NCBI RefSeq assembly: GCF_055900595.2
Contig: NZ_CM148325.1
Reading direction: 5' to 3' (one strand)
DNA: 64,000 nucleotides
Positions 1 to 64,000 of this stretch are shown here, in pieces. The translations under genes were made by a program, and so were the position numbers. The notes under the pieces are model-generated. The model did not search any database. It saw only the letters and a list, made by a program, of their open reading frames with translations, and was not told where the DNA came from. Positions within the stretch are counted from its first letter, which is position 1. Each line of letters opens with the position of its first letter.

Positions 1-2
1 TG

Positions 3-302
3 GCGCAATATATGGCACAAGGTGCCTGTATGGCGCTGGAAGATGCAGTAACGCTGGGTAAGGCGCTGGCGCAGTGTGAGGGTGATGCGGCGCAAGCTTT
101 TGCGCTGTATGAGTCGGTACGTATTCCGCGTACCGCGCGCATCGTCTGGTCGACCCGTGAAATGGGGCGGGTTTATCACGCCGCAGGGGTAGAACGTCAG
201 GTACGTAATCTGCTGTGGAAAGGGAAATCGCAGGCAGAGTTTTATCGCGGCATGGAGTGGCTGTACGGCTGGAAAGAAGATAACTGTCTGCAACCACGCT
301 GA
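3..302 (+). CDS. FAD-dependent aromatic-ring monooxygenase (salicylate/3-hydroxybenzoate hydroxylase-like), C-terminal part; 5-prime end outside window
   Basis: Open frame runs from the window edge to TGA at 300-302; the GxGxxxALEDA-type motif near the C-terminus is typical of flavoprotein hydroxylases. Not the gene expected next to dusC from K-12 synteny. Confidence 0.55.
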   Translation, partial: AQYMAQGACMALEDAVTLGKALAQCEGDAAQAFALYESVRIPRTARIVWSTREMGRVYHAAGVERQVRNLLWKGKSQAEFYRGMEWLYGWKEDNCLQPR

Positions 303-420
303 GTACTTCTTACCCAATCAGGTGCACGGACGGTCCCCTCGCCCCTTTGGGGAGAGGGTTAGGGTGAGGGGAAAAATCTTGCCCGAATTAATCAGTAAGT
401 CAGTTTGTCTGCAAACACCA

Positions 421-447
421 GAGGCGCTAACATAGCGCCTCATTTTT
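421..447 (+). terminator. Rho-independent terminator downstream of the monooxygenase gene
   Basis: Perfect 9-bp stem gaggcgcta/tagcgcctc with 3-nt loop, followed by ATTTTT. Confidence 0.6.
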
Positions 448-1160
448 GTGCACAGAAAACCCCCAGCTAGGCTGGGGGTTCCGGAAAGCTTTCAGCTTTG
501 AGCCAGTTATTAAAACCCCTTTTGATTTGTTAAAACACCTTGCGGTCTGGCAACTGCAAGTGTCAAACAAGAAATCAAAAGGGGGTCCCAATGGGGGACG
601 AAAAGAGCTTAGCGCACACCCGCTGGAACTGTAAATATCACATAGTTTTTGCGCCGAAATACCGAAGACTGGCGTTTTACGGAGAGAAGCGTAGGGCGAT
701 AGGCAGTATTTTGAGAAAGCTGTGTGAGTGGAAAAGCGTACGGATTCTGGAAGCAGAGTGCTGCGCAGATCATATCCATATGCTTGTGGAAATCCCACCC
801 AAAATGAGCGTATCCGGCTTTATGGGATATCTGAAAGGGAAAAGCAGTCTGATGCTTTACGAGCAGTTTGGGGATTTGAAATTCAAATACAGAAACAGGG
901 AGTTCTGGTGCCGAGGGTACTATGTCGATACGGTGGGTAAGAACACGGCGAAGATACAGGACTACATAAAGCACCAGCTTGAAGAGGATAAAATGGGGGA
1001 GCAGTTATCGATTCCATATCCGGGCAGCCCGTTTACGGGCCGTAAGTAACGAAGTTGAATGCAAATGTCAGATCGTATGCGCCTGTTAGGGCACGGCTGG
1101 TAACAGAGCCTTACAGGCGCATTTGAAAAACCTCCGGCTATGCCGGAGGATATTTATTTT
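445..1160 (+). mobile_element. IS200 insertion sequence (IS200/IS605 family), ends approximate
   Basis: 152-aa TnpA ORF; perfect left-end hairpin cccccagc-tag-gctggggg at about 460-478; stem-loop around the start codon (RBS sequestration); right-end hairpins at about 1088-1149. Length about 710 bp matches IS200. Exact ends not determinable by eye. Confidence 0.65.
591..1049 (+). CDS. tnpA: IS200 transposase TnpA (Y1 HUH transposase)
   Basis: 152 aa, MGDEKSLAHTRWNCKYHIVF... with the HxH motif (HIHMLVEIPP) and catalytic Tyr region; matches the IS200 TnpA I remember. ORF-track 540..1049 trimmed to the ATG at 591. Confidence 0.9.
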   Translation: MGDEKSLAHTRWNCKYHIVFAPKYRRLAFYGEKRRAIGSILRKLCEWKSVRILEAECCADHIHMLVEIPPKMSVSGFMGYLKGKSSLMLYEQFGDLKFKYRNREFWCRGYYVDTVGKNTAKIQDYIKHQLEEDKMGEQLSIPYPGSPFTGRK

Positions 1161-1173
1161 TGCGGGTGATGAT

Positions 1174-2121
1174 ATGCGTGTGTTACTGGCACCGATGGAG
1201 GGTGTACTCGACTCTCTGGTGCGTGAATTGCTGACCGAAGTTAACGACTACGATCTGTGCATCACCGAGTTTGTCCGCGTGGTGGATCAACTGCTGCCGG
1301 TAAAAGTTTTTCATCGCATTTGCCCGGAGCTACAAAACGCCAGCCGAACGCCATCCGGTACGCTGGTGCGCGTGCAATTGCTGGGGCAGTTCCCACAATG
1401 GCTGGCAGAGAACGCCGCCCGTGCGGTGGAGTTAGGTTCCTGGGGTGTGGATCTTAATTGCGGCTGTCCGTCGAAAACGGTTAACGGTAGCGGCGGCGGG
1501 GCGACACTACTCAAAGATCCTGAACTCATCTACCAGGGTGCAAAAGCGATGCGTGAAGTTGTACCGGCGCATTTGCCCGTCAGTGTGAAAGTGCGTCTGG
1601 GCTGGGACAGCGGTGAGAAGAAATTTGAAATCGCCGATGCGGTTCAACAGGCTGGCGCTACGGAGTTGGTGGTGCATGGGCGGACAAAAGAGCAGGGGTA
1701 CCGCGCGGAGCATATTGACTGGCAGGCGATTGGCGAGATTCGCCAACGGCTGAATATTCCGGTGATTGCCAACGGTGAAATCTGGGACTGGCAGAGCGCG
1801 CAACAGTGTATGGCGATCAGCGGCTGTGACGCGGTGATGATTGGTCGCGGAGCGCTCAATATTCCCAATCTGAGCCGAGTGGTAAAATATAACGAACCGC
1901 GAATGCCGTGGCCGGAGGTGGTTGCTTTGCTACAAAAATATACCCGTCTGGAAAAGCAGGGCGATACTGGGTTATATCACGTTGCGCGGATTAAACAGTG
2001 GTTGAGTTATTTGCGTAAAGAATACGATGAAGCAACGGAATTATTTCAGCATGTTCGGGTGTTGAATAATTCCCTTGATATTGCAAGGGCTATTCAGACC
2101 ATTGATATCGAGAAACTCTAA
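1174..2121 (+). CDS. dusC: tRNA-dihydrouridine(16) synthase DusC
   Basis: 315 aa from [13 protein letters not shown]..., TIM-barrel Dus family; ORF-track start trimmed from 1123 to the conserved N-terminus. Confidence 0.9.
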
Positions 2122-2185
2122 GAAACCATAGTGATGTTTTTTGACAATGTGTTAGCTCTTTATCAATAGGCCGCACGGTTGTTTG

Positions 2186-2374
2186 GTGGCGTCAAAATCG
2201 CCGAGGCGTTCCCTGAAGGCCGGGGCAGCCCATATGGATGTGGGCTGAGGGCGCGTTTTACAGGGATGTTACCTCGCGCCCGACCCGGTAGCCGTAAGGG
2301 ATAAGCCGAGGGCACCGCGCAGCGGCGATTTTGTTCGCCAGAGCCCGGGGGTGCAGGGGGCGGCGGCGACTGGT
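2186..2374. repeat. GC-rich multi-hairpin intergenic element with terminal inverted repeats (unclassified)
   Basis: Ends ggcgtcaaaatcgccg (about 2187) and cggcgattttgttcgcc (about 2324) are near-perfect inverted repeats; internal perfect hairpins cagccca/tgggctg and gggcgcg/cgcgccc; additional hairpin gggggcg...cgccccc at about 2356-2384. No ORF. Confidence 0.3.
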
Positions 2375-2493
2375 CGCCCCCTGCGCGCTCCTTGCGCTAG
2401 TGATTATATGAAGCAATGCACATGACAGGAGCGCAACAGGATGAGAGACTGAAATATTCTCGTTATTTTCGGATCTGATGACGTTAATTAATT

Positions 2494-2577
2494 TTAAAAT
2501 ATCATCTTAAATACGCCAGTCACCACCAGTAGTCCAATCAGGAAAATAATCAATACAGCCCAGAGTATAATTTTCAT
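2494..2577 (-). CDS. yohP: Small membrane protein YohP (27 aa)
   Basis: Minus-strand ORF MKIILWAVLIIFLIGLLVVTGVFKMIF with an AAGGA RBS about 8 nt upstream; matches the K-12 small protein as I remember it. Below the ORF-track size cutoff. Confidence 0.6.
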   Translation of the reverse strand: MKIILWAVLIIFLIGLLVVTGVFKMIF

Positions 2578-2800
2578 TGGCGTTCCTTTATTTGTGAGTG
2601 TCGAATAAGTATAGGAAAAAACGAAGCCCTTTGCCGTTACTCATAAGTGATTAAGATAAATCGGAGAATATCATTCACTTACTGTATATTTTTCTGAATA
2701 TGTCGTTTTATTGCCACTGATGTATTGCCACGCGAAACTAAAAAATATATTGCATCACACGGTAATCTCCGCGCACCTTTTCTTACCTGACTATTCCTCC

Positions 2801-4237
2801 ATGAATCGTGATTCCTTTTACCCAGCCATCGCCTGTTTTCCTCTGTTACTGATGCTGGCCGGGTGTGCGCCTATGCATGAAACCCGCCAGGCGTTAAGCC
2901 AGCAAACACCCGCTGCGCAAGTTGACACCGCATTACCTACGGCGCTGAAAAATGGTTGGCCAGACAGCCAATGGTGGCTGGAGTATCACGATAATCAACT
3001 CACTTCATTAATTAACTATGCACTGCAGAACGCACCGGATATGCAGGTGGCTGAACAGCGCATTCAGCTGGCTGAAGCCCAGGCGAAGGCAGTTGCCACT
3101 CAGGATGGCCCTCAGATCGATTTTTCTGCGGATATGGAGCGGCAAAAAATGTCGGCAGAAGGGCTAATGGGGCCGTTTGCTCTGAACGATCCTGCCGCAG
3201 GTACGACCGGTCCGTGGTACACCAACGGTACTTTTGGCTTAACGGCGGGCTGGCATCTCGATATCTGGGGAAAGAATCGGGCGGAGGTAACTGCTCGCCT
3301 GGGTACGGTTAAAGCACGAGCGGCGGAACGCGAGCAAACCCGCCAATTGCTGGCTGGCAGCGTTGCCCGCCTTTACTGGGAGTGGCAAACCCAGGCAGCG
3401 TTAAACACTGTTTTGCAGCAAATCGAAAAAGAGCAGAACACCATTATCGCGACCGATCGCCAGCTATATCAGAACGGGATTACTTCTTCAGTTGAAGGTG
3501 TGGAAACCGATATTAATGCCAGCAAGACCCGGCAGCAGCTCAACGATGTCGTGGGAAAAATGAAAATTATTGAGGCACGGTTAAGCGCACTTACAAATCA
3601 CCAGATAAAGTCATTGAAGCTTAAACCGGTTGAGTTGCCGAAAGTGGCAAGTCAGCTTCCTGATGAACTGGGGTATTCATTGCTGGCACGGCGGGCAGAT
3701 TTGCAGGCAGCGCATTGGTACGTTGAGTCATCGTTAAGCACCATTGATGCGGCAAAAGCGGCATTTTACCCTGACATCAACCTGATGGCCTTCCTGCAAC
3801 AGGATGCGTTGCACTTAAGCGATTTGTTCCGTCATTCCGCGCAGCAAATGGGCGTTACGGCAGGCCTGACGCTACCCATTTTCGATAGTGGTCGTCTTAA
3901 CGCCAACCTCGATATTGCAAAAGCCGAAAGCAACTTGTCTATCGCCAGCTACAACAAAGCGGTGGTTGAAGCGGTGAATGACGTGGCGCGGGCAGCCAGT
4001 CAGGTTCAGACGCTGGTGGAGAAAAACCAGCATCAGGCGCAAATTGAGCGCGATGCCTTGCGTGTGGTAGGTCTTGCGCAGGCCCGCTTTAACGCGGGTA
4101 TCATTGCTGGTTCCCGCGTCAGCGAAGCCAGGATCCCGGCGCTGCGTGAGCGGGCCAATGGCCTGTTATTGCAAGGGCAGTGGCTGGATGCCTCCATTCA
4201 ACTCACTGGTGCGTTGGGCGGGGGGTACAAACGCTGA
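2801..4237 (+). CDS. mdtQ: Outer-membrane efflux lipoprotein (NodT/OMF family), intact
   Basis: 478 aa from MNRDSFYPAIACFPLLLMLAGCAP (lipobox LAGC); ORF-track start 2711 is an upstream TTG extension. K-12 mdtQ (yohG) is a pseudogene by my recollection; here the frame is open. Confidence 0.8.
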   Translation: MNRDSFYPAIACFPLLLMLAGCAPMHETRQALSQQTPAAQVDTALPTALKNGWPDSQWWLEYHDNQLTSLINYALQNAPDMQVAEQRIQLAEAQAKAVATQDGPQIDFSADMERQKMSAEGLMGPFALNDPAAGTTGPWYTNGTFGLTAGWHLDIWGKNRAEVTARLGTVKARAAEREQTRQLLAGSVARLYWEWQTQAALNTVLQQIEKEQNTIIATDRQLYQNGITSSVEGVETDINASKTRQQLNDVVGKMKIIEARLSALTNHQIKSLKLKPVELPKVASQLPDELGYSLLARRADLQAAHWYVESSLSTIDAAKAAFYPDINLMAFLQQDALHLSDLFRHSAQQMGVTAGLTLPIFDSGRLNANLDIAKAESNLSIASYNKAVVEAVNDVARAASQVQTLVEKNQHQAQIERDALRVVGLAQARFNAGIIAGSRVSEARIPALRERANGLLLQGQWLDASIQLTGALGGGYKR

Positions 4238-4289
4238 TGATATACGCCTTCTATACTTAACGTTTATTCAGCGTTAAGTGGAGAACTCG

Positions 4290-5051
4290 ATGGTACAGGT
4301 CGCGATTATTACCGCTTCCGATTCGGGGATCGGCAAAGAGTGCGCGTTATTACTGGCGCAGCAGGGTTTTGATATTGGTATTACCTGGCACTCAGATGAA
4401 GAAGGGGCAAAAGATACCGCGCGTGAGGTGGTTAGCCACGGCGTACGTGCGGAGATGGTGCAGCTCGATCTCGGTAAACTGCCAGAGGGGGCACTGGCGC
4501 TGGAGAAACTTATTCAACGGCTGGGGCGCATCGATGTACTCGTGAATAATGCGGGCACAATGACCAAAGCGCCGTTTCTTGATATGGCTTTCGATGAGTG
4601 GCGCAAGATTTTTACCGTTGATGTTGATGGTGCATTTTTATGCTCGCAAATTGCGGCCCGCCAGATGGTGAAACAAGGGCAGGGCGGTCGCATCATCAAC
4701 ATTACGTCGGTACATGAGCATACGCCGCTGCCGGATGCCAGCGCCTATACAGCTGCTAAACATGCACTCGGTGGGCTAACCAAAGCGATGGCGCTTGAGC
4801 TGGTCAGGTATAAGATTTTGGTGAATGCAGTCGCGCCTGGGGCTATCGCCACACCAATGAATGGCATGGATGACGGCGACGTGAAGCCCGACGCGGAGCC
4901 TTCGATTCCCCTGCGGCGTTTCGGCGCAACGCATGAGATTGCCAGCCTGGTGGCGTGGTTATGCTCTGAAGGCGCAAATTACACCACCGGGCAGTCGTTA
5001 ATTGTCGATGGTGGCTTTATGCTGGCGAATCCGCAGTTCAACCCAGAATAG
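4290..5051 (+). CDS. yohF: Short-chain dehydrogenase/reductase YohF
   Basis: 253 aa; TASDSGIGKE cofactor-binding motif and YxxxK active-site motif (YTAAKHAL). Confidence 0.85.
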   Translation: MVQVAIITASDSGIGKECALLLAQQGFDIGITWHSDEEGAKDTAREVVSHGVRAEMVQLDLGKLPEGALALEKLIQRLGRIDVLVNNAGTMTKAPFLDMAFDEWRKIFTVDVDGAFLCSQIAARQMVKQGQGGRIINITSVHEHTPLPDASAYTAAKHALGGLTKAMALELVRYKILVNAVAPGAIATPMNGMDDGDVKPDAEPSIPLRRFGATHEIASLVAWLCSEGANYTTGQSLIVDGGFMLANPQFNPE

Positions 5052-5094
5052 CACAGTGAGGTGCGTGGTTATTTCAATGGGTAATATTTGGTAG

Positions 5095-5180
5095 GCATGA
5101 TAAGACGTGCAAGCGTCGCATCAGGCATGGTGCGACGGATGTCGGATGCGGCGCAAACCGCCTTATCCGAGGCAATGGTT
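5095..5180. repeat. REP (palindromic unit) sequences between convergent yohF and yohD
   Basis: GCGTCGCATCAGGC / GCCTTATCCG-type REP motifs. Confidence 0.5.
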
Positions 5181-5759
5181 TTACGCCTGATCATCCGGCT
5201 TTTTCTTCCCGCGCCGTTTCAGCCACCAGCGCACGCCAACCACCAGAACCACGACCAGAATCAACCAGACCCAGTGCTTCAAATGCTGGTCGAGATTGTG
5301 CAACCACGGCGCAATCACCTGACCACCAGCATAACCGATAGTGGTAAAAATCAACGCCCAGGCAAATGCGCCGAGAATATTCAGCGGCAGAAAGATTTTC
5401 GGCGGCAGCTGGCTGGCACCAATCAGCGTCGGGCCAATGACCCGAAAGCCATACATAAAACGCGTACCAATGACAAACAGATACGGATGGCGCTGGATAA
5501 GTTTCTGCGCCCGCTCAATTTTATCCTGATGTTTCGAGAAACGGCGTAATAGCTTGCCGCCAAAGCGCCGCCCGCACAGATAAAGCACCTGGTCGCCAAT
5601 CATGCCGCCAAGCGCCACAGAAAGTACCACCAGCGGGAACTTTAATAACCCCTGATGTGCCGCAACGCCTCCCAGCAACGTCACGGTTTCACCTTCCGCC
5701 AGACTTCCGAGCACCAGCGCAGCATAACCATATTGTGAGATGAGTGTATTGAGATCCAT
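5181..5759 (-). CDS. yohD: DedA-family inner membrane protein YohD
   Basis: 192 aa from MDLNTLISQYGYAALVLG...; ORF-track start trimmed. Confidence 0.85.
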   Translation of the reverse strand: MDLNTLISQYGYAALVLGSLAEGETVTLLGGVAAHQGLLKFPLVVLSVALGGMIGDQVLYLCGRRFGGKLLRRFSKHQDKIERAQKLIQRHPYLFVIGTRFMYGFRVIGPTLIGASQLPPKIFLPLNILGAFAWALIFTTIGYAGGQVIAPWLHNLDQHLKHWVWLILVVVLVVGVRWWLKRRGKKKPDDQA

Positions 5760-5928
5760 AGGCCCGTCTGTCTCCCTTTGGTTGCTTGTAAGCATACACC
5801 CTGTGAATCATTCACGCTGAAAAAGGACGCTCATCAGACGGTGCAAATTCTATGAATGCACAAAAAATAATCACAAGCTGACTTATACTTGAACTGTCAG
5901 GTTCATGAACTCACAACAAGGGGGCGGT

Positions 5929-6516
5929 ATGAGCCATGTCTGGGGACTGTTTTCCCATCCCGATCGTGAAATGCAGGTGATTAATCGCGAAAACGAAACG
6001 ATTTCTCACCATTACACCCACCACGTTTTGCTGATGGCGGCGATTCCGGTGATTTGCGCCTTCATTGGCACCACACAAATTGGCTGGAATTTTGGCGATG
6101 GCACCATCCTGAAGTTATCCTGGTTTACCGGACTGGCGCTGGCCGTCTTGTTTTATGGCGTTATGCTGGCTGGGGTCGCGGTGATGGGGCGGGTCATCTG
6201 GTGGATGGCGCGCAATTATCCGCAGCGTCCGTCACTTGCGCACTGCATGGTCTTTGCGGGCTACGTTGCAACTCCGCTGTTTTTAAGCGGTCTGGTGGCG
6301 CTTTATCCGCTGGTCTGGTTGTGTGCGCTGGTCGGCACGGTGGCGCTGTTTTACACCGGCTACCTGCTTTATCTCGGTATTCCGAGCTTCCTGAATATCA
6401 ACAAAGAGGAAGGCCTTAGCTTCTCCAGTTCGACGCTGGCGATTGGCGTGCTGGTACTGGAAGTGCTGCTCGCCCTTACCGTTATACTATGGGGCTACGG
6501 TTATCGTTTGTTCTAG
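5929..6516 (+). CDS. yohC: Yip1-family inner membrane protein YohC
   Basis: 195 aa from MSHVWGLFSHP..., multi-pass hydrophobic; GGGG RBS upstream. Confidence 0.85.
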   Translation: MSHVWGLFSHPDREMQVINRENETISHHYTHHVLLMAAIPVICAFIGTTQIGWNFGDGTILKLSWFTGLALAVLFYGVMLAGVAVMGRVIWWMARNYPQRPSLAHCMVFAGYVATPLFLSGLVALYPLVWLCALVGTVALFYTGYLLYLGIPSFLNINKEEGLSFSSSTLAIGVLVLEVLLALTVILWGYGYRLF

Positions 6517-6689
6517 CAAGTTCTTTTGCGTTGCATTGCTGGCGTAAATGTCAGCAATGCAGCATTTCCTCACGATTCTCCTTTGACGATCGCACTTTTT
6601 GCTCGTTATGATGGCGTTGCTAGCCTCAGTAAATCCTTACTCCGGCGGTGCGCAACCTGTGCGCGTGAACCACTATCTGAATGCTCATC

Positions 6690-7622
6690 ATGCCGAAATT
6701 TCGAGTTTCTTTATTTAGCCTGGCCCTGATGCTGGCTGTGCCTTTTGCACCGCAGGCCGTTGCGAAAACGGCAGCCGCTACCACCGCTTCACAGCCGGAA
6801 ATTGCCTCCGGTAGCGCGATGATTGTTGATCTGAATACCAACAAAGTGATCTATTCGAACCACCCGGATTTGGTGCGTCCGATTGCGTCTATCAGTAAAT
6901 TAATGACCGCGATGGTTGTGCTGGATGCACGATTGCCGCTGGATGAAAAACTGAAAGTGGATATCAGCCAGACGCCGGAGATGAAAGGGGTCTATTCGCG
7001 CGTACGACTGAACAGCGAAATCAGCCGTAAAGATATGCTGTTGCTGGCGCTGATGTCTTCAGAAAACCGCGCGGCGGCAAGCCTTGCGCACCATTATCCC
7101 GGTGGTTACAAAGCCTTTATTAAGGCGATGAATGCGAAAGCGAAATCGCTCGGAATGAACAACACGCGCTTTGTTGAACCGACCGGATTGTCGGTGCATA
7201 ACGTTTCAACTGCCCGTGACTTAACCAAACTGCTCATTGCCAGCAAACAATATCCGTTGATTGGTCAGTTAAGTACTACCAGGGAAGATATGGCAACCTT
7301 CTCTAACCCGACGTATACGCTGCCGTTCCGCAATACTAACCATCTGGTGTATCGCGATAACTGGAATATTCAGTTAACCAAAACGGGCTTTACCAATGCG
7401 GCGGGCCATTGTCTGGTGATGCGTACGGTTATCAATAATAAACCGGTAGCGTTGGTGGTGATGGACGCGTTTGGCAAATATACCCATTTTGCCGATGCCA
7501 GCCGCCTGCGTACCTGGATTGAAACCGGTAAAGTGATGCCTGTTCCGGCAGCAGCGTTGAGCTATAAAAAACAAAAAGCCGCCCAGATGGCGGCGGCGGG
7601 GCAGACGGCACAGAACGATTAA
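6690..7622 (+). CDS. pbpG: D-alanyl-D-alanine endopeptidase PBP7
   Basis: 310 aa; signal peptide; SxxK motif (SISKLMT) of class A/C serine peptidases. Confidence 0.9.
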
Positions 7623-7624
7623 GG

Positions 7625-7810
7625 GTAGGCAGGATAAGGCGTTTACGCCGCATCAGGCATTCGGAGCACAATGCCTGATGCGATGCTTGCGCATCTTATC
7701 AGGCCTACAAACGTGACGCGTCCGTAGGCAGGATAAGGCGTTCACGCCGCATCCGGCATTCGGTGCACGATGCCTGATGCGATGCTTCTATTTGCATCAG
7801 GCATCCAGCC
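7625..7810. repeat. BIME/REP cluster between pbpG and dld
   Basis: Several REP units (GCCGCATCAGGC, GCCTGATGCGATGC, TAGGCAGGATAAGGCGTT) in alternating orientation. Confidence 0.75.
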
Positions 7811-7814
7811 GTAT

Positions 7815-9530
7815 TTACTCCACTTCCTGCCAGTTTTTCCGCTTACTGGTTTTACCGATCCCCGGATTCATGCTGTTGGTCGGATCGTTCTCGCGATAGA
7901 ACTTCTGCAACGTCTCCGGTGCTTTATACAAATGACCGACGTTATGCTCGGCAGGGTATTGCGCGCCGCGCTGCTGTAGCAGTTCCAGCATCTGTTCTTT
8001 CAACGCATGCACATCCACGCCTTTTTTAACGATGTAATCCTGATGGAAGACATAGCACATAAAATGGCCGTAATAGAGCTTGTGCACCAACTGACTGTCG
8101 ATCTCCGGCGGTAAATGCTCATACCACTCGGTGTCGTTACGCCGCAGAGCGATATCCAGCGCCAGAATGTCTTCGACTTCATCGGAATGCACCGCCTGAT
8201 AACGAATTGCTGCGCCCGCAGCGGCGAAACGGTGTAAAAACGCTTTGCTGCCTTCCTCCGGCGTACAGACAAAGAAATCGCCCTCGGCCTGTTTGAAATA
8301 ATCCACCAGCCACGATTTTGCTTCACCGACGCCATCGCCCGCCATTTTTAACAGCAGATGATGTTCATATTTATCGCGCCAGTTTTTCATGCGCGGCGGT
8401 AAATGGCTGGGGAACAGGTGACCGAATTTTTGCATCGCACGGTCGGTAAAATGCGGACGGAAGAATTTCACTTTCTCCAGCATCGCATCGGTGCGTCCCT
8501 TGAGATTAAAGAAGAACGGCATCTTGTCGGTGCCTAACTTATCAATCATCAGGAAGGTGTCTTTGCCGTATTTTTCCGCAATATCGTAGATATCCCGGTG
8601 CATATATTCCCCGGCAACCGGCAGATTTTCGAAATTAGCCAGAATATGACGGCGGATTTCGGTCAGTACTTCCGGCTGGTTGGTGCCGATATAAAACACC
8701 TGCTGATTTTTTTCTGCTTCGAAGGTATCAAGACGTACCGCAAAGACGGCCAGTTTACCGGCGCAACCGGAGGATTCAAACAGGCGATCCGGGTCGGCGT
8801 TATAACGTGCTGGTGTGTCGGCTTCAATATCACGAACGCGGTGGACATAGTCATAATCGTGGGCGTGACGACCATCGTGGCGCACATCGTCATCTTTGAT
8901 GCGATCGTCATCCAGCTTGCTAAGGATCTGCTCCGGCGTTTCGCCGAGATCAATCCCCAGATGGTTCACCAGCGTCAGTTTGCCGTCTTCATTTATACGC
9001 GCGAATAACGACATTTCGGTATACGCCGGGCCACGCTGTACCAGCGAGCCGCCGGAGTTGTTACAAATACCGCCGATGACTGATGCGCCTATACACGATG
9101 ATCCAATCACTGAGTGCGGTTCGCGTCCCAGCGGTTTGAGAGCTTTTTCCAGCGAATAGAGTGTGGTGCCAGGATATGCCAGCACCTGTTCGCCCTTGCC
9201 GAGAACATGTAGTTTGTCGAGACGCAGGGTGCTGATGATCACGATATCGCGATCATAGTCGTTACCGTTTGGCGTCGAGCCTTCGGTCAGGCCGGTATTA
9301 GCGGCTTGCATCAGAATAATTTTGTCGGCGGTGACGCAGGCTTTCAGCACCCGCCACAATTCCAGTAGTGAGCCAGGGAAAACGACAGCCAGCGCGTCGC
9401 CCTGACCAGAACGGAAGCCCTTGCGATAGCGGGCCGTTTTTGCGGGATCGGTGAGCAGGTGTGAATGACCGACCAGACGGGCAAGTTCATTCAAAAAGGC
9501 TTTATTATCAGTTGTTGTCATGGAAGACAT
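7815..9530 (-). CDS. dld: FAD-dependent D-lactate dehydrogenase
   Basis: 571 aa from MSSMTTTDNKAFLNELARLVG...; length matches K-12 Dld; ORF-track start trimmed from 9563. Confidence 0.92.
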   Translation of the reverse strand: MSSMTTTDNKAFLNELARLVGHSHLLTDPAKTARYRKGFRSGQGDALAVVFPGSLLELWRVLKACVTADKIILMQAANTGLTEGSTPNGNDYDRDIVIISTLRLDKLHVLGKGEQVLAYPGTTLYSLEKALKPLGREPHSVIGSSCIGASVIGGICNNSGGSLVQRGPAYTEMSLFARINEDGKLTLVNHLGIDLGETPEQILSKLDDDRIKDDDVRHDGRHAHDYDYVHRVRDIEADTPARYNADPDRLFESSGCAGKLAVFAVRLDTFEAEKNQQVFYIGTNQPEVLTEIRRHILANFENLPVAGEYMHRDIYDIAEKYGKDTFLMIDKLGTDKMPFFFNLKGRTDAMLEKVKFFRPHFTDRAMQKFGHLFPSHLPPRMKNWRDKYEHHLLLKMAGDGVGEAKSWLVDYFKQAEGDFFVCTPEEGSKAFLHRFAAAGAAIRYQAVHSDEVEDILALDIALRRNDTEWYEHLPPEIDSQLVHKLYYGHFMCYVFHQDYIVKKGVDVHALKEQMLELLQQRGAQYPAEHNVGHLYKAPETLQKFYRENDPTNSMNPGIGKTSKRKNWQEVE

Positions 9531-9725
9531 TTTCCACTCCTTGTGGTGGCGAAAAAATATCACAAACTAGCATAGCGCCTTGTATGACAATTCAGCGAGT
9601 GAATATTTTGAAAATTCAGACAATAAACTGAGCATTCTTTTTCTCTCTCCATCATGCTTATGGCAAACTACGGTTTTTGCACCATTTTCGCTGCCTCGTC
9701 GGGCAACAGAGGAAGAATAATCCAT

Positions 9726-12023
9726 ATGAAATGGCTATGTTCAGTAGGTATCGCGGTGAGTCTGGCCCTGCAACCAGCACTGGCGGATGATTTATTCGGT
9801 AACCATCCATTAACGCCTGAAGCGCGTGATGCGTTCGTCACCGAACTGCTCAAGAAAATGACAGTTGATGAGAAAATTGGTCAGCTGCGCTTAATCAGCG
9901 TCGGCCCGGATAACCCGAAAGAGGCGATCCGCGAGATGATCAAAGACGGGCAGGTTGGAGCGATTTTCAACACCGTAACCCGTCAGGATATCCGCGCCAT
10001 GCAGGATCAGGTGATGGAACTGAGCCGCCTGAAAATTCCTCTTTTCTTTGCTTACGACGTGCTGCACGGTCAGCGCACGGTGTTCCCGATTAGCCTCGGT
10101 CTGGCCTCGTCTTTTAACCTCGATGCGGTGAAAACGGTCGGGCGTGTCTCTGCTTATGAAGCCGCAGATGATGGCCTGAACATGACCTGGGCACCGATGG
10201 TCGATGTCTCGCGCGATCCGCGCTGGGGACGTGCTTCCGAAGGTTTTGGGGAAGATACGTATCTCACTTCGATTATGGGTAAGACTATGGTGGAAGCGAT
10301 GCAGGGTAAAAGCCCGGCAGATCGCTACTCGGTGATGACCAGCGTCAAACACTTTGCCGCTTACGGCGCGGTAGAAGGTGGTAAAGAGTACAACACCGTC
10401 GATATGAGTCCGCAGCGCCTGTTTAACGACTATATGCCGCCGTACAAAGCGGGGCTGGATGCAGGCAGCGGCGCGGTGATGGTGGCGCTGAACTCGCTGA
10501 ACGGCACGCCAGCCACCTCCGACTCTTGGCTGCTGAAAGATGTTCTGCGCGACCAGTGGGGCTTTAAAGGCATCACCGTTTCCGATCACGGCGCAATCAA
10601 AGAGCTGATTAAACATGGCACGGCGGCAGACCCGGAAGATGCGGTGCGCGTGGCACTGAAATCCGGCATCAACATGAGTATGAGCGACGAGTATTACTCG
10701 AAGTATCTGCCTGGGTTGATCAAATCCGGCAAAGTGACGATGGAAGAGCTGGATGACGCTGCCCGTCATGTACTGAACGTGAAATATGATATGGGGTTGT
10801 TTAACGACCCGTACAGCCATCTCGGTCCGAAAGAGTCTGACCCGGTGGATACCAATGCCGAAAGCCGCCTGCACCGCAAAGAAGCGCGTGAAGTGGCACG
10901 CGAAAGCCTGGTGTTGCTGAAAAACCGTCTCGAAACGTTACCGCTGAAAAAATCAGCCACCATTGCGGTGGTTGGGCCACTGGCGGACAGCAAACGTGAC
11001 GTGATGGGCAGCTGGTCCGCAGCCGGTGTTGCCGATCAATCCGTGACCGTACTGACCGGGATTAAAAATGCCGTCGGTGAAAACGGTAAAGTGCTGTACG
11101 CCAAAGGGGCGAACGTTACCAGTGACAAAGGCATTATCGATTTCCTGAATCAGTATGAAGAGGCGGTCAAAGTCGATCCGCGTTCGCCCCAAGAGATGAT
11201 TGATGAAGCGGTGCAAACCGCAAAACAATCTGATGTGGTGGTGGCTGTGGTCGGTGAAGCTCAGGGGATGGCGCACGAGGCTTCCAGCCGTACCGATATT
11301 ACTATTCCACAAAGCCAACGTGACTTGATTGCGGCGCTGAAAGCCACCGGTAAACCGCTGGTGCTGGTGCTGATGAACGGACGTCCACTGGCGCTGGTGA
11401 AAGAAGATCAGCAGGCTGATGCGATTCTGGAAACCTGGTTTGCGGGGACTGAAGGCGGTAATGCGATTGCCGATGTGTTGTTTGGCGATTACAACCCGTC
11501 GGGCAAGCTGCCGATGTCCTTCCCGCGTTCTGTCGGGCAGATCCCGGTGTACTACAGCCATCTGAATACCGGTCGGCCGTATAATGCCGACAAGCCGAAC
11601 AAATACACTTCGCGTTATTTTGATGAAGCTAACGGGGCGCTGTATCCGTTCGGCTATGGTCTGAGCTATACCACCTTCACCGTCTCTGATGTGAAACTTT
11701 CTGCGCCGACCATGAAGCGTGACGGCAAAGTGACCGCCAGTGTGCAGGTGACGAACACCGGTAAGCGCGAAGGGGCGACGGTAGTGCAGATGTACTTGCA
11801 GGATGTGACCGCTTCCATGAGTCGTCCGGTGAAGCAACTGAAAGGCTTTGAGAAAATCACCCTGAAACCGGGCGAAACTCAGACCGTCAGCTTCCCGATC
11901 GATATTGAGGCGCTGAAGTTCTGGAATCAACAGATGAAATATGACGCCGAGCCTGGCAAGTTCAATGTCTTCATCGGCACCGATTCCGCGCGCGTTAAGA
12001 AAGGCGAGTTTGAATTGCTGTAA
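9726..12023 (+). CDS. bglX: Periplasmic beta-glucosidase (GH3)
   Basis: 765 aa from MKWLCSVGIAVSLALQPALA (signal peptide); glycoside hydrolase family 3. Confidence 0.92.
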   Translation: MKWLCSVGIAVSLALQPALADDLFGNHPLTPEARDAFVTELLKKMTVDEKIGQLRLISVGPDNPKEAIREMIKDGQVGAIFNTVTRQDIRAMQDQVMELSRLKIPLFFAYDVLHGQRTVFPISLGLASSFNLDAVKTVGRVSAYEAADDGLNMTWAPMVDVSRDPRWGRASEGFGEDTYLTSIMGKTMVEAMQGKSPADRYSVMTSVKHFAAYGAVEGGKEYNTVDMSPQRLFNDYMPPYKAGLDAGSGAVMVALNSLNGTPATSDSWLLKDVLRDQWGFKGITVSDHGAIKELIKHGTAADPEDAVRVALKSGINMSMSDEYYSKYLPGLIKSGKVTMEELDDAARHVLNVKYDMGLFNDPYSHLGPKESDPVDTNAESRLHRKEAREVARESLVLLKNRLETLPLKKSATIAVVGPLADSKRDVMGSWSAAGVADQSVTVLTGIKNAVGENGKVLYAKGANVTSDKGIIDFLNQYEEAVKVDPRSPQEMIDEAVQTAKQSDVVVAVVGEAQGMAHEASSRTDITIPQSQRDLIAALKATGKPLVLVLMNGRPLALVKEDQQADAILETWFAGTEGGNAIADVLFGDYNPSGKLPMSFPRSVGQIPVYYSHLNTGRPYNADKPNKYTSRYFDEANGALYPFGYGLSYTTFTVSDVKLSAPTMKRDGKVTASVQVTNTGKREGATVVQMYLQDVTASMSRPVKQLKGFEKITLKPGETQTVSFPIDIEALKFWNQQMKYDAEPGKFNVFIGTDSARVKKGEFELL

Positions 12024-12033
12024 TGCTTTAGTC

Positions 12034-12056
12034 AGGGCGCGACGTCTGCGCCCTTT
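12034..12056 (+). terminator. Putative terminator hairpin after bglX
   Basis: agggcgc-gacgtct-gcgccct stem-loop followed by TTT; weak T-run. Confidence 0.4.
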
Positions 12057-12160
12057 GCCTGATGCGTTGCGCTTATCAGGCCTTCAGGGGTTTTTAACCT
12101 CTTGAATTTTCGCTGTTTGTAGGCTGGATAAGGCGTTTACGCCGCATCCGGCAAGAAACG
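12057..12160. repeat. REP elements between bglX and osmF
   Basis: GCCTGATGCGTTGCGCTTATCAGGCC and TAGGCTGGATAAGGCGTTTACGCCGCATCCGGCA motifs. Confidence 0.6.
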
Positions 12161-12295
12161 ACGGGCAAAATATGCCCTTTAAGTATTTATCTGATTCTGC
12201 AACTGAATCCTTCCGCTCAGGCTAACCCCGCCATTATCAACTATGCTTTTCTCTTAATTCGCTGAAAACAACAGTAAAAGAATGAGGAAAGCATC

Positions 12296-13213
12296 ATGCC
12301 ACTCTCAAAGCTCTGGGCAGGTTCACTGGTTTTGTTGGCAGCCGTGAGCCTGCCGCTACAGGCGGCTTCCCCCGTTAAAGTCGGTTCGAAAATCGATACC
12401 GAAGGCGCGCTACTCGGCAACATTATTTTGCAAGTGCTGGAAAGCCACGGCGTACCGACGGTGAATAAAGTCCAGTTGGGAACCACGCCGGTGGTGCGCG
12501 GGGCGATTACTTCCGGTGAACTGGATATCTATCCGGAATATACCGGCAATGGCGCGTTTTTCTTTAAAGATGAAAACGATGCGGCGTGGAAAAATGCCGG
12601 GCAAGGCTACGAGAAAGTCAAAAAGCTCGATGCAGAACAAAACAAGTTAATCTGGCTGACGCCTGCGCCTGCAAATAACACCTGGACCATCGCCGTGCGT
12701 CAGGATGTTGCAGAGAAAAACAAACTCACTTCGCTTGCCGACCTGAGTCGTTATCTGAAAGACGGTGGCACCTTCAAACTGGCGGCCTCAGCAGAGTTTA
12801 TCGAACGCGCCGATGCCTTACCCGCTTTTGAAAAAGCCTATGGCTTTAAGCTCAGTCAGGATCAGTTGCTGTCACTGGCCGGTGGCGACACTGCGGTGAC
12901 AATCAAAGCTGCTGCCCAGCAAACATCCGGCGTTAATGCGGCGATGGCTTACGGCACTGACGGCCCGGTCGCGGCGCTGGGGCTGCAAACCTTAAGCGAT
13001 CCGCAAGGCGTGCAACCTATCTACGCGCCTGCACCAGTGGTGCGTGAATCGGTGTTGAAGGAGTATCCGCAAATGGCACAGTGGCTACAGCCAGTCTTCG
13101 CCAGCCTCGATGCAAAAACATTGCAGCAACTGAATGCCAGCATTGCTGTGGAAGGTCTGGATGCCAAAAAAGTGGCTGCCGACTACCTGAAACAAAAAGG
13201 GTGGACGAAGTAA
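12296..13213 (+). CDS. osmF: Glycine betaine-binding periplasmic protein OsmF
   Basis: 305 aa, signal peptide, substrate-binding fold; first gene of the osmF-yehYXW ABC operon. Confidence 0.9.
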   Translation: MPLSKLWAGSLVLLAAVSLPLQAASPVKVGSKIDTEGALLGNIILQVLESHGVPTVNKVQLGTTPVVRGAITSGELDIYPEYTGNGAFFFKDENDAAWKNAGQGYEKVKKLDAEQNKLIWLTPAPANNTWTIAVRQDVAEKNKLTSLADLSRYLKDGGTFKLAASAEFIERADALPAFEKAYGFKLSQDQLLSLAGGDTAVTIKAAAQQTSGVNAAMAYGTDGPVAALGLQTLSDPQGVQPIYAPAPVVRESVLKEYPQMAQWLQPVFASLDAKTLQQLNASIAVEGLDAKKVAADYLKQKGWTK

Positions 13214-13219
13214 TTTCCC

Positions 13220-14377
13220 GTGACTTATTTCCGTATTAATCCTGTTCTGGCGCTGCTGCTGTTGCTGACGGCAATCGCAGCGGCGCTGCCGTTTATCAGT
13301 TACGCGCCTAATCGTTTAGTCTCTGGTGAGGGGCGTCATCTCTGGCAGTTGTGGCCGCAAACGATCTGGATGCTGGTGGGCGTATGTTGCGCCTGGCTGA
13401 CAGCCTGTTTTATTCCCGGTAGAAAAGGCAGCATTTTTGCACTCATCCTGGCGCAACTCGTCTTCGTGTTGCTGGTATGGGGGGCAGGAAAGGCGGCGAC
13501 ACAACTGGCGCAAAATGGCAGTGCGCTGGCGCGTACCAGCCTCGGCAGTGGTTTCTGGCTGGCTGCGGCGCTGGCACTGCTGGCCTGTAGCGATGCCATC
13601 CGCCGAATTTCCACGCATCCGCTGTGGCGCTGGTTGTTGCATATGCAGATTACCATCATTCCGCTGTGGTTGCTGTACTCCGGCACGCTTAACGATCTTT
13701 CGCTAATGAAAGAATACGCCAACCGTCAGGATGTGTTTAATGACGCGCTGGCGCAACATCTGACGTTGCTGTTTGGTGCGGTGCTGCCTGCGTTAGTGAT
13801 TGGTGTGCCGCTGGGCGTCTGGTGCTACTTTTCCACTGCGCGGCAGGGGGCGATTTTTTCTCTGCTGAATGTCATTCAGACCGTGCCTTCGGTGGCGCTC
13901 TTTGGCCTGTTGATTGCGCCGCTTGCCGCGCTGGTTACGGCCTTTCCGTGGCTGGGTAAGCTCGGCATAGCAGGAACCGGAATGACACCCGCACTGATTG
14001 CGCTGGTGCTCTATGCCTTGCTGCCGCTGGTGCGCGGTGTGGTAGTCGGCTTGAACCAGATCCCGCGCGATGTGCTGGAGAGCGCCAGAGCGATGGGCAT
14101 GAGCGGGGCGCAGCGATTCCTGCATGTTCAGTTACCGCTGGCGTTACCGGTATTTCTGCGCAGCCTGCGGGTGGTGATGGTGCAAACCGTCGGCATGGCG
14201 GTGATTGCGGCGTTAATCGGCGCAGGCGGTTTTGGTGCGCTGGTTTTCCAGGGGCTGCTAAGCAGTGCCATTGATTTAGTGTTGCTGGGGGTGATCCCGG
14301 TAATTGTTCTGGCGGTGCTGATCGACGCGCTGTTCGATTTGCTTATCGCACTGCTGAAGGTGAAACGTAATGATTGA
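13220..14377 (+). CDS. yehY: ABC transporter permease YehY
   Basis: 385 aa polytopic membrane protein; GTG start; 8-bp overlap with yehX. Confidence 0.88.
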
Positions 14378-15296
14378 ATTTAGCCATGTCAGCAAACTGT
14401 TCGGCACACAAAAAGCCGTTAACGATCTCAATCTCAATTTTCAGGAGGGGAGTTTTTCGGTGCTGATTGGTACATCAGGCTCCGGTAAATCCACCACTCT
14501 GAAAATGATTAACCGCCTGGTGGAGCATGACAGTGGCGTGATCCGCTTTGCCGGAGAAGAAATTCGCTCGCTGCCAGTGCTGGAGTTACGCCGCCGGATG
14601 GGCTATGCCATTCAATCTATTGGCCTGTTTCCCCACTGGAGCGTGGCGCAAAACATTGCTACTGTGCCGCAATTACAAAAATGGCCTCGGGCGCGGATCG
14701 ACGACCGTATTGACGAATTAATGGCGCTACTGGGGCTGGAGCCAAATTTGCGTGAGCGTTATCCGCATCAGCTTTCCGGCGGTCAGCAGCAACGTGTGGG
14801 AGTGGCGCGCGCACTGGCTGCCGATCCGCAAGTCTTATTGATGGATGAACCCTTTGGCGCACTGGACCCGGTAACGCGCGGCGCGTTGCAACAAGAGATG
14901 ACGCGTATTCACCGTTTGTTGGGGCGTACCATTGTGCTGGTCACTCATGATATTGATGAGGCGCTACGGCTGGCAGAACATCTGGTATTGATGGATCACG
15001 GTGAAGTGGTGCAGCAGGGCAATCCGCTGACGATGCTGACTCGTCCGGCGAATGATTTCGTCCGCCAGTTTTTTGGGCATAGTGAACTGGGGGTCCGCCT
15101 GCTTTCGTTACGTAGCGTGGCGGATTACGTGCGTCGCGAAGAACGGGCAGAAGGTGAGGCACTGGCAGAAGAGATGACGCTACGCGATGCGCTCTCCCTG
15201 TTTGTCGCGCGGGGTTGTGAAGTGCTGCCGGTGGTGAACACGCAGGGCGAGCCTTGCGGCACGCTGCATTTTCAGGATCTGCTGGTGGAGGCGTAA
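14370..15296 (+). CDS. yehX: ABC transporter ATP-binding protein YehX
   Basis: 308 aa; Walker [13 protein letters not shown] signature LSGGQQQR, C-terminal CBS-like region. Confidence 0.9.
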
Positions 15297-15300
15297 GCGT

Positions 15301-16032
15301 ATGAAGATGTTGCGCGATCCGCTGTTCTGGCTCATTGCTTTGTTTGTGGCACTGATTTTCTGGCTGCCTTACAGCCAGCCGCTGTTTTCTGCCTTGTTCC
15401 CACAACTGCCACGCCCCGTTTATCAGCAAGAAAGTTTTGCTGCTCTGGCACTGGCTCATTTCTGGCTGGTGGGAATTTCGAGTTTGTTTGCGGTGATCAT
15501 TGGCACAGGTGCCGGAATTATTGTTACTCGCCCGTGGGGCGCGGAATTTCGCCCACTGGTGGAAACTATTGCCGCCGTTGGGCAGACTTTTCCGCCCGTT
15601 GCGGTGCTGGCGATTGCCGTTCCGGTGATTGGGTTTGGTCTGCAACCCGCGATTATCGCCTTGATCCTGTACGGTGTGCTGCCCGTCCTGCAGGCGACAC
15701 TTGCCGGGCTGGGAGCGATTGATGCCAGCGTGACAGAAGTTGCTAAGGGTATGGGAATGAGCCGTGGACAGCAACTGCGTAAGGTCGAGCTACCGCTGGC
15801 GGCTCCGGTGATTCTGGCGGGTGTGCGAACTTCGGTGATTATCAACATTGGTACGGCGACGATCGCCTCAACGGTAGGGGCCAGCACGCTGGGTACGCCC
15901 ATCATCATCGGGCTTAGCGGATTTAATACCGCGTATGTGATCCAGGGGGCGTTACTGGTGGCACTGGCGGCGATCATCGCAGACCGCCTGTTTGAAAGGC
16001 TGGTGCAGGCGCTTAGCCAGCACGCAAAATAA
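15301..16032 (+). CDS. yehW: ABC transporter permease YehW
   Basis: 243 aa polytopic membrane protein. Confidence 0.88.
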
Positions 16033-16120
16033 AGGTATAACCTGCGAGCATGACGCCACCAATTCCGCCTAACGCCATAAAAAGGAACAGGGCGATGACC
16101 CCAATTTTAGCTATGCGCAT
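16013..16120 (-). CDS. yohO: Small membrane protein YohO (35 aa)
   Basis: Minus-strand [38 protein letters not shown] with a strong AAGGAG RBS; its 3-prime end overlaps the yehW stop region by about 20 bp (convergent). Confidence 0.6.
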
Positions 16121-16179
16121 AATGCACTCCTTATGTTAACGAAAGGATTGTACAGTAAAGCGCATTTGTTAACGAATCA

Positions 16180-16911
16180 TTAAATGCCGAGTGGGAAAAT
16201 ATCATGGCCTTGTTCCTGCCAACTGGTAAGTTGCTGCTGTTGGGCAGAGGTTCGATTTTCACCGCACCACACCAGCAATGTACGGCCTTCGAACAGTTCA
16301 GGGCGTAGTTGATTGAGCGAGTGGGCGAGGACATCAATGCGCCATCCTTGTTGACTGGCAATCCAGCCCTCTAGCCACAGACGGGTGGTATCCTGAATAT
16401 TCCAGCCAACCACCAGCGCATCTTTACCTTGTTTTTTACGTGCCGAAGCCAGACAAATGGCGATGTAGTTGATCAGTACGCCGTCGAGGATCGCCAGCAG
16501 CGCCTGGAGAGTCGGTTGTTGGCACTGAAGTCGTCGGCGCAGAGGAATAAACAGGTGCGTGGTGAGTGTCTGGGCGGGGTAATCCTGACCGCGCTCTTTG
16601 ATCCACGTTCGCAGGCTATGCAGATTGCCGCTTTGCAGGTAAGTCAGTAATGTTTCTTGCTGATCGCGCCAGCCGTTCTGCACATCAACATTTTCATTAC
16701 TGAGCAGCATTTTAACTTTGCTGACCTGCACGCCGTTGTCGATCCAGCGTTTGATCTCGCGGATCCGGTCAATATCGGCATCATTGAACAGCCGATGACC
16801 GCCGTCTGTCCGTTGCGGTTTCAGCAATCCGTAACGCCTCTGCCACGCGCGTAACGTGACAGGGTTAATATCACAAAGCAACGCCACTTCACCAATTGTG
16901 TAAAGCGCCAT
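16180..16911 (-). CDS. mlrA: MerR-family transcriptional regulator MlrA (csgD activator)
   Basis: 243 aa; N-terminal MerR HTH (MALYTIGEVALLCDINPVTLRAWQRRYGL). Confidence 0.9.
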   Translation of the reverse strand: MALYTIGEVALLCDINPVTLRAWQRRYGLLKPQRTDGGHRLFNDADIDRIREIKRWIDNGVQVSKVKMLLSNENVDVQNGWRDQQETLLTYLQSGNLHSLRTWIKERGQDYPAQTLTTHLFIPLRRRLQCQQPTLQALLAILDGVLINYIAICLASARKKQGKDALVVGWNIQDTTRLWLEGWIASQQGWRIDVLAHSLNQLRPELFEGRTLLVWCGENRTSAQQQQLTSWQEQGHDIFPLGI

Positions 16912-17132
16912 CGTCTCACCCTTGCTCGCGAGGTCCCAGTTTAACTTTAGACGCAGTTTTGCGAACCAGGTAGTTTTGCCCGTTTTTTGTTCATCTATAG
17001 GGTGATTTTATTTTTGCCAGGCGATTTTGAGTGATCGTACTCACGAATTCTCATTTTTCTGCAAGAGTTCAAAGAAAGTTAAACGCAGGCAATGTATGTT
17101 ACGCGTTTTAAAGGGAAGTGTGGTTTGCGGGT

Positions 17133-18818
17133 ATGTACGATTTTAATCTGGTGTTGCTGCTGCTTCAGCAGATGTGCGTTTTTTTAGTCATTGCGTGGTT
17201 AATGAGTAAAACGCCATTATTCATACCGTTAATGCAGGTCACGGTTCGTCTGCCGCATAAATTTCTCTGCTACATCGTCTTTTCCATCTTCTGCATCATG
17301 GGCACCTGGTTTGGGCTGCATATTGACGATTCTATTGCCAATACCCGTGCGATAGGCGCGGTAATGGGCGGCTTACTCGGCGGTCCGGTCGTCGGTGGGC
17401 TGGTTGGTCTGACCGGCGGGTTACATCGATATTCGATGGGGGGCATGACCGCGCTAAGTTGCATGATCTCGACCATCGTTGAAGGATTGCTCGGCGGCCT
17501 GGTACACAGCATCCTGATCCGTCGCGGGCGCACTGATAAAGTCTTTAACCCCATTACCGCCGGTGCCGTCACGTTCGTCGCTGAAATGGTGCAAATGTTG
17601 ATCATCCTGGCGATCGCCCGACCTTATGAAGATGCGGTGCGTCTGGTGAGTAATATTGCTGCGCCAATGATGGTCACCAATACCGTCGGCGCGGCGCTGT
17701 TTATGCGTATATTGCTCGATAAACGCGCGATGTTTGAAAAATACACTTCGGCTTTTTCTGCTACTGCGCTGAAAGTGGCTGCCTCGACGGAAGGCATTTT
17801 GCGCCAGGGGTTTAACGAAGTGAACAGCATGAAAGTGGCACAGGTGCTGTATCAGGAGCTGGATATTGGTGCAGTCGCGATTACCGATCGAGAGAAATTG
17901 CTGGCCTTTACCGGAATTGGTGACGACCACCATTTACCCGGCAAACCGATTTCTTCGACTTATACCTTAAAAGCGATTGAAACCGGTGAAGTGGTCTACG
18001 CCGATGGCAACGAAGTGCCTTACCGTTGCTCGTTGCATCCGCAATGCAAACTGGGTTCGACGCTGGTAATTCCGTTGCGTGGTGAAAATCAGCGGGTGAT
18101 GGGTACCATCAAATTGTATGAAGCCAAAAACCGTTTATTCAGTTCAATCAACCGCACGCTGGGCGAGGGGATTGCGCAACTGCTTTCGGCGCAGATCCTC
18201 GCCGGGCAATATGAGCGGCAAAAAGCGATGCTCACCCAGTCAGAGATCAAACTGCTTCACGCCCAGGTGAACCCCCATTTTCTGTTCAATGCGCTTAACA
18301 CCATTAAAGCGGTGATCCGACGCGACAGCGAACAGGCCAGTCAGCTGGTGCAGTATCTTTCCACTTTTTTCCGTAAAAACTTAAAGCGGCCTTCGGAGTT
18401 TGTTACTCTCGCCGACGAAATTGAACATGTGAACGCTTATCTGCAAATTGAAAAGGAGCGCTTCCAGTCGCGGTTGCAGGTCAGCATTGCTATTCCGCAA
18501 GAATTATCCCAGCAGCAATTGCCCGCGTTTACCCTGCAACCGATTGTGGAAAACGCCATTAAACATGGGACATCACAACTGCTGGATACAGGGCGAGTAG
18601 CAATCAGCGCCCGACGTGAGGGGCAACATTTGATGCTGGAGATCGAAGACAATGCTGGCTTGTATCAACCGGTAACCAATGCCAGCGGGCTGGGGATGAA
18701 TCTGGTGGATAAGCGTTTACGTGAACGGTTTGGCGATGACTATGGGATAAGCGTCGCCTGTGAACCTGATAATTACACCCGAATAACGTTACGACTGCCA
18801 TGGAGGGACGAGGCATGA
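17133..18818 (+). CDS. btsS: LytS-type sensor histidine kinase BtsS (YehU)
   Basis: 561 aa from [15 protein letters not shown]...; 5TM-Lyt membrane domain, GAF-like region, histidine-kinase C-terminus. Confidence 0.9.
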
Positions 18819-19534
18819 TTAAAGTCTTAATTGTCGATGACGAACCGTTAGCACGGGAGAACCTGCGCGTATTTTTGCAGGAGCAGAGTGATATTGAAAT
18901 TGTCGGCGAGTGTTCAAACGCTGTAGAAGGGATCGGCGCGGTGCATAAACTGCGCCCGGACGTGCTGTTCCTCGATATCCAGATGCCGCGCATCAGTGGT
19001 CTGGAAATGGTGGGAATGCTCGACCCGGAACATCGTCCGTATATCGTTTTTCTCACCGCGTTTGACGAATACGCCATTAAAGCCTTTGAAGAACATGCAT
19101 TTGATTATCTCCTGAAGCCAATTGATGAAGCGCGGCTGGAGAAAACGCTGGCGCGTTTGCGTCAGGAGCGCAGCAAGCAGGATGTTTCGCTGTTACCGGA
19201 AAATCAACAGGCGCTGAAATTTATCCCTTGTACGGGGCATAGTCGGATTTATTTGCTGCAAATGAGAGATGTAGCATTTGTCAGCAGTCGGATGAGCGGT
19301 GTCTACGTTACCAGCCACGAAGGGAAAGAAGGTTTTACCGAACTGACTTTGCGCACCCTGGAGAGCCGTACACCACTACTGCGCTGCCATCGTCAGTATC
19401 TGGTTAACCTCGCGCATTTACAGGAGATTCGCCTGGAAGATAACGGTCAGGCTGAGTTGATTTTGCGTAATGGTTTAACCGTCCCTGTCAGCCGCCGCTA
19501 TCTGAAAAGTTTAAAAGAGGCGATTGGCCTGTAA
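18815..19534 (+). CDS. btsR: LytTR-family response regulator BtsR (YehT)
   Basis: 239 aa from [11 protein letters not shown]...; receiver domain plus LytTR DNA-binding domain; ATGA overlap with btsS. Confidence 0.9.
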
Positions 19535-19580
19535 AAGACTGCTAAAATGGCTTTTTGCCTCATCAACACCTGAAGGCCTC

Positions 19581-20051
19581 ATGCTTAGTAATGATATTCT
19601 GCGCAGCGTGCGCTACATTTTGAAAGCCAATAATAACGACCTGGTGCGCATTCTGGCGCTGGGTAATGTCGAAGCCACTGCGGAACAGATCGCCGTCTGG
19701 CTACGCAAAGAAGACGAAGAAGGGTTTCAGCGTTGTCCGGACATTGTTCTGTCTTCATTCCTGAATGGCCTGATTTATGAAAAACGTGGCAAGGATGAGT
19801 CAGCGCCGGCACTGGAGCCGGAACGTCGCATTAATAACAACATCGTGCTGAAAAAATTACGTATCGCGTTTTCGCTGAAAACTGATGATATTCTGGCGAT
19901 CCTTACCGAACAGCAGTTCCGCGTTTCGATGCCGGAAATTACGGCGATGATGCGTGCACCGGATCATAAAAACTTCCGCGAATGCGGCGATCAATTTTTA
20001 CGTTATTTTTTGCGTGGACTGGCAGCGCGCCAGCATGTGAAGAAAAGCTAA
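19581..20051 (+). CDS. yehS: DUF1456-family protein YehS
   Basis: 156 aa from MLSNDILRSVRYILKANNNDLVRIL. Confidence 0.85.
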   Translation: MLSNDILRSVRYILKANNNDLVRILALGNVEATAEQIAVWLRKEDEEGFQRCPDIVLSSFLNGLIYEKRGKDESAPALEPERRINNNIVLKKLRIAFSLKTDDILAILTEQQFRVSMPEITAMMRAPDHKNFRECGDQFLRYFLRGLAARQHVKKS

Positions 20052-20060
20052 GACGGGCAT

Positions 20061-20087
20061 GGCGGCCATGCGAAAAACATGGCCGCC
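20061..20087. terminator. GC-rich inverted repeat between convergent yehS and yehR (putative bidirectional terminator)
   Basis: Perfect 10-bp stem ggcggccatg/catggccgcc with 7-nt loop; no clean T-run, so terminator function is tentative. Confidence 0.4.
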
Positions 20088-20093
20088 GACAGA

Positions 20094-20555
20094 TTATTTC
20101 ACTTCTTTAAAACCAGCGGCTTTCATCACCAGTTCCATTTGCGCCATAGTGATACCTTTTTTGGCATCTTCAGCAGAAACGTTGATACCTGAAATACCCT
20201 GCAGGGCTTTAAAATCAACTTTTTCCATATCGATAGTCACGTTTTCCTGAGCATAAGTATCGGTAAAGGTTAATTTTTCTTCAACGCCAGGGATATTTTT
20301 ATATTTGGCACTTAACGGCTCAAGTGTCTTGGCAGCATCTTCTTTGGTGGTTGCACCAATGGAGGCAAATTGAATTTTGGTTTCAGAAGATTGCTTAAGA
20401 ACCTTGTCACCTTTGTAGACATAGGTAATAGCAATTTCAGTACCGTTCAGATTAGCGCTAAATTTCTTCGATTCTTCTTTGTCACCGCAGCCAGCAAGAG
20501 AGAAAACCAGAACAGATGCAACAACAAGGGAAAACAGCTTATTGAAAGCCTTCAT
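20094..20555 (-). CDS. yehR: Lipoprotein YehR (DUF1307)
   Basis: 153 aa from MKAFNKLFSLVVASVLVFSLAGCGD (lipobox). Confidence 0.85.
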   Translation of the reverse strand: MKAFNKLFSLVVASVLVFSLAGCGDKEESKKFSANLNGTEIAITYVYKGDKVLKQSSETKIQFASIGATTKEDAAKTLEPLSAKYKNIPGVEEKLTFTDTYAQENVTIDMEKVDFKALQGISGINVSAEDAKKGITMAQMELVMKAAGFKEVK

Positions 20556-20686
20556 GTAAAACTCCATTTTATTTAATCAAGGAACTGGTGACCACACCAG
20601 GGGCCATATAGGATATGCCTAATACCTTGGCGTGAGCAGTCCGGAACTGGAGTAGAACTCTTTGTAAAAAGCACTATTTGTCCTTG

Positions 20687-21172
20687 TTACTCAAGCAAGG
20701 TTAATAATTGTTCGCAAAGCAAAACGCAGTTATTCATTGCATCTCCCCGTGCCTCGCCTTCTGTATTACGAAATTGTCCCAACACATGTGCCAGCCGATA
20801 AAAACCCACCGCAGTGAGGTCATTCGCCAGCAACTCTGCCTGACCAATAGCACTCTGTTCCTGATAGCGCCAGCCGTTATGGAGCAGTTGAATAAGTAAC
20901 GCCTGGCAGCGCATCAGCAACTGATGAGCGGTAGACGGCACAGGCAAAACGCTGGCAGAAGGTAGCGGTGCCACAGGCGCAGTTTCTGCGTCCAGCGCCC
21001 AGGCGAGGGTTTGCGTCATCATTACTCGTGGTTCCAGTGTCAATTGCCCCTCAGCAAAATTGATAAACCCAGAAACCAGACTAACGGGATCTTCTGTTTG
21101 TTGTAACAGAGCTGCCATGCGTTCAACAGCAAAGGGCGCACTGGCTGAAGCTGGCAGTGATAACGTCAGCAC
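20687..21172 (-). pseudogene. C-terminal fragment ORF downstream of the WGR-domain gene (different frame, no credible start/RBS)
   Basis: 161-codon frame opens 7 bp after the upstream ORF stop; the only start is a tool-assigned GTG; this frame is open back to about 21215, overlapping the end of the upstream ORF. Confidence 0.45.
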
Positions 21173-21179
21173 ATTATCT

Positions 21180-23051
21180 TCACCTTCGCCACTGATTACC
21201 TGCGCATTCTGCTTTCAGCGCGGGGAAATCGAAACGTAACAGGGCCTCAACTGCGCTTTGTGGCATTATTTTTTTTTCGTATTGTTCTTCTCCGGTTCTG
21301 CTCCATTCCTTAAACCCCAGTAGCCAAAGGATTTGCTGTTCTGGCGTTAAAGGGATGAAAGACGTTTCCCAGCTTTCCTTTTCAATTAGTGGCAGATCGG
21401 TAAATAAGGTTTGCTGTGATGCCTGATATTTCGCGATTTCACTGAATCTGGATATGTCAGTGTGACTGATTAACTCTGTAATTCCAGGTGTGATGTCAGT
21501 GACGGAAGGGATGGGAAGTACCGGTAAATCAAATACGGGTATTACATTCTTTTTCTTATTTATTGCCCACGGTGGAGCGACAAGCAGCTCTGGCAACATA
21601 TCCGCAGTGGCATACTCACATTCTTCAGCGACTGACTGAGGACGACATTCAGATAATATGCCTGCCGCCTTAGCATTAACCCAGGGAATGACGTCGCATA
21701 CTAACTCTGGCGTGACGGTAACCAGTTTGACAAGCGCGTTGCGCCACTGTGCGTCTTCATGTATTGCCAGCAAAGTTGCATAAGCGGCAATAGCCGCAGC
21801 GGGATGTTTTTGGCAGGCTTTGCTTAAGTATTCCAGGTGCTTTTTCTTGCTATTTACACCGAGGATCAGAATTTGAATCGCATCCGGGTGATTCGTTTTC
21901 CATAGCCATTTGACAAGATCTTCAGTCTCGCTGATGCGCTCGAAGAGATAAGTGGGATTGTCAGAATGCTCTTCCACAAACTCAGTAAGTATCCGGCTTA
22001 CACCGCGCACGCCATTATTCGCCAGCAACATTGCCAGATAAGCGCGAAAATCACGATGCAATGGTGGGAAGTCGTATTTTTCGGTTGTAGTGGGAGCAGC
22101 GTCATTGGTTACCACCAGTCTTAACCAGGTCATCGCAGGGACGTTTTGATCTGCATAATGTAGCGCCATAGCATTGGCAATATCCGGGCGTTCAGGGATC
22201 AGTAATGCAGCAAAAGGTTGCCGTGCGGGGGATAGCGTCGGAATAGCAGTAAGCACTTTATCCACACAGCGTTGCCACTCATCTTCTGAAGCGAGTGAAA
22301 GATGATGACATAGACGTTGATGCCAACTCGGTAGCGATTCTGCTTCGTGATTAGGTGGAATGATGGTGGTTACTGCGCCTTTTACTGGTTTATATTTGAG
22401 TTGAAGAGCGAGAAGGGCGATTTCAACGGCACTTTCCAGACCACAGCGAATGACTAAGTCATCGACCAGTTCATCTTGAGAGTAAGAGTTCCAAAAGCCC
22501 CAGAGCAATGCTGCATCAGATTGCGCACTCCCTGTCGGTTGATTACCCTGAACTCGCATTTGTAACTCAGCAAAAGCCTGCTGCCAGTTTTCTGGATAAG
22601 AGCGGTAATTATTGTCGGGGTCATATGCCCTCGTGTTATTCGCGATGCGCTTCCATATTTGGCCATCTTTGTGCAGATAATTGATATCTCTGGGGCGAGA
22701 GCGATGTGGAAAAGCAAATCGGTTAATATCGTCGGTTAGCGGAATGGCTGCATCATCAGCCAGCCATGGGCGTTTGTTTTTACTCTCAGGTGAAGTTTCA
22801 ACTTCAGGAGTGACTTTGGTGACGGGGGGGATATGTACGTTTGCCGAAGCGTCTTCCACATAGCCTTTTTTCGTTTTCTCAGCGATAAGCTTCAGTTCCG
22901 CTTTTTCCGCCGCCGCAGCATCCGCAAAGCTTTTTATCTGGCTTTGCCCTTGGGTGCCAACTTTTCCCCAACTGATATGCAACTCGTTACCTTGCTGCCC
23001 CACCGCCCAGAATTTATGCGATTTTTCGTCCTGATAGATATAACTCTTCAT
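21180..23051 (-). CDS. WGR-domain protein (MolR/YehI-like), probably truncated
   Basis: 623 aa; N-terminal WGR domain (YQDEKSHKFWAVGQQGNELHISWGKVGTQGQSQIKSF); directly downstream of metG, where K-12 carries molR. Confidence 0.7.
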   Translation of the reverse strand: MKSYIYQDEKSHKFWAVGQQGNELHISWGKVGTQGQSQIKSFADAAAAEKAELKLIAEKTKKGYVEDASANVHIPPVTKVTPEVETSPESKNKRPWLADDAAIPLTDDINRFAFPHRSRPRDINYLHKDGQIWKRIANNTRAYDPDNNYRSYPENWQQAFAELQMRVQGNQPTGSAQSDAALLWGFWNSYSQDELVDDLVIRCGLESAVEIALLALQLKYKPVKGAVTTIIPPNHEAESLPSWHQRLCHHLSLASEDEWQRCVDKVLTAIPTLSPARQPFAALLIPERPDIANAMALHYADQNVPAMTWLRLVVTNDAAPTTTEKYDFPPLHRDFRAYLAMLLANNGVRGVSRILTEFVEEHSDNPTYLFERISETEDLVKWLWKTNHPDAIQILILGVNSKKKHLEYLSKACQKHPAAAIAAYATLLAIHEDAQWRNALVKLVTVTPELVCDVIPWVNAKAAGILSECRPQSVAEECEYATADMLPELLVAPPWAINKKKNVIPVFDLPVLPIPSVTDITPGITELISHTDISRFSEIAKYQASQQTLFTDLPLIEKESWETSFIPLTPEQQILWLLGFKEWSRTGEEQYEKKIMPQSAVEALLRFDFPALKAECAGNQWRR

Positions 23052-23150
23052 CCGCGTTCCCTGTATTTATATCCAGTTATAAGCGGATGCTAGCAGTTAA
23101 TGAAAAAAATTAAGAGCGTTGAACAAACAAGAAAACAACTTTAGGAATTC

Positions 23151-23182
23151 ATAAAGAAAAGGCGCTGTCGATGCAGCGCCTT
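23151..23182 (-). terminator. Rho-independent terminator of metG
   Basis: Stem aaggcgctg/cagcgcctt with 6-nt loop, followed on the minus strand by a T-rich run, just after the metG stop. Confidence 0.65.
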
Positions 23183-23191
23183 GAAGGGGGA

Positions 23192-25225
23192 TTATTTCAC
23201 CTGATGGCCCGGTTTAGCACCGGCATCCGGGCTTAGCAGGAAGATATCTTTCCCGCCAGGACCGGCAGCCATCACCATGCCTTCGGAGATACCGAAGCGC
23301 ATTTTACGTGGTGCCAGGTTAGCCACCATAATGGTGTGACGACCAATCAGTGCCTGCGGATCCGGGTAAGCAGAACGAATGCCGGAGAAGACATTGCGTT
23401 TTTCACCGCCGAGATCCAGCGTCAGGCGCAGCAGTTTGTCAGAACCTTCAACAAACTCTGCGTTTTCGATCAACGCCACGCGCAGGTCAACTTTGGCGAA
23501 GTCGTCAAAGGTGATGGTTTCCTGAATCGGATCATCTGCCAGCGGGCCAGTAACTGGTGCGGCAGTGGCTTTCACTTCTTCTTTAGATGCTTCCACCAGT
23601 GCTTCAACCTGCTTCATGTCAATACGGTTATACAGCGCCTTGAACGGATTCACTTTGTGGCCCAGCAGCGGTTGCTGGATACCATGCCAGGTCAGTTCCG
23701 TATTGAGGAATGCTTCTGCACGCTCGGTCAGTTTCGGCAGTACCGGCTTCAGGTAAGTCATCAGCACGCGGAACAGGTTTATGCCCATCGAGCAAATTGC
23801 CTGCAGGTCGGCATCGCGGCCTTCCTGTTTCGCCACCACCCACGGAGCCTGTTCATCGACATAGCGGTTAGCCAGATCAGCCAGCGCCATAATTTCGCGC
23901 ACTGCTTTACCAAATTCGCGGCTTTCCCATGCTTCACCAATCACTTCAGCGGCATCCGTGAAGGTTTTGTACAACTGCGGGTCAGCCAGTTCGCTTGCCA
24001 ACACGCCGTCAAAACGCTTGTTGATAAAGCCCGCGTTACGGGATGCCAGGTTTACAACCTTATTAACGATATCGGCATTCACGCGCTGGACGAAATCCTC
24101 GAGGTTGAGATCGATATCATCAATGCGCGAAGAGAGTTTCGCAGTGTAGTAGTAACGCAGGCTGTCAGCGTCAAAATGATTCAGCCAGGTGCTGGCTTTA
24201 ATAAAGGTGCCGCGAGACTTGGACATCTTCGCGCCGTTCACCGTTACATAGCCGTGAACAAACAGGTTGGTCGGCTTGCGGAAGTTGCTACCTTCCAACA
24301 TGGCAGGCCAGAACAGGCTGTGGAAGTAAACAATATCTTTACCGATGAAGTGGTACAGCTCGGCGGTGGAGTCTTTCTTCCAGTATTCATCGAAGCTTAC
24401 GCTGTCGCCGCGCTTGTCACACAGATTCTTGAAAGAACCCATGTAGCCAATCGGTGCGTCCAGCCAGACGTAGAAATATTTGCCCGGCGCGTTCGGAATT
24501 TCAAAACCGAAGTAAGGGGCGTCGCGGGAGATATCCCATTGTTGCAGGCCAGATTCAAACCACTCCTGCATTTTGTTTGCCACCTGCTCCTGCAACGCAC
24601 CGCTGCGGGTCCATGCCTGCAGCATTTCGCTGAAAGAGGGCAGATCAAAGAAGAAGTGTTCAGAATCACGCATTACCGGGGTAGCGCCAGAAACCACCGA
24701 TTTCGGCTCGATCAGTTCAGTCGGGCTGTAGGTCGCGCCGCAGACTTCGCAGTTATCGCCGTATTGATCCGGGGATTTACATTTCGGGCAGGTGCCTTTT
24801 ACAAAACGGTCCGGCAGGAACATGCCTTTTTCCGGATCGTACAGCTGAGAGATGGTGCGGTTTTTAATAAAACCGTTTTCTTTCAGGCGAGAGTAGATAA
24901 GTTCTGACAACTGGCGGTTCTCTTCGCTGTGCGTCGAGTGATAGTTGTCATAGCTGATGTTAAAGCCTGCGAAATCAGTCTGATGCTCCTGACTCATTTC
25001 GCCAATCATCTGCTCCGGAGTGATACCAAGCTGCTGAGCTTTCAACATGATTGGTGTACCGTGGGCATCGTCGGCGCAGATGAAGTTGACCTCGTGGCCG
25101 CGCATTCGCTGGTAACGGACCCAGACATCAGCCTGGATGTGCTCCAGCATATGGCCGAGGTGGATTGAGCCGTTAGCGTACGGCAGTGCGCACGTCACCA
25201 GAATTTTCTTCGCGACTTGAGTCAT
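23192..25225 (-). CDS. metG: Methionine--tRNA ligase
   Basis: 677 aa from [29 protein letters not shown] (HIGH motif), KMSKS motif present; ORF-track start trimmed. Confidence 0.95.
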
Positions 25226-25356
25226 AGTAGGCATTACTTCTTAATAGTGAAAAGGGGTTAGATAGTACCAAATGGGAAAATGTTAAGTAAGTACTTCTCT
25301 ATATTCTTCAGGTAAACTATCAGCTGATGGTTTATCTATACAAAAAAGGAGTCGGG

Positions 25357-26466
25357 ATGAACGAACAATCCCAGGCCAAATCACCAGAAGCCTTGCGCGC
25401 AATGGTCGCCGGGACACTGGCCAATTTTCAGCACCCAACCCTGAAGCATAACCTCACCACGCTGAAAGCGTTGCACCATGTCGCCTGGATGGACGACACG
25501 TTGCATGTGGAACTGGTTATGCCATTCGTCTGGCATAGCGCGTTCGAAGAGTTAAAAGAGCAATGTAGCGCTGAACTGCTGCGCATCACCGGGGCGAAAG
25601 CTATCGACTGGAAACTGTCGCACAATATCGCCACCTTAAAACGCGTGAAGAATCAGCCGGGAATTAACGGCGTGAAGAACATCATTGCGGTCAGCTCCGG
25701 TAAAGGCGGCGTGGGTAAATCCTCCACGGCGGTAAATCTGGCGCTGGCACTGGCGGCGGAAGGGGCGAAAGTCGGCATTCTGGACGCCGATATCTACGGC
25801 CCATCAATACCCACCATGCTGGGCGCAGAAAATCAGCGTCCAACTTCGCCGGACGGTACCCATATGGCACCGATTATGTCTCATGGACTGGCAACCAATT
25901 CAATTGGTTATCTGGTCACTGACGACAATGCGATGGTGTGGCGTGGTCCGATGGCGAGCAAGGCGTTAATGCAGATGTTGCAGGAAACCTTGTGGCCGGA
26001 TCTCGACTATCTGGTGCTTGATATGCCGCCAGGCACCGGTGACATTCAATTGACACTGGCACAAAACATTCCAGTAACTGGCGCGGTAGTGGTCACCACC
26101 CCGCAGGACATTGCGTTGATCGATGCGAAAAAAGGCATTGTGATGTTCGAGAAAGTCGAGGTTCCGGTGCTCGGTATTGTCGAGAACATGAGTGTGCATA
26201 TTTGCAGTAACTGTGGTCACCATGAACCGATTTTCGGTACCGGTGGTGCAGAGAAACTGGCCGAGAAATACCACACGCAGTTGCTGGGGCAGATGCCGTT
26301 ACACATCTCCTTACGTGAAGATCTCGATAAAGGCACGCCAACGGTTATCAGCCGTCCGGAGAGCGAATTTACTGCTATCTACCGCCAGCTGGCTGACCGC
26401 GTTGCAGCCCAGCTTTATTGGCAGGGAGAAGTCATTCCTGGCGAGATTTCCTTCCGCGCGGTCTGA
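25357..26466 (+). CDS. mrp: Fe-S cluster carrier ATPase Mrp/ApbC
   Basis: 369 aa from MNEQSQAKSPEALRAMVAG...; deviant Walker A GKGGVGKS; CxxC motif. Confidence 0.9.
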   Translation: MNEQSQAKSPEALRAMVAGTLANFQHPTLKHNLTTLKALHHVAWMDDTLHVELVMPFVWHSAFEELKEQCSAELLRITGAKAIDWKLSHNIATLKRVKNQPGINGVKNIIAVSSGKGGVGKSSTAVNLALALAAEGAKVGILDADIYGPSIPTMLGAENQRPTSPDGTHMAPIMSHGLATNSIGYLVTDDNAMVWRGPMASKALMQMLQETLWPDLDYLVLDMPPGTGDIQLTLAQNIPVTGAVVVTTPQDIALIDAKKGIVMFEKVEVPVLGIVENMSVHICSNCGHHEPIFGTGGAEKLAEKYHTQLLGQMPLHISLREDLDKGTPTVISRPESEFTAIYRQLADRVAAQLYWQGEVIPGEISFRAV

Positions 26467-26495
26467 CGCGTATTAACCTTTTTGGTTGTTTTTCG

Positions 26496-26537
26496 TACAC
26501 CGCAGAGATGTTACATTGATGCGGTGTATTTGTTTTT
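26496..26537 (+). terminator. Rho-independent terminator after mrp
   Basis: 9-bp stem tacaccgca/tgcggtgta with long loop, followed by TTTGTTTTT. Confidence 0.5.
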
Positions 26538-26728
26538 GCCGCATTAATGAACACTTATTTAATGCTGCGAATATTCTGCGGACCTTCGTCCGAAACTCTA
26601 TAAAGTCGATTGATTGTACAGGCAATGCTTCATTATCATCCTTCGTGGCTGTGTAGTGGATGTACAGCTATAGTTTGTTATGCACTCATTCTATCCAGGC
26701 ATAACCTTTACTACAGGGATAACGTTCA

Positions 26729-27010
26729 ATGAATAAGTACTGGCTGTCAGGAATTATTTTTCTTGCCTATGGAATGGCTTCTCCCGCGTTCTCTTTACAG
26801 ACTGCCACATTAACGATTAATGGCAGGATCAGTCCCCCAACATGCAGTATGGCAATGGTTAATGGTCAACCTCAACAGCATTGTGGTCAGTTAACGTATA
26901 ATGTTGATACTCGTCATCAGGTTTCTTCGCCAGTTAAAGGTGTGACGACAGAAGTGGTTGTTGCAGGTAGTGATAGCAAACGTCGAATCGTGTTAAATCG
27001 CTACGATTAA
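26729..27010 (+). CDS. yehE: Secreted DUF2574 protein YehE
   Basis: 93 aa with signal peptide; immediately upstream of the yeh fimbrial genes. Confidence 0.8.
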   Translation: MNKYWLSGIIFLAYGMASPAFSLQTATLTINGRISPPTCSMAMVNGQPQQHCGQLTYNVDTRHQVSSPVKGVTTEVVVAGSDSKRRIVLNRYD

Positions 27011-27305
27011 TTTGCCACCCTGGTTTTTTAAGCGGATTTAGAAAGCTGAAATCATTCGTGTGAATGATTTAAGCTTTTTTATTGATATTAATAATACCAT
27101 TTAAAAAAATCTGCATTAATTAATAGATGTGATAAATATTTAATATGCTTAAGTATTTGTTGTATTTATATTGCAATAGTTAATTTGTTTTAAATCAATA
27201 AAACAATATGTTTACATTGCGGCAACTTTTTTGATGTGAGAAATTTGTTTCCAAGAGATACAGACTCTTAACAACCAAAAAATAAATTTTATTAAGGAAC
27301 ATATT
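27011..27305 (+). promoter_or_regulatory. Highly AT-rich promoter/regulatory region of the yehDCBA fimbrial operon
   Basis: About 300 bp at roughly 20-25% GC with phased A/T tracts, as in H-NS-silenced fimbrial promoters. Confidence 0.5.
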
Positions 27306-27848
27306 ATGAAACGTTCAATTATTGCTGCCGCTGTCTTTTCTTCTTTTTTTATGAGCGCTGGGGTATTTGCCGCAGACGTTGATACCGGAACATTAACCAT
27401 TAAAGGGAATATTGCAGAATCTCCGTGTAAATTCGAAGCGGGTGGTGATTCAGTAAGTATTAATATGCCAACTGTACCAACCACTGTCTTTGAAGGTAAA
27501 GCTAAATACTCGACCTATGATGATGCAGTCGGTGTAACCAGCAGCATGTTAAAAATTAGCTGTCCGAAAGAAGTTGCTGGTGTAAAACTCTCGTTGATTA
27601 CCAACGATAAAATAACCGGAAACGATAAGGCGATAGCCAGTAGCAACGATACCGTGGGGTACTATCTCTATTTAGGTGATAACAGCGATGTCCTGGATGT
27701 TTCTGCACCTTTTAACATTGAGAGTTATAAAACAGCGGAAGGTCAATATGCTATTCCGTTTAAAGCAAAATACCTGAAGCTGACAGATAATTCAGTGCAA
27801 TCAGGTGATGTGTTATCTTCTCTGGTTATGCGTGTGGCGCAGGATTAA
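27306..27848 (+). CDS. yehD: Fimbrial major subunit YehD
   Basis: 180 aa, signal peptide, Cys pair, fimbrial-subunit C-terminal beta-strand pattern. Confidence 0.88.
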   Translation: MKRSIIAAAVFSSFFMSAGVFAADVDTGTLTIKGNIAESPCKFEAGGDSVSINMPTVPTTVFEGKAKYSTYDDAVGVTSSMLKISCPKEVAGVKLSLITNDKITGNDKAIASSNDTVGYYLYLGDNSDVLDVSAPFNIESYKTAEGQYAIPFKAKYLKLTDNSVQSGDVLSSLVMRVAQD

Positions 27849-27884
27849 TAAATAAAATTTCAAATTTCTCCAGGTAATAAACAT

Positions 27885-27911
27885 GGCCGCTATCCCCATG
27901 GCGGCCTTTTA
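27885..27911 (+). terminator. Intra-operon attenuator/terminator after the major subunit gene yehD
   Basis: Stem ggccgctat/atggcggcc with CCCC loop followed by TTTT; usual position for a chaperone-usher operon attenuator. Confidence 0.6.
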
Positions 27912-27928
27912 ATTTAAGAGGCATTAAG

Positions 27929-28603
27929 ATGAAAGGATTATTAGCTTTACTCATTTCTTCTATGGTCCTTCCTGCGCATGCCGGAATTGTTATCTACGGG
28001 ACGCGCATTATTTACCCGGCAGAAAATAAAGAAGTGATGGTGCAGTTGATGAACCAGGGAAACCGTTCTTCGCTGCTGCAGGCGTGGATTGATGATGGCG
28101 ATACGTCGTTACCACCAGAAAAAATTCAGGTTCCTTTCATGTTAACGCCACCAGTGGCCAAAATAGGGGCAAATTCCGGGCAGCAAGTAAAAATCAAAAT
28201 TATGTCGAATAAACTGCCCACTAATAAAGAGAGCATTTTTTATCTGAATGTTCTGGATATTCCACCAAATAGTCCAGAGCAAGAGGGCAAGAATGCACTG
28301 AAATTTGCAATGCAAAACAGAATCAAATTGTTTTACCGGCCTGCGGGTATTGCACCGGTAAATAAAGCGACATTTAAAAAGTTACTGGTAAATCGCAGTG
28401 GCAATGGATTGGTGATAAAAAATGACTCAGCAAATTGGGTAACGATTTCGGATGTCAAAGCTAATAATGTCAAAGTCAATTATGAAACTATTATGATTGC
28501 CCCCTTAGAAAGTCAGAGTATTAATGTCAAAAGTAATAATGCGAATAACTGGTATCTGACCATTATCGATGACCATGGCAACTATATTAGTGACAAAATT
28601 TAA
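27929..28603 (+). CDS. yehC: Periplasmic fimbrial chaperone YehC
   Basis: 224 aa, signal peptide, PapD-like chaperone. Confidence 0.88.
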   Translation: MKGLLALLISSMVLPAHAGIVIYGTRIIYPAENKEVMVQLMNQGNRSSLLQAWIDDGDTSLPPEKIQVPFMLTPPVAKIGANSGQQVKIKIMSNKLPTNKESIFYLNVLDIPPNSPEQEGKNALKFAMQNRIKLFYRPAGIAPVNKATFKKLLVNRSGNGLVIKNDSANWVTISDVKANNVKVNYETIMIAPLESQSINVKSNNANNWYLTIIDDHGNYISDKI

Positions 28604-28618
28604 TTGCAGGAGCTGCCT

Positions 28619-31099
28619 ATGTTGAGAATGACCCCACTTGCATCAGCAATCGTAGCGTTATTGCTCGGCATTGAAGCTTATGCAGCTGAAGAAACCTTTG
28701 ATACCCATTTTATGATAGGTGGAATGAAAGACCAGCAGGTTGCAAATATTCGTCTTGATGATAATCAACCCTTGCCGGGGCAGTATGACATCGATATTTA
28801 TGTCAATAAGCAATGGCGCGGGAAATATGAGATTATTGTTAAAGACAACCCGCAAGAAACATGTTTATCAAGGGAAATTATCAAGCGGTTAGGCATTAAT
28901 ACCGATAACTTTGCCAGCGGTAAGCAATGTTTAACATTTGAGCAACTTGTTCACGGTGGGAGCTATACCTGGGATATCGGAGTTTTTCGTCTCGATTTCA
29001 GTGTACCGCAGGCGTGGGTGGAAGAACTGGAAAGTGGCTATGTTCCACCGGAAAACTGGGAGCGGGGTATTAATGCGTTTTATACCTCTTATTATGTGAG
29101 TCAGTATTACAGCGACTATAAAGCGTCGGGTAATAGCAAGAGTACATATGTACGTTTTAACAGCGGGTTAAACTTACTGGGGTGGCAACTGCATTCTGAT
29201 GCCAGTTTAAGTAAAACAAATAGCAATCCAGGGGTGTGGAAAAGCAATACCCTGTATCTGGAACGTGGATTTGCCCAACTTCTCGGCACGCTTCGCGTGG
29301 GTGATATGTACACATCAAGCGATATTTTTGATTCTGTTCGCTTCAGCGGTGTGCGGTTGTTTCGTGATATGCAGATGTTGCCTAACTCGAAACAAAATTT
29401 TACTCCACGGGTGCAGGGGATTGCTCAGAGTAACGCGCTGGTAACTATTGAACAGAACGGTTTTGTGGTTTATCAGAAAGAGGTTCCTCCTGGCCCGTTT
29501 GCGATTACAGATTTGCAGTTGGCCGGTGGTGGAGCAGATCTTGATGTCAGCGTGAAAGAGGCGGACGGTTCGGTAACCACCTATCTGGTGCCTTATGCAG
29601 CAGTGCCGAATATGCTGCAACCCGGCGTGTCGAAATATGATTTTGCGGCAGGTCGTAGCCATATTGAAGGGGCGAGCAAACAAAGTGATTTTGTTCAGGC
29701 GGGTTATCAGTATGGTTTTAATAACTTATTGACGCTGTATGGCGGATCGATGGTCGCGAATAATTATTACGCGTTCACTTTGGGGACTGGCTGGAATACA
29801 CGCATTGGTGCCATTTCCGTCGATGCCACGAAGTCGCATAGTAAACAAGACAACGGCGATGTGTTTGACGGGCAAAGTTATCAAATTGCCTACAACAAAT
29901 TTGTGAGCCAAACGTCGACGCGTTTTGGTCTGGCGGCCTGGCGTTATTCGTCGCGTGATTACCGGACATTTAACGATCACGTTTGGGCAAACAATAAAGA
30001 TAATTATCGCCGTGATGAAAACGATATCTATGACATTGCCGATTATTACCAGAACGATTTTGGCCGTAAAAATAGCTTTTCTGCCAATATGAGCCAGTCA
30101 TTGCCAGAAGGCTGGGGTTCTGTGTCCTTAAGTACGTTATGGCGAGATTACTGGGGGCGTAGCGGCAGCAGTAAGGATTATCAGTTGAGTTATTCCAACA
30201 ACCTGCGACGGATAAGCTATACCCTCGCGGCAAGCCAGGCTTATGACGAGAATCATCATGAAGAGAAACGTTTTAATATTTTTATAGCGATTCCCTTTGA
30301 TTGGGGTGATGACGTTACGACGCCTCGTCGGCAAATATATATATCTAACTCAACGACGTTTGATGATCAGGGGTTTGCCTCAAATAATACGGGATTATCG
30401 GGAACCGTTGGAAGCCGGGATCAATTTAACTATGGGGTCAACTTAAGTCATCAGCATCAGGGAAATGAAACGACAGCTGGCGCGAATTTGACCTGGAACG
30501 CGCCGGTTGCGACAGTGAATGGCAGTTATAGTCAGTCGAGTGCTTATCGACAAGCTGGAGCCAGTATTTCAGGGGGCATTGTCGCCTGGTCGGGTGGCGT
30601 TAATCTGGCGAACCGTCTTTCCGAAACGTTTGCTGTGATGAATGCGCCAGGAATTAAAGATGCTTATGTCAATGGGCAAAAATATCGCACAACAAACCGT
30701 AATGGAGTGGTGGTATACGACGGAATGACACCTTATCGGGAAAATCACCTGATGCTGGATGTGTCGCAAAGCGATAGCGAAGCAGAATTACGTGGCAACC
30801 GGAACATTGCCGCCCCTTTTCGCGGCGCGGTTGTACTGGTTAATTTTGATACCGATCAGCGCAAGCCCTGGTTTATAAAAGCGTTAAGAACGGATGGGCA
30901 ACCATTAACGTTTGGTTATGAAGTCAATGATATCCATGGTCATAATATTGGCGTTGTCGGCCAGGGAAGCCAGTTATTTATTCGCACCAATGAAGTACCG
31001 CCATCGGTTAATGTAGCAATTGATAAGCAACAAGGGCTTTCATGCACAATCACCTTCGGTAAAGAGATTGATGAAAGTAGAAATTATATTTGCCAGTAA
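28619..31099 (+). CDS. yehB: Outer-membrane fimbrial usher YehB
   Basis: 826 aa from MLRMTPLASAIVALLLG...; usher family; start trimmed from 28604. Confidence 0.88.
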   Translation: MLRMTPLASAIVALLLGIEAYAAEETFDTHFMIGGMKDQQVANIRLDDNQPLPGQYDIDIYVNKQWRGKYEIIVKDNPQETCLSREIIKRLGINTDNFASGKQCLTFEQLVHGGSYTWDIGVFRLDFSVPQAWVEELESGYVPPENWERGINAFYTSYYVSQYYSDYKASGNSKSTYVRFNSGLNLLGWQLHSDASLSKTNSNPGVWKSNTLYLERGFAQLLGTLRVGDMYTSSDIFDSVRFSGVRLFRDMQMLPNSKQNFTPRVQGIAQSNALVTIEQNGFVVYQKEVPPGPFAITDLQLAGGGADLDVSVKEADGSVTTYLVPYAAVPNMLQPGVSKYDFAAGRSHIEGASKQSDFVQAGYQYGFNNLLTLYGGSMVANNYYAFTLGTGWNTRIGAISVDATKSHSKQDNGDVFDGQSYQIAYNKFVSQTSTRFGLAAWRYSSRDYRTFNDHVWANNKDNYRRDENDIYDIADYYQNDFGRKNSFSANMSQSLPEGWGSVSLSTLWRDYWGRSGSSKDYQLSYSNNLRRISYTLAASQAYDENHHEEKRFNIFIAIPFDWGDDVTTPRRQIYISNSTTFDDQGFASNNTGLSGTVGSRDQFNYGVNLSHQHQGNETTAGANLTWNAPVATVNGSYSQSSAYRQAGASISGGIVAWSGGVNLANRLSETFAVMNAPGIKDAYVNGQKYRTTNRNGVVVYDGMTPYRENHLMLDVSQSDSEAELRGNRNIAAPFRGAVVLVNFDTDQRKPWFIKALRTDGQPLTFGYEVNDIHGHNIGVVGQGSQLFIRTNEVPPSVNVAIDKQQGLSCTITFGKEIDESRNYICQ

Positions 31100-31114
31100 T
31101 AGTCAGGTGGTTCT

Positions 31115-32149
31115 ATGAAAATTCGCATAATGCTATTTATATTAACGATGATGGTTATGCCTGTGAGCTATGCAGCATGTTATAGTGAGTTATCTGTTCA
31201 GCACAATTTGATTGTTCAGGGGGATTTTGCACTTACTCAAACACAAATGGCAACATATGAGCATAATTTTAATGATTCGTCATGCGTGAGTACAAATACT
31301 ATCACCCCTATGAGCCCGTCGGATGTTATTGTTGGACTTTATAACGATACCATTAAATTAAATTTACATTTTGAATGGACCAATAAAAACAACATCACGT
31401 TGTCAAATAATCAGACCAGTTTCACCAATGGTTATTCGGTAACGGTGACACCTGCGGCCAGTAATGCAAAAGTGAATGTTTCTGCGGGGGGCGGCGGTTC
31501 AGTGATGATTAATGGTGTTGCGACATTATCCAGTGCTTCATCATCGACACGCGGGAGTGCTGCAGTACAATTTTTACTGTGTTTATTCGGTGGCAAGTCA
31601 TGGGATGCATGTGTAAATAGCTACAGAAATGCATTGGCACAAAATGCAGGTGTCTATTCCTTTAATCTGACATTGTCATACAACCCGATAACCACAACCT
31701 GCAAACCGGACGATTTATTAATTACTTTAGAGAGTATTCCCGTTTCACAATTACCTGCTACAGGTAACAAAGCAACAATAAATAGTAACAAAGGGGATAT
31801 TGTTCTGCGTTGTAAAAACTTATTAGGTCAACAAAATCAAACATCACGGAAAATGCAGGTGTATTTATCAAGTTCTGACTTGTTAACCAACAGCAACACA
31901 ATACTGAAAGGTGCGGAAGATAATGGTGTAGGATTTATTCTTGAAAGTAATGGTTCTCCAGTCACACTTTTAAATATCACTAACAGCAGTAAAGAATACA
32001 CAAATTTAAAAGAAATTGCGGCAAAGTCAATACTTACAGATACAACGGTTTCAATTCCGATAACTGCCAGTTACTACGTCTACGATACAAATAAAATTAA
32101 ATCTGGCGCACTGGAGGCAACCGCATTAATCAACGTGAAATACGACTAA
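31115..32149 (+). CDS. yehA: Fimbrial tip adhesin-like protein YehA
   Basis: 344 aa, signal peptide, two-domain adhesin-like fimbrial protein. Confidence 0.85.
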   Translation: MKIRIMLFILTMMVMPVSYAACYSELSVQHNLIVQGDFALTQTQMATYEHNFNDSSCVSTNTITPMSPSDVIVGLYNDTIKLNLHFEWTNKNNITLSNNQTSFTNGYSVTVTPAASNAKVNVSAGGGGSVMINGVATLSSASSSTRGSAAVQFLLCLFGGKSWDACVNSYRNALAQNAGVYSFNLTLSYNPITTTCKPDDLLITLESIPVSQLPATGNKATINSNKGDIVLRCKNLLGQQNQTSRKMQVYLSSSDLLTNSNTILKGAEDNGVGFILESNGSPVTLLNITNSSKEYTNLKEIAAKSILTDTTVSIPITASYYVYDTNKIKSGALEATALINVKYD

Positions 32150-32205
32150 TAACAAGCAAGACGAGCAAGTGGCTAATAATAAAAAATAACAAGGTGTCTG
32201 CATTT

Positions 32206-32232
32206 CCCCCTCATGATGAGGGGGCTTTTTTT
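32206..32232 (+). terminator. Rho-independent terminator of the yeh fimbrial operon
   Basis: Perfect stem ccccctca/tgaggggg with 3-nt loop followed by a run of 7 T; the T-run overlaps the rcnB stop codon on the other strand. Confidence 0.75.
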
Positions 32233-32569
32233 AGCGATGATAAAAAATCTCACCATCGTAGGCTTTAATGATTTTACCGTCGGTGTCGCTGATCAACACA
32301 TACGCGCCACCCATATAGGTCCAGTGCGTCCCGGCATCAGGCGCGGGCAGGTTACGTAACTGCCACTGCTTAATGTTGTACTCATCGGTGCGGTACATCT
32401 CTGGGACGGTATCGCCTGGTTTGAAATGCTTAAAGTCAGCAATGAAACTGCTTAACTCATACTTAGAAATTCCCGAGGTATTGGTCGAACCCGCGGTGGC
32501 TGGTGCGGCCCAGGCGGCACTGGTAACCAGCAAAAGCGCACCCAGCAACATCTTATTTTTAATGGTCAT
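32231..32569 (-). CDS. rcnB: Periplasmic nickel/cobalt homeostasis protein RcnB
   Basis: 112 aa from MTIKNKMLLGALLLVTSAAWA (signal peptide); ORF-track start 32749 is an N-terminal extension. Confidence 0.85.
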   Translation of the reverse strand: MTIKNKMLLGALLLVTSAAWAAPATAGSTNTSGISKYELSSFIADFKHFKPGDTVPEMYRTDEYNIKQWQLRNLPAPDAGTHWTYMGGAYVLISDTDGKIIKAYDGEIFYHR

Positions 32570-32773
32570 ATACTCTCCACTTTGGGGATCTGTAATATCA
32601 GTCGCATATCTTTCCTGCCATACAATATAACTGACAAGCGATATTTTGTTAGTGATCCCATGATTTCGTAAAAAGTGTAAATGAAAGGATGCCCTAAAAG
32701 CATCCTTAGCGAGCAGAGAGCCAGCGGAAATAGCTGATTTAAGAATCATCCTGGGCTGAAGATAACATGCAGC

Positions 32774-33595
32774 CTATCGCATAATGCCCATAAAGCCATG
32801 CACGCCCATATACACCCCAACTAAGCCAATCAACAGACTGGAAAAATAGGGGGCACGTTTAGCGAGAGTGTTAAATCCGCTCCAGCGTTTTGCGACCTGC
32901 TGAACGCTGATTGCTGCGCCAACGCCTACGGTGACTAGCGTTAACGCCAGGCCAATGCTGAAACTGACGACCAGTGTTGCGCCTAGTGTCAGGGCTTTCA
33001 ACTGAATACAAATCAACAGCACGGTAATTGCTGCCGGGCAGGGGATCAGTCCACCTGTTAACCCAAACAATAAAATTTGCCAGTTGGTCACTTCTCTGCC
33101 ATTGAAGCGTCGTTTGATGTCATTGGCATGGGCTCGTGCATGAGCATCCTGATACTCCCCATGTTCGTGATGGTGATGATGTCCATGGTCGTGGTGATCT
33201 TCGTGATCGTGATGATACTCATGATCATGCCCGTGCATATTCTCCAGCCAGTTACGTTCGCCGCGCCAGGTACGCCAGAACATCCAGAACGCGGTGCCAA
33301 TAATGATCACCGCGGAAATCAACTGGAGCCACGGTTCTGCAGATTGAGCAGTAAAACGTTTGCTGATCACCATCCCGCCAAAGGCAATCAACCAGACCAC
33401 CGCGGTATGCGAAATGGTTGCTGCCAGTCCGAGCATCACCGCCTGTTTAATGGTGCCTTTGATGGCGATGATAAACGCCGCCATCATCGTTTTTGAGTGC
33501 CCTGGTTCCAGGCCATGAAGCGCACCAAGTAAGATGGCGCTGGGAATGAAGAACCAGGCGTTTCCTTGCTGAAGAAGAGTGGTAAATTCAGTCAT
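32774..33595 (-). CDS. rcnA: Nickel/cobalt efflux protein RcnA
   Basis: 273 aa membrane protein with a long His-rich loop (HGHDHEYHHDHEDHHDHGHHHHHEHGEY). Confidence 0.92.
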   Translation of the reverse strand: MTEFTTLLQQGNAWFFIPSAILLGALHGLEPGHSKTMMAAFIIAIKGTIKQAVMLGLAATISHTAVVWLIAFGGMVISKRFTAQSAEPWLQLISAVIIIGTAFWMFWRTWRGERNWLENMHGHDHEYHHDHEDHHDHGHHHHHEHGEYQDAHARAHANDIKRRFNGREVTNWQILLFGLTGGLIPCPAAITVLLICIQLKALTLGATLVVSFSIGLALTLVTVGVGAAISVQQVAKRWSGFNTLAKRAPYFSSLLIGLVGVYMGVHGFMGIMR

Positions 33596-33632
33596 GATAA
33601 TAATTCTTAGTATTAATTCGACAATCTGATTC

Positions 33633-33667
33633 TACTCCCCCCCAGTACATGATACTACCCCCCAGTA
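33633..33667. promoter_or_regulatory. Two RcnR operator sites (TACT-G6-N-AGTA type) in the rcnR-rcnA divergent intergenic region
   Basis: tactcccccccagta and tactaccccccagta, 20 bp apart; matches the established RcnR recognition motif. Confidence 0.8.
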
Positions 33668-33715
33668 GATTAATAGTGCTATGATTTTTCATGTTCTTGT
33701 TAACCAGGTGTTGCC

Positions 33716-33988
33716 ATGTCTCATACAATCCGTGATAAACAGAAACTGAAAGCGCGTGCCAGTAAGATTCAGGGCCAGGTCGTGGCGCTCAAGAAAATGC
33801 TCGACGAGCCGCACGAATGCGCAGCTGTTCTACAACAGATTGCTGCTATCCGTGGCGCGGTAAACGGCCTGATGCGCGAAGTGATTAAGGGGCATCTGAC
33901 GGAACACATCGTTCACCAGGGGGATGAGCTAAAACGTGAAGAAGATCTGGATGTCGTTCTGAAGGTGCTGGATTCTTATATCAAATGA
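33716..33988 (+). CDS. rcnR: Ni/Co-responsive repressor RcnR (CsoR/RcnR family)
   Basis: 90 aa; conserved H-C-H-H metal-ligand pattern of the family. Confidence 0.92.
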
Positions 33989-34097
33989 AAGTGCCTAATA
34001 TGGCCGTAGTTGAGGCAATAAATAGAGGGACAAGTGACGTTAAGCTGAATTAGAGTAAATGGCGTGAGGACACACGCCATTCGAGGATATAGTTTGA

Positions 34098-34412
34098 TTA
34101 ATTTTCGAAAAATTGCTTCACAGCCCAGCCACCATGACCACCTGGAGTTATGAATGAAACAAAACCTTTGTCATCGACGCTCTGGATTTCTACTGTCATT
34201 GATTCATCTAACACGCGACATTTATTGGATGTAATGAGACTCAGCATAGCCTGTTGGTCATTGTCCTGAATGTAACTGATCATCTCGTAAAAGTCAGTTA
34301 ACTTTTTACAGTTAAATGTACCTTCTTTAAGTGTTGCGCTGTCTCCGTGACTTAGTGCGAATGCATTTGGCATCATTGCCACAAAGATGACGGTAACGAG
34401 TAGTTTTTTCAT
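34098..34412 (-). CDS. Small secreted protein, unknown function (signal peptide, 2 Cys)
   Basis: 104 aa, MKKLLVTVIFVAMMPNAFA signal peptide; low-GC context; function not recognisable by eye. Confidence 0.6.
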   Translation of the reverse strand: MKKLLVTVIFVAMMPNAFALSHGDSATLKEGTFNCKKLTDFYEMISYIQDNDQQAMLSLITSNKCRVLDESMTVEIQSVDDKGFVSFITPGGHGGWAVKQFFEN

Positions 34413-34421
34413 TGTAGCCTC

Positions 34422-34769
34422 TTATAATTCAGAACATTCACTGATGTTGTAAGTGCCTTTTCTACCATCATCGTTTACGAGATGTAGCACGAAGATGATG
34501 GGATTGGCATCAATGAAAGATACAGAGACGTTCCCGCTTTCGGTGCTATACATCTTTGCAATCTGTTTTTCACCAATATATGAAAGATCCCAACTCACTC
34601 CGTTCAAGCTAAAATGCATCTGTTTGCCGTCAATATCGATGGAGGATTGTGCCGTAACGGTTTTCCCATTGCTGCCAATTTGACCCTGCTGAAGAGCATC
34701 ACATTTATAGGAGCTTGCATAAGTAAATAGAGGTAGTAGCAGAAGTGCAGCAAAAATTTTACTCTTCAT
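34422..34769 (-). CDS. Small secreted protein, unknown function (signal peptide, 2 Cys)
   Basis: 115 aa, MKSKIFAALLLLPLFTYASS signal peptide; tandem with the 104-aa ORF 9 bp downstream. Confidence 0.6.
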   Translation of the reverse strand: MKSKIFAALLLLPLFTYASSYKCDALQQGQIGSNGKTVTAQSSIDIDGKQMHFSLNGVSWDLSYIGEKQIAKMYSTESGNVSVSFIDANPIIFVLHLVNDDGRKGTYNISECSEL

Positions 34770-35137
34770 ATTTTCCCTTTGCTTGGATTTGAGTTACCTA
34801 TTTTGGGGTAGTCATTATAAAACTATTAATTAGTAAAATGAACAAGTTTTCATTTGTTTAGTAATGGTATTGTTTAGGTTTGAAATTATTACGTACTTTC
34901 ATAGCAATAGGTTGGATAAACAGCAGTTCAGGGAACAAGTTGCACTATCTACATACTTTCCCGCTTTCCATTGTATGTTAGGTAATAGATAGCCTTTGCC
35001 CGTAAGACTAAAAATATTAGAAATGACTCATTCGAATACCTTCTATTCACCTTAATATAGGTTTGATTATTGTAATCGTTTAATGTGTCTTATGGATTTT
35101 TTCCTACTTTTCATTTGCATAATATAGGGGGCACAGC

Positions 35138-35257
35138 ATGCTCTTGAAATTAATTATTAAGATATTTAAATTTTACAGCACACAACTACTTTTCGTTGTC
35201 TTATGTGTTGAACGTACTTCGAGTATAGGTAGGGTTGTATATATATTGCGTGGGTAG
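35138..35257 (+). CDS. Candidate small hydrophobic peptide (39 aa)
   Basis: ORF MLLKLIIKIFKFYSTQLLFVVLCVERTSSIGRVVYILRG preceded by TAGGGGG about 7 nt upstream; lies in the AT-rich islet; below the ORF-track cutoff; could be spurious. Confidence 0.25.
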   Translation: MLLKLIIKIFKFYSTQLLFVVLCVERTSSIGRVVYILRG

Positions 35258-35822
35258 AGTTAGAATAGAGGAGGCATCATTTATAGAATATTCAAGAACG
35301 TTAACCTGTGATCAATAAATAAAAATATCAAATGGTGTTCAAACATATTTTTCTATGAAAAATCCAGCCATCTATGATGAATTTTTAGATCCATTTTAAT
35401 TAAAGTATGATTATGAACCAATATTTAGCCAAGAATGGTGGTATAGCGCGTATCCAATGACACCGGAAAACGCATCTATGAAGTCCTTGTTTATCTCTAT
35501 AAGAGGAAATCAACACTAATAAAATATAGTGATGTAACACATCGAGCAGGTTGCTCTGATGCTGGTCTTCAACTGTGGCTTAAACAGCTATCAAACTTCG
35601 GTGTTATTGAGATGAAAGAATTATCTTTCTCAACTTTCAATCTCAAAAAGCTAGAGGAAATAGACCTTAATTATTCCACTCTCTAAACTTATCTCTTTAT
35701 TTAAAGTAAAAATGAAAATATTATGGTATCAGCTACGTGGTGGTAACTGGTGTTTATGATCATAGGTACACATATACAGGGAACCCTGGAAAACAAAAGT
35801 AATATATTGATGATTTCGTTTG

Positions 35823-36062
35823 TTATAACTTCGTGGTATCAAGTCCGGCGGCTTTGAGTCGCTCGGTAAGATTTCTCATTTTGCTGAACTCTGTACCAAA
35901 GCTGGCTTTAAGTCCTACACCTTCGCAAAACTCTTTTGCCGTGACGTTTTTAAGATGGTCAGCGTATTTGATCATCTGGAGGTGCATTTCCATCGTTTGG
36001 CTATTTCGTGGTGCGCTGCTAATGGCTTGCTTAATGTTCTCGTAGATCTGGGTTTCTGTCAT
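35823..36062 (-). CDS. Small putative DNA-binding protein (79 aa), unknown family
   Basis: ORF with a GGTGAGA RBS; central helix-turn-helix-like segment (VTAKEFCEGVGLKASFGTEFSKMRNL); AT-rich upstream region with 12-bp direct repeats. Confidence 0.55.
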   Translation of the reverse strand: MTETQIYENIKQAISSAPRNSQTMEMHLQMIKYADHLKNVTAKEFCEGVGLKASFGTEFSKMRNLTERLKAAGLDTTKL

Positions 36063-36269
36063 TTTTTATCTCACCTATCAAATTTAGATAAATAATATAA
36101 ATTAGATAAATAAGATAATCAATAGTTTTTACCATATGAATAATGGATGTGGATTGTTTCTTTTTCATTTCTGATATGGAGTACAAAATGGGGTCACAAT
36201 GAAGAAGCGATGAATGGAGGCGAGCTTGCATCTGCAAGCCTCTTCCCCTAATCTGGCACAAAATATAGA

Positions 36270-36407
36270 GATTCAACCAAACGACTCGGGGTGCCCTTCT
36301 GCGTGAAGGCTGAGAAATACCCGTATCACCTGATCTGGATAATGCCAGCGTAGGGAAGTCACGGACCACCAGGTCATTGCTTCTTCACGTTATGGCAGGA
36401 GCAAACT
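36270..36407 (+). promoter_or_regulatory. TPP (thi-box) riboswitch in the thiM leader
   Basis: Sequence AACCAAACGACTCGGGGTGCCCTTCTGCGTGAAGGCTGAGAAATACCCGTATCACCTGATCTGGATAATGCCAGCGTAGGGAAGTC... matches the E. coli thiM aptamer and expression platform; the anti-SD region overlaps the thiM RBS. Confidence 0.9.
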
Positions 36408-37196
36408 ATGCAAGTCGACCTGCTGAGTTCCGCGCAATCTGCGCACGCGTTACACCTTTTTCACCAACATTCCCCTCTTGTGCATTGCATGACCAATGAT
36501 GTGGTGCAAACCTTTACTGCCAATACCTTGCTGGCGCTCGGTGCATCGCCAGCGATGGTTATCGAAACCGAAGAAGCCAGTCAGTTTGCGGCTATCGCCA
36601 GTGCCTTGCTAATTAACGTCGGCACGCTGACGCAGCCACGCGCACAGGCGATGCGTGCTGCCGTTGAACAGGCAACACACTCTCAAACCCCCTGGACGCT
36701 TGATCCGGTCGCGGTTGGCGCACTCGATTATCGTCGCCGTTTTTGTCATGAACTTTTATCTTTTAAACCGGCAGCGATACGTGGTAATGCTTCGGAAATC
36801 ATGGCATTAGCTGGCGTTGCTAATGGTGGACGGGGAGTGGACACCACTGACGCCGCAGCTAATGCGATACCCGCTGCACAAACACTGGCACGGGAAACTG
36901 GCGCAATCGTCGTGGTCACAGGCGAGGTGGATTATGTTACCGATGGTCGTCGCACCGTTGGCATTCACGGCGGCAATCCGTTAATGACCAAAGTGGTAGG
37001 AACTGGCTGTGCATTATCGGCAGTTGTCGCTGCCTGTTGTGCATTACCTGGCGATATGCTGGAAAATATCGCATCTGCCTGTCACTGGATGAAACAAGCC
37101 GGAGAACGCGCCGTCGCCAGAAGTGAAGGGCCTGGCAGTTTTGTTCCCCATTTTCTTGATGCGCTCTGGCAATTGACGCAGGAGGTGCAGGCGTGA
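36408..37196 (+). CDS. thiM: Hydroxyethylthiazole kinase
   Basis: 262 aa; 4-bp overlap with thiD. Confidence 0.92.
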
Positions 37197-37993
37197 AACG
37201 AATTAACGCTCTGACAATTGCAGGCACTGATCCCAGTGGTGGCGCAGGAATTCAGGCAGATCTCAAAACGTTCTCGGCACTTGGCGCTTATGGTTGCTCA
37301 GTGATTACTGCACTGGTGGCGCAAAATACCCGTGGCGTACAGTCGGTGTATCGCATTGAGCCTGATTTTGTCGCCGCCCAGCTCGATTCGGTGTTCAGCG
37401 ATGTGCGAATCGATACCACTAAAATCGGTATGTTGGCGGAAACTGATATTGTTGAAGCGGTGGCAGAACGGTTGCAACGTTATCAGATCCAAAACGTGGT
37501 GCTCGACACCGTTATGCTGGCAAAAAGCGGCGACCCGCTGCTTTCACCTTCGGCGGTTGCTACGCTGCGCAGTCGATTATTGCCACAGGTTTCATTAATA
37601 ACGCCAAACTTGCCCGAAGCAGCCGCCTTGCTCGACGCGCCACACGCGCGCAACGAACAGGAAATGCTGGAACAAGGGCGATCGCTGTTGGCGATGGGCT
37701 GTGGCGCAGTGCTAATGAAAGGTGGTCATCTGGATGATGAGCAAAGCCCGGACTGGCTGTTTACCCGCGAGGGTGAACAACGGTTTACCGCACCGCGCAT
37801 TATGACCCAAAACACCCACGGCACTGGTTGTACGCTCTCTGCGGCGTTGGCTGCACTGCGCCCGCGCCATACAAACTGGGCTGACACCGTACAGGAGGCA
37901 AAAAGCTGGCTTTCATCGGCATTAGCCCAGGCCGACACGCTGGAAGTTGGTCACGGTATTGGTCCGGTTCACCACTTCCACGCCTGGTGGTGA
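37193..37993 (+). CDS. thiD: Hydroxymethylpyrimidine/phosphomethylpyrimidine kinase
   Basis: 266 aa; GTG start; ribokinase-like fold. Confidence 0.92.
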
Positions 37994-38057
37994 GCACCGT
38001 ACTATAGCTGCTTTGGTTATTGTCAGTCTTTGGCGCTGACATTCAGGGATGAAACCA

Positions 38058-50843: not shown

Positions 50844-51743
50844 TTAACGCAATAATGGACAATCCGGTGGTAATCGACAGCGCAACGCCGCCGGAAGTAT
50901 TTCAATATGAAAGTTTTGCCCACTCAACGGTTCGCCATCAAGATTAAAGGTAATTTCGTGTGGTGCTTGTATATCGAACCACGCCGAAGCACCTTCGATA
51001 ATATTCGGGTTATCTTCGTCAGATTTTAAGGTTGATACGAGAGCCGGAAGAATTTCATCGCCGGTGAAAATGCGCAGTTGCAGTAAGCCGTCGTTAATTA
51101 ATGCGTTCGGGCACAATTGCTGACCGCCACCTGCCTGACGGCCGTTACCAATACCAATGACTAGTGCGTCACCTTGCCAGTGAAAGTTTTCACCGCGGAT
51201 TTCACAACGGTCCGGTTGCAGTGTATCCATGCGCATTAAGCCGTGAATGATGTAAGAGACGCCACCCAGCGCGGCTTTTAATTTTTCCGGCGTTTCTGTG
51301 GTAATACGTGTCCCAAACCCACCCGTTGCCATATTAATAAAACAGGTTTGCTTGTTGACCTGCGCCATATCAATCGCAATAGCGTCACCAGCAATTGCTA
51401 GTTTCAGCGCCTTATCCAGTGCCTCAGGTATACCCACGCTGGTCGCGAAATCGTTCGCTGTACCTAGTGGCAAAATCCCCAGCGCGGGTATGTCATCGCC
51501 CTCACACTGAATCAGCGCCGAGGAAACTTCATTAATAGTGCCATCGCCACCACCGGCAATTACCGTTGCGACGCCCAGCTTCCGGGCCTCTTCTACAAAT
51601 CGGGCGGCATCGCCTTTCTCCCAGGTGACCCGCACATGGATCGTCATTCCTTCCTCGCGCAACAGCATAATTGCTTCGCGCAAGGGTTGATTGTCAGTAC
51701 TTTTGCCGTTAAGAATCAGTAAGCTGGCGGGAAATTCTGCCAT
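50844..51743 (-). CDS. yegS: Lipid kinase YegS (diacylglycerol-kinase catalytic domain)
   Basis: 299 aa; GGDGT motif ([13 protein letters not shown]). Confidence 0.9.
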
Positions 51744-52225
51744 AATCGTATGCCTTTATGATTGGTCTGTAGATAGTGTAGAGCAGAAAAGAAAAGGCGG
51801 AGTCAGAACAGGATGAAAATCGGAGGATAAAAAATCAGTTCAAGGATGGGGAATTCAGTGGTTACCAGTAAGGGGGGCAACGGTACACTCGGTTTTTATC
51901 GGCATAAATGATCACTGAAAGCACTTAAGCATTATTTTACTGTGGATTCAGCGTGGCAGCGAACATTAACGGTAGTCAGGGACAAACTTCAAAAGAGCAT
52001 ATGCATCATATTCAACAAAGCAATGGCATCCTCAATGTACGATTCCAATTATATTAAATAATTCCTATGAGGTTATCTGTGATAGGCCTCCATGTCTGTA
52101 TTTCCTACTTATGTAGGAAATTCTGCACAAAACATTTATTATAATCCTATTCAATAATGACAATGATGTCATTATTATATTTCAACACTAGAGAGTGTCG
52201 TTGGTGTTTAATGGGGGAAGGTGAG

Positions 52226-52543
52226 ATGAAAAAGACAGCTGCTATATCATTAATTAGTGTTTTTCTTATGTCTGGTTGTGCTGTGCATAATGATGAGACA
52301 AGTATCGGTAAATTCGGTCTTGCCTATAAAAGTAATATCCAGCGTAAACTCGATAACCAATACTACACTGAAGCCGAAGCATCTTTAGCCAGGGGCAGAA
52401 TATCTGGTGCGGAAAATATAGTGAAAAATGATGCAGCTAATTTCTGTGTTACTCAGGGCAAAAAAATGCAGATAGTTAACCTGAAGACTGAAGGGGCAGG
52501 ATTACATGGCGTCGCGCGTCTGACATTCAAATGTGGAGAGTGA
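52226..52543 (+). CDS. yegR: Lipoprotein YegR
   Basis: 105 aa from MKKTAAISLISVFLMSGCAV (lipobox); GGAAGGTGAG RBS; ORF-track start 52157 is an extension. Confidence 0.8.
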   Translation: MKKTAAISLISVFLMSGCAVHNDETSIGKFGLAYKSNIQRKLDNQYYTEAEASLARGRISGAENIVKNDAANFCVTQGKKMQIVNLKTEGAGLHGVARLTFKCGE

Positions 52544-52891
52544 GAATAGATTCAAGACTACCATGGACACATCCATTTTTATCTCTGATAAGGTATTCTT
52601 CAACACCATTATTGAATGTGAGTAATAATGACAAGCAGATAGATGAAACTACAGCAGAATTTTTATTTTATGCGGCTATCAGAAAATGATGGCATAAATA
52701 TTCCTATGCTTTAGCTTCATTTTTTGTAAGCGTCAAACATGCGCGTTCTGGCTGTGCGTAGCCGGACCCTGTGCGAGCACGATGCCGTTAAGTGAAAGGC
52801 ATCGTGCTATGAAGGGGAATTCTATCGATATGGTCAATGGAAGGAGGTAACCAGGTATGAATCCTTCCTTCTGTTTCATTGAATTACGCAT

Positions 52892-52978
52892 AAAAAATAA
52901 GCCCGTGTAAGGGAGATTACACAGGCTAAGGAGGTGGTTCCTGGTACAGCTAGCATTTTATGGGTTATGTTTTTCAGC
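52892..52978 (-). ncRNA. cyaR: CyaR (RyeE) Hfq-dependent sRNA
   Basis: Minus-strand sequence GCTGAAAAACATAACCCATAAAATGCTAGCTGTACCAGGAACCACCTCCTTAGCCTGTGTAATCTCCCTTACACGGGCTTATTTTTT matches CyaR as I remember it, including the terminator hairpin and U-tail; located just downstream of yegQ as in K-12. Confidence 0.85.
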
Positions 52979-53062
52979 GGAACGGATGATAACCTTAATA
53001 ACTGCAGCTGTATGTGATCGGTTTCTAAGAATTTTCCATCCGGGAAAAATAATCGAAATTAA

Positions 53063-54424
53063 TCACTTACCGTGGGGGTTACGCGTGGTTTCCCCGGAGA
53101 AATTACGCATCAGCAGCGCGTAATTTAGCTCAAGATCCTGCGGGACCGGGATCCACACAGTATAACCATCGCCCGGTGCGACCGGCATTGCTTCGCCTTT
53201 GGCGTTTTCCATATGCTCAAGGGTAAAGTTAATGTTCCCTTGCGGCGTCATCAGCTCAAGGCTGTCGCCAACGGAGAATTTATTTTTCACCGCTACCGCC
53301 GCGAGGTCGCCCTTGCGCTCACCGGTAAACTCACCAACAAACTGCTGGCGGTCAGAAACTGAATAACCGTATTCGTAGTTCTGATAATCGTCGTGAGTAT
53401 GACGACGCAGGAAACCTTCGGTATAGCCACGATGCGCCAGACCTTCCAGAGTTTCCAGCAGGCTGGTATCGAATGGTTTTCCCGCAGCTGCGTCATCGAT
53501 AGCTTTACGGTAAACCTGCGCGGTGCGTGCGCAATAGTAGAAAGATTTTGTACGACCTTCGATTTTCAGCGAATGCACGCCCATTTTGGTCAGGCGTTCA
53601 ACGTGGGCAATGGCGCGCAAATCTTTTGAGTTCATGATGTAAGTGCCGTGCTCATCTTCAAACGCGGTCATATACTCGCCCGGACGCTGGGCTTCTTCGA
53701 TCATAAACACTTTGTCGGTTGGCGCGCCGATACCCAGCGTCGGCTCAACGTTTTGCACCGGAATTGGTTCGTACTTGTGAACGATGTTGCCAACGTCATC
53801 TTCTTTACCTTCCTGGACGTTGTACTCCCAGCGGCAGGCGTTGGTGCAGGTGCCCTGGTTCGGGTCGCGCTTGTTGATATAGCCAGAGAGCAGGCAGCGA
53901 CCGGAGTAGGCCATGCACAGCGCGCCGTGAACGAAGATCTCTACCTCCATATCCGGCACCTGATTGCGGATCTCTTCAATCTCTTCCAGCGACAGCTCGC
54001 GAGAGAGGATCACACGGGTCAGGCCCATTTGCTGCCAGAATTTCACCGTCGCCCAGTTCACGGCGTTAGCCTGTACCGAGAGATGGATCGGCATTTCAGG
54101 GAAGTGCTCACGCACCAGCATAATCAGCCCTGGATCGGACATAATCAGCGCATCCGGCCCCATTTCCACCACCGGTTTCAGGTCACGGATAAAGGTTTTC
54201 AACTTAGCGTTGTGCGGTGCAATGTTGACCACAACATAAAACTTTTTCCCCAGCGCGTGGGCTTCATTAATGCCGAGCTGGAGATTTTCGTGGTTGAATT
54301 CGTTGTTGCGCACACGCAGGGAGTAACGCGGCTGGCCCGCATAAACAGCATCTGCGCCATAAGCGAAAGCGTAACGCATATTTTTCAGCGTTCCCGCCGG
54401 GGAAAGGAGTTCCGGTTTAAACAT
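53063..54424 (-). CDS. yegQ: Peptidase U32-family protein YegQ (TrhP, tRNA ho5U34 hydroxylation)
   Basis: 453 aa, same length as K-12 YegQ; U32 family. Confidence 0.9.
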   Translation of the reverse strand: MFKPELLSPAGTLKNMRYAFAYGADAVYAGQPRYSLRVRNNEFNHENLQLGINEAHALGKKFYVVVNIAPHNAKLKTFIRDLKPVVEMGPDALIMSDPGLIMLVREHFPEMPIHLSVQANAVNWATVKFWQQMGLTRVILSRELSLEEIEEIRNQVPDMEVEIFVHGALCMAYSGRCLLSGYINKRDPNQGTCTNACRWEYNVQEGKEDDVGNIVHKYEPIPVQNVEPTLGIGAPTDKVFMIEEAQRPGEYMTAFEDEHGTYIMNSKDLRAIAHVERLTKMGVHSLKIEGRTKSFYYCARTAQVYRKAIDDAAAGKPFDTSLLETLEGLAHRGYTEGFLRRHTHDDYQNYEYGYSVSDRQQFVGEFTGERKGDLAAVAVKNKFSVGDSLELMTPQGNINFTLEHMENAKGEAMPVAPGDGYTVWIPVPQDLELNYALLMRNFSGETTRNPHGK

Positions 54425-54629
54425 AATTCTCTCGTTCTGATGACAGGTCAGATCCGCTTCACCTGATGAAGCGGTTAGGGGAGTGCCCCCACTTTAAGGG
54501 CGGGCATTGTAGCGCAATCGGTGGGGTTGACTCCAGTGACAATGTTAAGGGAAAGACTGAGCGCATTTATTTCGTTTTGATTCCGATAGTCGTCAGGTTC
54601 AATTGTTATCAGTTGACCTTAATTTGGTG

Positions 54630-56030
54630 TTAAAGAAAGGGAATATAACCCCATAACTTGTTGTGAAGTTCCGGATTGCAGGTAAAAAGCGCCTGAAGTT
54701 GCTGACGCTGAGGAGCATTTGGTTGAATGTCCGAAAGATTGAAATTGCGTTGCCATATCGCGAGCTGTTTACCTGCAAATTCTTCAGTTAGCTTGTGTTG
54801 CGATTGCAGAAGAAGAATTAAACAGGCCCATTTGTTCAAGTTATGATACAGCCGACAATATGCGCAAGCATGTTTAACTGATGGTGCGTTTTCCAGCAAC
54901 TGACGTATTTCCTCGAACGTGAGCGGAACTCGACACCATACACAGATGTTAACCATAAATCGAAGCCCGGAGGCGTCCGGGTTAGCCAGTGTGGTCAGAA
55001 TAATCCCTTTGACACCACCATCAGGATTGGCTTTCGCAAGAATATACATAGCGGCTAATCGCAGTGGGAATACATCCTGTGATAATCCCCATTCTGCCAG
55101 TTTTAAAATATTGGCATCATGAATGGAGTCCAGCCCGTATAAAGCTGCCCGGCGCTGTGAGGGAGTATATTCAGTCGAGGTGACAACATGACGCCAGAAT
55201 TGCACAACATCCATGACGTCATTAAGCATGTTTTTAGCGCGTAGACGGATCAACATATTGTTATCCAGCAGTAATGCGCTGTACAACGCCGGAGGAATTT
55301 CTATAGCTCGGTCAGTAAGGCTAAACAACGTTGCTTGTCGAATACGCGGCCAGCGGTCTTTTAACAGACGAGTTAATACCGCTTCGCTTAACGGTAATTG
55401 TTGACGCAGCCAGTGGGTGACCGCCAGCATTCGTAAACCTTCGTCGGGCTGCTTGAGTATTAAAAGCAGCGAAGATTCATCATTAAAGTAGCCATATTCA
55501 ATCAGCGTTTGTAATACTGCGCGGGAGAGTTTTTTATCAGGGCAAGTAAGCCAACACGTTAATTGTGGACGGCTATTTTCTGTCAATAAAAATCTAAGTA
55601 TCTCGTCTACAAATGCACGGTGATCGTAACGCTGGCATTGGAGAAGGTTACGTATCAAGGGAAGATTAACGGCAAATGCCGCTGCATTCTTATCCTTCTT
55701 TAAATGACGTAACGCTATGGTTGCAGCAAGGCGAACCTCTTTTACCCAGTCATTAGCTGCAAGTAATAATTCTTCTATAGCTGCAACATCCTCTTTTTGT
55801 CCCAGACATTGCACGGCCTTTTCTCGTATATATCCATTGTGGTGATGGGTAAGCTGGCAAAGAACCAGAGTATCGTTGAGATCACAATCATGCGCTATAT
55901 AATTGCCTGGATCGGCTATCATCGACTGGAGTTGTTGCTGGATAAGAAATAATTCACAGTCAACAGAATTATTCATTTCGACGTTAAACAAAACCCTGCG
56001 TGTAAATAATGTACGCAATCCTTTGAGCAT
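54630..56030 (-). CDS. HEAT-repeat protein of unknown function (466 aa), likely accessory
   Basis: Uninterrupted 1401-nt ORF with an AAGGA RBS; at least three PBS-lyase/HEAT-like repeat pairs; Cys-rich segment CVWCRVPLTFEEIRQLLENAPSVKHACAYCRLY; by-eye GC content below the flanking genes. Confidence 0.75.
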   Translation of the reverse strand: MLKGLRTLFTRRVLFNVEMNNSVDCELFLIQQQLQSMIADPGNYIAHDCDLNDTLVLCQLTHHHNGYIREKAVQCLGQKEDVAAIEELLLAANDWVKEVRLAATIALRHLKKDKNAAAFAVNLPLIRNLLQCQRYDHRAFVDEILRFLLTENSRPQLTCWLTCPDKKLSRAVLQTLIEYGYFNDESSLLLILKQPDEGLRMLAVTHWLRQQLPLSEAVLTRLLKDRWPRIRQATLFSLTDRAIEIPPALYSALLLDNNMLIRLRAKNMLNDVMDVVQFWRHVVTSTEYTPSQRRAALYGLDSIHDANILKLAEWGLSQDVFPLRLAAMYILAKANPDGGVKGIILTTLANPDASGLRFMVNICVWCRVPLTFEEIRQLLENAPSVKHACAYCRLYHNLNKWACLILLLQSQHKLTEEFAGKQLAIWQRNFNLSDIQPNAPQRQQLQALFTCNPELHNKLWGYIPFL

Positions 56031-56110
56031 AATTTTCCTTATCAGTTATGAGGAGAAAACTCATTTCATGATTAATAATTTCCTGAGGGATAGTAACTCT
56101 GTGATGAGAG

Positions 56111-56145
56111 AAAATAAAGCCGGACGCCAACAACCTACGCCCGGC
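56111..56145 (-). terminator. Rho-independent terminator of yegP
   Basis: Minus-strand hairpin gccgggcg...gcgtccggc followed by TTTATTTT, immediately after the yegP stop. Confidence 0.55.
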
Positions 56146-56152
56146 ATCGTAA

Positions 56153-56485
56153 TTACGTATTGTCTTTCACCGTCTGGCTTGTGCCATTGGCTTTAACGGA
56201 GGCAATTCCGGTTTCACGAGATTGCGCGGTGGCGTACATCTGGCTGGAGCCGATAATTTGATGATTGGCGGCTTTCAGATTGAAATAGAATTTGCCGTTG
56301 CTTGCTGTTTTTTTCTCATAGCGTTCTTCTTGTGGGCTGTTGCTACGCACTGACGCGATGCCCTTTTCCGCAGAGGCTTTTGAGGTATACAGCTCGCTGG
56401 TGAGGATAGTCTCACCATTGCCCGCTTTTAGCACAAACCGGAATTGATTATCACTGCTCCTACTGAGTTCAAACCAACCAGCCAT
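56153..56485 (-). CDS. yegP: UPF0339/DUF1508 tandem-domain protein YegP
   Basis: 110 aa from MAGWFELSRSSDNQFRFVLKAGNGETILTSELY...; internal tandem repeat of the DUF1508 unit; ORF-track start trimmed. Confidence 0.88.
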   Translation of the reverse strand: MAGWFELSRSSDNQFRFVLKAGNGETILTSELYTSKASAEKGIASVRSNSPQEERYEKKTASNGKFYFNLKAANHQIIGSSQMYATAQSRETGIASVKANGTSQTVKDNT

Positions 56486-56664
56486 AATGACTCCTTGATT
56501 GAAATTGCGTATCGAAAACAGCATCTAAAAGGACTGTTTGCCGATTAAAGTATGAGCGATTTTCAGGTGCTTGCCAGGGCGGAGAGATAATGTCAGATAG
56601 CCGACAATGCGCGGGATAATGCTGCCGGATGTGGCGTGAATGCCTTCTCCGGCAGGTAAAAATG

Positions 56665-57387
56665 TTAAACGATGCGGCAGGCGTCGGCTTCCCAGCGATA
56701 ACCGACACCGTAGACGGCGCGGATAAAAGACTGCTCTTCGTCCAGAGCTTCCAGCTTGCGACGCAGGTTTTTAATGTGGCTGTCGATGGTGCGGTCAGTT
56801 ACTACGCGGTAGTCGTCATAAAGGTGGTTCAACAACTGCTCACGGGAGAATACTTTTCCCGGTTCATGAGAGAGCGTTTTCAGCAGACGAAATTCCGCAG
56901 GCGTCAGGTCAAGCATTTTACCGCGCCATGAAGCCTGAAAACGACCTTCGTCGATAATCAACGGGCTTTCGGCATCCTGTTGCTGCAACTCGCGCTGCGG
57001 TTTGCAACGGCGCAAAATGGTTTTGACGCGCGCTACCACTTCCCGTGGACTGTACGGCTTACAGATATAATCATCTGCGCCAATCTCCAGCCCGAGCAGG
57101 CGGTCGATCTCTTCGATTTTTGCTGTCACCATCACGATCGGAATGTCAGAAAAACGACGAATTTCCCGACACAACGTCAGGCCATCGGTGCCAGGGAGCA
57201 TCAGATCCAACAGGATCAGATCCGGTGGTGTCTGGCGCACATATGGCAGTACCTGATCGCCGTGGCTGATAAGCGTCGGCGCATAGCTCGCAGCACGCAG
57301 ATAATCAATAAGCAACTGCCCCAGCTTCGGTTCATCTTCCACGATCAAAATACGTGGCGTGTTTTCGTCGATTGGTAACTCGGTCAT
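56665..57387 (-). CDS. baeR: OmpR-family response regulator BaeR
   Basis: 240 aa; receiver domain ([14 protein letters not shown]) plus winged-helix output domain. Confidence 0.92.
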
Positions 57388-58787
57388 ACTTCTCTCTGTA
57401 AATCCCGTTCCAGCGGTAACTCTACTGTAATGCTTACCCCGCCAAAAGGCGAATGAGCGGCAACAATGCGACCATTATGTGCTTCAACAATGTTAAGACA
57501 AATCGCCAGCCCCAGGCCGGAACCGCTGCTGGCACGGTTGCGGGAACCTTCAGTGCGATAAAAACGCTCAAACAATTTTTGCAGTTGATCGTCACTAACG
57601 CCCGGTGCACTGTCGGCAAAGGTCAGGCGCACCGTTTTGTCATGTTGCTCGGCAGAGATATGCAGGCTGCCGCCGCTGTCGGTATAGCGCAGGCTGTTTT
57701 CCAGTAAGTTATTGAACAACTGCATTAAACGATCGCGATCGCCAAATACGGTAATGCTGTCTGGCAGGGAAAATTGCAGTTTCAGCCCGCGGCTGGCGAA
57801 ACGCTCACGAAATGCGCCACCCGCGACTTCCAGTAGCGGGATCAGATCCACCGACGATTTCTGGTAGGCGAGAGCGCCTTCATCAGACATCGACAATTGA
57901 TGAAGATCATCCACCAGTTTGGTCAGTGTACCGACCTCTGCCTGTAAAGAAGCCACCGTCTCCGGCGTGAATTTACGCACGCCATCCTGAATAGCTTCCA
58001 GTTCGCCGCGCAGTACCGCTAAAGGCGTGCGCAGCTCGTGGGAGATATCGGCCATAAAATCGCGGCGCATCTGTTGGTTTTTCTCCAGCGTGCTGGCGAG
58101 CTGGTTGAAGTCTTGCGCCAGTTTGCCCAATTCATCTTCACTGGTGGGCGTCACGCGAGTAGTGAAATCGCCCGCTGCCAGTTTGTGTGTACCGTCCACC
58201 AGTCGTTTGACCGGAGCCAGCAAACCGCGCGCCAGTGGGAATGTCGCCAGCGCCGCTAACAAGGTAGATAAAGCGACAATCAGCCAACTGGTTTGCCTCT
58301 GTTGTCTGTCAAAATTGATATCGGTATTGCGGGTCAGTCGTTCAACAGGGGAGGCGATCACCGCACCCACTTCCGCCCCATTGACCATAATGGGCCGCCG
58401 TGTGCCGTCTGGTGGAATCGGTGCTCGCGGGCCAACCAGCACTTTGTTGTTTTGATCAACCACCCAGAATTGCGTGCGCCAACCGTGTGGCGGCATACCG
58501 GGGCCGGGCTTATCTTCGTTGTTATCATGCTCCAGCGAACGTAGGATCTGAAATACAAAGCGATCGTTATTACGCAGGAAGCGCCAGTTCCCGTGCTGGG
58601 CGTACTGCTCACCAAGCGCATCGCCGAGCATTTGCAGCCGTTGTTCATTACCATGCTTGATGTAATCGATAAAGCCGCGCTCAAAACTGATACGTACCGC
58701 CCAGTGCATCGTGATCAATAAGACAATGCAGGTGGCGAAAATCGCCAGAAACAGTTTGCCGGTAATACCGGGTCGCCAGAACTTCAT
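57384..58787 (-). CDS. baeS: Envelope-stress sensor histidine kinase BaeS
   Basis: 467 aa; two TM segments, HAMP, H-box ([11 protein letters not shown]), ATPase domain; 4-bp overlap with baeR. Confidence 0.92.
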
Positions 58788-60199
58788 TGCGCGCTCCTTT
58801 TTCGCCGCGAAATAGCGACATTTTGATGCGTATCGTTTGGCACTCTGGCAAAGATAAACGCCGGAAGGGCGATGATAAACGCCATGCTAAGCCAGGTGTA
58901 CATAAAGACGGTTTGTGTGGTGCCGCTGTCGACGCTGACATGCTGTGAACCAAAAAGTCCCAGCAACAGCCCGGCGATAGTGACGCCGATACTCATCGAC
59001 AATTGCATAATCATCGACAGCAGGCTGTTTCCGCTGCTCGCCAGATTGTCCGGGAGATCTTTCAGCGTCAGGGTGTTCATGGAGGAGAAACGCGTCGAGT
59101 TGACCATCCCTTGTAAAAACAGGACGAACGGCAAAACATAGTACCAGCCCAGCAGAGCAGTGGTCATAAATAGCAGGGTGACCAGCGACAGACCCAGCGT
59201 GGTCGCCACCAGTACCCGACGATAACCAAAGCTATTCACTACCTGTACCACAATTCGCTTCATCCCCATGCTGCCGAGCACCATCGGGATCATCATCAGT
59301 CCGGCATGAAACGGTGAGAAGCCAAGGCCAATTTGCAGGAAAACCGGCGTCATAAAGGGCAACATGCCGCTACCGATACGTCCGGCAAAACTCCCCGCCA
59401 GACCCAGCGAAAAAGTACGAGTACGGAACAGTTTCAGACTGAAAAGAGCGCGGTTGTTATTTCTGGCGTGCAGCAGATAAAGCACCAGTGCTACCACGCC
59501 AATCGCTGCCAGTCCGGCAATCGCCAGCGGTGAAAGTCCCGTGCCTTTACTGCCATCCAGCGCCAGCGTTAATACCGCCATGCCGACCGCCAGCAATAAA
59601 AAACCGGAGAGATCGAAACGCCGCGTCTGCATGGTGTAGTTTGGCATTAACATCAGCGTGGCGATCGCACCGATAATCCCTACCGGTATGTTGATCAAAA
59701 AGATCCAATGCCAGGACGCGTATTCCACCAGCAGGCCGCCGAGCGCCGGACCCAATAGTGGGCCGACCTGACCGGGCAGCGTAACAAAGGTCATCGCCGC
59801 CATATATTGCTCGCGCGGTACAATTTTCATCACCGTAAGCCTGCCGACCGGCACCATCATCGCGCCGCCAACGCCCTGTAACGCGCGTGCCAGCAACAGT
59901 TCGTTTAGCGTGGCAGAAAGCGCGCAAAACAGCGAACCGAGGGTAAACAGCACGATGGCGGTAAAGAAGATATTGCGTACGCCGACTTTGTCCGCCAGCC
60001 AGCCGCTGGCGGGCAGCATCACCGCCACGGTCAGTACATAAGATACGATGACCATGTGCATATGCAGCGGGCTTTCCCCGAGGCTTTGCGCCATTGAGGG
60101 AAGCGCGGTGTTAACGATGGTGGTGTCCAGCGACTGCATAAAGAAGCCGAAAGCCACAATCCACAATTGCCAGCGGGTGCTGTCGGGAAGATCTGTCAT
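58784..60199 (-). CDS. mdtD: MFS transporter MdtD
   Basis: 471 aa, 14-TM MFS pattern; 4-bp overlap with baeS. Confidence 0.9.
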
Positions 60200-63100
60200 T
60201 TACTCGGTTACCGTTTGTTTAGGTTTACGCGAAAAACGCAGCCGCAGACGGTCAAAAAAGAGATACACCACTGGCGTGGTATACAGCGTCAGGAGCTGGC
60301 TCATTACCAGACCGCCGACAATGGTGATCCCCAGGGGTTGGCGCAGCTCCGAGCCGTCACCGCCCGACAATACCAACGGCAGCGCACCAAACAGCGCCGC
60401 CAGGGTAGTCATCATAATCGGGCGAAAACGCAGCAGACAGGCCTGGAAAATAGCTTCCTGCGGCGTCAGGTTACCGTGCCGTTGGGCTTCGAGCGCAAAA
60501 TCGACCATCATAATGGCGTTTTTCTTCACGATGCCGATTAATAGCATGATCCCTATCAGGGCGATTAGGCTGAACGGGGCATTGAATAGCTCCAGCGCCA
60601 GCAGCGCCCCAACGCCCGCCGAGGGCAGGGTGGAGAGAATCGTCAGTGGATGCACGTAACTCTCGTAAAGGATACCCAGCACGATATACACCGTGGCGAT
60701 GGCTGCGATAATCAGGATTACCTGCGAGTTCATCGTCTCCTGGAATACCTGCGCTGTTCCGGCAAAACTGCCACGCACCGTCGAAGGCACACCAAGCTGG
60801 GTCATTGCGCGGTCGATCGCCGCACTGGCGTCCGAGAGCGATTTCCCGGTCGGCAGGTTAAACGAGATGGTCGAGGCCGCCGATAATCCCTGATGATTCA
60901 CCGACAGCGGGGCATTCGCCGGTTGCCATTTAGCGAAATATGACAGAGGGATCGCTTTTCCTTCGTTATTAATGACGAACATTTTTTCCAGTGCACTAAT
61001 GTCCTGGGTATAGCGTGGATCCACTTCCATCACCACTTTATACTGGTTCATGGGCTGGTAAATGGTCGAGATTTGCCGCTGACCGAAGGCGTTATTCAAC
61101 AGGCTGTTGGCGGCCTGCACGTCGATTCCCAGCCGTGCCATAGTGTCGCGGTCGTAAACCAGATTCATCTCCGCGCCGTTATCTTGCTGGTCGGAATTCA
61201 CGTCCGCCAGTTCCGGCAATGTCGCCAGTTTTTTGCGGATTTTCGGCTCCCATTCGCGCAGCGCCGCCAGGTCGTCGGAGAGCAACGTATACTGGTAACT
61301 GGCGTTCGACTGACGTCCGCCAACGCGAATATCCTGCACCGCCATCAGGAACAGATTCGCTCCCGGTTCTTTCGCCAGCTTCACCCGTAGACGGTCGATA
61401 ATTTGCTGCGCCGTTTCGCTGCGTTCGTCGCGTGGTTTGAGAGTGATAAACATCATCCCGCTGTTCACCCGCGAGCCACCGGTAAAGCCGGTGACATTAT
61501 CCACTGCCGGATCGTCACGGATAATTTTCATGAAATCCTGCAATTTGCCGCGCATCGCCTGAAACGAAATACTCTGATCCGCCTGTATCCCGCCCATCAG
61601 TACACCAGTGTCCTGCTCCGGGAAGAAGGTTTTCGGGATCGAGATATACAGCCAGATATTCAGCGCAATGGTGCCAAGCAGCACCACGCCCACCAGACGG
61701 GTATGATTGAGCACCCATTTCAGCGACTTGCCGTAGCCTTGTTGCAGAGCAACCAACATGCGACCAAAACCACGCAGACGCTTTTGCTCGCGCGGCTTGC
61801 TGGCTTTTAGCATCCAGCCGCACATCATCGGCGTTAACGTCAGGGAAACCAGCAACGAAATACCAATGGCGACAGAAAGCGTCACGGCAAATTCGCGTAA
61901 CAGTCGGCCCGGCAATCCGCCCATCAACAGCAGCGGCAGGAACACCGCCACCAGTGACAGACTCATCGACAGTACCGTAAAGCCGACTTCGCGAGTACCT
62001 TGCAGCGCGGCCTGTAGCGGTTTCATCCCCGCTTCCAGATGACGGGCAATGTTTTCCAGCACTACGATGGCGTCATCCACCACGAAACCAGTAGCGATGG
62101 TGAGCGCCATTAACGAAAGATTATTGAGACTGAAACCGCACAGGTACATCGCCGCAAACGTACCAATCAGCGAAACCGGCACCGCAACGGCGGGAATAAT
62201 AGTGGCGCGACCCGAGCGCAGGAATAAAAAGACCACCAGAATCACCAGCGCCACCGAGATAATCAGCGTTTGCTCGACTTCCTCCAGCGAGGCGCGAATG
62301 GTGGGGGAGCGATCCTGGGCAATTTGCAGATCAATCGCCGCCGGAATGGTCTCCTGCAACTCCGGTAATTTTGCCCGGATGCTGTCAACCGTCTGGATAA
62401 TATTGGCTTCCGGCAGCTTGCGGATCATCAGCAAAATAGCCGGTTTGGCGTTGGTCATCCCGGCGTTGCGCACATCCTGCACTGAGTCGGTCACCGTCGC
62501 TACATCGCCCAGACGAACCGCGCCGCCGTTGTTGTAATGAATAATCAGCGGTTGGTATTCGGTAGCGGTTTTTAGCTCATCATTGGTCTGTATCTGCCAG
62601 CGGTGAGTGCCATCTTCCAGCGCGCCCTGCGGTTTACGCACGTTGGCATTGCTGATGGCAGTGCGTACGTCGTCCAGCGACACGCCCTGATTAAACAGCG
62701 CCTGCGGGTTCAGCCCAACGCGCACGGCGGGCAACGAGCTGCCGCCGACATCGACATCACCGACACCGTCGATTTGCGAAATTGTCGGAGCCAGTTGCGT
62801 CGAGGCGAAATCGTACAGTTCACCCTGCGAATAAGTATCGGATGTCAGCGTGAGGATCATAATTGGCGCATCCGACGGGTTCGCTTTGCGATAGGTCGGA
62901 CGGCTGGGCATCCCACTGGGCAGCAAACTTTGTGCAGCGTTGATCGCCGCCTGCACATCGCGCGCTGCGCCGTTGATATCCCGATCAAAATCAAACTGCA
63001 AAATAATGCGCGTGCTGCCGAGCGAACTGCTGGAGGTCATTTCACTGACCCCGGCAATGCGCCCAAGTGAGCGCTCCAACGGAGTGGCAACGGAAGACGC

Positions 63101-63277
63101 CATTGTCTCCGGCGACGCACCGGGCAGCGAGGCGCTGACCATAATCACCGGAAAATCGACCTGTGGCAGCGGGGCGACCGGCAGCATACGGAAGCCCAGT
63201 ATGCCGCACAGGGTAATGGCGACCGACAGTAAAATCGTCGCCACCGGGCGGTAAATGAAGAGGGCAAAAAACTTCAC
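60200..63277 (-). CDS. mdtC: RND multidrug efflux permease MdtC
   Basis: 1025 aa; AcrB-like RND transporter. Confidence 0.92.
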
Positions 63278-64000
63278 TTACGCCTCCTCTTCATGACGAG
63301 CAAAGCGGCTTTTGGTCCACAATGCCAGGCGGTCGAATAGCAGATAAATCACCGGCGTGGTAAACAGCGTCAGCACCTGGCTAACAATCAGACCGCCGAC
63401 CATGCCGATACCTAACGGACGACGCAGTTCCGCGCCGACCCCGGTACTTAACATCAGCGGCAACGCGCCAAGCAGAGCCGCCAGAGTGGTCATCAGGATC
63501 GGGCGAAAACGCAGCAAACAGGCCTGGTAAATAGCATCGCGCGGCGACATGCCTTGCTCGCGCTCGGCAGCCAGCGCGAAGTCGATCATCATGATGGCGT
63601 TTTTCTTCACAATACCGATCAGCAAAATAATGCCGATGATGGCGATCACATCCAGCTCACTTCCGGCAATCATTAGCGCCAGCAGTGCGCCAACACCTGC
63701 CGTTGGCAACGTCGAGAGAATGGTGATCGGGTGAATAAAACTTTCATACAGAATGCCGAGCACGATATACATCGCCACCACCGCCGCGACAATCAGCCAG
63801 ACAGTGCTGCCCAATGCCGACTGGAAGGCGAGGGTGCTACCCTGGAACTGCGTGGTGATATCCACCGGCAGATTCAGCGTCTTTTCGGTGTCCATAATCG
63901 CCTGCACCGCATCGCCCAGCGAATAGTTATCCGGCACGTTAAAGGAGATGGTCGTTACCGGGAACTGATCCAGATGGTTGATGGAGAGCGGCGCAAAACG
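63278..64000 (-). CDS. mdtB: RND multidrug efflux permease MdtB, C-terminal part (5-prime end outside window)
   Basis: Frame open from the window edge to the stop at 63278; C-terminal RND TM bundle, paralogous to the adjacent mdtC C-terminus. Confidence 0.88.

Follow-up and report, generated by a model that had tools for sequence, protein, structure and literature searches.

The window, that is, the whole 64-kb stretch of DNA that was analysed, contains the divergent genes yegS and yegR, separated by an AT-rich spacer of 482 bp. The features of this region and its surroundings are as follows:

49983-50762, plus strand: gatR, intact gene for a repressor of the DeoR/GlpR family, 259 aa (ORF list)
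50844-51743, minus strand: yegS (gene annotation)
52100-52121, no strand: 22-bp perfect palindrome, ATTTCCTAC-TTAT-GTAGGAAAT (sequence reading and inverted-repeat scan)
52102-52119, no strand: predicted EvgA box core, TTCCTAC-TTAT-GTAGGAA, 18 bp with two inverted 7-bp half-sites (motif scan and conservation)
52140-52145, plus strand: candidate -10 hexamer, TATAAT, of an EvgA-dependent yegR promoter, 20 bp 3' of the box (sequence reading)
52152-52153, plus strand: putative transcription start (position of the -10 hexamer only)
52226-52543, plus strand: yegR, predicted lipoprotein of 105 aa with a signal peptide and the lipobox LMSGC
52895-52980, minus strand: sRNA CyaR (Rfam, 99.8 bits)
53063-54424, minus strand: trhP/yegQ

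The yegR start codon agrees with that in the RefSeq annotation of an identical genome, and the YegR protein of the window is 93-96% identical to those of K-12 and PSS-04. No Pfam or NCBIfam family was matched by YegR above threshold. The gatR gene is intact in the window, whereas in K-12 it is split by an IS3 element.

A first-pass annotation of this DNA had pointed to a 22-bp palindrome with perfect 9-bp arms at 52100-52121, about 100 bp upstream of yegR in the divergent yegS-yegR region, and had proposed it as the binding site of a dimeric regulator. The description is accurate: the two 9-bp arms are perfectly complementary around the 4-bp spacer TTAT, and 104 bp separate the end of the palindrome from the yegR ATG. 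The full arm length is peculiar to the minority lineage to which the window belongs, the only one in which pairing is perfect out to the last 2 bp of each arm. In the majority of E. coli the sequence is AATTCCTAC...GTAGGAAAT, with half-sites that are perfect over 7 bp; the change of one flank base in the minority lineage, A to T at 52101, makes the perfect arms 9 bp long instead of 7.

With the requirement of perfect arms of at least 9 bp and a loop of at most 10, the 64-kb window contains 14 perfect palindromes, compared with 2.7 +/- 1.6 in dinucleotide shuffles. Since about 2.7 such palindromes are expected per 64 kb, any single one with 9-bp arms could be due to chance, and palindromy alone is weak evidence. 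The observed total is about fivefold the shuffle expectation. Besides the palindrome considered here and a neighbour at 52153-52176 (see below), there are 12 others with perfect arms of at least 9 bp, including those at 27049-27070 and 45429-45450; AAATCATTC-GTGT-GAATGATTT and TGAACATAT-CGGC-ATATGTTCA are examples of their sequences. Some of these palindromes are GC-rich and terminator-like, and others may be operators.

A shared motif at EvgA-controlled promoters

EvgA is a response regulator of the NarL/FixJ family with a LuxR-type helix-turn-helix domain, and it is phosphorylated by the sensor kinase EvgS under mildly acidic conditions. The inner 18 bp of the palindrome were taken by us to resemble the EvgA box, TTCPyTACA-NN-TGTAPuGAA, a consensus reportedly defined in the work of Masuda and Church from 2002 and 2003 and of Itou et al. 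from 2009. Comparison with regulator motifs, one of the checks proposed in the first-pass annotation, showed that the core matches the motif found at EvgA-controlled promoters. For this comparison the motif was re-derived from five EvgA-target promoters of K-12: regions of K-12 MG1655 with known EvgA targets, 40 kb altogether, were scanned with the yegR core, and as many as 3 mismatches were tolerated over the 14 half-site positions. Seven matches were obtained, and five of them fall in upstream intergenic regions of EvgA-controlled operons:

emrK-evgA: TTCTTACGCCTGTAGGAT
frc: TTCTTACAACTGTAAGAA
yfdX/ypdI: GTCTTACAATTGTAGGAA
safA-ydeO: TTCTTACAGCTGTAGGCA
ydeP: TTCTTACAGGTGTAGGCT

The joint consensus of these five sites is TTCYTACA-NN-TGTARGAA. 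In the window, matches with up to 3 mismatches have a background of about 3 per 64 kb, so that five matches within some 1.8 kb of target intergenic DNA are, by a rough estimate, far beyond chance. The K-12 boxes, the yegR box included, are likewise 18-bp inverted repeats with TTCYTAC and GTARGAA half-sites, and they share with the window site an intergenic position 106-251 bp before the start codon of a gene induced by EvgA (111-251 bp for the five other K-12 sites, 106 bp for the yegR box). The K-12 yegR site is the orthologue of the window site, with an identical 18-bp core. Both half-sites of the window site agree with the other EvgA boxes, and the difference lies at positions 8-11, which read T-TA-T as against A-NN-T elsewhere; the left extended half-site matches at 7 of 8 positions. 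The same scan of K-12 gave no convincing box, with up to 3 mismatches, in the upstream region of gadE, a reported EvgA target.

Two further box-like sequences of K-12 deserve mention in their own right. A second, weaker site occurs in the yfdX promoter (ATCTTACAGTTGTAGTTA, 15.5 bits; L004 16501-16518), and another one lies inside mdtE (TTCTTACGCATGAAAGAA, 15.0 bits; L006 5887-5904).

When the degenerate core TTCYTACNNNNGTARGAA was used to scan the 64-kb window, allowing up to 2 mismatches, the sole match was 52102-52119, with 0 mismatches at the 14 core positions, where 0.33 matches are expected. With a position matrix built from the five K-12 sites other than yegR, the yegR site likewise came out as the best in the window. 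Its score is 13.8 bits, while the training sites score 22.6-28.2 bits; in shuffles of the window the maximum averages 11.6 bits and goes up to 15.8. The low score is explained by the inner positions, the T at position 8 and the TA of the spacer, at which yegR differs from the other sites. As a stand-alone significance test this matrix was rejected, being over-fitted to the inner positions and giving a score within the shuffle range.

The evgAS genes lie outside the window. Across the yegS-yegR spacer, strain M160133 and the window are 100% identical. This strain has intact evgA and evgS genes, and its 50-kb evg region contains three matches with up to 2 mismatches, all of them in intergenic DNA (yfdX, frc, and evgA-emrK); by chance 0.2 would be expected, and none of 100 shuffles reached three matches. 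Among complete E. coli genomes, evgA was found in 5392 of 5426.

Published work connects EvgA with yegR in K-12, where yegR already figures among the direct targets listed for EvgA. According to a review, EvgA binds the yegR promoter strongly (PMC8147483). In MG1655 with the constitutive evgS S600I mutation, the K-12 orthologue of the window gene was the third most up-regulated gene, with a log2 value of 7.75 or about 215-fold, placed between frc (8.37) and yfdX (6.97) (PMC4283999 Table S4), and the authors state that an EvgA site is present at all directly regulated genes (PMC4283999). Exposure to glutathione co-induces yegR with ydeO, yfdX, ypdI, emrK, frc, and oxc (PMC5811628). These induction data all concern the K-12 orthologue rather than the strain of the window. 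A paper on deletion of yegR/yegS has no bearing on the promoter (PMC3708739).

On the basis of motif recurrence, conservation, and this literature, the palindrome is very probably the EvgA box of the yegR promoter, as predicted in the present strain. The EvgA operator of yegR has already been described, and the palindrome is in this respect a known, ordinary functional feature. The proposal of a site for a dimeric regulator is thereby supported, and the shared core, the invariant half-sites, and the reported binding and induction point to EvgA as the specific regulator. A true transcription-factor operator could be recovered from sequence alone, with little new biology added. What the analysis does add is the essential invariance of the site across about 5400 E. 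coli genomes and in one divergent Escherichia species, despite hypervariable surroundings scarred by mobile elements, and a testable promoter geometry in which the box lies near -42 and a -35 element is lacking.

Conservation of the box in Escherichia

Conservation across species had also been proposed as a check, and both half-sites proved invariant in 13 Escherichia sequences, including that of a divergent species. In this 13-sequence alignment, the GTA flanking the box upstream and the A flanking it downstream are invariant too, and the left side is hypervariable. The site is hence neither unconserved nor motif-less, the combination that the first-pass annotation had named as speaking against an operator. 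Conservation and motif identity together raise this palindrome above the level of chance.

The yegS-yegR spacer is among the more variable parts of the locus. By megablast it aligns over at least 80% of its length in 376 of the 5426 complete E. coli genomes, and it is at least 99% identical to the window in only 21. In contrast to this variability, the block that starts with the palindrome and takes in yegR is present in 5405 genomes. A 31-mer of K-12 type around the box was at least 99% identical in 5037 records and had one mismatch in 381; with at most one mismatch, it occurs in 5417 of the 5426 complete genomes. In Escherichia the box forms the sharp left edge of a conserved yegR module, beside hypervariable DNA scarred by mobile elements.

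A divergent Escherichia sequence (L008) shows which parts of the region are retained over a larger distance. Its YegR is 91% identical and its non-coding DNA about 76% identical, and the half-sites are exact, while the spacer TTAT is replaced by AAAC and the flanks have diverged. The 20-bp gap to a -10-like hexamer is also kept, with TGTAAT in place of TATAAT.

The window allele of the yegR promoter and gene (51744-52543) is itself rare, with at least 99% identity in 21 of 5426 genomes and 90-95% in nearly all others. Such a divergence between alleles is unusually deep for core-like E. coli DNA and suggests an old recombinant or a minority lineage. In E. coli DA33133 (L013 1-412), an IS2 transposase gene ends 41 bp 5' of the EvgA box and leaves box and promoter intact; all spacer sequence farther upstream has been deleted naturally in this strain. 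E. coli FDAARGOS_1077 (L020 1501-1688) has kept the EvgA box and promoter, but yegR is not annotated there and yegQ follows close behind; its match to the window ends at query position 198 of 459.

Homologues of YegR with 81-83% identity occur outside Escherichia, in a Klebsiella sp., a Cedecea sp., and an Enterobacteriaceae MAG (L010, L011, and L012, at 2501, 2501, and 677, respectively), in a different gene context. The box is absent upstream of these three homologues, where the sequence is unrelated to that of Escherichia and bears a -10-like hexamer, TACAAT. This distribution suggests that control of yegR by EvgA may be specific to Escherichia. A tentative reading, possible although rather doubtful, is that the yegR box was gained in Escherichia, whereby a small lipoprotein gene that had arrived beside an integration hotspot of P2 prophages would have been captured into the acid-response regulon, the palindrome being in addition perfected to 9-bp arms in the lineage of the window. 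The 9-bp arms of that lineage could alter the affinity for EvgA.

Proposed promoter geometry and activation of yegR

The candidate -10 hexamer, TATAAT at 52140-52145, begins 20 bp past the box and would place the transcription start at about 52152-52153, so that the centre of the box (52110.5) would fall at about -41.5 to -42.5. Judging from the position of this hexamer, the box may thus occupy a class II position near -42. At a spacing of 17 bp, the -35 position reads GAAATT, a match at one of six positions. No plus-strand promoter was called by a sigma-70 scan at TATAAT 52140-52145, because the -35 element is absent. The gene yegR does not appear in the start-site supplements of Kim 2012, and a uniform -10 hexamer at 20-bp spacing was not seen at the other EvgA targets in K-12. 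A different, constitutive promoter, TAAACA-18-TATATT, has been predicted 5' of the box in K-12, and H-NS is recorded as associated with the K-12 yegR-yegS spacer (PMC3946193). The latter agrees with the low GC content, 33-35%, measured in the window region.

In the mechanism proposed here, one subunit of an EvgA dimer would bind each half-site, and the phosphorylated dimer would stand in for the missing -35 element and recruit RNA polymerase. Bound EvgA would probably also relieve silencing of the AT-rich spacer by H-NS. As an outcome, the lipoprotein gene yegR would be transcribed within the EvgA acid-response regulon. YegR is a predicted lipoprotein strongly induced by EvgA.

This arrangement has a likeness in the lux and tra boxes, inverted repeats of 20 bp or 18 bp near -42 that serve class II activation by LuxR-type regulators, which belong to the same DNA-binding superfamily as EvgA. 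In both cases a dyad operator of similar length is found, with a centre that, for yegR, is predicted to lie near -42 over an absent -35 element. The regulators differ, as those of the lux and tra boxes are acyl-homoserine-lactone receptors, whereas EvgA is a response regulator activated by phosphorylation; the yegR geometry, moreover, is drawn from the -10 hexamer alone.

Alternative readings and neighbouring sequences

It is very unlikely that the palindrome serves as operator for a dimeric regulator other than EvgA, such as YdeO or, within the NarL family to which EvgA belongs, a protein like NarL itself. The YdeO box is an inverted pair of ATTTCA hexamers with a spacer of 9-21 bp, and the window sequence ATTTCC-N10-GGAAAT fits it at 5 of 6 positions per hexamer (PMC4222967). 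YdeO is moreover induced by EvgA, so that co-induction data alone cannot separate the two. However, YdeO ChIP-chip identified seven operons and yegR is not among them (PMC4222967), and the left hexamer reads AATTCC in the majority of E. coli, with a fit at 4 of 6 positions (the right one at 5 of 6), while the inner 7-bp EvgA half-sites are invariant. The identical core at five EvgA promoters favours EvgA. NarL belongs to the same response-regulator family as EvgA and recognizes the heptamer TACYYMT, arranged in its 7-2-7 sites as TACYYMT-NN-AKRRGTA, inverted heptamers that share the TAC core with the yegR box. These sites differ from the yegR box in half-site sequence and register. TACTTAT within the palindrome fits one heptamer, but the second heptamer of the 7-2-7 arrangement is absent, and with only one heptamer-like match the yegR box does not qualify as a NarL site. 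Another candidate regulator, Nac, was rejected for the palindrome, since its listed yegR ChIP peak maps 3' of yegR after coordinate conversion, for which an offset between U00096.2 and U00096.3 was assumed. In the Nac ChIP dataset, evgA itself is repressed by Nac.

A role as an RNA or DNA hairpin, whether terminator, stabilising stem-loop, or cruciform, is extremely unlikely, although a 9-bp stem can form on either strand with -10.6 to -10.7 kcal/mol and z-scores of -5.2 and -6.6, and the conserved arms with a variable loop in the divergent Escherichia would fit. A T-run is absent 3' of the palindrome on both strands, the terminator scan makes no call, and only 3 of the 9 stem pairs are G-C; an Rfam search of 51400-53200 matches CyaR only. 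The arms are moreover conserved in sequence, without compensatory changes, and the sequence recurs at unlinked promoters, which would not be expected of a local structural role. The palindrome is probably untranscribed, because the one hexamer that could plausibly serve yegR as a -10 element lies 3' of it and the yegS start is about 360 bp away. To regard it as a chance palindrome devoid of specific function in AT-rich, H-NS-bound, horizontally acquired DNA would be in keeping with the frequency of such palindromes in shuffles, with the low GC content, and with the flagging of the region as H-NS-bound in K-12. The conservation data effectively refute this reading, which was given a negligible likelihood, as the site hardly varies across 5417 of 5426 genomes though neighbouring sequence is hypervariable, the half-sites are kept in a divergent species, and the motif common to EvgA promoters is matched exactly. 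Scarcely credible, too, is a link with recombination or mobile elements at the P2-like prophage hotspot next to yegR, where the palindrome might be bound by an integrase or by Cox or be left over from an att site. A remnant of about 70 bp, similar to the 3' end of a P2-like integrase, does lie 150 bp upstream, and in other strains yegR is bordered by P2-like prophages or what is left of them. Nevertheless, the attachment junction was located at the CyaR terminator, near 52900-52918. Strains that lack the prophage have the palindrome just as do those with a complete or a degraded one, and the motif is found again at loci unrelated to phages, emrK-evgA and ydeP among them.

With the EvgA box as the preferred reading of 52100-52121, several observations on the adjoining DNA may be added. 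The second perfect palindrome, AATAATGACA-ATGA-TGTCATTATT at 52153-52176, has 10-bp arms and lies just 3' of the putative transcription start of yegR. This palindrome is particular to the lineage of the window and differs from the K-12 sequence by 5 substitutions over 24 bp; K-12 has a shifted 9-bp palindrome, TATAATAAT-CATGCC-ATTATTATA, instead. The clustered changes that make the perfect palindrome of the window suggest that a 5' stem-loop was selected for or that the mutations arose by template switching at a quasi-palindrome; consensus folding of the putative 5' UTR gave no covariation support for it.

The integrase-like remnant in the yegS-yegR spacer is a segment of 61-70 bp (51878-51946) that K-12 and the majority of E. 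coli lack. At 84% identity it resembles the 3' end and attL arm of an integrase from a P2-like prophage; in 39 other genomes this integrase sits on the opposite side of yegR. The segment looks like the scar of an old P2-like integration 5' of the yegR promoter. On the other side of the gene, the window carries no P2 remnant (ogrK, yegZ) between yegR and CyaR (52544-52980), so that the attachment site is empty. The same interval holds the cryptic prophage PR-X in K-12 and the integrase end of a P2-like prophage in M2021_10044824, where the examined locus ends within the phage. A 171-bp stretch of the window at 52549-52719 is absent from K-12 and from L023 and aligns with the divergent Escherichia sequence L008.

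What the first reader, a model, noticed from the sequence alone, without database searches (positions are those of the whole stretch)
52544..52978. CyaR sRNA conserved, but the ogrK/yegZ P2-like remnant appears absent
CyaR is present downstream of yegQ. In K-12, ogrK and the yegZ pseudogene lie between cyaR and yegR as I remember; here only about 350 bp of non-coding DNA separates yegR from the cyaR terminator. A short 17-codon ORF with a strong SD (ggaaggaggtaa) at about 52836-52889 abuts the cyaR 3-prime end from the other strand.
Basis: partly seen in the sequence, partly recalled or inferred. Interest (0 to 1): 0.3.

Follow-up and report, generated by a model that had tools for sequence, protein, structure and literature searches.

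The report
Empty P2 phage site at cyaR
The K-12 ogrK/yegZ phage scrap is missing because this E. coli strain has the usual unoccupied P2 phage integration site at the end of the cyaR small-RNA gene; the short DNA next to it, yegR included, looks like the worn-down ends of a much older P2-like prophage.

Summary
CyaR lies at 52892-52978 (minus strand) and is identical to the 87-nt K-12 RNA. yegR ends at 52543. The 348 bp between them hold no Ogr, D or integrase sequence.

This is ordinary. The last 27 nt of cyaR (52892-52918) are exactly the P2 attP core, so this is the P2 attachment site. It is empty in about 76% of 5,426 complete E. coli genomes. About 13% carry a P2-like prophage there, and 6.6% carry the K-12 remnant (annotated PR-X in MG1655).

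The spacer is not free of P2 traces:
- 52825-52891 is a decayed copy of the P2 P arm.
- 51829-51960 is a degenerate core (18/27) followed by a decayed P' arm.
- Together with the intact core, these bound a roughly 1.09-kb block that contains yegR.
- A divergent Escherichia genome (E69) lacks exactly this block.

I read the block as an old, unannotated P2-like prophage relic. This rare allele (17 of 5,426 genomes) keeps it least deleted.

The 17-codon ORF is really at 52857-52910. Its Shine-Dalgarno-like sequence is a mutated Int arm repeat, and most E. coli lack its start codon. It is very probably not a gene.

Interest is low to modest.

The parts
51829..51855 (.). Degenerate left copy of the P2 att core (AAAAAATCAGTTCAAGGATGGGGAATT), 18 of 27 positions identical. 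The 9-bp ATAAAAAAT at 51827-51835 is repeated at 52890-52898.
   Evidence: Homology between the left flank and E69 stops exactly here.
51856..51960 (.). Decayed P' arm relic, aligning to the Cox-binding region and the Int P' arm repeats of P2. About 75% identical to P2 and P22H4. Common E. coli alleles have lost roughly 51876-51946.
   Evidence: Local alignment score 83 against 15.3 +/- 2.3 for 3,000 dinucleotide shuffles. It is the best P' match anywhere in the window on either strand. Identity, allele comparison, P2 feature table.
52226..52543 (+). yegR, a 105-aa predicted lipoprotein of unknown function, lying inside the att-bounded block.
   Evidence: ORF; RefSeq annotation of the identical strain M160133. 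Homologues are almost all Escherichia/Shigella. Homologues at 48-81% identity sit in unrelated genomic contexts. No phage copy was found apart from bacterial flanks in prophage records.
52547..52722 (+). Decayed 5' fragment of a second lipoprotein gene, with the lipobox Cys lost. It is absent from O157- and K-12-type alleles.
   Evidence: tblastn of the gene that follows yegR homologues in L022: 48.6% over 35 aa, E=1.25e-5, at 52555-52659, same strand and same relative position. The segment is present in 931 of 5,426 genomes. Indel seen.
52776..52808 (.). Hairpin with a perfect 11-bp stem and an 11-nt loop, without a U-tract. It lies just left of the P-arm relic, where the ogr terminator lies in P2.
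   Evidence: Fold z-scores of -4.7 and -5.2 on the two strands. The stem is conserved in O157, TUM13754 and K-12 alleles while the loop varies.
52825..52891 (.). Decayed P arm relic. 52825-52852 aligns to the two Int arm-type repeats of P2, and 52853-52891 aligns to the IHF-site segment. Common E. coli alleles lack 20 bp here (about 52861-52880).
   Evidence: blastn to Peduovirus attP: 83% to P22H4 and 76.6% to P2, both including the core. P2 features, alignment. Arm-only score 58 against 13.4 +/- 2.2 in 2,000 shuffles. Arm-only identity 71-78%.
52839..52850 (+). SD-like GGAAGGAGGTAA. It is the mutated second Int arm repeat: P2 has TGTGGACGTGA and common E. coli has GGAAGACGGTTA.
52857..52910 (+). 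17-codon ORF MNPSFCFIELRIKNKPV*. It spans the IHF-segment relic and runs 19 nt into the att core and cyaR terminator on the opposite strand.
   Evidence: It is intact only in the 17 genomes with this allele. Its start codon and first codons fall in the 20 bp that other E. coli lack.
52892..52918 (.). Intact 27-bp P2 att core (AAAAAATAAGCCCGTGTAAGGGAGATT). This is the attB core and equals the last 27 nt of CyaR.
   Evidence: Exact match to the attP core annotated in AF063097 at 24356-24382. cyaR coordinates.
52892..52978 (-). cyaR (ryeE) sRNA gene, 87 nt, identical to MG1655.
52979..53062 (-). cyaR promoter region and yegQ-cyaR spacer. The first 90 nt upstream of cyaR differ from MG1655 at 2 positions.
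53063..54424 (-). yegQ/trhP, the conserved right-hand flank of the site.

Best explanation
The interval is the unoccupied attachment site (attB) for P2-family phages, the site classical P2 genetics calls locI (name from memory). The 27-bp recombination core is the 3' end of the cyaR gene: the loop, the 3' half of the terminator stem and the U-tail.

A P2-like integrase recombines the identical phage core with this sequence. Because the core is duplicated, cyaR is rebuilt intact at attR. No phage sits there in this strain, so yegR and cyaR are 348 bp apart. K-12's ogrK-yegZ (PR-X) is a later remnant found in a minority of genomes. It formed when a resident P2-like prophage was deleted from inside its attL core into gene D.

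The 1.09-kb block 51829-52918 is itself the residue of a much older P2-like integration. Its parts, left to right:
- a degenerate core;
- a P' arm relic;
- yegR;
- a fragment of a second lipoprotein gene;
- a hairpin;
- a P arm relic;
- the intact core.

Today's functional attB core is therefore the attR core of that ancient prophage. All phage genes are gone. yegR is most likely DNA brought in with, or inserted into, that element. The window carries the least-deleted allele of the relic.

The 17-codon ORF and its 'strong SD' are by-products of point mutations in the decayed Int-binding repeat and the IHF segment. They are not a gene.

Shown:
- identity of the core with the P2 core and with the cyaR 3' end;
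- absence of Ogr, D and Int;
- prophages at this exact site in other strains;
- frequencies of the site configurations;
- statistical homology of both flanks to P2 arms;
- precise absence of the block in E69.

Inferred:
- the direction of the event (insertion rather than loss);
- the phage origin of the block's interior;
- non-functionality of the ORF.
For: 1. The core AAAAAATAAGCCCGTGTAAGGGAGATT occurs once in the window, at 52892-52918. It equals the attP core annotated in P2 AF063097 and the last 27 nt of cyaR.

2. P2-like prophages sit at this exact junction in other strains. ON470606 reads gatR-yegS-yegR-spacer-core-int-C-cox. WCHEC005784 has an integrase next to yegR.

3. Junction counts in 5,426 complete genomes:
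- common empty junction, 4,142;
- prophage attL junction, 699;
- K-12 attL'/D' junction, 358;
- this allele, 17.

4. The K-12-type remnant (locus L002) reads partial core, D', ogrK, P arm, full core, and MG1655 annotates that stretch as PR-X. Its left bacterial arm is the common 20-bp-deleted type, not the window type.

5. Published record. Archer 2011 Table 2 lists the insertion site 'cyaR RNA' as W = Wphi2 (P2), K-12 = ogr-D', Crooks = empty (PMC3032704). ryeE is cited as a known phage target (PMC3603311).

6. P arm relic: blastn gives 83% to P22H4 and 76.6% to P2 over Int sites, IHF site and core. The arm alone scores 58 against 13.4 +/- 2.2, with 0 of 2,000 shuffles reaching it.

7. P' relic: score 83 against 15.3 +/- 2.3, with 0 of 3,000 shuffles reaching it. 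The next-best unrelated place in the window scores 24-28. The left core matches 18 of 27 positions.

8. E. coli-labelled E69 is at most about 90% identical to any of the 5,426 genomes at gatD-yegS. It joins the yegS upstream region directly to the core, and its left-flank homology to the window ends exactly at the degenerate core.

9. Kluyvera ascorbata has a two-gene module resembling a HigB/HigA toxin-antitoxin pair (assigned by eye from the translations) abutting the same core instead of yegR.

10. Common alleles share the same degenerate left core but carry three deletions relative to the window: about 70 bp of the P' relic, the 176-bp gene fragment, and 20 bp of the P arm.

11. yegR homologues at 68-81% identity sit at unrelated loci, and two of these contigs (L022, L023) have a second lipoprotein gene directly downstream. 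A fragment of that second gene survives at 52555-52659.
Against: - No phage-derived coding sequence survives inside the block, and yegR has no homologue in 50,697 phage records other than bacterial flanks. The prophage origin of the interior rests only on the att-like ends.
- The left core is only 18/27. The 9-bp repeat ATAAAAAAT flanking the block would equally fit a microhomology deletion in E69.
- Database-wide blastn did not recover the P' similarity. It was found by a targeted alignment after the P-arm result suggested where to look.
- In the common alleles taken alone, the P' similarity to P2 is weak (z 2.4-2.9).
- Only one close outgroup (E69) and one distant one (Kluyvera) were available. 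E. albertii, E. fergusonii and E. marmotae were not examined.
- About 200 genomes fit none of the four junction classes, so the frequencies are approximate.
Confidence: 0.85

Rival explanations
1. This strain once had the K-12-type ogrK-yegZ remnant (PR-X) and lost it secondarily, so the empty site is derived from the K-12 state.
For: K-12 has a partial core on the left of PR-X and a full core on the right. Recombination between them could in principle delete the remnant.
Against: - The window's arm next to the core is the full-length type. K-12's bacterial arm carries the 20-bp deletion and lacks the 176-bp segment, so deleting PR-X from K-12 would not produce this sequence.
- The empty junction is the majority state (4,142 of 5,426), against 358 for the K-12 junction.
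Confidence: 0.03
2. The 17-codon ORF (52857-52910) with its strong SD is a real small-protein gene, possibly cross-regulated with CyaR because it is antisense to the CyaR 3' end.
For: - A GGAGG motif lies 9 nt upstream of the ATG.
- The ORF is intact in AH01, one of the seven genomes among the 17 carriers of this allele that differ by one base in the 111-bp query.
- Any plus-strand transcript would be complementary to CyaR.
Against: - It occurs in only 17 of 5,426 genomes, and these are near-identical, so they give no evidence of selection.
- The start codon and first codons lie in 20 bp that the other E. coli lack.
- The sequence derives from a phage attP arm, and the phage arms have no ORF there.
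- The nearest promoter-like match on the plus strand is a weak 9/12 at 52600-52629.
- In the predicted fold the SD pairs with codons 3-5, though that fold is not better than shuffles.
Confidence: 0.05
3. The yegR block is native chromosome, not a prophage relic. The arm-like similarity exists because P2-family phages copied host sequence next to their attB, or it is a local coincidence. E69 simply suffered a microhomology deletion between the two ATAAAAAAT repeats.
For: - 9-bp direct repeats flank exactly the segment missing in E69.
- There are no phage genes inside the block.
- Only one close outgroup was available.
Against: - Both arms are present in the order and orientation expected of attL and attR, with z of about 20 and 30. 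Pick-up of host DNA by aberrant excision normally captures one flank, not both (general knowledge).
- The P and P' arms carry functional Int, IHF and Cox sites in P2 and are nearly identical among Peduoviruses, while the host copies are decayed.
- Kluyvera also lacks yegR at this position and has different genes abutting the core.
- yegR homologues live at unrelated loci elsewhere.
Confidence: 0.1

Closest known systems
P2 attB 'locI', the preferred P2 integration site of E. coli C, at the cyaR (ryeE) 3' end
   Same: - The same 27-bp core, identical to the P2 attP core.
- The same position between yegQ/cyaR and yegR.
- P2-like prophages occupy it in about 13% of complete genomes.
- It is published as the 'cyaR RNA' insertion site (PMC3032704).
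   Different: As an attB, nothing essential differs. This allele has an unusual left flank: a full-length P-arm relic, found in 17 of 5,426 genomes. The name locI and the E. coli C data come from memory of Barreiro & Haggard-Ljungquist 1992, which I could not retrieve here.
K-12 cryptic prophage PR-X (ogrK, yegZ = D', attR)
   Same: The same integration site and phage family. Both are remnants left after a large internal deletion of a P2-like prophage that kept the attR end.
   Different: PR-X keeps recognisable phage genes (ogr, D') and a nearly intact P arm. The relic here keeps only decayed arms and a degenerate left core, and it holds non-phage genes (yegR). PR-X is absent from the window. 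In K-12 it is nested at the right end of the older relic.
Phage integration into the 3' ends of tRNA, tmRNA and sRNA genes (for example phage 186 in tRNA-Ile, prophages at ssrA, ryeB/rybB)
   Same: The attB core overlaps the terminator and 3' end of a structured RNA gene, and the phage carries a copy that restores the gene (PMC3603311; PMC3448106).
   Different: Here the target is an Hfq-dependent sRNA rather than a tRNA. The site also carries stacked generations of remnants.

Membership tests
Unoccupied P2-family attB at cyaR (locI) | 27-bp core identical to the P2 attP core | tested here: met
   Exact match at 52892-52918 to the attP core annotated in AF063097 at 24356-24382.
Unoccupied P2-family attB at cyaR (locI) | P2-like prophages found integrated at exactly this junction in other strains, with core repeats at both ends | tested here: met
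   ON470606 and WCHEC005784. The attL junction is present in 699 of 5,426 genomes.
Unoccupied P2-family attB at cyaR (locI) | No phage genes between the flanking host genes | tested here: met
   tblastn with OgrK, D' and Int gave only noise. Bacterial flank, core and cyaR are contiguous.
Unoccupied P2-family attB at cyaR (locI) | Supports Int-mediated integration in vivo | not testable with these tools
   Needs a lysogenisation experiment.
CyaR/RyeE sRNA (Rfam RF00112) | Covariance-model score above the gathering threshold, full length | tested here: met
   99.8 bits against 47, model positions 1-85 of 85. 87 of 87 nt identical to MG1655 cyaR.
CyaR/RyeE sRNA (Rfam RF00112) | Intrinsic terminator at the 3' end | tested here: met
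   11-pair stem followed by TATTTTTTAT, at 52927-52900 on the minus strand.
CyaR/RyeE sRNA (Rfam RF00112) | CRP-dependent promoter | tested here: inconclusive
   The 90 nt upstream differ from MG1655 at only 2 positions. No CRP-site scoring or expression data were obtained.
K-12 cryptic prophage PR-X (ogrK-yegZ) | Ogr zinc-finger ORF and a D' fragment between cyaR and yegR | tested here: not met
   No hit in 52544-52894. The 629-bp PR-X of MG1655 has no counterpart in the alignment.
Decayed, att-bounded P2-like prophage remnant | attR-type end: P arm (Int arm repeats, IHF segment) followed by the core | tested here: met
   52825-52918. 76.6-83% identity to Peduovirus attP including the core; 71-78% for the arm alone. 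Shuffle z of about 20.
Decayed, att-bounded P2-like prophage remnant | attL-type end: core followed by the P' arm (Cox and Int P' sites), in the matching orientation | tested here: met
   51829-51960. Core 18/27, P' relic 75% identical. Score 83 against 15.3 +/- 2.3. The core itself is degenerate.
Decayed, att-bounded P2-like prophage remnant | Phage-derived genes or pseudogenes inside | tested here: not met
   No Int, Ogr or D. yegR has no phage homologue. No phage DNA match to the interior beyond host flanks.
Decayed, att-bounded P2-like prophage remnant | Precise absence of the block, leaving a single core, in a related lineage | tested here: met
   E69 reads yegS upstream region | core | cyaR. 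E69 is at most about 90% identical to any E. coli at this locus. This rests on a single close outgroup.
Small-protein gene (17 aa) | Conservation of the reading frame across diverged relatives | tested here: not met
   Present only in 17 near-identical genomes. The start is deleted in the common alleles. There is no ORF in the homologous phage arms.
Small-protein gene (17 aa) | Evidence of transcription and translation | not testable with these tools
   No expression data are available here.

The most novel reading that the evidence does not exclude
The 1.09-kb yegR block is not just dead relic DNA. It could be a minimal att-bounded cassette that a superinfecting P2-family phage can still excise, and perhaps move, with its Int, Cox and IHF. 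The degenerate left core (18/27) would act as a secondary-type att site. From memory, P2 tolerates secondary attB sites with about 20/27 identity. On this reading the window allele, which keeps the fullest P and P' arms, would be the most mobilisable form, and E69-type 'clean' sites could be excision products. A phage integrating next to the relic P arm would also create an attL that resembles a complete attP, which might alter prophage stability at this site.
Probability: 0.06. Interest if true: 0.5.

Novelty: new member of a known kind. Interest (0 to 1): 0.25.

Why it matters
It shows K-12 is the exception and that this strain has a free P2 site.

The added result is a modest piece of natural history:
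- It suggests that E. coli's 'empty' preferred P2 site is the surviving attR of an older P2-like prophage.
- It implies that yegR, an uncharacterised lipoprotein gene present in essentially all E. coli, arrived inside that element.
- It shows that the cyaR terminator has been hit repeatedly, giving stacked remnants in K-12.

This is useful for annotation: PR-X has an older neighbour, and yegR and the spacer are best treated as horizontally acquired. It also gives a caution for small-ORF prediction next to att sites, because decayed Int-binding repeats can mimic strong Shine-Dalgarno sequences.

Tried and rejected
1. A sharp change in divergence at the att core, which would mark a recombination breakpoint. 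Rejected: the window is 2-13% diverged per 100 bp on both sides.
2. yegR as a known phage moron. tblastn against 50,697 phage records found only bacterial flanks in two prophage-derived records.
3. Database-wide blastn of 51800-52230 against phages. This did not recover the P' similarity, which needed a targeted alignment with shuffle and whole-window controls.
4. Pfam and NCBIfam for YegR and the downstream lipoprotein. No family passed its cut-off in the local libraries; there was only a weak DUF4156 hint at E=0.08. The protein database's precomputed annotation does list PF27694 (YegR).
5. An IHF consensus (WATCAANNNNTTR) in the relic. No match in the window or in P22H4, and only the shorter core motif TCAANNNNTTR in P2. 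I therefore make no claim that an IHF site is retained.
6. Literature searches for an earlier description of att-like flanks around yegR. Nothing was found. The key 1992 locI paper and Karlsson 2006 are not in the held library.
7. E69-type junctions among complete E. coli genomes. None of 5,426 has one.
8. The OgrK hit at 58409-58501 (E=0.006). It lies in baeS by synteny and is a chance match.

Full report
**Observation.** The window runs gatR (49983-50762, +), yegS (50844-51743, -), yegR (52226-52543, +), cyaR (-) and yegQ/trhP (53063-54424, -). This is the K-12 order read in reverse. Rfam places CyaR at 52895-52980 on the minus strand, at 99.8 bits against a gathering score of 47. The 87-nt MG1655 cyaR matches exactly at 52892-52978, and its terminator was found independently.

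The yegR stop and the cyaR 3' end are 348 bp apart. MG1655 has ogrK, the yegZ pseudogene and the annotated 629-bp 'cryptic prophage PR-X' in that gap. In the window, tblastn with OgrK, the D' fragment and a P2-like integrase gave only noise, even at E up to 100. The 17-codon ORF is real but sits at 52857-52910, 21 nt to the right of the stated coordinates, and it overlaps cyaR by 19 nt.

**What the site is.** The sequence AAAAAATAAGCCCGTGTAAGGGAGATT occurs once in the window, at 52892-52918. It is letter for letter the attP core annotated in the P2 genome (AF063097 24356-24382). It is also exactly the last 27 nt of cyaR. Other strains carry P2-like prophages at precisely this junction. ON470606 is a Peduovirus record that includes its host flank; it reads gatR-yegS-yegR-spacer-core-P' arm-int-C-cox. 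WCHEC005784 has a phage integrase next to yegR. The interval is therefore an unoccupied attB for P2-family phages. Because the phage core duplicates the cyaR 3' end, integration leaves cyaR intact.

**How common each state is.** I ran junction-specific queries against 5,426 complete E. coli genomes:

| Junction type | Genomes | Share |
|---|---|---|
| Common empty junction (host arm + core + cyaR) | 4,142 | 76% |
| P2-like attL junction | 699 | 13% |
| K-12 junction (partial core fused to D') | 358 | 6.6% |
| Window-type empty junction | 17 | 0.3% |

About 200 genomes fit none of these classes. The K-12 remnant is the exception, not the rule. The polymorphism is already in the literature. Archer et al. 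2011 list the insertion site 'cyaR RNA' as P2-like prophage in W, ogr-D' in K-12 and empty in Crooks (PMC3032704). Bobay et al. 2013 cite ryeE as a known phage target (PMC3603311).

The window's site is not derived from the K-12 state. The bacterial arm to the left of K-12's PR-X is the common type, with a 20-bp deletion and without the 176-bp segment.

**The spacer is not free of P2 sequence.** blastn of 52800-52925 against phage genomes hit Peduovirus attP regions at 83% (P22H4) and 76.6% (P2). In the P2 record the match lies under the annotated Int P-arm site, the IHF site and the core. With the core excluded, the 67-bp arm (52825-52891) still scores 58 against 13.4 +/- 2.2 for dinucleotide shuffles, and 0 of 2,000 shuffles reach it. 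Arm-only identity to phage arms is 71-78%. The common E. coli alleles share the first part (TCGATGTGGTCAATG...) but lack 20 bp of the IHF segment.

P2 has TGTGGACGTGA there and common E. coli has GGAAGACGGTTA. The ORF runs through the IHF-segment relic into the core.

**The other end.** A scan of one genome per species found an E. coli-labelled genome, E69. Its gatD-yegS region is at most about 90% identical to any of the 5,426 E. coli genomes, so it is a divergent lineage. In E69 the yegS upstream region joins directly to the core and cyaR. Homology to the window stops exactly at 51829.

From that point the window reads AAAAAATCAGTTCAAGGATGGGGAATT, which matches the core at 18 of 27 positions. 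It continues with about 105 bp that align to the P2 P' arm, covering the Cox-binding region and the Int P' repeats, at 75% identity. The alignment score is 83 against 15.3 +/- 2.3, with 0 of 3,000 shuffles reaching it. It is also the best match to the P' arm anywhere in the 64-kb window on either strand; unrelated places score 24-28.

The block 51829-52918 therefore has the layout of a prophage: core, P' arm, interior, P arm, core.

Further context:
- Kluyvera ascorbata has a two-gene module resembling a HigB/HigA toxin-antitoxin pair (assigned by eye from the translations) abutting the same core instead of yegR.
- No complete E. coli genome has the E69-type junction.
- K-12, TUM13754 and the host of ON470606 share the same degenerate left core but have lost about 70 bp of the P' relic.

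The relic therefore predates the divergence of these alleles, and the window carries its least-deleted form.

**The interior.** YegR homologues are almost all from Escherichia and Shigella. Those at 48-81% identity lie in unrelated contexts:
- an IS-rich island in an Enterobacter genome;
- between glutaminase and nitroreductase/Ivy genes;
- next to a MerR regulator.

In two of these contigs a second small lipoprotein gene follows yegR directly. Its N-terminus matches window 52555-52659 at 48.6% over 35 aa (E=1.25e-5), on the same strand and in the same position, with the lipobox cysteine lost. So the 176-bp AT-rich segment 52547-52722 is a decayed gene fragment. It is present in 931 genomes and absent from O157 and K-12.

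No phage gene survives inside the block. This is the main weakness of the relic reading.

A hairpin with a perfect 11-bp stem (52776-52808; z about -5) lies where the ogr terminator lies in P2. Its stem is conserved among alleles. Its function is unknown.

**The 17-codon ORF.**
- It exists only in the 17 near-identical genomes with this allele.
- Its start lies in DNA that other E. coli lack.
- The homologous phage arms have no ORF.
- No convincing promoter precedes it.

I put the chance that it is a real gene at about 5%.

**Verdict.** The finding as stated is correct but ordinary and already known: an empty P2 site at cyaR, with K-12 as the odd one out. The extra result is that yegR and its flanks look like an older, unannotated P2-like prophage relic whose attR core is today's attB. 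I found no description of this in the searchable literature, although the key 1992 paper could not be read. It would be a new member of a familiar kind (a cryptic prophage remnant) and of modest interest.

Noticed in passing
window 54516-56118: A second variable slot lies on the other side of yegQ. The window has a 466-aa HEAT-repeat protein gene (54630-56030, minus strand) between yegQ and yegP. O157 has nothing there. TUM13754 has a different 5-kb island (PcfJ, DUF1266, DUF4034).
   Followed up: partly
window 52776-52808: A hairpin with a perfect 11-bp stem and an 11-nt loop; z is about -5 on both strands. The stem is conserved in O157, K-12 and TUM13754 alleles while the loop varies. There is no U-tract. 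It sits just left of the P-arm relic, where P2 has the ogr terminator. Function unknown.
   Followed up: partly
window 52547-52722: This AT-rich segment is the decayed 5' end of a second lipoprotein gene that follows yegR homologues in other enterobacterial contigs. It is present in 931 of 5,426 E. coli genomes, Nissle 1917 and UTI89 among them, and deleted in O157 and K-12.
   Followed up: yes
window 44000-60000: The whole region is unusually diverged for E. coli: about 95.5% identity to O157 and TUM13754 across the gat operon, 88% around yegR, and 92% in baeSR-mdtD. The haplotype is shared by only 17-20 of 5,426 genomes, including APEC O78 strains and M160133, which is 100% identical over the 951-bp query. 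This suggests import from a divergent Escherichia lineage.
   Followed up: partly
window 49983-50762: gatR is intact here (259 aa), whereas MG1655 gatR is interrupted by IS3E.
   Followed up: no
window 50775-50836: A weak sub-threshold Rfam hit to naRNA4 (33 bits against a gathering score of 59.5) between gatR and yegS. It may be a REP-type palindromic element (my interpretation).
   Followed up: no
L014 10316-11022 (Kluyvera ascorbata): A two-gene module (113 aa and 122 aa) that looks like a HigA/HigB toxin-antitoxin pair lies between yegS and the cyaR terminator and abuts the same 27-bp core. This suggests the slot is a cross-genus insertion hotspot. The HigA/HigB assignment is by eye from the translations and was not checked against a family library.
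   Followed up: partly
L007 (E. coli WCHEC005784) about 3560: The P2-like prophage next to yegR in this strain does not have the exact 27-bp core at its left junction; only AAGCCCGTG was found. This points to a variant core or a different Peduovirus integrase specificity at the same site.
   Followed up: no
NC_012971.2 (BL21(DE3)) 2066049-2066169: BL21(DE3) shows a contiguous empty-type junction, although Archer 2011 lists a P2-like element (P2*B) at cyaR for strain B REL606. The discrepancy between B derivatives was not resolved.
   Followed up: no

Follow-up and report, generated by a model that had tools for sequence, protein, structure and literature searches.

A HEAT-repeat protein gene inserted between yegP and yegQ in Escherichia coli belongs to a large family recurrently found beside RNA-repair genes

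Introduction

The rtcBA genes are present in K-12 and most Escherichia coli chromosomes, and Burroughs and Aravind reportedly set out, in 2016, a general 'syntax' of RNA-repair systems that includes scaffold components. How RtcB, RtcA and RlaP systems find their substrates, and which RNAs are repaired in vivo, is poorly understood. One known partner of RtcB operons is Ro (Ro60/Rsr, encoded in rsr-yrlBA-rtcBA operons), a HEAT-repeat ring that binds misfolded RNA (PMC3854526). RlaP (PF10127), the RNA-ligase-associated Pol-beta nucleotidyltransferase, has its gene either between those for RtcB and RtcA or downstream of rtcB. The enzyme extends the 3′ ends of damaged RNA by 1-2 nucleotides, and the restoration of tRNA function depends on it (PMC12776372).

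Here we describe a gene for a HEAT-repeat protein that occupies the yegP-yegQ junction of an E. coli chromosome, within a window of 64,000 nucleotides (NZ_CM148325.1) that comprises the whole stretch of DNA analysed. The initial annotation of this DNA raised, as possibilities, a role in immunity, in anti-phage defence or as a toxin partner. Tracing the family through genomes and metagenomes, we find that its recurrent partners are RtcB, RlaP and RtcA in place of toxin or defence genes. The theme is still a conflict-related one, because it concerns the repair of damage done by RNase toxins.

Results

A foreign cassette at the yegP-yegQ junction

The locus runs baeS-baeR-yegP-ORF-yegQ/trhP on the minus strand. 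Its features are given here in the direction of transcription, with coordinates counted from the first nucleotide of the window.

56153..56485, minus strand: yegP, the upstream flanking core gene, with its stop at 56153
56111..56145, minus strand: intrinsic terminator of yegP, read from the sequence as an 8-bp GC-rich stem followed by TTTATTTT
56031..56118, minus strand: AT-rich leader of 88 bp, part of the insert (junction alignment)
56036..56040, minus strand: Shine-Dalgarno sequence AAGGA, 5 nt before the ATG (read from the sequence)
54630..56030, minus strand: HEAT-repeat protein gene, ATG start, 466 aa, intact (from the ORF list)
54546..54629, minus strand: non-coding tail of the insert, 3′ of the HEAT stop codon
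54516..54545, minus strand: right-end boundary of ~30 bp, CACTGGAG..AACCC.CCGATT (pairwise blastn and junction alignment)
54506..54511, minus strand: TACAAT, putative -10 element of the yegQ/trhP promoter
53063..54424, minus strand: yegQ/trhP, the downstream flanking core gene, with its start at 54424

The identical CDS carries the NCBI label 'HEAT repeat domain-containing protein' (WP_045145364.1), and in the urine isolate E. coli M160133 a 1.8-kb region matches the window at 100% identity, with the ORF annotated as a CDS. Alignment with an empty-site E. coli defines an insert of ~1.6 kb (window ~54516-56118) that stands in place of 21 bp and extends from the yegP terminator hairpin to just before the TACAAT upstream of yegQ. 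The left junction lies directly past the terminator stem, the inner stem of which was placed at 56131-56119 by the terminator scan. TACAAT falls just beyond the end of the insert and is kept in all three alleles of the junction alignment described below. The initial annotation had described a single long ORF with its own ribosome-binding site between the yegP terminator and the yegQ promoter, and this picture agrees with the ORF, the AAGGA, the hairpin with its T-tract and, at the promoter end, the putative TACAAT.

A promoter scan of the minus strand upstream of the HEAT ORF returned no sigma-70 consensus, and inspection of the leader for the sigma-54 element GG-N10-GC was likewise negative. 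In composition the ORF is clearly foreign to its surroundings. Its GC content is 0.441 and its GC3 0.407, against 0.536/0.628 for yegQ, 0.533/0.598 for baeR and 0.483/0.532 for yegP; yegQ, baeR and baeS together span 0.53-0.54 for GC and 0.58-0.63 for GC3, and the whole window has a GC content of 0.499. These values bear out the low GC first noted by eye.

Three states of the yegP-yegQ spacer

Among 5426 complete E. coli genomes, 39 have >=80% of the length of the HEAT gene and a further 57 contain remnants alone, so that any trace is found in 96/5426. A ParDE toxin-antitoxin pair takes the same spot in 1844 genomes (34%) and is thus ~50 times commoner (1844 vs 39 genomes). In the remaining genomes, as judged from a sample of them, yegP and yegQ are separated by the K-12-type 146-bp spacer, which is also present in a strain whose name suggests that it is an MG1655 derivative. 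The adjacency of the two genes, given for K-12 in the initial annotation, is the prevailing arrangement, and the HEAT gene, absent from K-12 and >98% of E. coli, is accessory.

The HEAT and ParDE cassettes resemble each other in their frame: both are inserted after the yegP terminator, both have a GC content of 0.44, and they have 5 bp in common at the left junction and the ~30-bp boundary at the right, neither of which is found in the empty allele. These common boundary sequences indicate that cargoes have been exchanged within one frame. The cargoes themselves differ, ParDE being a type II toxin-antitoxin module of two genes, unrelated in sequence to the HEAT gene. The yegP-yegQ spacer is a three-state hotspot that may be empty or hold either a ParDE or a HEAT cassette. 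Nucleotide identity separates the HEAT alleles into lineages at ~100%, 97-98%, 95% and 93.4%, and the 93%-identity allele has a 53-aa ParD fragment where the window has its non-coding tail.

A HEAT solenoid from a large family

Pfam identified HEAT_2 (E=8e-5, residues 57-108) together with weaker repeats and no other Pfam family, and a PDB profile search matched the window protein to alphaRep and CpcE. An AF2 model built from a 77-sequence alignment (pLDDT 93.8) consists of 29 helices with no further domain. On this model we are confident in predicting an all-alpha superhelical HEAT solenoid without a catalytic domain, in agreement with the HEAT repeats, and the lack of a recognisable catalytic motif, first reported for the gene. 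The protein has a pI of 8.5 and no hydrophobic segment. Foldseek searches of AFDB50 returned models that resemble it over the full length, from Proteobacteria, Firmicutes, Planctomycetes and Bacteroidetes, every one named merely 'HEAT repeat'.

Several more specific assignments were considered and rejected. NCBIfam gave no specific family and PHROGs nothing meaningful for the window protein; stray matches in the NCBIfam, PHROGs and PADLOC searches comprised a sub-threshold BrxF and a fumarate-reductase artefact. PADLOC aligned residues 56-251 with positions 582-768 of the 1972-position HEAT-ARM_XIII model (E=1.9e-7), which we take from its name to be a retron type XIII partner. The match is partial, the annotated neighbours include no RT-like gene, and the resemblance is generic HEAT similarity. 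An AlkD-like HEAT DNA glycosylase was set aside, as no significant Pfam DNA_alkylation profile and AlkD fold match was obtained; the four conserved His-Glu metal-binding motifs of deoxyhypusine hydroxylase-type metalloenzymes are not present; and the window protein lacks the TROVE domain ring and vWA domain that define Ro60/TROVE proteins. The Cys-rich C-terminal segment pointed out in the initial annotation is real, with CVWC...CAYC in the sequence (C363/C366 and C388/C392). The cysteines are not a conserved metal site, because they are replaced in a 60%-identity homologue (P0014; ILRY, SAYY), as they are in more distant members, and a zinc-binding cluster was rejected.

E. coli YibA (PDB 1oyz) and bacterial HEAT proteins of the PBS-lyase/alphaRep type share the generic repeat consensus over matches of 110-180 residues. 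They differ in length (280 vs 466 aa) and are without the family motifs NDW, NKW and W..FN.S...P.

An exhaustive phmmer search of 1.84e9 representatives gave 1681 matches at E<1e-3, of which 456 passed E<1e-10; most are proteins of 430-560 aa that align across residues ~57-450 of the window protein. Residues invariant in the family are, in window numbering, G66, R69, N93-D94-W95, R100, D256, W401, W426, N431 and P437, all of which the window protein carries; its score against the family HMM is 435 bits. By these residue and profile matches it is a full-length member of a large uncharacterised HEAT family. HEAT_2 is matched in 68/77 family members, and the family is basic, with a median pI of 9.2 and a pI >8 in 88% of members. 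The long relatives P0113, the L137 ORF and P0086, inspected for domain fusions, contain only HEAT_2. When the family profile was run in a word-indexed protein search, almost only close E. coli relatives were recovered, and a scan of viral contigs for the family motif gave 0 matches.

The family is catalogued, annotated merely as 'HEAT repeat protein', and has no characterised homologue. Literature searches with the gene, the protein accessions and the yegP/yegQ site returned nothing relevant, and in the literature searched Ro is the one HEAT partner mentioned for RtcB. Neither the RlaP preprint nor Hughes et al. 2020 mentions a HEAT partner. The link between this family and RNA repair appears to be new.

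Recurrent association with RNA-repair genes

In seven Pectobacterium species and in Buttiauxella, family members lie in the arrangement rtcR<>rtcB-(rlaP)-HEAT, with gaps of 11-40 bp and without rtcA; the identities of RtcR and RtcB in the rtcB-HEAT loci are backed by NCBIfam. Three distant members (about 22-25% identity), picked solely for their long contigs, show related neighbourhoods. The first lies in an HTH-RlaP-HEAT group beside RtcB-PrfH-RNA ligase-HD/kinase, KptA, NADAR, Nudix and Band-7 genes, the second follows RtcB with a 4-bp overlap, and the third is followed by RlaP.

A DNA-motif scan of metagenomes retrieved 120 loci, 118 of which encode the family, and dereplication at 80% identity left 47 strong members. 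RtcB, RlaP, RtcA, an RNA ligase or an HD-kinase is encoded in the retrieved locus for 10 of the 47 (21%), a lower bound because many contigs have <1 kb of flank. In 8 of those 10 dereplicated lineages the repair gene is directly adjacent and on the same strand, in orders such as RtcB-HEAT-RtcA and ligase-HDkinase-HEAT-RtcB-RtcA. About 80% of the metagenome members have no RNA-repair neighbour in the retrieved DNA. RtcB and RlaP are the two most frequent recurring neighbour clusters, and RtcA also recurs. By our estimate, which assumes 1-2 rtcB per few thousand genes and is not a computed control, chance adjacency to RtcB would be <1%.

In a rough NJ tree the repair-linked members fall into at least six separate clades, and in the clade sister to the Enterobacterales group 4/5 members are repair-linked. 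Given this spread, the association looks like a property of the family, not an accident of one lineage.

Across the 64-kb window we found no ORF for RtcB, RlaP, RtcA, PrfH, an HD-kinase or a ligase. Neither the E. coli gene nor any of its closest relatives (>=40% identity) is beside RNA-repair genes; all lie downstream of baeSR. A place in the operon or neighbourhood of rtcB, rlaP, rtcA or an RNA ligase is thus seen for ~21% of family lineages and for the Pectobacterium and Buttiauxella homologues, and not for the window gene.

Two further neighbourhoods were recorded. The Affinibrenneria homologue adjoins a SLFN-like helicase gene. The Serratia homologue comes after a CdiA-like protein and a small presumed immunity gene, from which it is separated by 305-327 bp; the C-terminus of this CdiA-like protein appears deaminase-like, as read from an HAE...CxxC motif.

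Lateral movement, selection and decay

Homologues at 85%, 60% and 40% identity occupy the same baeR-to-yegQ position in other Enterobacteriaceae. Upstream of them lies a gene for a secreted TPR-like protein of 228-239 aa, or the HEAT gene overlaps the baeR stop codon; downstream lies a ParD gene (L004) or TacA/TacT (L006). The island of E. coli 2017-02-2CC is 92-93% identical to that of a related locus (L005), whose flanking genes are less similar to those of E. coli (yegQ 87.6%, baeR 80.6%). Since the identity of the island exceeds that of its flanks, the cassette has moved laterally.

Among Escherichia alleles dN/dS is 0.26-0.29 at a dS of 0.17-0.29, which indicates purifying selection over a long divergence, and against the 60%-identity homologue it is 0.12-0.14. 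Judged by these ratios, the ORF is not spurious: the HEAT gene is real and evolves under purifying selection of moderate strength.

These ratios bear on whether the E. coli gene could be a functionless passenger, decaying and left behind by a larger island with the order TPR protein-HEAT-secreted protein. Such an island is found in one E. coli, where a HEAT remnant stands between the TPR protein gene and a gene for a 201-aa secreted protein. Decay is visible elsewhere: 57 of the 96 genomes with a trace hold remnants only, K112 is changed to a stop in 8 of the 39 full-length copies, IS1 interrupts some E. coli copies, and a frameshift disrupts the copy of Escherichia sp. MOD1-EC7003. At the window locus the partners that accompany the gene in the larger island are missing, and the HEAT gene has no recognisable promoter. 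The window copy is nevertheless intact, is preceded by a good Shine-Dalgarno sequence and belongs to a set of alleles with the constrained dN/dS given above, and we regard the passenger explanation as unlikely.

Discussion

From gene context, our favoured though tentative reading is that the ancestral and recurrent role of the family would be that of an accessory of RtcB/RlaP/RtcA repair operons, and that the E. coli copy is an orphan, exchanged laterally among Enterobacteriaceae and being lost in many lineages. The solenoid, predicted to be cytoplasmic, basic and non-enzymatic, would serve as a scaffold or cofactor of RNA repair. It could bind the repair enzymes or damaged translation RNA (tRNA, or 16S rRNA or the ribosome), and might present broken RNA ends to RtcA and RlaP for end healing and to RtcB for sealing. 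A HEAT protein would then stand in the slot that Ro/TROVE or Band-7 proteins take in other repair operons. The E. coli copy would have to act in trans with the chromosomal rtcBA genes or by itself; failing that, it may have taken on another role or be on its way to being lost.

Ro60/Rsr, like the HEAT family, consists of non-enzymatic HEAT-type helical repeats and is encoded in RtcR/RtcB operons. Damaged or misfolded RNA is the ligand of Ro (PMC3854526), and the HEAT family occupies an analogous accessory slot in the operon. RlaP has the same operon place, often adjoins the HEAT gene and, like it, surfaced through guilt-by-association; it differs in being an enzyme with demonstrated 3′-nucleotide addition (PMC12776372), whereas the HEAT protein is without a catalytic fold.

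A bolder version, which we consider possible and somewhat doubtful, would make the family an unrecognised, widespread scaffold or cofactor that docks on damaged tRNA or the ribosome and recruits RtcB, RlaP and RtcA, a functional analogue of Ro/TROVE or of the HEAT arm of eEF3. The E. coli allele would then be a trans-acting specificity factor that widens the repair range of RtcBA, for example after attack by colicin, CDI or toxin-antitoxin RNases. A conserved, non-enzymatic HEAT partner that recurs in these operons across phyla is a candidate substrate-recognition or scaffolding component, and the natural E. coli allele offers an experimental handle, transferable into K-12, which is without the HEAT gene. 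Should the RNA-repair link fail for the E. coli copy, it would be a rare, decaying accessory gene.

The roles first proposed for the gene were tied to toxins and phages, and the likelier of them is that of an orphan immunity or antitoxin-like protein that neutralises a protein toxin (a CDI, Rhs or colicin RNase, or a TA toxin) encoded elsewhere or lost. The site does host toxin-antitoxin cassettes (ParDE in 1844/5426, the ParD fragment in the 93% allele, ParD in L004 and TacA/TacT in L006), and the Serratia homologue stands behind a CdiA-like toxin and its presumed immunity gene. Yet the 305-327-bp gap in Serratia sets the HEAT gene apart from the toxin module, no toxin gene is adjacent in the window or consistently beside the gene in other genomes, and the toxin-antitoxin pairs found at the site are complete without it. 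At 466 aa the protein is far above the typical size of immunity proteins, its length and motifs are highly conserved across phyla, unlike those of fast-diversifying immunity families, and its setting within rtcB-rtcA operons, where neighbouring genes overlap or are 3-16 bp apart, is atypical of immunity genes. An immunity role therefore seems improbable to us.

Slightly less probable still is a ribosome or translation factor independent of RNA repair, either as the split partner of an eEF3-like ABC-F protein or as a tRNA-binding helper of adjacent tRNA enzymes. The family is basic, in one of its branches (L047, L054, L065, L091, L100) the gene shows translational coupling with that of an ABC-F 'ribosomal protection-like' ATPase, and the E. 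coli copy adjoins the tRNA U34 hydroxylase gene trhP. Once dereplicated, however, the ABC-F-linked loci are essentially one lineage, whereas linkage to RtcB/RlaP is far more frequent and phylogenetically scattered, and the trhP adjacency follows from the position of the hotspot, whose cargo in other strains is unrelated. In eEF3 itself the HEAT repeats are fused to the ABC-F cassettes; here the genes are separate, the structural likeness is generic, and no ABC-F gene adjoins the E. coli copy.

Least probable is a defence or sensor protein that acts alone against phages and is carried in a defence hotspot, for although the gene is a single, low-GC, patchily distributed and laterally exchanged one in a variable spot, with a partial PADLOC match (HEAT-ARM_XIII, E=1.9e-7) and a homologue next to a SLFN-like helicase in Affinibrenneria, that match extends over 190 residues, against a model of 1972 positions, and is generic HEAT, an effector domain is absent, defence genes are not among the recurring neighbours, and the PHROG and viral-contig motif searches were without a match.

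The accessory role in RNA repair, as favoured here, concerns the cargo of the yegP-yegQ spacer; the spacer itself, as a three-state hotspot with common boundaries, is useful for pan-genome and hotspot studies. In other genera the same spot holds TacAT or a ParD gene.

The yegP-yegQ spacer

The spacer between yegP and yegQ is a hotspot with several states: of 5426 E. coli genomes, 1844 carry a ParDE toxin-antitoxin pair there. The ParDE and HEAT cassettes have both ends in common, ~30 bp on the right and 5 bp on the left, and these shared ends are missing from the empty, K-12-type allele. This comparison of sequences suggests that cargo is swapped within one common frame.

Cassette ends and comparison locus
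Window 54516-54545, shared right end
Window 56114-56118, shared left end
L002 2549-3453, ParDE cassette

On the far side of yegQ, the CyaR/RyeE sRNA (Rfam, 99.8 bits) lies downstream of the gene, the position expected for this region of E. coli. A further low-GC stretch (GC 0.355-0.41), probably the yegR region, contains an ORF with a lipoprotein-like signal.

Features near yegQ
Window 52895-52980 (-), CyaR/RyeE sRNA
Window ~51800-52800, low-GC stretch
Window 52157-52543 (+), 128-codon ORF

Genomic contexts of HEAT homologues

The HEAT gene belongs to a three-gene island in other Escherichia/Enterobacteriaceae and in a single E. coli, 2017-02-2CC. A TPR-like 239-aa protein with a signal peptide is encoded 4-10 bp upstream, and the third gene, convergent with HEAT, specifies a secreted protein of 137-201 aa. 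No family was found for either partner in NCBIfam or Pfam, and both genes are absent from the window. In L006, from an Enterobacteriaceae lineage, a 40%-identical HEAT gene begins 4 bp ahead of the baeR stop codon, an overlap suggesting that it may be co-translated with the mdtABCD-baeSR operon; a TacA/TacT (acetyltransferase) toxin-antitoxin pair follows it. In Serratia, a gap of ~300 bp separates the homologues from upstream genes for a CdiA-like giant protein, which carries a C-terminal HAE...CxxC deaminase-like motif, and a presumed 131-aa immunity protein.

In one branch of the family, the HEAT gene is preceded by, and translationally coupled to, a gene for an ABC-F "ribosomal protection-like" ATPase (453 bits, cut-off 380), a gene arrangement similar to a split eEF3 (HEAT plus ABC-F).

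Neighbours of HEAT homologues
L005 9271-9990 and 11429-11842, island partners
L165 1717-2436 and 3245-3850, island partners
L011 5360-5965, island partner
L006 7001-7004, HEAT start/baeR stop overlap; 8598-9343, TacA/TacT (L012 also listed)
L017 and L023 (Serratia grimesii and S. proteamaculans), ~476-5683, CdiA context
L047 3326-7143, ABC-F plus HEAT (also L054, L065, L091, L100)

A second, shorter HEAT family (~340 aa) shares the R-x-NDWV-xx-VR-x-AA motif with the main family and scores only 40-60 bits against its HMM; a few members also adjoin RlaP, RtcB or RtcA. Metagenome loci of this shorter family, from the set L044-L163, are L124 (3618-5502), L150 (9011-11426) and 60 more. The gene for the distant homologue P0027 comes after one for a DUF4132 protein of 1235 aa and another encoding 172 aa (L037, 2641-6348).
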